Below, piece after piece: positions 1 to 41,450 of a stretch of 41,450 nt of DNA (positions within the stretch are counted from its first letter, which is position 1; every line of letters starts with the position of its first letter). Made by a program: the position numbers and the translations under genes. This DNA comes from Octopus bimaculoides (taxonomy: Eukaryota), in contig NC_069001.1 in NCBI RefSeq assembly GCF_001194135.2, forward strand, positions 31,390,624-31,432,073. Direction: 5' to 3'. The notes beneath the pieces were generated by a model. It saw only the letters and a list, made by a program, of their open reading frames with translations. It made no database searches and was not told the origin of the DNA.

Positions 1-3
1 TAT

Positions 4-38
<35 letters not shown>
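1..38. repeat. (TATT)n microsatellite
   Basis: Perfect TATT run, about 9 units, at the window start. Confidence 0.95.
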
Positions 39-39
<1 letters not shown>

Positions 40-191
40 TTTTCAGAAGTGGGAGACAAGAGTGTGTACCACTCGGAGTATCCCTTGTGTTTTCCACCTC
101 CACCTCAACCCCTTCACCCCAGCCTTTATAGGCTTTATACAGCAGATTCAAAAGTGCCACTCTTACAAAAGCGCTGCCTGGGGCAGATTAC

Positions 192-262
<71 letters not shown>

Positions 263-297
263 TCTCACACACACAACACATACACACACACACACAC
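192..297. repeat. (CT)n followed by (CA)n compound microsatellite
   Basis: Read directly; explains the SL/RE/TH tails of ORFs 49..306, 62..331 and 188..415. Confidence 0.95.
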
Positions 298-929
298 GAA
301 CACTAGCTACGTTACCAGTTCTTGTTGCTAGAAAAGGTCTGAGACTCTTTTGCTTCACAAACAAAGCAAACATTTCACTGGTCAGAAGCAGCACCGTCTT
401 AGGGCAGGAGCACACAAAGCAGTTGCCCGATGACCTCGTGGATCTATGGAGCTCAATTCTAATCTACGTATGCTGTGACTCATTGGTCTTGGGCCCCACT
501 TTTATGTATGCTGTGGCTTACTGCCAATAACAAGACGATATAGGACCTGGAGCATTGATTTAACCAGGTACTTCACAGGTCTAGGGACCTAGTTTTGATT
601 TATGTATGCTATAGCTTGTTATAAATGGATAAGTATTATGGGGTCCTATAATGCTGCTAAGGCCCTCTGATCAGAAGGTCAATCCAGTGACAACCACCTC
701 TGCGCCGAGGACTCAGCAATTCTTAGTCGATGGCGTACGGGTCGGTGTGGTCGGTGTCTGCCACTGGTTTCTCTCGTGTCACAGTTTCAAAGAAAGAAAG
801 CAATGAGATGATGACGCAGGCTTAGATTTATTTCAGGCTGAGACAAACTATAGTAATATTGGCGGTGATGGTCATTGCTGGAACGCCTCTGTGTATTAAG
901 TGTGATCAGGGTTGATTCGGGATTAAACG

Positions 930-1084
930 ATGGTGACGATGACGGCAGCAATAACAACAACAGTAACATTAACAATGGCAAACAGAACAAATATCCTCAA
1001 TCTACAGAACAAGATATTTATTACTGATTGCTAAAAAAAAACATGTCGTTGTTGTTTTTGGCGGTGGCGGTGGCGGTGATCAAT

Positions 1085-1116
<32 letters not shown>

Positions 1117-1342
1117 GTTTATTATGATGATGATGATTATCGTTAAGATCACGATTATCATCATCGTCACCAGTGAGTTCATGATGAATATCATGATCGT
1201 CTTCCCCCTCCTCCTCCTCCTCCTCCTCATCATCATCGTAATCCTCATGGTAATAATCATGATGATATATTGGATGATGATGATGATAATGATGATAATG
1301 ACGATGATGATGATGATAACAATCAAAACAACAACCTTAATG

Positions 1343-1379
<37 letters not shown>

Positions 1380-1455
1380 CAGCAATACAGATTATTTTTA
1401 AAAGACCAAGAAGAATAAGACCAACAGCATCAACAACGAGCATGACAACAACGAT

Positions 1456-1494
<39 letters not shown>

Positions 1495-1540
1495 CAAAAA
1501 AGAAAAAAAGCAAAGACCAAACGAAAAACAATCAAACAAG
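930..1540. repeat. Trinucleotide mosaic (ATC, ATG, CTC, AAT, AAC)
   Basis: Successive ATC/GAT/CCT/AAT runs; poly-I/M ORFs are artefacts. Confidence 0.9.
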
Positions 1541-1924
1541 TCATCAGCATGTGAAAATGTAATTTAATTTATTAAATCGTGTGATGTTATGTTTATAAAA
1601 AAAAATACTATCAAATCAAAATATTGTGTAAACAGAGTTAATGAACAATCTTAATAGATAGACTTTCTCTTCTTCGTGGGGGTTTTTGTGCGTATGTCTT
1701 TTTTTCCTCGTATTTTGGGATAATTTTGTTTTTAGTGGGGTTTTTTTGTTGTTTTTCATTACTAATTTCCAACATTTCCTCAGGAAAATATTTGTTGTTC
1801 ATAAAAATGTTCAAATGTTCTTATATGAATATCATTTACGTTTTACGTTTGTATGTGTTTGTGCGTGTGTTATGTACGTTTGTGTTTTTGTATGTGTGTG
1901 TGTCTATGTCTGTGTTTAAGAACA

Positions 1925-2402
<478 letters not shown>

Positions 2403-3191
2403 NNNNNNNNNNNNNNNNNNNNNNNNNNNNNNNNNNNNNNNNNNNNNNNNNNNNNNNNNNNNNNNNNNNNNNNNNNNNNNNNNNNNNNNNNNNNNNNNNN
2501 NNNNNNNNNNNNNNNNNNNNNNNNNNNNNNNNNNNNNNNNNNNNNNNNNNNNNNNNNNNNNNNNNNNNNNNNNNNNNNNNNNNNNNNNNNNNNNNNNNNN
2601 NNNNNNNNNNNNNNNNNNNNNNNNNNNNNNNNNNNNNNNNNNNNNNNNNNNNNNNNNNNNNNNNNNNNNNNNNNNNNNNNNNNNNNNNNNNNNNNNNNNN
2701 NNNNNNNNNNNNNNNNNNNNNNNNNNNNNNNNNNNNNNNNNNNNNNNNNNNNNNNNNNNNNNNNNNNNNNNNNNNNNNNNNNNNNNNNNNNNNNNNNNNN
2801 NNNNNNNNNNNNNNNNNNNNNNNNNNNNNNNNNNNNNNNNNNNNNNNNNNNNNNNNNNNNNNNNNNNNNNNNNNNNNNNNNNNNNNNNNNNNNNNNNNNN
2901 NNNNNNNNNNNNNNNNNNNNNNNNNNNNNNNNNNNNNNNNNNNNNNNNNNNNNNNNNNNNNNNNNNNNNNNNNNNNNNNNNNNNNNNNNNNNNNNNNNNN
3001 NNNNNNNNNNNNNNNNNNNNNNNNNNNNNNNNNNNNNNNNNNNNNNNNNNNNNNNNNNNNNNNNNNNNNNNNNNNNNNNNNNNNNNNNNNNNNNNNNNNN
3101 NNNNNNNNNNNNNNNNNNNNNNNNNNNNNNNNNNNNNNNNNNNNNNNNNNNNNNNNNNNNNNNNNNNNNNNNNNNNNNNNNNNNNNNNNNN

Positions 3192-3400
3192 ATATAATAT
3201 AAAATGTTTAATATATATATATATATATAATATAAAATGTTTAATATATATATATATATATAATATAAAATGTTTAATATATATATATATATATATAATA
3301 TAAAATGTTTAATATATATATATATATATATATAATATAAAATGTTTAATATATATATATATATATATATATAATATAAAATGTTTAACATATATAAATA
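3192..3400. repeat. Minisatellite: TATAATATAAAATGTTTAA plus variable (TA)n, about 33-39 bp, at least 5 units
   Basis: Unit read five times after the gap; degenerate copies recur at about 3935-4090. Confidence 0.9.
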
Positions 3401-3407
3401 CATATAT

Positions 3408-3945
3408 ATACACTAGACATAAGTTTAATAAACTGCAAAATATGAATATCCACACTACCACACCTGAAACGTACCTGTTATAAGTCTTTATCTCGATTTG
3501 AATGTACGTGAAGCTATTTAGAATGCCTAAACTTATTTCTGCAAACGTGCTAAGCGCTGGTGCTGATCATAGTTCAACCAATAAGAGTAGGAGCGAGGTA
3601 AATGCAGTAAAAATAGGGGAATCAGTGGAGCCCCATTTAAGCGGCTCTTCAGAAACTAAACCTCCCTACGATGCTCCCTGGGAATTCATGGTATGAAATT
3701 CATTGTCATTGCTCCAATTTGGTCGCCAATGCCATTTATTTAGTTTAAAATGCAGTAAAAATAGTGGGGTCAGTAGGGGCCCCAATTAGGCGGCCCTTAA
3801 AAATAACTGACCTGCTTAGGACATTCCCAGCGATTAGGGGAATTGCTGGTTTGAGTTTCGTTGTCCTTGCACCAACGGTCCAGAAGTTAACGATCATAAA
3901 ATCGTAACGGACAGAGAAACCTCACTCAAATTTATAATATAAAAT
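3408..3945 (+). mobile_element. Probable non-autonomous Helentron/HINE (DINE-1/Lep1-like) element
   Basis: Starts TATACACTAG; internal degenerate direct repeat (AAATGCAGTAAAAATAG... at about 3600 and 3748); ends AACGGTCCAGAAGTTAACG...GTAACGGACAGAGAAACCTCACTCAAATTTATAATATA, resembling HINE ends as I recall them. Confidence 0.45.
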
Positions 3946-4142
3946 CTCTAACATATGTGTGTATATATATATATATATACGTGTGTGTGTGTGTGTGTGT
4001 GTGTTTAAATATATTGTCTAACATATATATATATATAATATAAAATGCCTAACATATATAAATATATATATATAAAACGTCTAGCATATTACGTCACCCT
4101 AAATTGAAATCACCAAGGAGAAGTTTATCATGGATGGAGACA

Positions 4143-4413
4143 ACTTTTGAGTTATCTCTGAATCGGACCAACTTCTGGATTAACCCAAAGGTTTTTCCTT
4201 CATCAGCAGATGACCAGCTACACGAGTGTCGAGGCTTGCTATGGAATTCGATATAGATATATTTGGGGTACTTATATGCATTCATGGCATTGCATTTGCT
4301 TTTCTGTGGGTATATATAAGCATTTCATTTATTTCCTTGGTGTTCTCTGCTGACGGAGGAAAACCATTTGGGCTAATTCAAGAATTGGCCCGATCCAGAG
4401 ATAACTCAAGTTT
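4143..4413. repeat. Inverted repeat, about 68-bp arms (4143-4210 and 4345-4413), roughly 80% identical, 134-bp spacer; possible inverted Penelope-like pLTR remnant
   Basis: Reverse complement of left arm TCTGCTGATGAAGGAAAAACCTTTGGGTTAATCCAGAAGTTGGTCCGATTCAGAGATAACTCAA aligns to right arm TCTGCTGACGGAGGAAAACCATTTGGGCTAATTCAAGAATTGGCCCGATCCAGAGATAACTCAA. The repeat is certain; the class is inferred. Confidence 0.75.
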
Positions 4414-4639
4414 ATGAATCTCCGTTACCTTGCTCCCTCGCTTTTCGACACGTGTGTAATGATGATAATTATGATATTTAATGCGGTTCGACAATTTAAC
4501 GTCTCCTTTCAGCATATAGGCAAAACTTTTTGCTATGTCCTTAATTATAATTGTATTTATGATTTCACCTTAATATGTCCGTTTTTTATATGTTGGCCAC
4601 TGATGAAATTTTTAACAACTTTATCCTTTTATTTCATAT

Positions 4640-4674
4640 ATATATATATTCACACACACACACACACACACACT

Positions 4675-4705
<31 letters not shown>

Positions 4706-5235
4706 GCATGTATATTTATGTTTGTGCATACATATATGTGCTTGTGTATGTGGGTATGTATGTATTATCGAGCTTAGCCGTCACTCGCAAGTACTTTGTA
4801 TCACGCTTTCGCTAATTGCTTATGGCACCCATGAAGTCACGATCATACATACGCATGCGCACATGCATAGACGCACACTTACATACAAACACATACGCCT
4901 ACATTCAGACAAATATACATGGATACATACATTCATAAGAACACGGCACAGACACGCACACGCACACATACATGTGCCCGTAAATATACGTCTGCACACG
5001 TCCATACATATGTAAAGACATAAACACACACCGACAAACATATGTATGCGTATAAACACATGTACATGTATATATAATGTTTATACACACCAAACATGCG
5101 CTCAGACAAAAATATATACTCGCATACATCCATAGACACATACCTACCTACCTACCTACCTGCCTGCCTGCCTGCCTACACGAACGCATGCCTATCTACC
5201 TACCCGCACACATACTTAGGTAGATACATGCACAT
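4640..5235. repeat. (CA)n/(TA)n/(TACC)n/(TGCC)n microsatellite mosaic
   Basis: Read directly. Confidence 0.9.
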
Positions 5236-5248
5236 GTAACTAACTGAT

Positions 5249-5562
5249 ACTCCGTCGGTTACGACGATGAGGGTTCCAGTTGATCCATTCAACGGAAGGG
5301 CCTGCTCGTGAAATTAACGTGCAAGTGGCTGAGTACTCCACAGACACTTGTACCCTTTATGTGGTTCTCAGGGAAATTCAGTGTTATATAGTGTCACAAG
5401 GCTAGCTCTTTAAAATACAGATACTACTCATTTTTGCCAGCTGAGTGGACTGCAGCAACTTGAAATAAATTGCCTTGCTCAAGGACACAACGCGTTGCTG
5501 AGAATCGATCTCAGAACCTTCCAATCATGAGTCGAATAACCTAACCACTAAGTCACGCGCCT
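5249..5562 (-). mobile_element. tRNA-derived CORE-like SINE, type C, near full length
   Basis: Minus strand: GGCGCGTGACTTAGTGGTTAG (A-box region), CORE-like GTTGTGTCCTTGAGCAAGGCAATTTATTTC...CAGTCCACTCAGCTGGCAAAAATGAGT, tail ending GGAACCCTCATCGTCGTAACCGACGGAGT. Confidence 0.85.
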
Positions 5563-5640
5563 ATACACATGTATACACATACAGGCGCATATTGATCAGA
5601 GAATGATGAGCTTTACTTCCACGCCTCCCCCCCCCTTTAC

Positions 5641-5741
5641 CATTTCAGACTGGAATGATTCCCCCACGATGGAGAAAAACCATACGGCTGTTCTTCAGTT
5701 AGAATATATGTAGATCGATGGGATCCAGAAGAGTGCGATTT
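5641..5741 (-). CDS. Candidate internal exon of an unidentified host gene (KSHSSGSHRSTYILTEEQPYGFSPSWGNHSSLK)
   Basis: Acceptor TCTTTCGTCTCCAG, donor ATG/GTAAAG, 101 nt, one open frame; no homology recognised. Confidence 0.25.
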
Positions 5742-6008
5742 CTGGAGACGAAAGATCCAGGGAAAGATATATGTATTTCAGGCAAGATCAGGATAAGAGA
5801 AATATGTATTCAGTGTGTGTGTAGGATTTTATGTAAGGATGTGTGTGTGTATGTATGCGTATCTGAGATGTTAAAACAGCTCATTGATAAAGATATATTG
5901 GATTTCCAGATCATAAATGCCATGTTCATATTCGCTACAAGAGTTTGGTTTCCATTATATCTGTGTGCAGATCGGCGATTAATTTCTATTCTACGTGCTT
6001 TGGTTGAT

Positions 6009-6009
<1 letters not shown>

Positions 6010-6046
<37 letters not shown>

Positions 6047-6180
6047 CATGGTGATAGGAGTCGTGGTGGCTGTGATGGTAGTTATAGTGGCAATGTTGGT
6101 GCTGGTGGTTGTGGTGATGGTGGTAGTAGTGTTAAAGGTAGTAGTGGTAGTGGTGGTGGTGGTGGTGGAAGTAGTAGATG
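6010..6180. repeat. (TAG)n/(GGT)n trinucleotide mosaic
   Basis: Read directly; source of poly-S/V/T ORFs. Confidence 0.9.
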
Positions 6181-6239
6181 CTTACAAAATGAATAGAACT
6201 GACTGTACGCAGAATATATCTCCAATCCAATGTAAAGAA

Positions 6240-6372
6240 ATCCTCCGAGGTCGAATTCGCCTTTCTTCTTTTCGGGGGTCGATAAATTAAATACTAGATG
6301 CGTACTGGGGTCGATTTAATCTAAACCCCAACCTCCAAAATTTCGGGCCTTGTGCCTAGAGTAGAAAAGAAT
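6240..6372 (+). mobile_element. SINE type A, 5'-truncated
   Basis: GAGGTCGAATTCGCCTTTC...GGGGTCGATAAATTAA...CTGGGGTCGAT...AAATTTCGGGCCTTGTGCCTAGAGTAGAAAAG matches the 3' half of the copy at 25536-25744. Confidence 0.8.
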
Positions 6373-6646
6373 ATATAGAAATCCTTCTCCGATAGCAAAA
6401 AAAAAAAAAAATGAATTCAGCGCTAAAAAATTAGTACGAAATTTATATTCATATGTAAGAACCATTTTGGCTGTTGGCCAGTGTTATTGACATTTTGGTT
6501 TTAAATTGTGTCTAGCCACCTTAATTATTTTGTGTGTGTGTGTGTGTGTGTGTGTTTATATTTAACATTAAAAAACATTTATATGTAATACGTTCTTGTG
6601 CACTGGAAGACCATCGCTGTCTGAAAAGTGAAATTCTTATTTCTAG

Positions 6647-6700
6647 GCAGTGTGTGTGTGAAAACACATTGAGCCGGACTATGAATGACGTCATCAGACT
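6647..6700 (+). CDS. Candidate 54-nt symmetric exon (QCVCENTLSRTMNDVIRL)
   Basis: Acceptor CTTATTTCTAG, donor GTAGGT, length a multiple of 3, one open frame; no homology recognised. Confidence 0.25.
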
Positions 6701-6984
6701 GTAGGTCATGTGTTTCTGTGTCGTTACGCTTCAGTATCTTCGTCAACGGAGTGGATCATTGATCGGCTCGTTTAGTGACCTCTAAAGAGCAGTTCACAAA
6801 TTGAAAAATAAAACAAATTGAATTAAATGAATATGAATTCTTTAAAATGAGTAAAAATAAGGTTTTTCAATTTGTTCAGTGAAATCATTTAATATTTTGG
6901 TAGTAAATAATTAGGACAAGCTTGCCGAAGGCATTCGCCATAATGTTTATCTCCGTCAAATTGCACACCAAATATTAATTTTTA

Positions 6985-7362
6985 AGCGTGGTAAGAAGTT
7001 TACTTCCCAATCACATGATCCTGGGCTCAGTCCCACTAAATAGCACCTTGGGCAAATGTCTTTTACAATAGCCCCTGACCGACTAAACGCTTGTGAGTAG
7101 GTTTGGTAGACAGAAACGGGAAAAAAAGCCCCTTGTATAACGTATGTGTGTGTGTGTCTTTGTGACTATTTTCCACCACCCCTTAACAACCTGTCTTGGT
7201 TTGTTTGCGTCCCCGTAACTTAACGTTTCGGCAAAACAGATCTATAGAATAAGTTTCAGACTTCAGAAAAAGTAAATACCGGAGTCGATTCGTTCCACTA
7301 AAACCCTTCAATGCGATGCTCCAGCATGGCTACAGTTTAATGACTGAAACAAGTAAAAAAAA
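6985..7362 (+). mobile_element. SINE type B (tRNA head, CORE-like block, internal TG microsatellite), near full length
   Basis: GCGTGGTAAGAAG...CAGTCCCACT...CACCTTGGGCAAATGTCT...CCCCGTAACTTAACG...CTCCAGCATGGC...TGACTGAAACAAGTAAAA; same blocks recur at about 21.1, 25.4, 27.5, 34.7 and 39.1 kb. Confidence 0.85.
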
Positions 7363-7528
7363 AAAGAAACAATTCTTCGAGAGACTGCAAAAAGAGGAGA
7401 GCATTGGAAATTCCACATGTTCTCTCCCCTAGAAAACGGCTTCAGATCATACTGGTTTGTTGAGCCTACTCTGCCACACTGGCTCGACATGGCTCGGCAG
7501 TGGGGTGCAGTTTTTTTGCACCCGTACC

Positions 7529-7709
7529 CAGGAGTAGTTAAGTCGATTACGTCAACCCCAGTGTTTCACTGATACTTATTTTATGGACTCCGAAAGGAAG
7601 AAAAGCAAAGTCAACTTTGGCGGAATTCGAACTCAGAATGTAGCGACGGGCGAAATATCGCTAAGTATTTCGTACAGTGTACTAACGATTTTGCCAGCTT
7701 GTCGGCTTA
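7529..7709 (-). mobile_element. SINE type A
   Basis: Reverse complement gives AGCTGGCAAAATCGTTAG...TTCTGAGTTCGAATTCCGCC (B-box)...GTTGACTTTGCTTTTC. Confidence 0.85.
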
Positions 7710-8776
7710 AAACTAACGAATTAATTAACTGTAAAGAAACGAATTGGCTACAACCAGTGCATGTGTATTTTGTACTGACAGAATGACCTCCTTTCAAAAG
7801 TACAAAAATATCTCTTTCTGCACACGCTTGCACAAAACGCAAAAATCTATCATAAAATCATATATGGAAAATATCTAAAACTCATAAAAGAATAAATGTC
7901 ATTTAACTAAATAACTGATTCTATAGAACGAATATTAATAACATAACAATATAAAGTCGTGTAGCAGAGATATAAAAACATAACATACCAATGCTATATA
8001 AATTGTTATAACTTTAAGTTTAGACATGATGGATAAAATTTGCATAGGATTTTTGAAACAACCATGCAATGAATTACCAAAATATACATTTAACTCAATA
8101 AAGAACAAATTTTCGATGCAGACCAAGTGTATTCTAATAATAGTATTCCTTAGAATAATAGAATTCCTAAGAAAGAAATCAATTTATCCAATTTTATTCA
8201 AAGAAGAACAAGCCGGCTTATAAGTACACCTTAAGAGTCTTTTAGTTGATATTCAGATATAATCAAATGCCGAACTTTTTGGAAAGTTTGGCTTCTTTTA
8301 ACTATGACATTTATGGACTGAATTTGAAAAATATTGGCTTGTCATTTCTCTTCTTTCTTAGAAAATGCCATGCTGTAGAGGTTACTGCGTTGACATTTAG
8401 TACGAGAGCAAAGCTACGCTAACGTCGGCATTAATGTATGCGTGTGAAGACCGTCACCCATAATCAAAACATCCTCTTCTAAGTAAATATGAGACGAAGC
8501 ACCGAAATGGTCGTTCTATTTCCGGAGGACATTAGCGACATAAGATAAACGTTCTGCCAATTGAAAGACAGTAAACCCCACTCTGTGATAACCACCACCA
8601 CTACCACCACCACTACCACTCTCAGCCAAGATTTGTCTGTCACTCGTTTTAACAAATAGTCAAATGGGTCGATGAAGACGCAAACTTTCGCGCAATTCCT
8701 CGACCATAATTACCACCGAATTTTCTCCTCCAATCACTCGCTTCATACCATCTGAGTGCATTGTTTTTGGAAATTC

Positions 8777-8843
<67 letters not shown>

Positions 8844-8848
<5 letters not shown>

Positions 8849-9160
8849 GGCGCATGGCTCAGTGGTTAAAGTGTCGTGCTCATAATCACGAGGTAGTGAG
8901 TTCGATTGTCGGACAGTGCTGTGTGTTGTTTTCTTGAGCAAGACACTATTTCCCGTGGTTCCAGTTCACTCAACAGTAGAAATGGGTTGCGACGTCACTG
9001 GTACCAAGCTGTATCGGCCCCTTTGCCATTTCCTTGGGGAGGGAAGACTGGTATGCATGGGCGACTGCTGGTCTTCCATAAACAACCTTGCCTGGACATG
9101 TGCCTTAGAAGGGAACTTTCTAAGTGCAATCCCATGTTCATTCGCGACCGAAGGGGTCCT
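8844..9160 (+). mobile_element. tRNA-derived CORE-like SINE, type D
   Basis: A-box TGGCTCAGTGG, B-box-like GAGTTCGATT, CORE-like TTCTTGAGCAAGACACT...CCAGTTCACTCA; colinear with 35707-35998 apart from an internal deletion of about 20 bp. Confidence 0.9.
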
Positions 9161-9195
9161 AGAGATCCAATATATACATATATATATATATATAT

Positions 9196-9364
9196 CAAAG
9201 AGACTACTAAGTAGACTGCTAATGTGCTAGAAGATCTATTAAGACCGAATTGTTCTCAAAGAAAAATTTTGCGAATTTTTCTTTGAGAACAATTCGGTCT
9301 TAATAGACACAATACATGTGATCTTCATCTAGCACATTAGCAGTCCACTTAGTGGTCTCTTTTA
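9196..9364. repeat. About 170-bp fold-back palindrome flanked by TA repeats (MITE-like)
   Basis: Perfect 34-bp inner stem TCTATTAAGACCGAATTGTTCTCAAAGAAAAATT with 5-nt loop TTGCG; outer arms of about 35 bp with a few mismatches. Confidence 0.9.
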
Positions 9365-10019
9365 TATATACATATACAATAATCCTTTGAGATCTCAGAT
9401 ATTTTTTTCTGAATCTCTTGATTCTTTTAATGTGCTAGTTCCTGGTATTAAATTGATATTAATTAATATCCAATTTTTTACCCTACTATTTTGATTTAAT
9501 ATATATATATATATATATATATACAACAAGAAGCAATAAATTATAGATCAATATGTAAAGTTATAGTATTCTTTTGTAAGTTTTAACTAAACGGCTCAAA
9601 AATGGCTGTACTCCGAGATACTTGTTTTCCTCTTTCGGCTGACAATTTAAGAATATTTTGCTGCTTAAATCTTCTGATATTTAAATATATTTCAAAATTT
9701 TATTTGGAAGCTACCGAGAAATGCTTAACTCACTTACTTTTTGAAATATTTAGAAGCTACGTAAGCAGCATTATATAATAACGGTTACTTTGTGATCGTG
9801 TGTTACATTTTCCATTCTTTCTTGGAAATAAAAAAATTATCTAACCATCTTTAGGCTTCAAGAATTCAGCAGCATCTTCTGGTATCGCTTCCTGTAACGG
9901 TCCTGAGCAACACTAATGCTATCAAGGAATGTTTGAATTTTTTTAATCCACATTGCATCTCTGGAATTTTACAGTCAGGATATTTCTGGGATAAATAACA
10001 TTGACAGAACAATGACGTA

Positions 10020-10525
10020 TAAGTAATCGAGATCAGACCATCCCTACGGAACGGGGTGTCAGTTCGTCGCAGAGTTACTAATTTACGACTGAGTGGACTA
10101 CGGACAACATGAAATGAAGTGTTTTGGTGAAGAACACAACACACCGCCCGCCCTTGGAACTGAAACCACGATGGCAAAATCCGAACCACTAGGAGCTGCA
10201 GGGACCAGAACAACATGAAGTGTAGCGTTTTGCTGAAGAACACAGCGCACCGCCTGGGCCGAAAATCGAAGCCACGATGGCAAAATCCGAACCATTAGGA
10301 GCCGCGTGGACTAGAGCAAGTAAAAAGAAGTGTTTTGCTCAGGAACACTACACACCTCCAAGACCGAGAATTGAAACTATGATCACAAGATCCGAACCAC
10401 TAGAAGCTAATGAATTGGAGCAACATGAAATGAAGTGTTTTGCTCAAGAACACAACGCAGAGTCCGGTCTGGGAATCGAAACGACAATCACAAGATCTTA
10501 ACCAGTAGGCCACGCACCTTCACTT
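10020..10525 (-). mobile_element. SINE type E whose head plus CORE segment is quadruplicated (about 105-bp period)
   Basis: AACCA(C/T/G)TAG marker at 10184, 10290, 10395, 10500; each unit carries AAGTGTTTTGCT-A-GAACAC; single tail at 10020-10085. Confidence 0.85.
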
Positions 10526-10850
10526 AAGATACTAACATAAATCAGGTGAATCAACCTCCAAGACATTAATTACTTCGACTTAGTTAAGTTCTGATTTATT
10601 GGAACATCTGTTATTGTCTCGTGCACTCATTAATGTTACTCCTATTAATCATCAATCAACGCTTGCCTTGGTTTACAGTGGAAACCACTGACAGTTTTAT
10701 CCAAGCTAATATTGCTCAGCGGAATGGTTTAGTCGTTAAATAATTCAGAGGCAACAACTATGTGATAGCATATACACTGCTTAATTTCTGATTTATGGGG
10801 ACATACGAGGTAGGTGTCAAATACGTGCAGTCACTATTAGCTATGCGCAA

Positions 10851-11309
10851 TCAGCTAATAGCGGAGATGCTCTGCCCGTGCCAATTTTGTGGGGCAGTGC
10901 GTGTGATTTGGAGGAAGGTAATTTTGTCCTTCCTGTTATACAACAGGGCAGCTATCACCTCCCTTGCTTCAATTTCTGGTGGTACGTCGTTCATTTTGAC
11001 GCGTGCTGTTCTCCTTCCCATGTAGGTTGGGATCAGCACCACCTCCTTCGTTTTCAGGGGACCCACTGAGTGCTCTTGGGCTTTTTCGGCCGTCTCAAAT
11101 CTGGCCTTTATCGTTCCATATTCCCTACCCCTCGCTATGTACTTTATGTCTTTCCGTATAGGGGCCAGGTATTTTTCTATTTCGCACGTTTCGAAGTGTT
11201 TGATTTTTTTCGATGAAAGATAGTACGTTTTGTAAACGACTGTCCTCCTCTTCATATTTTCAACACTAGGGGAGGGTGAGATCTTTATATCTCCACCCTC
11301 CTCTTTCAT
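10851..11309 (-). pseudogene. N-terminal half of a LINE ORF1-like (RRM-RRM, L1/Tx1-type) RNA-binding protein, 3'-truncated
   Basis: Non-repetitive open frame (ATG 11309; open from 11381). YGTIKARFETAEKAQEH resembles RRM RNP1 plus helix 2; ARVKMNDVPPEIEAREVIAAL resembles the start of a second RRM as in CCHC-type ORF1 proteins. Confidence 0.7.
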
Positions 11310-11488
11310 TCTTTCAAAAAGCTCGGAGAGCTTCTCAGTTTGTATTATCACGTTTTCACATGATAGAGCGGCTACTGCCAAAATCTTTTTTACTGGCTAA
11401 TCCAGCGGTTTTGCTTGATGAATTATTTCAACCGACGTACCCGGTCGAAATTAATTCTTACACACAATAATTTTCAATTCTTTTCCCT

Positions 11489-11710
11489 AAAAACGGGAAA
11501 CCTATGTTGTTGTTTTTTCCTCTTAAAGAGGATACCAATTCAAATCCTACCCCCCGCTGGGGGGGAGTGTAGTAGTAGAGCCTGTAACGAGCTTACTTTT
11601 TCCAAAACAGGAAACCTATGTTGTTTTTTTTTTCCTCTTAGAGAGGATACCAGTTCAAATCTGGGGTGTAGCAATAGAGTCTGTAACGAGCTTTTCCAAA
11701 CCGGGAAACC
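11489..11710 (-). repeat. Tandem 5' UTR monomers (about 115 bp, about 93 bp, and a partial) upstream of the ORF1-like gene
   Basis: AAA-C-GGAAACCTATGTTGTT...CCTCTTA-AGAGGATACCA-TTCAAATC...GTGTAG...TAGAG-CTGTAACGAGCTT twice, then AAACCGGGAAACC. Confidence 0.85.
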
Positions 11711-11799
11711 TTTTATCTGTTTTGGGGGGTTTATCTTCTGAATGAGGACAATAGGTCAAATAATAAAGCCTACATCGGCTGAAGTTTCATTTTGGGATT

Positions 11800-11808
11800 G
11801 TAAGATTT

Positions 11809-11893
<85 letters not shown>

Positions 11894-11946
11894 CGTATAC
11901 ATGCGTATGTATATATTGTGCGTGAATATAGATTGATGCAGGGGGG

Positions 11947-11987
<41 letters not shown>

Positions 11988-11990
11988 GTC
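11800..11990. repeat. (TA)n/(CA)n mosaic
   Basis: Read directly. Confidence 0.95.
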
Positions 11991-12480
11991 ACGCACCAAA
12001 ACATTTGTGACATATTACGCTATTAATAATGTTGTTGCTGTCATTCATTTTGTTCATCCTGTACCCGTACGTGTGTAGTCGTCGTTTTTTTATTTAGTTT
12101 TATTCAATTTTAGAAAAGCTGAGGCATGTCTTTGAACAATTCGGGAAGGTATTGAACTAATTTTGTGCGTGAATTTTACCCCACCCTGTAGATATGTGCA
12201 ATTGTGTGTGAGAAAGAGGAATGCGTACGTTCACATCCAAGTAAGCTAGGGCGTAATTGAGCAGGTGTACCGAGCGCTAAACATTTTCATTGTTAAGAGA
12301 ATCTTCATTCGATAGCCATCTCCAACTTGTGATTATTCGATTGTTCTTGGAGCGTCTCCACTTAAGATGAAATTATGCTTCAACTCGGGAATTAACCTAG
12401 TCTGTTCAAGATTCTGTCTTTAAACGCTGCAAATTCTACACGAAAATTCTTGCCAAAAGTTCTTCTCAACCCGATGGCTG

Positions 12481-12517
<37 letters not shown>

Positions 12518-12524
12518 AGTGAAA

Positions 12525-12630
12525 ACGAGTGGCTTTGTGGTTTGGTTATTGCTCTCAGGATCATGAGACCGTGGTTTCGATTCCCAGTTTTAATTGTGTT
12601 GTTCTTGGGTCAAAACACTAGTCAGCTACT
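12525..12630 (+). mobile_element. Degenerate tRNA/CORE SINE head fragment
   Basis: GTGGTTTCGATTCCCAG...TGTTGTTCTTGGGTCAAAACACT after a (TG)n tract. Confidence 0.65.
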
Positions 12631-13225
12631 AGTGACTGCTGTTTGTACAATTTTTACATGTACCTTGATATCAACACCTCGCGTTCCCATGATTCAGGGG
12701 TGAAGCCGCTTATGGTGGCATTACAGCGTTGCCGCTAAACGCTTTCAATGAGTAAACCGTTGAAGATTTCGCTGCACGCTTTTCATTCGGGCTTGACTCG
12801 TTGTTGGCAGGGGATTGAAGATATGGCGGAGAAACCCCTGTTATCAAATGAAACGTGAAAAGAGACATGCATGAGGAGTAATACCCAGCCCCCTCTACCG
12901 AACGTTTACATGTGTTGTCTGTCACACAGGCTGCACACACTGTCGTCAAAGATTCGGCAAAGGACGATGAAGGTCACCATTGCGTTCGGTGGACAGCCAT
13001 ACGACGGGTGTTTGCGGATATTTCTGTGTGTTTGCAGCGCGTAGATCTATGTATATGTCTATATGAATACGTATGCGTGAGTGTGAACAGCTGTGCGTTT
13101 GCAATTATGTGTATCCGTCAGTTCATCAAATGTTATCTCTATGCTTATGAGTATGTCTGTGAGAGTGAGGGCGTATATACTTTTGTGTGTGTGTGAGTGA
13201 GATAGAGGGGGAGAGCGTGTATGCT

Positions 13226-13256
<31 letters not shown>

Positions 13257-13310
13257 AACTATGCGTTTGCACGGATATGTGTCCGTCACTCCATGAATAT
13301 ATATCTCTAT

Positions 13311-13545
13311 GCGGTGAGTTGGCAGAAACGTTAGCACGCCGGACGAAATGCTTAGCCTATTGGTATTTCGTCTGTCTTTACGTTCTGAGTTCTAACTCCG
13401 CCTAGGTCGACTTTGCCTTTCATCCTTTCGGGGTCGATTAAATGAGTACCAGTTACGCTCTGGGGTCGATGGAATCGACTTAAATCCCTTGTCTGTCCTT
13501 GTTTGTCCCCTCTATGTTTAGCCCCTTGTGGGCAATAAAGAAATA
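13311..13545 (+). mobile_element. SINE type A, full length, alternative 3' tail
   Basis: GCGGTGAGTTGGCAGAAACGTTAGCACGCCGGACG...TTCTGAGTTCTAACTCCGCC...GTCGACTTTGCCTTTCATCCTTTCGGGGTCG; tail TTGTTTGTCCCCTCTATGTTTAGCCCCTTGTGGGCAATAAAGAAATA. Confidence 0.9.
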
Positions 13546-14019
13546 TATATATCTCTATGCTTATGTTTATGAGCTCGAGTGACCGAGAAAGATAGCGTGT
13601 ATGCTTGTATGTTTGAGAGTGTGCCTAAGGAGTGTGTGTGCGTGCACGCCTCTCTGTTTTTTATGTGTACATCTATATGTATATATGAACATCTGTACAT
13701 TTACACATATGTGTGTGTCCGTCAGCTAATCAGTTTGTATTTTTATGCGCATGGTCTAAGAGTGTGCATGAGAAAGATTGTGTGTGTTTGTGGAAGGAAC
13801 TTTTACAAGTGAAATAATTAAGTTACTCGTAACTGTATTCAGGTGAAGCTATTAAGTTAGACGTGGCTCAGCGGAATACGAGAATAATGTAGTGGAATGG
13901 GGGAATGAAAGAATGGCAGTATGTCAGCATGTAGATAAGTGTGTGAGAATGAGAATGTGTGAGTCTGGTAAGTAGATATTAGCATATCTATATTTGGTTT
14001 GTATAACTATAATTATTGG

Positions 14020-14135
14020 GAATATCATTGCACACACACACACACACACATTTGTGTATGTATGTATGTATGTACATGTGTATGTCTATACGTATGAATG
14101 TATATTAATATATATGACACACACTTGTGTGAGTT

Positions 14136-14208
<73 letters not shown>

Positions 14209-14380
14209 GCAACAGATATATATACAGTATATACATACATGCAACATAGATATATACACACGTATGTATATACATATATACACATATATATGCACATATA
14301 CACACGCACACAGACCCGAGAGTGTATGCGTTTACACCGATATAAACGCCTACATATCTATACATATAAAGATACTAGTC

Positions 14381-14430
<50 letters not shown>

Positions 14431-14548
14431 CATTATATATGTGTGTGTTTGTGTGTGTGTGCGTATATTTTCACTATATGGGTATATAATCATGTATACT
14501 CAAGCGCATACGCACACATATATTTATACATGCATATATATATATATA
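14020..14548. repeat. (TA)n/(CA)n/(TG)n mosaic ending at a gap
   Basis: Read directly. Confidence 0.95.
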
Positions 14549-15280
14549 NNNNNNNNNNNNNNNNNNNNNNNNNNNNNNNNNNNNNNNNNNNNNNNNNNNN
14601 NNNNNNNNNNNNNNNNNNNNNNNNNNNNNNNNNNNNNNNNNNNNNNNNNNNNNNNNNNNNNNNNNNNNNNNNNNNNNNNNNNNNNNNNNNNNNNNNNNNN
14701 NNNNNNNNNNNNNNNNNNNNNNNNNNNNNNNNNNNNNNNNNNNNNNNNNNNNNNNNNNNNNNNNNNNNNNNNNNNNNNNNNNNNNNNNNNNNNNNNNNNN
14801 NNNNNNNNNNNNNNNNNNNNNNNNNNNNNNNNNNNNNNNNNNNNNNNNNNNNNNNNNNNNNNNNNNNNNNNNNNNNNNNNNNNNNNNNNNNNNNNNNNNN
14901 NNNNNNNNNNNNNNNNNNNNNNNNNNNNNNNNNNNNNNNNNNNNNNNNNNNNNNNNNNNNNNNNNNNNNNNNNNNNNNNNNNNNNNNNNNNNNNNNNNNN
15001 NNNNNNNNNNNNNNNNTATATATACACGCACAAATATAACTCTAGACGTCTTTTTATGGAAAAGCTATAGTTCTTTGTATGTGGCCCACCTTTTCCTGTA
15101 TATACACTCATATACATCCTTAAGTGTGTGTGTGGCGATAGAGAGAGTAAGAGAAAGAGATTTCATAATTCTAAACTTCTTTTATAGAAAAACTATAGTT
15201 TATGGTAAGTGGACCTACTTTTCCTATAAAACACACAGGCATATACGTGTCTGTTTGTACAGACAGACTGACGAACAGGC

Positions 15281-15311
<31 letters not shown>

Positions 15312-16959
15312 CAGATAGACAGACATAGCTATACTTAGATATGCATAAATATACGTAGTGCTCCGTTTTCCTCGATTCATTCTTTTAATAATAGTTATTC
15401 AATTACATAAACACACACTAGTGCACTGGTGTGTGTGGGTGTGTGTATTACACATTCAGATCCATGCATGTCAGCGTGCGTGTGCAGGGGTGGTATGTGA
15501 GTGGGGTTTCCTTCAGCGTATAAATATATAAGTGCATGACTTTGGGGGTCAAGTGATTAAATGTCTGTGTGTACTTAGAAACTCAGACACATACATACAC
15601 CATATATATTTATATATATGCATACATATATATATACACATACATACATACAGATATACACATGGAGATATATATATATATATANNNNNNNNNNNNNNNN
15701 NNNNNNNNNNNNNNNNNNNNNNNNNNNNNNNNNNNNNNNNNNNNNNNNNNNNNNNNNNNNNNNNNNNNNNNNNNNNNNNNNNNNNNNNNNNNNNNNNNNN
15801 NNNNNNNNNNNNNNNNNNNNNNNNNNNNNNNNNNNNNNNNNNNNNNNNNNNNNNNNNNNNNNNNNNNNNNNNNNNNNNNNNNNNNNNNNNNNNNNNNNNN
15901 NNNNNNNNNNNNNNNNNNNNNNNNNNNNNNNNNNNNNNNNNNNNNNNNNNNNNNNNNNNNNNNNNNNNNNNNNNNNNNNNNNNNNNNNNNNNNNNNNNNN
16001 NNNNNNNNNNNNNNNNNNNNNNNNNNNNNNNNNNNNNNNNNNNNNNNNNNNNNNNNNNNNNNNNNNNNNNNNNNNNNNNNNNNNNNNNNNNNNNNNNNNN
16101 NNNNNNNNNNNNNNNNNNNNNNNNNNNNNNNNNNNTATATATATATATATATATATGTCTAAGTGTATTTTTGCCAGCAAGCCTTCTGTTTGTAAGGATA
16201 TGTGTGTGAGTATGGGAGTAGGCGCGTTTTGTGGCTGTGTATGTTTAAGTAAAAAGCGTGTACGGCGGGGCGGCAATGGGGATGGGCGGAGCGGAGCAGT
16301 TAATTGTGCTGAATATGTTGGCTGAGGAACATATCGAACCTACTTAATACTTCCACTCCGATCCTATCTATAAAGAAGAATCGATGAACTCAATGCCAAC
16401 GCATACAACGGCGATTCAAGGAATAACTCATGGCGGCTATTAGACAAAAGAATGGCGAAGCAAAGAAAACTAAAAAAAAAAATAGAAAAGAAACATAACA
16501 AAACAAAACAACGCAGAACAAAAACAAATAAAATAATCGAAACAGAAATCCAAAATGGCTGCCTTTTTGTATTTATTTATTTATTTCGGGGTTTTACTTG
16601 TTTGCGTCCTTAGGTTTCTTTGAGAGTGATCATTGGAAAAATTCCTTGTTCTTGTTCTTTTATTATCGATTTTCTTATTTAGACTCCATGCCACGTATTT
16701 ATATGAAGTGGAGGGGTAGAGCAGGAAACGGTGGACATTATATGACCCCGCCCCCGCACCTTTCACTGGGAGTTTATTTATCGATCACGGAGGAGTAGAA
16801 TGAAAGGTAAAGTCATGTTTGGTTGGATATGACTAAAATATTTCACTGGAGTAAAATAACAAATATTGAAGACTGAGAGCTTCTTAAAAATGCGGAAGGG
16901 GAAATTAAGTAATCTTCATATATGCGTACACAGTTTTGGATAGTGTGAACCATAGTAGC

Positions 16960-17290
16960 TCACCTTGCCTTCGATTGATGGCCACCGCAGAGGATTCACT
17001 GACTGACTACGTCACCGCCGATTATTGGAGCCAATGTAGCCTGGGTTCTAGGGATATGTTTTAACAAAAGCTAAGGGGTGCATCGCTCCCAGTAGTCTTC
17101 CAGCATTCCAGACACCAACCCAGAATTTCTTAGGGTTCGTGCTATTGCTAGACGGTCGTTGAACCTATATTAGATTCATCCGTCCTTTTGACAAGTCTTG
17201 TCTTTGGTCTTGCTGGGTTTCTAACATCCCTTCTTACCAGACAAACTTAGTCGGGATGCCGGTTTAGCTGCTAGTGATACCAACAATGCA
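16960..17290 (-). mobile_element. Possible degenerate RTE-clade LINE 5' UTR remnant
   Basis: Minus strand GCAGCTAAACCGGCATCCCGAC...CAACGACCGTCTAGCAATAGCACGAACCCTAAG resembles RTE 5' UTR motifs from memory; no ORF. Confidence 0.3.
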
Positions 17291-17299
17291 ACAGGTTGT

Positions 17300-17445
17300 A
17301 CTGAACCTCACGTTACAGTAGGACTCATGAGAGACCTCACAAGTGACCTTATGAGTCTTAAGACTCATAAGGTCACCTGGTTTCCATGGTGGATGAGTGC
17401 CAGAGATCACAACATTCACCTGGAACGGGACGCCAGTTCGTAGCA
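17300..17445 (-). mobile_element. SINE type E 3' tail with a 34-bp perfect palindrome
   Basis: Minus strand CTGGCGTCCCGTTCCAGG...GGAAACCAGG...ATGAGTC matches the tail at 39290-39410. Confidence 0.7.
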
Positions 17446-17689
17446 GTAACACAAAGCAATGAGAGACAAAGTCAAGCTTTGGTGGGATGTGATCATAGAA
17501 TATTCGATTGGATTGGATTGCCCCAAGTTCAGTCCACTGCATGACGAAGGCCTCAACATGTTCTCTCCACCAACCACGGTCTGATGTGGAGGTCGTGAAT
17601 TTAATCTTGAGATCATACTGGCTTGAGAGCCTATTCCGCTATACAAGCTTGACATGACCTGGAAGAGGGATGCAGTTTTTATGATCATA

Positions 17690-17862
17690 CCCAGAAGTAG
17701 TTAAGTCAACCCCAGTGCTCAACTGGTACTTATTTTATCGATCCCATAAGGATGAAGGGCAAAGTTGGCCTCGGCAAAATTTGAATTCAGAATGTAAAGA
17801 CGGGTGAATATAGCGCTTAGCATTTTGTCCGGCGGCTAACGATTCTGCCAGCTCGCTGCCAC
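17690..17862 (-). mobile_element. SINE type A
   Basis: Reverse complement starts GGCAGCGAGCTGGCAGAATCGTTAGCCGCCGGAC and carries TTCTGAATTCAAATTTTGCCGAGG. Confidence 0.85.
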
Positions 17863-17867
17863 TTTTA

Positions 17868-18490
17868 CGAATATTTGATAGGGACTTTATTTATCGATCA
17901 CGGGAAAATGAAAAGTAAAGTAAAGCTTTGATAGGATATGATCATACATTTTTTTTTTTTTTATCGATCACGGAAGAATGAAAGGCAGGTTCAAGTATCG
18001 TGAAATGTGATCTCAGAATATTTGGTTCGATCTCTGTTTCGCGGAAAAAAATGAAAGGCAAAGTCCAGCCTTGGATGGGAAATGAACTCAGAAACACTCA
18101 AAGTCCTTGGCACATAATTTATCGATCACGGAAGCATGAGAAATAAAGTTAACATTTATTGGGTGAGACCATGGAATATTTAACAGGAATTTTTATTTAT
18201 CGATTACGAAAGAACAGAAGGTAAAGTCAACATTGGTGGGATGTGATCAAAGAATATTTGATTGAGAATTTATTTATCGATCACCGAAGAATGAGAGATA
18301 AAGTTATCTTTGGTTGGATGTGAACTCGGGATATTCGATCAGGAATTTATTTATCGATCACAGAAATATCAAATATAAAATCGATCTCACCAGGATTTGA
18401 GCTCAGAATCTAGAGAGCCGTGATTAAATAATGTAAGGCACTTTTGTTCGATTGTTTGATGCTCTACTGATTCAGCCATCTCCTGTCGCA
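17868..18490 (-). repeat. SINE-A-derived minisatellite, 7 units of about 77 bp, last unit continuing into a SINE head
   Basis: TTATCGATCAC marker at 17891, 17961, about 18037 (degenerate), 18119, 18197, 18274, 18351; unit matches SINE A segment TTTATCGAC...GAAAGGCAAAGTC...GAACTCAGAA. Confidence 0.85.
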
Positions 18491-19024
18491 ATCTGCTTTT
18501 ATTATTTATTGTTTGTTGTTTTTGCTGCTTCTTTTTGTATTTGTTCTTTGTTTCTGTTTTTTTTTTGTTTGTTTTTTTACTTTTCGTTCCAGTCCACATC
18601 CCAGGAACTGGCAAGTGATCCCTCTACGTGTCCGCTAACATGCTAGAAATAGCAACCAATTTTTTTTTTTTAATCACATTCCCCCATCTTATATTAATAA
18701 AGGACGCGTCATATAATGTAATCTTAGAACATAACCCTAAAAAGACGAGATCGTCACGGATGGAGTGTTTTTTTAATCATAATTCTGATCAATGATCAAG
18801 GTTATCTCGGGGTTAAATAATAATAGCAACAACGATGAGAGCCAAATACAAGTGAACACGATCGGTACACATATATCCGTTGTGGGATTAACGTATATAT
18901 TATCCCTCCTCTCCCTCTCTCTCTCTCTCCACTCTTTCTCTTCTCTCTCTCTCTCTACCTTCCTTCTCACCCTCTTCCTCTCGCCTCTCTCTCTCTCTCT
19001 ACCTCTCCCATCTATATCTTCATC

Positions 19025-19680
19025 TAATCACTCGGCAACTGCAACACTTCGCCTTACCCTGGAGAGGACACCAGTCCGTCTGAGGGTTAACTTTTCAGTT
19101 ATTTCCGGAGTTCATTTATACCTCAGTAGGCTGGGGCCACAAGAATAAAGTGTTTTACTCTAAAACGCACTACCTAGCCCGGGAATTGAAACTACGACTT
19201 AACGATCGTGGTGGGATCAAAACCCCTAACCACTAGCACTGGCGTAGCTAGGGGCACCATTTTAGGATTTGCTGTAGACAATATGTGTTTTTTGTGGAGT
19301 CCGGGGGCGTCACACACTCTAGCTACGCTAGTGACCACTTGACAACTACAACATTCTCCCCTAAAAGGGAGACCGTTTCGTTACAGTGTTAACTTCCTAG
19401 TTATTCCTGGAACGTATTTTTAGCTGAGTAGACTGAAGCAACGTGAAATGAAGTTGTTTCCCCAGTTTTGGAATCGAAACCACAATTTTACGATCGTGAG
19501 CGCAATGCAACTAACCACTCGGCAACTGCAACACTTCCCCCTTCACCGATTGGACAAAAGCAACATGGAATAAAGTATTTCGCTCTGCACCGCAGCTCCC
19601 AACCCGGAAATCGAAACTACTATCTTACGATTGTAAGTTCAACGCTGCTAACGAAAAGACAACGTGCATTCGCACCACCG
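19025..19680 (-). mobile_element. Head-to-tail array of three type-E SINE units plus the start of a fourth
   Basis: Junction CTAA(C/T)CACTCGGCAACTGCAACACTTC at 19025 and 19511, split by an insertion at 19225-19358; head and CORE blocks repeat between junctions. Confidence 0.7.
19237..19333. mobile_element. 97-bp MITE, 15-bp TIRs, 8-bp TSD (hAT-like signature)
   Basis: TIR CACTGGCGTAGCTAG / CTAGCTACGCTAGTG (14 of 15); flanks ACCACTAG (19229-19236) and ACCACTTG (19334-19341); interrupts the SINE junction motif. Confidence 0.8.
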
Positions 19681-20064
19681 CCATCACCACCCTTTATTTA
19701 TTGAAGAATGAGAGTGTAATTGTGTATTGTTACATCACAATCTTGCCTTGGGTATTCAACTTTGTTTACATTTAACGTTTATCAAACCGTATGCGATTAA
19801 CTCGCGATTAATTTAAGATTTCAGGCTGTAAATCAGGAGCGCATTAATTGTTTACGGATTACAGATGTAATCCAAGGATAATTTATTTGTTAGTTTTTCG
19901 ATTTCAATATGTAAATTTAATTTCAGTTTTTTTTTTTTCCCCTATTTTTTTCCATGTTATATCTGTGTTGTGGAATTGGCAGGAAATAAAACTTAGAGTA
20001 TTACGCAGTTGACGCTATCTATCTATCTTTTAATATATCTACCTTTTTATCTCTCTCTCTCTCT

Positions 20065-20106
<42 letters not shown>

Positions 20107-20656
20107 NNNNNNNNNNNNNNNNNNNNNNNNNNNNNNNNNNNNNNNNNNNNNNNNNNNNNNNNNNNNNNNNNNNNNNNNNNNNNNNNNNNNNNNNNNNNNN
20201 NNNNNNNNNNNNNNNNNNNNNNNNNNNNNNNNNNNNNNNNNNNNNNNNNNNNNNNNNNNNNNNNNNNNNNNNNNNNNNNNNNNNNNNNNNNNNNNNNNNN
20301 NNNNNNNNNNNNNNNNNNNNNNNNNNNNNNNNNNNNNNNNNNNNNNNNNNNNNNNNNNNNNNNNNNNNNNNNNNNNNNNNNNNNNNNNNNNNNNNNNNNN
20401 NNNNNNNNNNNNNNNNNNNNNNNNNNNNNNNNNNNNNNNNNNNNNNNNNNNNNNNNNNNNNNNNNNNNNNNNNNNNNNNNNNNNNNNNNNNNNNNNNNNN
20501 NNNNNNNNNNNNNNNNNNNNNNNNNNNNNNNNNNNNNNNNNNNNNNNNNNNNNNNNNNNNNNNNNNNNNNNNNNNNNNNNNNNNNNNNNNNNNNNNNNNN
20601 NNNNNNNNNNNNNNNNNNNNNNNNNNNNNNNNNNNNNNNNNNNNNNNNNNNNNNNN

Positions 20657-20704
<48 letters not shown>

Positions 20705-20771
20705 TGTACGTCTATCTATATATCTAGATGTGTGTGTGTTGTGTATGCAAGCATGTATGTGTATGTGTGTA

Positions 20772-20806
<35 letters not shown>

Positions 20807-20833
20807 AACACACACATACCATCATTCATGTAT

Positions 20834-20988
20834 AGGCGCAGGCATGACTTTGTAGTTAAGAAGCTCGCATTCAAACCACATGGTCTCTGCTTTAGATCAC
20901 GCTACATGCACCTTGAGCAGATGCTTCTATTATAGCACCGGGCCTACCAATGCAGCGCGAGTAAATTTGGTTGATAAAAACTATGTGG
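20834..20988 (+). mobile_element. Degenerate SINE type B 5' half
   Basis: AGGCGCAGGCATGACTTTGTAGTTAAGAAGCTCGC...CACATGG...CACCTTGAGCAGATG. Confidence 0.7.
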
Positions 20989-21000
20989 TACCCCGGCATA

Positions 21001-21035
21001 TACGAGGGAGTGCTGAAAAGTTCCTGACTTTCAGG
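21001..21035 (+). mobile_element. Solo mariner-type terminal inverted repeat
   Basis: TA followed by CGAGGGAGTGCTGAAAAGTTCCTG, a typical mariner TIR start; no partner seen. Confidence 0.5.
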
Positions 21036-21057
21036 GTATATATATATATACACACAC

Positions 21058-21183
21058 GACAGGCTTCTTTCAGATTCTGTCTACCAAATCTACTCACAAG
21101 GCTTTGGTCGGCTCGCGGCTATAGCAGAAAACACTTGCCCAAGGTGCCACGCTGTGGGCTTCTTACCAAACAGCAACGCCTGG

Positions 21184-21221
<38 letters not shown>

Positions 21222-21297
21222 TATATACTCTCTTTTACTTGCTTCAGTCATTTGACTGCAGCCATGCTGGAGCACCGCTTTTATAGTCGAGCAAATC
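21058..21297 (-). mobile_element. Two SINE type B fragments (5' half 21058-21160; 3' tail 21228-21297)
   Basis: CTACCAAATCTACTCACAAGGCTTTGGTCGG...CACTTGCCCAAGGTGCCACG; TTTTACTTGCTTCAGTCATTTGACTGCAGCCATGCTGGAGCACCG. Confidence 0.85.
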
Positions 21298-23049
21298 NNN
21301 NNNNNNNNNNNNNNNNNNNNNNNNNNNNNNNNNNNNNNNNNNNNNNNNNNNNNNNNNNNNNNNNNNNNNNNNNNNNNNNNNNNNNNNNNNNNNNNNNNNN
21401 NNNNNNNNNNNNNNNNNNNNNNNNNNNNNNNNNNNNNNNNNNNNNNNNNNNNNNNNNNNNNNNNNNNNNNNNNNNNNNNNNNNNNNNNNNNNNNNNNNNN
21501 NNNNNNNNNNNNNNNNNNNNNNNNNNNNNNNNNNNNNNNNNNNNNNNNNNNNNNNNNNNNNNNNNNNNNNNNNNNNNNNNNNNNNNNNNNNNNNNNNNNN
21601 NNNNNNNNNNNNNNNNNNNNNNNNNNNNNNNNNNNNNNNNNNNNNNNNNNNNNNNNNNNNNNNNNNNNNNNNNNNNNNNNNNNNNNNNNNNNNNNNNNNN
21701 NNNNNNNNNNNNNNNNNNNNNNNNNNNNNNNNNNNNNNNNNNNNNNNNNNNNNNNNNNNNNNNNNNNNNNNNNNNNNNNNNNNNNNNNNNNNNNNNNNNN
21801 NNNNNNNNNNNNNNNNNNNNNNNNNNNNNNNNNNNNNACACATGAAAAGCCACACTTCGTTGCAGACAACTTCTAGGAGAGATCTTCTAAGAAACTTCAT
21901 GATCGATTTAACTCCGATCGGAACACTGTGTGGATTTCACGTCAAGAAACTCATCTGTATCACACATCAATTAATCCAGAGTCAAGTCTGATTAACTCTG
22001 AAAAATAAAAAAAATCTTTAAATGACTTTGCTTGAATTAATGCCAGCTCTGTATAATGGTAGTAATAATAGAGTCTGTTAGAAGTATGGGCGGTATGATT
22101 GTGGTTTTCTGTTGAGAGGTATTTAAACTAAGGCGTGTATGTTATGGTGTGCCTTATGTTGTGTGTGTGTGTGTGTGAGGGATGTGTATGTATATATAAG
22201 TGTGTGTGTGTGCGTGTGTATGTATATATGTGTGTGTGTTGGTGGATTGATGGATGCTGTTACTTCAATGATACATAACCTGAACATCACCAGGTAACGC
22301 TGCGAGTGATATGCATGTGCGTATATATACAGTACACACACACACACAAACACACACTCAAGCATATATATAAATACATATATGCATACACAAATACACA
22401 TACGTATATATATACACACCCACACACACACACATATACACACACTCACACAAGTACACACATATATACTGTATGTATATATATATATATCCCACAACAT
22501 ACATGTAACTATATTTTACACACAAACACACACATATGTGTGCGTGTGTGTGTGTGCTGATTTTAAAACAAACACGAGGCAATATTAATGGAATCATTGT
22601 TAATGAAAGAGTTTCCTTTCGTCTCACCAAAACTGCCATCGCTCTCCCCACCACCACCACCACCAACCTCTCAAAATTTGGGCCCGTGGCTTCAAGATTG
22701 AAAAGGAGTTAGAATAGAACCCGTGCATGTTACTGGTACATATTTTATCGATCACGTGTGATTAAAAATGGTAAAAGCTACCTACGATCGGATTTGGTCG
22801 AAGAAGAAACAAAAAGACCAAAAAATGAAATCCTATAAAATATTGAGACGGACAGATAATTACTGGTATCTACCCTTTAGCTGGACACAAGGGTAGCTCT
22901 CGAAAGGAGACCTGGTGAAGCCCTTTGAATCAATGTCCAGTATATTGTTACTAATTTATCATAATCATCGGCCCCTGGACCATACGTCAGGGGCCGATGA
23001 TTGATAAAACCAAGGGTCCTTGGTCTTGAGGCTGAGGAGCCTTAGGGAC

Positions 23050-23162
23050 ACTTACAACATAACCTCTCCCCCTGGACAGGACACCAGTGCGTTACAGGGT
23101 TGTTACTCGTTTACGGCTGAGTGGACTGGGGCGATGTGAAATGAAACGTTTTGCCCAAGAAG
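23050..23162 (-). mobile_element. SINE type E fragment (CORE-like block plus tail start)
   Basis: Minus strand TTCTTGGGCAAAACGTTTCATTTCACATCGCCCCAGTCCACTCAGCCG...CTGGTGTCCTGTCCAGGGG. Confidence 0.75.
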
Positions 23163-23169
23163 TGAATGT

Positions 23170-23700
23170 TGTGATGATGACGCTGATGATGATGATGATC
23201 ATGATGATGATGATGATCATGATAATGAAGACGACGCTGATGATGATGATAACAATTCTGATGAATGAAGAGGAGGAAGAGAAAGGAGAGGACGCCGCCG
23301 CCGCCGACGACGACAACGATGACAATGGTGATCATGATGATGGTGAAGCTGACGACGATAAAGATGACGGTGATAATGTTGATGAGAGCAATTCTGATGA
23401 ATGAAGATGAAGCAGAGAAAGGAGAGGATGCCCACGACAACAGCGATGACAATGATGAACATGATGATGATGACGACGATAATGATGACGGTGATGATAA
23501 TGACAACGACAGTGATGATGATGATGATGATGATGATAACAGTTCTGATCAGGAGGAGGAGGAGGAAGAGAAGGGAGGGGATGCCGACGACAACAAAAAT
23601 GATGATGATGATGATATTGATGATAATGTTGATGATGATGACGGGGAGGAAGAAGACACCGCTGACGACGAGAACGGCGGCGCTGACGATAATAACGTCT
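23170..23700. repeat. GAT/GAC/GAG trinucleotide field with about 140-150-bp higher-order repeat
   Basis: CA(A/G)TTCTGAT...GAG...GAGAA(A/G)GGAG(A/G)GGA(C/T)GCC block at about 23253, 23390 and 23540. Confidence 0.85.
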
Positions 23701-24081
23701 TCTGTATATTAAGACCATAAAGAATAGACGTTGAAAAAGAAAAAAGAACAACAAAAGGGAATTACGTATGAAAGCCCCTAGCATTGCAAAGAAGAGAATA
23801 AAAAATAGTACCCTAAAATACAAAACAAACATACAAATACGCAAAAGACCCTCCACACACACACGCACACACACCAGCAGCAAATCGATAGCTAATCAAT
23901 ATAAACGCCAGTTAAATTGTGGTGCCTTGCTCGCAGACTTAATGGCAACTGGAGAATCTTTTCACTGATTCATCAATGTAATTTATTTTACCATTTATGA
24001 TTTATGAATAACGCCGTGATTTATGATTTACGTTATGACTGCTCTAGTTAGAATATGTGTGAGTGTGTGCGTATGTGTTCT

Positions 24082-24166
<85 letters not shown>

Positions 24167-24425
24167 ATTCTGTAGAGAGCAGGCATAACTCATACGTGTG
24201 TGTGTGTTGTAAGAGAAAGAAAGTAAATATAGCACATACGTACACATGCCTACATATATAATATATATTCATTTATATTATATACATGTGTATACATACA
24301 TATAAATGTATGTACATGTATATAAATATATGTATATGCATATAAATATATGCATCTGTGTATGTATATGCATATGTATTATAGGCATATATATATATGT
24401 ATATGCCTATATATACATGTATGCC

Positions 24426-24449
<24 letters not shown>

Positions 24450-24457
<8 letters not shown>

Positions 24458-24571
24458 GGTTTTTAACTTTTAAATTTTCATGTTCAAAAGAGACAGAGAC
24501 TTCATGATATATCGAGTTTGAAGTCTGTCTCTTTTGAATATGAAAATTTAAAAGTTAAAAACCTTATAATA
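24450..24571. repeat. About 120-bp fold-back palindrome abutting (TA)n
   Basis: Arms of about 54 bp TATTATAAGGTTTTTAACTTTTAAATTTTCAT(G/A)TTCAAAAGAGACAGA(GA)CTTCA: one mismatch, one 2-bp indel; 14-nt loop. Confidence 0.9.
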
Positions 24572-24988
24572 TAAATATAAACTCTGAGAAAGACCCTTAA
24601 GGAATCTAGTTAATGATCCACTAAGGTAAGTTNNNNNNNNNNNNNNNNNNNNNNNNNNNNNNNNNNNNNNNNNNNNNNNNNNNNNNNNNNNNNNNNNNNN
24701 NNNNNNNNNNNNNNNNNNNNNNNNNNNNNNNNNNNNNNNNNNNNNNNNNNNNNNNNNNNNNNNNNNNNNNNNNNNNNNNNNNNNNNNNNNNNNNNNNNNN
24801 NNNNNNNNNNNNNNNNNNNNNNNNNNNNNNNNNNNNNNNNNNNNNNNNNNNNNNNNNNNNNNNNNNNNNNNNNNNNNNNNNNNNNNNNNNNNNNNNNNNN
24901 NNNNNNNNNNNNNNNNNNNNNNNNNNNNNNNNNNNNNNNNNNNNNNNNNNNNNNNNNNNNNNNNNNNNNNNNNNNNNNNNNNNNNNNN

Positions 24989-25026
<38 letters not shown>

Positions 25027-25336
25027 GTGAGTGGCCGTGTAGTAAGTAGCTTGCTTACCAACCCCCCAAAAATTTTCCATTCCAGGGTGATTGGTCAGCG
25101 AGACTGTGAATGCCGGAGCGGATGTCTTGCGGTATTGCAGTTTTCTCTGCTCTTTGAATCGAATCCCGCCGGGGTTGACTTCACTGTTCATGGGACGATA
25201 AAAACTGTTCCATTTCAAGGGAGTTAAGTAGTGGAACTGTAAGAATGCTGGAAAGGGTGCCATACAGTATTCTTCTGGTTTCTTTGTAATCTGAGGTCAA
25301 ATCTCACCGAGGGCATCTTTCTTGAGGTATTCTTTT

Positions 25337-25530
25337 AGTCTCTTGTTTCAGCCTGCGGCCATGCTGGGGCACCGTCTTCAAGAATTTTTAGTTGAATGCA
25401 TCTACCTCAGTAGTATATTTAAAGTCTGATACTTATTCTATCGTTTCTCCTTTGCCGCACCGCTAAGTTACGGGGACGTAAACACACCAAGACCAGTTGT
25501 CAAGCGGTAGTTGGACACACACACACACAG
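25337..25530 (-). mobile_element. SINE type B 3' half
   Basis: GGCCATGCTGGGGCACCG...CCGCTAAGTTACGGGGACGTAAACACACC. Confidence 0.85.
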
Positions 25531-25535
25531 ACACT

Positions 25536-25744
25536 AATAATAATAATCCTTTCTAGTGGAAGCACAAAGCCTCAGACTTGGGGGAAGGGATTAAGTCGAC
25601 TACACCGACCCCAGTGCGTAACTGGTACTTGTTTAATCAACCCCGAAAGGATTAAAGGCAAAGTCGACCTCGGTGGAATTTGAACTCAGAATGCCGCTAA
25701 GCATTTTGACCGGCGTGCTAACGAATCTGCCAGCTCGCCGCCTT
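25536..25744 (-). mobile_element. SINE type A, full length, (ATT)n tail
   Basis: Minus strand AAGGCGGCGAGCTGGCAGATTCGTTAGCACGCC...TTCTGAGTTCAAATTCCACCGAGG...TAGAAAGGATTATTATTATTA; internal deletion in the head. Confidence 0.9.
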
Positions 25745-25769
25745 AATAATAATATTATAATAATAATAG

Positions 25770-25803
<34 letters not shown>

Positions 25804-26589
25804 TGTATGTAAATATGTATGTATATATATATGAATGCTTGCATCTATGAATGTAGAATAATGAATAAGGTATACGATATACACGCACGTATTATACGCA
25901 ATATGTATATAACGTATATGTCTATATAAACATATATACGTTAACTACCACTAAACCAATTATTTGAAAAAAACTTTATACACGCAGCACTGAATACGAA
26001 TTACATTACACGTAGGTGGAAAAAGAAGTTTTGTTTTTTTAACAGAAAAAGAAAAATATTTCAAAAAAAATATAAAGGACAAAAATGCAATAACAAAATA
26101 AAGATTGAAATTTTCTGGAACCTTCCAAAATGTCGTCGATAGTTTTGTATATTTATTTATTATTTATTTATTTGTTACTTGTTATATTTATTGATTTTTT
26201 TTTTATCAATTCAATTTGTTGTTACGTGCTCTTCTCTGGCCTAAAGTTCTGGCACGTTCAAAGACTTTGCCTTCACGTTTATCTCCGTTGATATTGTTGT
26301 TGTTATTATTATCATTATTATTATTGTTATTATTACTAGTAATAGTAGTAGTAGTAGTAGTAGTATTCGTTCTTGCTTTCTATTTTCCATTCTTATTTTT
26401 TCCCTTTCTCGCTTCAGCCCCTATCTCTCTCTTTTCCCTTTCTCGGTAGATCTTGCTTTTCCTCTCCTCTCTTTGCCACTATGTACCCTGTTTTCTCTGT
26501 TTTTGCTTTCTCTCTTTCTCTCTCTCTCTATATATACATATATGTATATATATATATAATACATATATGAGATATATATATATATGTAC

Positions 26590-26620
<31 letters not shown>

Positions 26621-26684
26621 TTAACATATATGAGAGATAGATATATATAAATACTTATACGTATATTCATATAACACTTATGTT

Positions 26685-26728
<44 letters not shown>

Positions 26729-26858
26729 CAATGCTAAAGTCGTATTAGCAAAACGAAGATAGATTGATACATATATATACTTGCTAGTACATATTTATAT
26801 ATTGATATATGTAAATATTAATCTTTTCTTCGTTTTCCTAATACATTTCATGCTTGTA

Positions 26859-26928
<70 letters not shown>

Positions 26929-27498
26929 TACACACACACACAGACTACACTGTCTAATAGTAAACCTAAGGTAGATTTAATGTAGTTAAGCCACAGATTT
27001 TAAAGCTTTAACAGATGTAAATACGTCTTACTTTTTCCCTACCCAGAAAATTATATTATATTAAATTATACAAGTTCGATCCCGGCCACTTTGCTGGCAG
27101 TAAGACCGTCATTCATATGATGTTTATATTAACTTTAAATACAAAAAGTCTTGGAAAGAACTAGAAAATTATTAATTATTTCTGATCTCATCTTCAGAAA
27201 AATAGATGTTAAAACGTTAGTAAGCGCTTTATAATTGGGTAAAATATTGAAATTTATGTTGTCCTTCTAGGTGAAGGCTTAATAAATAATCTTTTAAGAT
27301 TGATTAACTAAAAACGCTTTTGAAAAATATTTTATTTCACATTCTGCGAACTGCGTATATGCATTTTACAATATTTACATTTACATTTTGGAAAGGAAAC
27401 GTTTTTCAATAAAGCTTCAATATGTAATCTCTCAACGTATACGTATATTTTTTTTAGACAACCTCTGTGTTTGTGTATATATATATATATATATATAT

Positions 27499-27650
27499 AC
27501 AACGGGCTTCTTTCATTTTCTGTTTACCAAATCCACTCACAAGGTTTTGGTCGGCCCGAGGCTAGACTAGAAAGCACTAGCCCAAGGTACCACGCAGTGG
27601 GACTGAACCCAGAACCGTGTGGTTGGGAAGCAAGCTTCTTACCACACAGG
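27499..27650 (-). mobile_element. SINE type B 5' half
   Basis: Minus strand CTGTGTGGTAAGAAGCTTGCTTCCCAACCACACGGTTCTGGGTTCAGTCCCACTGCGTGGTACCTTGGGC. Confidence 0.9.
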
Positions 27651-27682
27651 TGCTATATATATATAACGTATTTTATGTCCTT

Positions 27683-27726
<44 letters not shown>

Positions 27727-27968
27727 ACTTACTTTTGATTCTTTGAAATCTAAATTCTCAGTTCCTTGCGTCGTTTCTTTGTAATTTTGGTATTTCTTAG
27801 AAATTTTATTTCTCCCACTTTCTTTGTATAATTCTTTCTCTCCTTTTATTTTCGCCATTTCTAAACATTTAGTCATTCATCTTCCTCCCTCTCCGACTTT
27901 CTTCCAAATTCTCTCAACTATTTACTTTTTCCATTTACCCATTATCTTTCCTTTCTGATATATATATA

Positions 27969-28014
<46 letters not shown>

Positions 28015-28034
28015 AGTATATACGNNNNNNNNNN

Positions 28035-28068
<34 letters not shown>

Positions 28069-28719
28069 TGCATATATGCACGTACTTATAATTATACACA
28101 CATAAAGGTATATAATTCATATATATGTGTGTGTTTATGTAATATGTATGTGACAGAATTGGGCATGCACGTGTTGAAAATAACACATCTTAATGCATCT
28201 AAACTTGAGGCAAAATATCGTGAAAGTGCTCAATGAATGATTAATAATTAACTAATAGTCAGAAAATGCAGAGCTGCATCATGCATCTAATCAGATAAAA
28301 ATATGGAACGGATCTTAAGAACTCTAAAAATACTGCTCAAAACATATGTGCAATTATGAAGCTTGTGTAAGTTCATAGCGAAGTATCTGCAAGCGATAGC
28401 ATTCGACTTGCTTCGTCAGCTGGTTAATATATTACACACGTATCTATCTATCTATCTACATACATACATACATACATACCTGCACACATGCGCGTGTGTA
28501 TGTGTATGTATCAGTCTATCTATCATATAATGTGTGTGTGTATGTATGTATGTATGTCAGTGCAATGTAGGTATTTATGTATGTCTAAGTCTATATAAAG
28601 ATTGCAGTATGTATATAAGTGTGTACGTGTATGCATGTTTATATTGGTAGTTGGATGCACACAACCATACATACACGCATAAATACACACACACACACAC
28701 ACACACACACACGTATCAA

Positions 28720-28776
<57 letters not shown>

Positions 28777-29707
28777 CACACACACAGTTTCTCCCTCAAA
28801 CTCTACCCCTCACTCACACCCACTCTCACCGGCATTCTCCCATCAAACACCAAGCTATGTCCAACTTCTTCCAGCGAACTCTTTCTTTCTTACCATTAAT
28901 ATATATCATTTCCATATGTCTCTAGAATGTCCTTAATTTCTTCTCACGTATTTTCCTGCTTCTCATTTAACACCTCCCTTTCTGCAACTCTCTTTCTCTC
29001 AAGCTTTATGAAACACATTTCAGTCTTTCCTCCTCTCTCTCTTTCTCTCCTATTCTCTCTCTCCCCCTCTCGTCCTAACACGTTCTTTCTCAAACACTAA
29101 CATTTTTATTTTTCTCTCTCCCTCTCTCTCTCCCCCTCTCTCTCTCCCCTCTATTTATCTAAGTCAACCTATCTATCTGTCTGTCTGTCCTTTCCTGCCC
29201 TGATATTTTTTCCAATTTCTTTCCCGTACTCCCTCATTATCGATACTTCCAACTCAAACTTCTTCTTTCTCTCCCTCTTTTCCCCCTCTCTTTCGTTCTC
29301 TCTCTCTCCCCCCTCTCTCTCCCCCTCTCTTTCGTTCTCTCTCTCTCCCCCCTCTCTCCCCCTCTCTNNNNNNNNNNNNNNNNNNNNNNNNNNNNNNNNN
29401 NNNNNNNNNNNNNNNNNNNNNNNNNNNNNNNNNNNNNNNNNNNNNNNNNNNNNNNNNNNNNNNNNNNNNNNNNNNNNNNNNNNNNNNNNNNNNNNNNNNN
29501 NNNNNNNNNNNNNNNNNNNNNNNNNNNNNNNNNNNNNNNNNNNNNNNNNNNNNNNNNNNNNNNNNNNNNNNNNNNNNNNNNNNNNNNNNNNNNNNNNNNN
29601 NNNNNNNNNNNNNNNNNNNNNNNNNNNNNNNNNNNNNNNNNNNNNNNNNNNNNNNNNNNNNNNNNNNNNNNNNNNNNNNNNNNNNNNNNNNNNNNNNNAA
29701 ACAAACG

Positions 29708-30521
29708 CAGGCTGCGTAAGATATTTGAGGACAGATTTACGTTTATAAGAAAAACATATGATAACAGATAATTTTATTTCTTAAAAAATGCTATGAGGAT
29801 AAAAATAAACCTTCTTTTCTATAATGTTATTCAATAAAGCCACCTTCAGCTTCAACTGCTTCTATATGAGATCTAAATCAAATACATGCTTGAATCAAGT
29901 GGTCCTGGTTCATTTTGGACATTACTCTGACTATGGCAGCTTTCAAAGAACCTTTGGTGTTATGGGCTTGTTCATTGACTTCTCTCTCTCTCTCTCTCTC
30001 TCAACAATGCTCCACTTGTAATAGTCCAATGGATTGAGATCTGGGGAATTAGGTGGCCAAACGTTAGGGGTTAGGTGATCATGAAAATGTTCAGCCTTTC
30101 ATTCCTGTGTTACTAGAGCCATGTGTGATAGTGCAGAGACTTAATGAAACACATATGGCCTTCCATTGCGTACACTGTCTATCCAGGGCTTAACATTTAT
30201 TTCCAGGACCTCAATGTAGGCGGCAGAGTTAACTCTAAGGCCTTGTGGAAAGAAGCAAGGAGGCATCACATGTCCTTAATTGCTGACGACCCCTAAAATC
30301 ATTACAGTTGCAGGAAATTTTGTATGCATAACACTTGGATCTTCAGAAGGGTCTGCACATAACCATCTGTCATTTCTTCTGTTAACTTTTTGATCTTGGT
30401 CGAAGTTTTTCTCGTTTAAGAAAAACCAAATCAAATCTTCTTCTGCTATATTTTTCAGTTTAAGAGCCTTTTAGATCTGATGTAGTGATTTTCTTTTGCT
30501 TTTTCTAACAAATTGACTTTT
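29708..30521 (-). mobile_element. Decayed Tc1/mariner-superfamily DD37D (maT-type) transposon: transposase C-terminal half plus right TIR
   Basis: Minus frame IWFFLNEKNFDQDQKVNRRNDRW...HTKFPATVMILGVVS...YVFH*VSALSH...WPPNSPDLNPLDY...EAEGGFIE*; 37 residues between the second acidic position (30138-30140, now Val) and the third Asp (30024-30026); stop 29827-29829; TIR-like CAGGCTGCGTAAGATATTTGAGGACAGATTT at 29708; 5' part lost in the gap. Confidence 0.9.
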
Positions 30522-31217
30522 NNNNNNNNNNNNNNNNNNNNNNNNNNNNNNNNNNNNNNNNNNNNNNNNNNNNNNNNNNNNNNNNNNNNNNNNNNNNNNN
30601 NNNNNNNNNNNNNNNNNNNNNNNNNNNNNNNNNNNNNNNNNNNNNNNNNNNNNNNNNNNNNNNNNNNNNNNNNNNNNNNNNNNNNNNNNNNNNNNNNNNN
30701 NNNNNNNNNNNNNNNNNNNNNNNNNNNNNNNNNNNNNNNNNNNNNNNNNNNNNNNNNNNNNNNNNNNNNNNNNNNNNNNNNNNNNNNNNNNNNNNNNNNN
30801 NNNNNNNNNNNNNNNNNNNNNNNNNNNNNNNNNNNNNNNNNNNNNNNNNNNNNNNNNNNNNNNNNNNNNNNNNNNNNNNNNNNNNNNNNNNNNNNNNNNN
30901 NNNNNNNNNNNNNNNNNNNNNNNNNNNNNNNNNNNNNNNNNNNNNNNNNNNNNNNNNNNNNNNNNNNNNNNNNNNNNNNNNNNNNNNNNNNNNNNNNNNN
31001 NNNNNNNNNNNNNNNNNNNNNNNNNNNNNNNNNNNNNNNNNNNNNNNNNNNNNNNNNNNNNNNNNNNNNNNNNNNNNNNNNNNNNNNNNNNNNNNNNNNN
31101 NNNNNNNNNNNNNNNNNNNNNNNNNNNNNNNNNNNNNNNNNNNNNNNNNNNNNNNNNNNNNNNNNNNNNNNNNNNNNNNNNNNNNNTATATATACCTCAC
31201 TTCCTCGCTCTACGTCT

Positions 31218-31254
<37 letters not shown>

Positions 31255-31390
31255 ATCTAATTATATCGCTATTTCCATCTCTGAACTTGTTAATTCGCTT
31301 TCAACACACACTCATTCTTTGCTGCTTAGTGTCAAAGCATACTCGTTTCTTGACCAATTGCCAACACGCTCAAATGTGTAATAATCACAC

Positions 31391-31456
31391 ATATAGAATT
31401 ATGTAGGCACACACACACACGTGTGTGTGTTCATGTGTGCGTACATAATTCTATAT
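31391..31456. repeat. Fold-back palindrome centred on a (CA)n/(GT)n switch
   Basis: ATATAGAATTATGTA / TACATAATTCTATAT perfect 15-bp arms around GCACACACACACAC-GTGTGTGT...GTGTGC. Confidence 0.85.
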
Positions 31457-31705
31457 ATATTTATATACATACGTGTGTATACATATATTTATATACATGT
31501 GTGTGTATATATATATATCTGTTTGTAAATGTATGAATGTGTATATACATGTGTATAGATATGTGTGTATAGACATAAACGCATGTGTACAAATATATAA
31601 ATGTATGTGTTTGCATACATCAGTATATATGTGTGCATGTATATGTATATGTGTGTATGTATGTGTTTTAATGTATGTATATGCATATATATTTGTGTAT
31701 GTATG

Positions 31706-31742
<37 letters not shown>

Positions 31743-31789
31743 ATGCGGTTACATGTTTATATTTATATGCATGCATGTGTGTATGTGTG

Positions 31790-31830
<41 letters not shown>

Positions 31831-32197
31831 TTAGATGCATGCATGTGTGCATGTGCGTATATATGTATACATCATATGTGTATGATTGTGTCTACGTGCA
31901 CTCTCTGGTCTGGACATTGTTTTGGTTCTTCGCAGACACCAAAAATTGGAACGTGCAGTCATCAAGGAGAAATGTCGACGGTTATTGCGGTGGCAGTTTC
32001 TGTCGATCAGCGTTGAAAAATTAACACCAAAACTTCACACATTCACACACACACATACACACACACGCAAAATCATGCACCTGCTCATATACACACGCGC
32101 GTATACACTGTCACACCCACGCACATACATACTTGCATACGCATCGATATGTATACGTATATTTATTCATAAATACATATGGATGTGTATATATAAC

Positions 32198-32228
<31 letters not shown>

Positions 32229-32267
32229 GCGCGTACATATACGCCATTGATAGTTATATACATACCT

Positions 32268-32305
<38 letters not shown>

Positions 32306-32913
32306 GCATATAAACATATATAGACTATGTATGTAAAATGTGCATAAATGCATGAAATGTATGCACACGCACACACACACACACACATGTATATAAAGTG
32401 TACATACAAACACACTCACACACATATATACAATGAACGTACACACACATATATATATATATACAATGTACGTACACACACATATATATAAATGTACATA
32501 CACGCATATATATATGTATACATTCAAATATACATACACGTATATATGTATATATATATATGTGTGTATATATAAATGTAGGTACGCGTTTATATATATA
32601 TGTGTATATATATANNNNNNNNNNNNNNNNNNNNNNNNNNNNNNNNNNNNNNNNNNNNNNNNNNNNNNNNNNNNNNNNNNNNNNNNNNNNNNNNNNNNNN
32701 NNNNNNNNNNNNNNNNNNNNNNNNNNNNNNNNNNNNNNNNNNNNNNNNNNNNNNNNNNNNNNNNNNNNNNNNNNNNNNNNNTATATACATGTTTATATGT
32801 ATGTATATACATATATACACGTTTATATGTATATATATATATGTGTATGTATATATATATATATGTGTGCATGTATATATATATATATATATACACGTTT
32901 ATGTGTATGTGTT

Positions 32914-32959
<46 letters not shown>

Positions 32960-33342
32960 CACGTTTTTAGATAGATAGATAGATAATACACACACATACA
33001 CAAGCTGGTCTATTACACCTTTCACCTTCGGTTACACATCTACATTAAGTTTTCAACTGGAATTTCATTAGGTGGCCTTTATTTTCTTTCCTTTTTCCTA
33101 CCATTTTCGCCATTTTTGTTCCTTTCTTCTTTTTTTTTTTCTCTTGTACAGGGGGTGGTGTGAGGTATGGGGTAGTATATTGTCCGTTAAGATCACGTGA
33201 GAGGTTGATCTCAGCAGACGTGTGTATTGTGTCAAAAGGAAATGAAACTGACAAATCGTTGTTCTGCTCAGCGTGACGTATTATCTTCTCTGGTCGTGTG
33301 TGTGTATGTGTGTGAGTGTGTGTATATGTACGTATGAGTGCA

Positions 33343-33383
<41 letters not shown>

Positions 33384-33538
33384 ATTTGGCCATATATGTG
33401 CAAATATATATATACACATACATATATATGTGTGTGTGTATATATATATACATACGTATACATATACACAGATATAGATACACTCACACATAAATACATC
33501 TATATATATATATACATACATACATACATACATACATA

Positions 33539-33569
<31 letters not shown>

Positions 33570-33578
<9 letters not shown>

Positions 33579-33666
33579 TTACCAAAATTCTAATCTCTAA
33601 AACGATTGGTTAATTCACACAGCACTGCCAGCCCACTCTCTTATCGTTAATGACACGAACAACCTC
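33570..33666 (-). mobile_element. Possible mariner 5' UTR fragment
   Basis: Minus strand GTCATTAACGATAAGAGAGTGGGCTGGCAGTGCTGTGTGAATT...AGAGATTAGAATTTTGG resembles a mariner leader from memory only. Confidence 0.35.
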
Positions 33667-34231
33667 NNNNNNNNNNNNNNNNNNNNNNNNNNNNNNNNNN
33701 NNNNNNNNNNNNNNNNNNNNNNNNNNNNNNNNNNNNNNNNNNNNNNNNNNNNNNNNNNNNNNNNNNNNNNNNNNNNNNNNNNNNNNNNNNNNNNNNNNNN
33801 NNNNNNNNNNNNNNNNNNNNNNNNNNNNNNNNNNNNNNNNNNNNNNNNNNNNNNNNNNNNNNNNNNNNNNNNNNNNNNNNNNNNNNNNNNNNNNNNNNNN
33901 NNNNNNNNNNNNNNNNNNNNNNNNNNNNNNNNNNNNNNNNNNNNNNNNNNNNNNNNNNNNNNNNNNNNNNNNNNNNNNNNNNNNNNNNNNNNNNNNNNNN
34001 NNNNNNNNNNNNNNNNNNNNNNNNNNNNNNNNNNNNNNNNNNNNNNNNNNNNNNNNNNNNNNNNNNNNNNNNNNNNNNNNNNNNNNNNNNNNNNNNNNNN
34101 NNNNNNNNNNNNNNNNNNNNNNNNNNNNNNNNNNNNNNNNNNNNNNNNNNNNNNNNNNNNNNNNNNNNNNNNNNNNNNNNNNNNNNNNNNNNNNNNNNNN
34201 NNNNNNNNNNNNNNNNNNNNNNNNNNNNNNN

Positions 34232-34345
34232 TCCGGAGCATATTCACCATCTACTTCAATTATTGCTTCCCATTTGCTTGGCATTCAGTCAGACCGTCAT
34301 TTAAAGATTTTTCTGTTAAATATTGTTATCGTTTTTGTTGAATAA
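34232..34345 (-). pseudogene. Mariner transposase C-terminus fragment
   Basis: Minus frame YSTKT...K*RSD*MPSKWEAIIEVDGEYAP matches the mariner terminal pattern (GIxxLPxRWxxVIExxGxY). Confidence 0.7.
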
Positions 34346-34654
34346 AATTTGTAGAAAAAGAAAAAAGCCGCAATAATTATGCACCAACCCAATTAAGGAC
34401 TGAAAATATATCTTGACTAACGGTTGAAAGCTGTTCATAAAAAACGCTGGTAGATATTGCTGTGTACTTAAGGAATTTGCTTCGTAACCAAGTGGTTTCG
34501 ATTTCCAACCCAACAGGTGACTGCTTGTACGGGCTTTTTTTTTCCTTTATTTTTTTTTTGACAAGTGTCATGCAAGTAGATTTGGTAGTTCGGGTAGTGT
34601 ACTAAAGCCGGTAGTACAAATGCGTTTGTGTGTGTGTGTGTATGTGTTCTTTTT

Positions 34655-34805
34655 TTTAACTTGTTTCAGTCATTTGACTGAGGCCATGCTGGGGCAGGCC
34701 TTGGTAGGTTTTAGTCGAACAAATCGACCCCAGGACTTTTTTAAAGCCTAGTACTTATTCTAAATATCTCTTTTGCCGAAACCGCTAAGTTACGGGGATG
34801 TAAAA
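34655..34805 (-). mobile_element. SINE type B 3' half
   Basis: ACTTGTTTCAGTCATTTGACTGAGGCCATGCTGGGGC...AAATCGACCCCAGGAC...CCGCTAAGTTACGGGGATG. Confidence 0.9.
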
Positions 34806-35093
34806 ATTTATGGCCCTTCCTACTTTTCTCAGCATTAGAAAACAGTGCGTAAAATGTAGCTTGAAGTGCGGTCTCTTCTCAAAGAATAAAATATAAATAA
34901 AATATGTAAAATAAAAAAAATGTAAATATAAAATAAAATATATAATGAATATAAATATATAAATAAAATAATAAAATAAATAAAAGACAAAACCTTGTTC
35001 GTAAAAAAATTTGGACATGGGTTTGCATCACCTAAGCAAATTTCATTCCCGAGCCATGTGCAGGTTTACGATTACATAATTCCATTTGGATAG

Positions 35094-35425
35094 GAGACGT
35101 TTTGGCACAGCCGTTTTGACGCCGCTGAATCGGCCGCTGGTTTATTTAGCAGCAGACGTTTTGTCCTTAGGATTTTTCAGCACCGTGAAAACTTTGTCTT
35201 TATTTTAGTTGACAACTAACTCGTAATCACAGCTACTCAAATTCTTCGGCTACTAAACATTATTTAGCTTTCTGCTTCACTTTGTGTATACGACTTTGCT
35301 TTGTGAAACATTGACGAAATCGGGGGAAAGAAAATAAAAGTTTTCTCTCAATGGATTTCCGTACATCTTTGACAAAGCAGAACTGACAGTGAATTTAAAG
35401 TTTGTCGCTGTTAGCAGAAAAATTG
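35094..35425 (+). mobile_element. Possible left end of a MULE (FLYWCH-type) transposon
   Basis: Terminal GAGACGTTTTGGCACAGCCGTTTTGACGCC subrepeats, then frameshifted ETLTKSGERK*KFSLNGFPYIFDKA / TDSEFKVCRC*QKN resembling a FLYWCH N-terminus. Confidence 0.5.
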
Positions 35426-35706
35426 GAGAGAGAGAGAGAGAGAGAGAGAAACATAAAGATGTATTAAATAACTCCGATTGCTACAAATATATCTCTCCCC
35501 CCCCCTCTCTCTCTCTCTCATGCTCACTCGCGCTCTTACTCTCACCCACACATGCACATTGTGTGTGTGTGTTTTCTTTATGCGTATGTAAAGAGTGGAT
35601 GTGATTGCAGCAATTGGTGTCATCTAATACCTTTTAATATTTCTCTCTCTCTCTCTCTCTCTCTATTTGTCTATCTATCTATTTATCTGCATATTTCTGC
35701 GTGAAA

Positions 35707-35998
35707 AGTGAAGGCGCATGGCTCAGTGGTTAGAGTGTCGAGCTTACGATCGCGAGGTTGTGAGTTCGAATCCCGAACCGGGCTGCGTGTTGTGTTCTTG
35801 AGCAAGACACTTTATTTCACGTTGCTCCAGTTCACTCAGCCGTAGAAATGAGCTGCGACATCACTTGTGCCAAGCTGTATCGGCCCCTTTGCCTTTCCCT
35901 TGGATAACACTGGTGGCGTGGAGAGGGGAGGCCGGTATGCATGGGCGACTGCTGGTCTTCGATAAACAACCTTGCCCGGACTTGTGCCTACAGCAGAA
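35707..35998 (+). mobile_element. tRNA-derived CORE-like SINE, type D, intact Pol III boxes
   Basis: A-box TGGCTCAGTGG 35719-35729, B-box GTTCGAATCC 35764-35773, CORE-like block, tail shared with 8844-9160. Confidence 0.92.
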
Positions 35999-37004
35999 GG
36001 GATTATATATGAACAAACATTCATTGAAAGATTACGTGATACCCGAAAGCAGACTTTCGTATTTCATAACCGTATCGTTATAGCGTTGTTGTCGGTGATG
36101 GTACTGCAGCTTGTTGTCGTTGTTGGCGTGGTAGTAGTTGTAATTGTTGTGGCAGTGGTGGTGGTGGTAGTTGTAGATGTTCTTTTGGCTCCATTCTCCC
36201 TTTCGGTCGTGACTTCACGCATGCATAATCTCAAAGGCTTACCAACCGTGATCATCGCGTCTTCTTTTGCTTTTTAATTGTTTTTATTTAAATTTCATTT
36301 TCACGGTTACATAATCCAGTTTTACCGCCCATTTAAAAAAATAAGATCTGTTTCGGTGGAAATTTAGCTGTTATTTCGTGTAGCTCGCACGAACAAGCAG
36401 GCAGAAGCATAGAAGCTCCCTTGATAGTTTTTCCCGAAAATGTTTAGAAGACAGCTAAAGTCAGACATAGTAACATCGATCAAATACATCTTTCGATTGC
36501 TTGCCTTCATGCCATAACTCTAATAAAGCAGACCCGACAGAAACTATTAAAAAAAACAACAACAACAACAACACACAAACAAACAAACAAACAAACAGAG
36601 AATCTTACAGCAGACGATAAACGTTTATCTTTATTATGACTACTGTACAGCGCTTGATAAAACTGGAAAATTCCGCCATTACGCTAGCGCAGACAACAGT
36701 TGATAAAACTGAACGGTTTTAAAGGGGAATTTAGATCAGAAATGGCGGCATGGAGTGAACGATTGCTCGACGGTTGAAGTGATCGTGGTGGGGACGGGGT
36801 AATGAGTAGTGATTGTCTTTATTAAATAATTTAATAATTTAATAAATGCAACTGGGATAAAACAGATTACTACAGGCGGAGCACAGCCAGTTTTTCAATA
36901 TATATATATATATATATATGTATATATTATATATATATATATATATCTTCTCTGGGTTATGTAAATATGAAAATGTAGGTACGAGTGTGTATATATGTAT
37001 GAAA

Positions 37005-37072
<68 letters not shown>

Positions 37073-39054
37073 AGTTATGNNNNNNNNNNTGTGTGTGTGT
37101 GTACAGTTATGAATGTGTATATTTATATATATATAAACCTATGTGCAAATATATATATATATATATATATAATTTGTCCGGGTTATGTACATGTGTAAAT
37201 GTAGATTACAGACATACGTACACACACACACACACACACATAAACACACATTCGTGCAGATATATAAGCATGCGCACATGTAGGATGGAGAGGAAACAGA
37301 GACCGAAAATGAATAAACGTACACATAATATGTGAACATACGCACACAAGATACATAAGCACACACATACGCGTACACACATACATACATATTTTTATAT
37401 ATCCTACTAAACAGTAATTAGGAATGCATGAGTGTTCCTTTATATGGGTCAATGCAATATGCATATTATATATGTATATGTATAAGTATATACATATATA
37501 TATAATTTGTATGTATGTATGTATAAAGGCTCGTATATGTATACAGCGTATGACTGATTAATGTGTCTATGTAATATACTGAGAGACGAATAAAGGGAAA
37601 ATAAAGAGAAAGAAAAGCAACATGACGGACATCTCTCTATTGATTTATACACTCGCACACACACACACACACACTCACACACACAAACACACACACGCAC
37701 GTGCGCATGTATACACATGTACATATGGACGTCTATATGTGTGTATGTATGTATGTGTGTGCATGTGTTTGTGTATGCATAGACACGAATACACAAATGT
37801 AAACATACATAATATGCACGCACACACATATACACATCCAAGCAGCTATATATATATGTATGTATATGTATATATATATATATCCATATGTATATATATA
37901 TATATATATATATATGCATATGTATATATAGATGCATATGTATATATATATATGCATATGTGTATATATATATGTATGTATATATGCATATGTGTATATA
38001 TATATGTATGTATATATGCATATGTGTATATATATATGTATGTATATATGTATATATATATATATNNNNNNNNNNNNNNNNNNNNNNNNNNNNNNNNNNN
38101 NNNNNNNNNNNNNNNNNNNNNNNNNNNNNNNNNNNNNNNNNNNNNNNNNNNNNNNNNNNNNNNNNNNNNNNNNNNNNNNNNNNNNNNNNNNNNNNNNNNN
38201 NNNNNNNNNNNNNNNNNNNNNNNNNNNNNNNNNNNNNNNNNNNNNNNNNNNNNNNNNNNNNNNNNNNNNNNNNNNNNNNNNNNNNNNNNNNNNNNNNNNN
38301 NNNNNNNNNNNNNNNNNNNNNNNNNNNNNNNNNNNNNNNNNNNNNNNNNNNNNNNNNNNNNNNNNNNNNNNNNNNNNNNNNNNNNNNNNNNNNNNNNNNN
38401 NNNNNNNNNNNNNNNNNNNNNNNNNNNNNNNNNNNNNNNNNNNNNNNNNNNNNNNNNNNNNNNNNNNNNNNNNNNNNNNNNNNNNNNNNNNNNNNNNNNN
38501 NNNNNNNNNNNNNNNNNNNNNNNNNNNNNNNNNNNNNNNNNNNNNNNNNNNNNNNNNNNNNNNNNNNNNNNNNNNNNNNNNNNNNNNNNNNNNNNNNNNN
38601 NNNNNNNNNNNNNNNNNNNNNNNNNNNNNNNNNNNNNNNNNNNNNNNNNNNNNNNNNNNNNNNNNNNNNNNNNNNNNNNNNNNNNNNNNNNNNNNNNNNN
38701 NNNNNNNNNNNNNNNNNNNNNNNNNNNNNNNNNNNNNNNNNNNNNNNNNNNNNNNNNNNNNNNNNNNNNNNNNNNNNNNNNNNNNNNNNNNNNNNNNNNN
38801 NNNNNNNNNNNNNNNNNNNNNNNNNNNNNNNNNNNNNNNNNNNNNNNNNNNNNNNNNNNNNNNNNNNNNNNNNNNNNNNNNNNNNNNNNNNNNNNNNNNN
38901 NNNNNNNNNNNNNNNNNNNNNNNNNNNNNNNNNNNNNNNNNNNNNNNNNNNNNNNNNNNNNNNNNNNNNNNNNNNNNNNNNNNNNNNNNNNNNNNNNNNN
39001 NNNNNNNNNNNNNNNNNNNNNNNNNNNNNNNNNNNNNNNNNNNNNNNNNNNNNN

Positions 39055-39109
39055 CGCACCGACCAAAGCCTTGTGAGTGGATCTCGCAAACGGAAACTGA
39101 AATAGCCCG

Positions 39110-39142
<33 letters not shown>

Positions 39143-39185
39143 GGTGCAGGTGTGGCTGTGTAATAAGAAATTTGCTTCTCAGCCA
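39055..39185 (+). mobile_element. SINE type B middle fragment plus a second truncated head
   Basis: CCGACCAAAGCCTTGTGAGTGGATCTCG...GAAACTGAAATAGCCCG; then GGTGCAGGTGTGGCTGTGTAATAAGAAATTTGCTTC. Confidence 0.75.
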
Positions 39186-39289
39186 ACCAGCCAACAAGTC
39201 TTGTTAGCCCGCTCAACGTGGGTACCTGATTGGTTCTTATTTTATCGATCCTAGGAAGGATGGCAACGTCACCTCAGACCTAAAAATTA

Positions 39290-39540
39290 AACTAAGAAGT
39301 ACCGACTCGTGCCCTAGGACTCATATGGCCTATCATCCAGTTTCCACGGCGTATAAGGGACCGAAATCACAAAATAACTGCTGAACGGGACACCAGTCCA
39401 TCGTAGAGTTACTTCATTTACACCAGTGTGGACTAGAGCAACGTGAAATAAAGTGTTTTGCTCAAGAACACGACGCATCGCCCGGTTCAGGAATCGAAAC
39501 CACAATCTTGCGATCGCCCTAACCACTAGGCAGCATGCCC
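39290..39540 (-). mobile_element. SINE type E, full length
   Basis: Minus strand CTAGTGGTTAGGGCGATCGCAAGATTGTGGTTTCGATTCC...TTCTTGAGCAAAACACT...GATGGACTGGTGTCCCGTTC...GGAAACTGG...ATGAGTCCTAG. Confidence 0.85.
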
Positions 39541-39728
39541 TCCTTAAACCGAGAAGGTAAACGTACTAAATACCACAAGGTGTTTTGTCTTACTCTATTA
39601 GCCACCTCTCTCCTCGTGTTTATTCATTTGTCACCATATCTCTGTTGGTGTACACTGTCTGTCTTTCAAGTTATCTTGAAAACAAGGAAGAATTTAGTGA
39701 AATAACTGCCATTATTAAACTAGCGTTT

Positions 39729-39906
39729 AAGGCGGTGAGCTGGCAGAATCATTAGCACGCCAGACGAAATGTTTAGCGCTGTTTCGTCTGCCGCTACGTT
39801 CTGGGTTCAAATTCCACCTAGGTCGACTTTGCCTTTCATCCTTTCAGAGTCGATTAAATAAGTACCGGTTACGCACTATAGTCGATGTAATCGATTAGAT
39901 CGACCC
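39729..39906 (+). mobile_element. SINE type A, tail lost at a gap
   Basis: AAGGCGGTGAGCTGGCAGAATCATTAGCACGCC...TTCTGGGTTCAAATTCCACC...GTCGACTTTGCCTTTCATCC. Confidence 0.9.
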
Positions 39907-40029
39907 TAGTACGNNNNNNNNNNAACGCAACAAACATAAAATCGGGGAACTAAAAATTACAAAAAGTGAATGATAATAGTAGAAGAAAAATTAAAATAAA
40001 ATGATAATATACAAGAATGAAAAAATGAG

Positions 40030-40790
40030 GCGCAATGTCCACTCGATCCCCGAAGTCGGGTGGTTACATTTATCCAGTTTTTTTCACTTTTACTTAAACA
40101 TCATGTATACATTTTAATAGTTTTGCAACTCAAAAAGCTGAAACACTCGTGTTATTTTTCTCCCATTAATCATTGTTACTTCCGTCTTTATCAACTGTAA
40201 ATAATCAGTTCTAGTGGGGGTGGTGTTTCCACCAACCATACCCTTTTCGTTGTTACATTTTCACCAAGTTCTTTTATGTAATCCCAGTAGTTTTCCTCTT
40301 GTATTAAAATGCATTTCTCAGCACAGGTTTCCGGCATTTTCACTCTTATTATTTCTTCGCGATTTTTCTGTCCATCTGCTCGTTCTTCTCGTATTTTATT
40401 AAAACCCCCTTGTATTTAGCATATTTATTCGTTCTCTCTTCCTCCTCTTGTACATTATTAGTTTCTGGCTTTCCTGACTTATTTTTCTTTCGCATTTTAG
40501 GGTTAGTAGCCCCATCTTCGTTTTTCTCCTTTGTTTCTTCTGTTTCACACTTCTGTCTCCCTTTCATTTCCTCGGTGCGGTCTACAATGTTTTCCTCCTC
40601 TGCTTGTGTTTTCTCTTGCTGTGGCTGTGTGAACTCATATAGGGGGCATTCGGTCTTCATATGACCTCTCTCCCCGCATATGTAACGATTTGGTTTTCTT
40701 CCCTCGACTACAACATTTAACGTTCTCTCGTCCTCCACTTCTATCTGGTAGGGAATTCTTTCTATGTCGTAGTTGTAATTGCTGTTGTTC
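40030..40790 (-). pseudogene. C-terminal half of a LINE ORF1-like protein (CCHC knuckle, charged tail) plus about 160-bp 3' UTR; no ORF2 follows
   Basis: IPYQIEVEDERTLNVVVEGRKPNRYICGERGHMKTECP: CX2CX4HX4C at 40646-40687 with the first Cys codon read as CGT. One frameshift near 40405 continues IREERADG...VWLVETPPPLELIIYS* (stop 40191-40193). GC-rich stem-loop at about 40030-40060. Confidence 0.75.
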
Positions 40791-41450
40791 TTCTTTACAA
40801 CAGATCTACCTCGATGCAACATACCTCTGATCAAAGGCGTTATATCCATGACTGTCCCACCTTTCCTTCAGACATAAACACATCTAGGACTACAATTACC
40901 GATGTGTCCTTCAATTTATTTATCGTTTTTTACCCTGAGTATGATTTGACTGCTATTTCAACCAAGGTGTAAATTGTAATGAAAGACAATTTAACTGTTA
41001 TTGCTAACAGTTCGAGCGACCAGCCAGAAGACCTATCGCTATTTCTACACAGTCTTAGTTTCCATATCATTTTCGACTCGGAAAATATTGTTCAACCGTA
41101 CGTTCTGTCAAGTCAACTCCTGATGGGTGCTTGATATATTTTCCCCCTGATTGCAACTGTTTCGTTTCCTTTGCGCTTCTGATGCTCCATGAGAAATTCA
41201 AGGGCATTACAGAATCTCGCGGTAATATATTTTTATGCCTTTGTCCACAATTAAGGAATCGATATTTTGGAAATGTTTCAGAAGTAAAATAGTTCGAGAA
41301 TAACACGTTGCGTTTATTTGCTTTATATATTTTAAGCTATTTAAATGGCAGCTTCGATTTCTTCAGATAAAAATACAGTAACACACATGCATGCATTTAT
41401 ATGTGTGTGTGTGTGTGTGCCTATGCGTATATATATATATATATATATAT

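What the first reader, a model, noticed from the sequence alone, without database searches (positions are those of the whole stretch)
40030..40790. Candidate ORF1-only ('half-LINE') retroposon: zinc-knuckle ORF ends in a short UTR with no endonuclease/RT
Seen: a CCHC knuckle in VVVEGRKP context, a charged tail, one frameshift, a stop at 40191, then about 160 bp of UTR ending in a GC-rich hairpin (CCACCCGACTTCGGGGATCGAGTGG) and unrelated AT-rich DNA. Known: in autonomous L1/Tx1-type LINEs ORF2 begins at or just after the ORF1 stop; ORF1-only derivatives exist (e.g. mammalian HAL1). Inference: a non-autonomous family that encodes its own RNA chaperone and borrows RT in trans. I know of no such family described in octopods.
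Basis: partly seen in the sequence, partly recalled or inferred. Interest (0 to 1): 0.8.

Follow-up and report, generated by a model that had tools for sequence, protein, structure and literature searches.

The report
Octopus ORF1-only "half-LINE" retroposon copy
This is a broken, 5'-truncated copy of a roughly 100-copy octopus mobile element that carries only the first (RNA-binding) gene of a LINE and no reverse transcriptase; its relatives share their 3' tail with a complete LINE and with the genome's commonest SINE, so it most likely borrows that LINE's enzyme to copy itself.

Summary

**What is in the window**
- Window 40768..39924 (minus strand) is a 5'-truncated, decayed copy of a dispersed, transcribed repeat family of order 100 copies.
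- The family has one ORF of about 430 aa: N-terminal region, RRM-like domain, CCHC knuckle, K/E-rich linker and C-terminal region. A 3' UTR of about 260 nt follows.
- No copy examined has an endonuclease/RT gene.

- This copy has two frameshifts, not one, plus an in-frame deletion and a Cys-to-Arg change in the knuckle.
- The family stop codon is at 40116-40114, not 40191.
- The "unrelated AT-rich DNA" after the hairpin is still element 3' UTR, cut by a 10-N assembly gap.
- The ATG at 40849 lies in flanking DNA.

**Evidence from related copies**
- A second O. bimaculoides copy and two O. vulgaris copies (1.94 kb each) have the same ORF1-then-UTR plan.
- Next to the O. vulgaris copies sits an autonomous L1/Tx1-like LINE. 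Its ORF1 is homologous, and its last 58 nt match the ORF1-only tail at 54 positions.
- The same tail ends the genome's hyper-abundant SINE.
- dN/dS between two copies is 0.25.

**Limits and novelty**
- Trans-mobilisation is inferred, not shown, and no target-site duplication could be read.
- Precedents exist (mammalian HAL1, Drosophila HeT-A), so this is a new member of a known kind.

The parts
39924..40768 (-). The copy itself. It is a 5'-truncated, decayed member of the ORF1-only retroposon family. Its 3' end is cut by the assembly gap, and about 75-80 nt of tail are missing.
   Evidence: blastn to L001 gives 84.3% over 885 columns, window 40768..39924.
40114..40768 (-). ORF1 remnant, corresponding to residues ~202-430 of the ~430-aa family ORF. 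It is read in three frames because of two private frameshifts.
   Evidence: tblastn with the family ORF gives three collinear pieces at 75-81% identity.
40646..40687 (-). CCHC zinc knuckle, with the first Cys mutated to Arg in this copy (R-YI-C-GERG-H-MKTE-C).
   Evidence: Pfam zf-CCHC scores 21.1 bits. Family reads carry TGT at 40687-40685. Intact knuckles in P0008 (22.0 bits) and the O. vulgaris unit (25.3 bits) are.
40441..40630 (-). K/E-rich charged linker. This copy lacks about 11 codons (KERSTENKKEI) at 40472-40475.
   Evidence: Translation is and the alignment. Reads carry a 35-39 nt insert at 40472.
40117..40440 (-). C-terminal region of the ORF (KYKGVLIKY...VWLVETPPPRTDYLQLIKTEV...ELQNY). 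It is conserved with the O. vulgaris ORF1-only units. It holds the two frameshifts of this copy: a 7-bp deletion at 40354 and a 2-bp insertion at ~40214-40218.
   Evidence: blastp gives 32% over 62 aa, E 1e-6.
40114..40116 (-). Family stop codon (TAA).
   Evidence: The position matches that in L001 and P0004.
39924..40113 (-). The 3' UTR as far as the assembly holds it.
   Evidence: It aligns with the L001 3' UTR. Depth is above background. Contigs run on beyond 39924 with the L001-like sequence TTGTACCGTTTTTATGTTTTGTGATG.
40039..40063 (-). Imperfect hairpin CCACCCGACTTCGGGGATCGAGTGG, about 50 nt after the stop. It lies in the only 3'-UTR stretch that still matches between the two species at DNA level.
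   Evidence: The surrounding ~90 nt are 74-76% identical to the O. vulgaris units. Folding gives -10.8 kcal/mol (z -0.44) here and -17.3 (z -3.3) in O. vulgaris unit 2.
40769..40849 (-). Not part of the element. This is flanking DNA that happens to extend the reading frame back to an ATG (MDITPLIRGMLHRGRSVVKKNNSNYNY).
   Evidence: Depth falls to background. Family reads diverge from the window at 40768.
39914..39923 (.). A 10-N assembly gap that hides the 3' tail of the element, and the tail of the neighbouring SINE.
39732..39913 (+). A copy of the genome's hyper-abundant SINE, pointing tail-first into the same gap, so tail-to-tail with the element.
   Evidence: blastn to the complete SINE at 13311-13486 gives 83%. 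Depth is >1e4. The loose-end consensus CTTAATCCCTTTGTCTGTCCTTGTTTGTCC is the start of the SINE tail.

Best explanation
The window holds a dead, 5'-truncated copy of a non-autonomous retroposon family that keeps only the ORF1 gene of an L1/Tx1-like LINE.

- A full-length element is about 1.7-1.9 kb.
  - It has a short 5' UTR and one ORF of about 430-510 aa.
  - The ORF runs N-terminal region, RRM-like domain, CCHC knuckle, K/E-rich linker, C-terminal region.
  - A 3' UTR of about 260-290 nt follows, holding a hairpin and a specific, non-poly(A) 3' tail.
- Shown:
  - the one-gene plan without ORF2 in four copies from two species;
  - homology of the ORF to the ORF1 of an autonomous APE+RT LINE;
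  - a near-identical 3' tail in that LINE, the ORF1-only elements and the dominant SINE;
  - purifying selection on the ORF;
  - transcription of the family;
  - 5' truncation of this copy.
- Inferred:
  - The element's RNA is translated into its own ORF1 protein, which coats the RNA.
  - The partner LINE's ORF2 protein recognises the shared 3' tail and copies the RNA into the genome by target-primed reverse transcription.
  - That process often stops short, which would explain the truncation at 40768.
For: **Family and copy number**
- Seven O. bimaculoides homologues at 53-81% identity, and more.
- Raw-read depth is 30-160 over the element against 0-3.6 over the flank.
- Contig k-mer depth over the hairpin is 50-106 times that of single-copy contigs.

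**No ORF2**
- In L001 the ORF stop is followed by about 260 nt of UTR and then a SINE.
- O. vulgaris units L002 7339-9288 and 9279-11213 each hold one ORF plus a UTR.
- tblastn with the LINE ORF2 finds nothing in the window, or in L001 apart from ORF1.
- Read consensus links the UTR to the ORF end.

**Autonomous relative**
- L002 11848-15982 encodes ORF1, Exo_endo_phos (2e-13), RVT_1 (3e-29) and zf-RVT (4e-9).
- L004 4058-7456 is an intact 1132-aa ORF2. Its best solved-structure match is human LINE-1 ORF2p, 2.5e-71.
- In L003 ORF2 starts 9 nt after the ORF1 stop.

**ORF1 homology**
- 36-42% identity.

**Shared tail**
- ORF1-only unit against LINE: 54/58 nt.
- SINE tail against LINE tail: 43/50.
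- SINE tail against the O. bimaculoides ORF1-only tail: 29/36, with 0 of 2000 shuffles scoring as well.

**Selection, transcription, truncation, lineage**
- dN/dS is 0.25 over 213 codons, binomial p 3.6e-7.
- 114-190 RNA reads per run lie on the element and none on the flank. They carry the unbroken family version at the frameshift sites.
- 62-75 DNA reads per run continue as ORF1 beyond 40768, with agreement 0.82-0.91.
- O. bimaculoides and O. vulgaris ORF1-only ORFs form a 100%-bootstrap clade, apart from the LINE-linked ORF1s.
Against: - No target-site duplication could be read. The 3' end of the window copy and the 5' end of L001 both lie in assembly gaps.
- No fully intact copy was recovered.
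- Only four genomic copies were seen as DNA. The rest is inferred from short reads.
- The partner LINE was found in O. vulgaris and O. sinensis, not in the window's own species.
- The partner's ORF1 is only about 40% identical. An unsampled autonomous LINE with a closer ORF1 may therefore exist.
- The two O. vulgaris units are tandem, and the LINE itself forms 99%-identical tandem arrays. Some amplification of these elements is therefore at the DNA level.
- The raw DNA runs are Hi-C-like and biased towards GATC sites, including the hairpin. Copy number is therefore rough.
- The RRM fold is only weakly supported: AF2 mean pLDDT 53, Foldseek E 0.04.
Confidence: 0.78

Rival explanations
1. The family is a deletion derivative of the LINE that spread mainly by DNA-level tandem or segmental duplication, not by retroposition.
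For: - The O. vulgaris units are head-to-tail neighbours, 96% identical, and abut a LINE.
- The LINE and an APE/RT-deleted derivative form arrays with 99-99.8% identical units.
- No target-site duplication or poly(A) was seen.
Against: - The window copy is solitary. It is truncated at a private point (40768) and has a low-copy flank.
- L001 holds one copy only.
- Gene models of the family sit on different chromosome-scale records.
- Copies differ by 5-15%, with dN/dS 0.25. That pattern fits descent from active master copies.
Confidence: 0.1
2. It is a host gene family domesticated from a LINE ORF1 (in the manner of L1TD1), and the window holds one of its pseudogenes.
For: - RefSeq and UniProt gene models exist.
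- RNA is present.
- dN/dS is below 1.
- The lineage is shared by two species.
Against: - There are about 100 copies, and those seen carry frameshifts.
- This copy is 5' truncated.
- The conserved 3' UTR ends in the same tail as a LINE and a SINE, which a host gene has no reason to keep.
- Several gene models are evident chimeras. P0010 is spliced to an exon 21 kb away, and P0009 starts in a microsatellite.
Confidence: 0.07
3. This is simply a truncated copy of an autonomous LINE that lost ORF2 at this locus only.
For: Only part of the 3' end is visible, because of the gap at 39914-39923.
Against: - The junction from ORF stop to UTR to hairpin is the same in L001 and in the O. vulgaris units.
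- It is also the consensus of the family reads.
- In the autonomous relative, ORF2 starts 9 nt after, or overlaps, the ORF1 stop.
Confidence: 0.03

Closest known systems
HAL1 ('half-L1') of mammals (Smit 1999; Bao & Jurka 2010, as cited in PMC5753468)
   Same: It is a non-autonomous derivative of a LINE that encodes only ORF1p and is thought to use the parent LINE's ORF2p. The ORF is kept under selection in source copies.
   Different: - HAL1 derives from vertebrate L1, whose ORF1p has a coiled coil, an RRM and a CTD, and it ends in poly(A).
- The octopus ORF has a CCHC knuckle, a long K/E linker and a different C-terminal region.
- The octopus element ends in a specific 3' tail of about 60 nt shared with its LINE and a SINE. 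This points to tail-specific ('stringent') recognition.
HeT-A with TART/TAHRE of Drosophila telomeres (PMC4467039)
   Same: - HeT-A is a Gag/ORF1-only non-LTR element with CCHC knuckles (the knuckles are from my own knowledge) that lacks pol and is proposed to use another element's Pol.
- Head-to-tail arrays mix the Gag-only element and the autonomous element. The order unit, unit, LINE is seen in L002.
   Different: - The octopus arrays lie 8-40 Mb from the ends of chromosome-scale records, so they are not telomeric.
- The O. bimaculoides copies seen are solitary and dispersed.
- The autonomous partner is closest to L1 ORF2p among solved structures, not a Jockey-clade element (the clade of HeT-A is from my own knowledge).
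SINE/LINE pairs with a common 3' tail (Ohshima & Okada 2005, cited in PMC4824008)
   Same: Mobilisation is inferred from a 3' tail shared with an autonomous LINE. The same tail is carried here by the abundant SINE at window 13313-13545.
   Different: The element is protein-coding, about 1.9 kb long, and has no tRNA-like head (one search finds no tRNA in 39000-40000).
ORF1 proteins of L1/Tx1-, CR1- and Jockey-type LINEs with RRM plus CCHC ('type II' ORF1p, Khazina & Weichenrieder 2009; from my own knowledge)
   Same: An RRM-like domain is followed directly by ...VEGRKP-C-x2-C-x4-H-x4-C. A homologue sits upstream of APE/RT in L002, L003 and L004.
   Different: There is a single knuckle, an unusually long charged linker, and a C-terminal region of about 100 aa with no Pfam match.

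Membership tests
ORF1-only non-autonomous LINE derivative ('half-LINE' kind) | The ORF is homologous to the ORF1 of an autonomous LINE. | tested here: met
   The family ORF is 36-42% identical to the ORF1 that precedes APE/RT in L002, L003 and L004. The profile search recovers both groups.
ORF1-only non-autonomous LINE derivative ('half-LINE' kind) | ORF2 (endonuclease/RT) is absent as a property of the family, not of one copy. | tested here: met
   Four copies in two species go ORF stop, 3' UTR, end. tblastn finds no ORF2 hit. Read consensus agrees. Only four copies were seen as assembled DNA.
ORF1-only non-autonomous LINE derivative ('half-LINE' kind) | The 3' end is shared with the autonomous partner. 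| tested here: met
   In O. vulgaris, 54/58 terminal nt are shared between unit and LINE. In the window's species only indirect evidence exists: the L001 tail is 29/36 identical to the SINE tail, which itself matches the LINE tail at 43/50. The window copy's own tail lies in the gap.
ORF1-only non-autonomous LINE derivative ('half-LINE' kind) | Hallmarks of retroposition: dispersed copies, 5' truncation and target-site duplications. | tested here: inconclusive
   Dispersal and a private 5' truncation are shown. Target-site duplications cannot be read because both informative ends lie in gaps.
ORF1-only non-autonomous LINE derivative ('half-LINE' kind) | Mobilised in trans by the partner's ORF2 protein. 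| not testable with these tools
   This needs a retrotransposition assay.
HAL1 proper (mammalian L1-derived) | L1-type ORF1p (coiled coil, RRM, CTD) and a poly(A) tail. | tested here: not met
   The ORF has a CCHC knuckle. The 3' end is a specific non-poly(A) tail. The element works like HAL1 but is not a member.
RRM + CCHC ('type II') LINE ORF1p | CCHC zinc knuckle. | tested here: met
   Pfam zf-CCHC is above the cut-off in P0008 (22.0 bits) and the O. vulgaris unit (25.3 bits). The window copy scores 21.1 bits with the first Cys lost.
RRM + CCHC ('type II') LINE ORF1p | RRM fold upstream of the knuckle. | tested here: inconclusive
   The AF2 model has a beta-alpha-beta-beta-alpha-beta unit at residues 135-215 with pLDDT 74-87, but the mean is 53. 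The best Foldseek match is the TAP/NXF1 RNA-binding domain at E 0.04, and nothing scores below 0.001. There is no Pfam RRM hit.
L1/Tx1-like autonomous LINE (the proposed partner, L002/L003/L004) | APE endonuclease, RT and a C-terminal zinc-binding region in one ORF2, preceded by ORF1. | tested here: met
   Pfam finds Exo_endo_phos, RVT_1 and zf-RVT. Intact 1132-1133-aa ORF2s are present. Human L1 ORF2p matches at 2.5e-71 against 1e-24 for R2. Assignment to L1 versus Tx1 was not resolved.
HeT-A/TART-type telomeric retrotransposon system | Head-to-tail arrays at chromosome ends. | tested here: not met
   Arrays exist, but at 39 of 128 Mb, 32 of 40 Mb and 77 of 110 Mb of their records.

The most novel reading that the evidence does not exclude
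The ORF1-only lineage may be old and self-sustaining. It would predate the split of O. bimaculoides and O. vulgaris, since their ORF1-only ORFs form a 100%-bootstrap clade at only about 47% amino-acid identity. It has kept its own ORF1 under selection throughout. Together with an L1/Tx1-like LINE and the genome's dominant SINE it would form a three-tier system using one 3' tail, with members also building mixed head-to-tail arrays. That would be a HeT-A/TART-like division of labour, in a mollusc and away from telomeres.
Probability: 0.3. Interest if true: 0.65.

Novelty: new member of a known kind. Interest (0 to 1): 0.5.

Why it matters
**Why ORF1-only elements are informative**
- They are rare natural experiments on what ORF1 proteins do. 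The element survives only if its own ORF1 protein helps its RNA capture a foreign reverse transcriptase.
- A CCHC-type example outside mammals and flies, with an identifiable partner LINE and a SINE on the same tail, gives three substrates for one enzyme: coding with ORF2, coding without ORF2, and non-coding.
- That makes cis-preference and tail recognition directly testable.

**Relevance to octopus genomes**
- Their SINE expansion is a noted feature, and the tail match points to the LINE that probably drove it.
- It also flags mis-annotated "genes" (CCHC-type domain-containing proteins) that are really pieces of transposable elements.
- My literature searches found RTE and Dong LINEs described in octopus, but no ORF1-only element.

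Tried and rejected
**Hypotheses tested and dropped**
- **C-terminal region as a remnant of the LINE endonuclease.** An apparent match around DRKIAK gave p 0.001 with the L001 copy. It vanished with the family consensus (p 0.65), so it is chance.
- **C-terminal region homologous to that of other octopod ORF1s, including the LINE's.**
  - By eye there is a shared pattern (CILIREENYWEYIKELDENV against WILIEKEEHKKLKEAFPTDI).
  - An HMM test was not significant.
  - hhalign gave E 0.27.
  - This stays inconclusive.
- **The hairpin as an exceptionally stable structure.** It is not in this copy (z -0.44). Only O. vulgaris unit 2 stands out (z -3.3).
- **'TTCCAGTCT' at the L002 junctions as a target-site duplication.** The same 16 nt follow both unit 2 and the LINE, so it may belong to the elements or be a preferred target. 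This is unresolved.

**Tool steps that gave little or failed**
- The repeat finder on the whole window returned only microsatellite noise.
- A local blast found no second copy of the element in the window.
- The look-up of encoding contigs had no record for P0001, P0008 or the window ORF.
- The structure prediction was poor overall, and the fold search gave nothing below E 0.001.
- Raw DNA runs X19-X21 turned out to be Hi-C-like, with a linker and GATC bias. Depth gives copy number only to an order of magnitude.
- A fuzzy-regex scan timed out and was replaced by blastn-short.

Full report
**The sequence.** The finding lies on the minus strand.
- The mechanical ORF 40849..40349 (166 aa) reads MDITPL...IPYQIEVEDERTLNVVVEGRKPNRYICGERGHMKTECPLYEF..., followed by a K/E-rich stretch.
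- Pfam zf-CCHC matches at 21.1 bits (cut-off 20.8). Only profile positions 4-17 align, because the first Cys is Arg here.
- The window is a draft scaffold with 14 runs of N. One 10-N run at 39914-39923 lies just 3' of the finding.
- No second copy of this element is in the window.

**It is a repeat family.**
- A protein search returned seven Octopus bimaculoides proteins at 53-81% identity. Further searches added P0008 (453 aa), P0009 and relatives in O. vulgaris and O. sinensis.
- Taken together, they define an ORF of about 430 aa: N-terminal region, RRM-like region, CCHC knuckle, K/E linker, and a C-terminal region ending ...VWLVETPPPRTDYLQLIKTEVTMINGRKITRIFQFLELQNC.
- Raw DNA reads of the same organism lie 30-160 deep over 39947-40793, against 0-3.6 over 40871-41400.
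- Contig k-mer depth of the hairpin segment is 50-106 times that of a neighbouring single-copy contig.
- The raw runs are Hi-C-like and biased to GATC sites, so I say only "of order 100 copies".

**What is private to this copy.**
- Family reads continue beyond 40768 as ORF1. The loose-end consensus translates ...FEMWLFATFE, with 62-75 reads per run and agreement 0.82-0.91.
- The copy is therefore 5' truncated at 40768. The ATG at 40849 is flank.
- Relative to the family it has:
  - a Cys-to-Arg change at 40687;
  - a 7-bp deletion at 40354;
  - a 2-bp insertion near 40214-40218;
  - an in-frame deletion of about 33-39 nt at 40472.
- Read through these lesions, the ORF ends at TAA 40116-40114, as in L001 and P0004. 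The "stop at 40191" is an artefact of the second frameshift.

**The 3' side.**
- A second genomic copy, L001 (O. bimaculoides CM046624.1), aligns with the window from 40768 to 39924 at 84%. The alignment runs through the hairpin and the AT-rich stretch, right up to the gap.
- In L001 the 3' UTR runs about 260 nt beyond the stop and then meets a SINE.
- Contigs that match the window's UTR continue past 39924 with the L001-like sequence.
- The element therefore does not end at 40030. About 75-80 nt of its tail are hidden in the gap.
- The hairpin (40063-40039) has two C·A mismatches and is not unusually stable here: -10.8 kcal/mol, z -0.44. It lies in the only 3'-UTR stretch that still matches between species at DNA level (74-76%). 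It is a perfect 11-bp stem in O. vulgaris unit 2: -17.3 kcal/mol, z -3.3.

**No ORF2, and an autonomous relative.**
- Neither the window nor L001 holds anything like the related LINE's endonuclease/RT.
- In O. vulgaris (L002) two units of 1.94 kb, 96% identical, each carry one ORF of about 510 aa with the same plan, the hairpin and a 3' tail. Neither has ORF2.
- Directly after them lies an autonomous LINE. It has an ORF1 with the RRM-like region and knuckle, then Exo_endo_phos, RVT_1 and zf-RVT.
- Intact copies of this LINE occur in L004 (ORF2 of 1132 aa) and L003.
- Among solved structures its ORF2 is closest to human LINE-1 ORF2p: 2.5e-71, against 1e-24 for R2. I did not resolve L1 versus Tx1.
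- In the LINE, ORF2 starts 9 nt after, or overlaps, the ORF1 stop. That is exactly what the ORF1-only elements lack.
- The family ORF is 36-42% identical to the LINE's ORF1.
- In a neighbour-joining tree the O. bimaculoides and O. vulgaris ORF1-only ORFs form a 100%-bootstrap clade, apart from the LINE-linked ORF1s.

**The shared tail.**
- The last 58 nt of the O. vulgaris ORF1-only unit match the LINE's 3' end at 54 positions.
- The upstream UTR is not clearly alignable, although both carry a GCTCG...CGAG stem at the same place.
- The same tail ends the hyper-abundant SINE of the window's genome (full copy at 13313-13545). It matches the LINE tail at 43/50. It matches the O. bimaculoides ORF1-only tail in L001 at 29/36, and none of 2000 shuffles scored as well.
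- One 3' tail therefore serves a LINE, a SINE and the ORF1-only element. This is the pattern expected if one reverse transcriptase recognises all three.

**Selection and expression.**
- Between the window copy and L001, dN/dS is 0.25 (213 codons, 35 synonymous and 45 non-synonymous differences, binomial p 3.6e-7). Most of their divergence therefore arose while the ORF was under constraint.
- RNA-seq reads cover the element (114-190 reads per run) and none cover the flank.
- Nearly all RNA reads are 90-99% alike and carry the unbroken family version at the frameshift sites. Other copies, not this one, are transcribed.

**Protein.**
- The AlphaFold model of P0008 is poor overall (pLDDT 53). Residues 135-215 form a beta-alpha-beta-beta-alpha-beta unit at pLDDT 74-87.
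- The best fold match is the TAP/NXF1 RNA-binding domain at E 0.04. This is weak support for an RRM-like domain.
- The C-terminal region is conserved between the two species' ORF1-only elements (32% over 62 aa). It has no Pfam match. Its relation to the C-terminus of other ORF1s is unproven.
- A full HMMER scan found 1049 relatives at E ≤ 0.001. Seven of the ten I looked up carried a name, and all seven are octopod, including Argonauta.

**Interpretation.** The evidence fits an ORF1-only, non-autonomous derivative of an L1/Tx1-like LINE, mobilised through a shared 3' tail. Trans-mobilisation, chaperone activity and the promoter are inferred.

The main caveats are:
- no target-site duplication was read;
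- no intact copy was recovered;
- the partner LINE was not sampled in the window's species;
- related elements also amplify as tandem arrays, with units 99-99.8% identical.

**Comparison with known elements.**
- Mammalian HAL1 encodes only ORF1p (PMC5753468).
- Drosophila HeT-A lacks pol and is thought to use TART Pol (PMC4467039).
- The octopus family works like these. It is not HAL1 (different ORF1 type, no poly(A)), and it is not telomeric.
- My searches of the octopus literature found RTE and Dong LINEs described, and no ORF1-only element.

Noticed in passing
window 13313-13545 (+) and 39732-39913 (+): The genome's hyper-abundant SINE (depth >1e4 in a ~0.7x read sample) ends in ...TTGTTTGTCCCCTCTATGTTTAGCCCCTTGTGGGCAATAAAGAAATA. 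This is the same 3' tail as the L1/Tx1-like LINE of L002/L003/L004, so that LINE is a candidate partner for the octopus SINE expansion.
   Followed up: partly
window 39732-39924 around the gap 39914-39923: The SINE (+) and the ORF1-only copy (-) point tail-to-tail into the 10-N gap. Two similar tails in inverted orientation may be why the assembly broke there.
   Followed up: no
window 10851-11381 (-): A second, divergent ORF1-like fragment of 176 aa covers the N-terminal region and the RRM-like part, without a knuckle. It is 38% identical to the family and groups with the LINE-side ORF1 clade. SINE fragments follow it.
   Followed up: partly
L004 2445-17026 and L003 2508-17353: The autonomous LINE forms head-to-tail tandem arrays. 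The period is 5.28 kb in O. vulgaris, with intact ORF1 and ORF2. In O. sinensis a 3.57-kb derivative that lacks most of the APE and the start of the RT is arrayed. Units are 99-99.8% identical.
   Followed up: partly
L002 7339-16250: The order is unit, unit, LINE, all on one strand. The motif ATTCCAGTCT recurs before unit 1, at both junctions and after the LINE. This may be a target preference, part of the element ends, or recombination between duplications.
   Followed up: partly
window 39978-40031: Summed contig k-mer depth here is 7-10 times that of the ORF part in four runs, but raw reads show no such excess. The cause may be low-complexity k-mers or a segment shared with another repeat. 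This is unexplained.
   Followed up: no
proteins P0009, P0010, P0100: Public gene models fuse pieces of this ORF1 to unrelated sequence. One has a microsatellite-encoded N-terminus, one an exon 21 kb away, and one a 1041-aa host-like protein. These look like annotation chimeras.
   Followed up: no
runs X19-X21: The DNA runs labelled 'GENOMIC OTHER' carry the palindromic linker AGGTTCGTCCATCGATCGATGGACGAACCT at read breaks, so they are proximity-ligation libraries. Depth from them is biased towards GATC sites.
   Followed up: yes
window 23141-23663 and 1076-1374: Long runs of GAT/GAC-rich triplets, which would encode poly-Asp/Glu if translated, were seen in the repeat listing.
   Followed up: no
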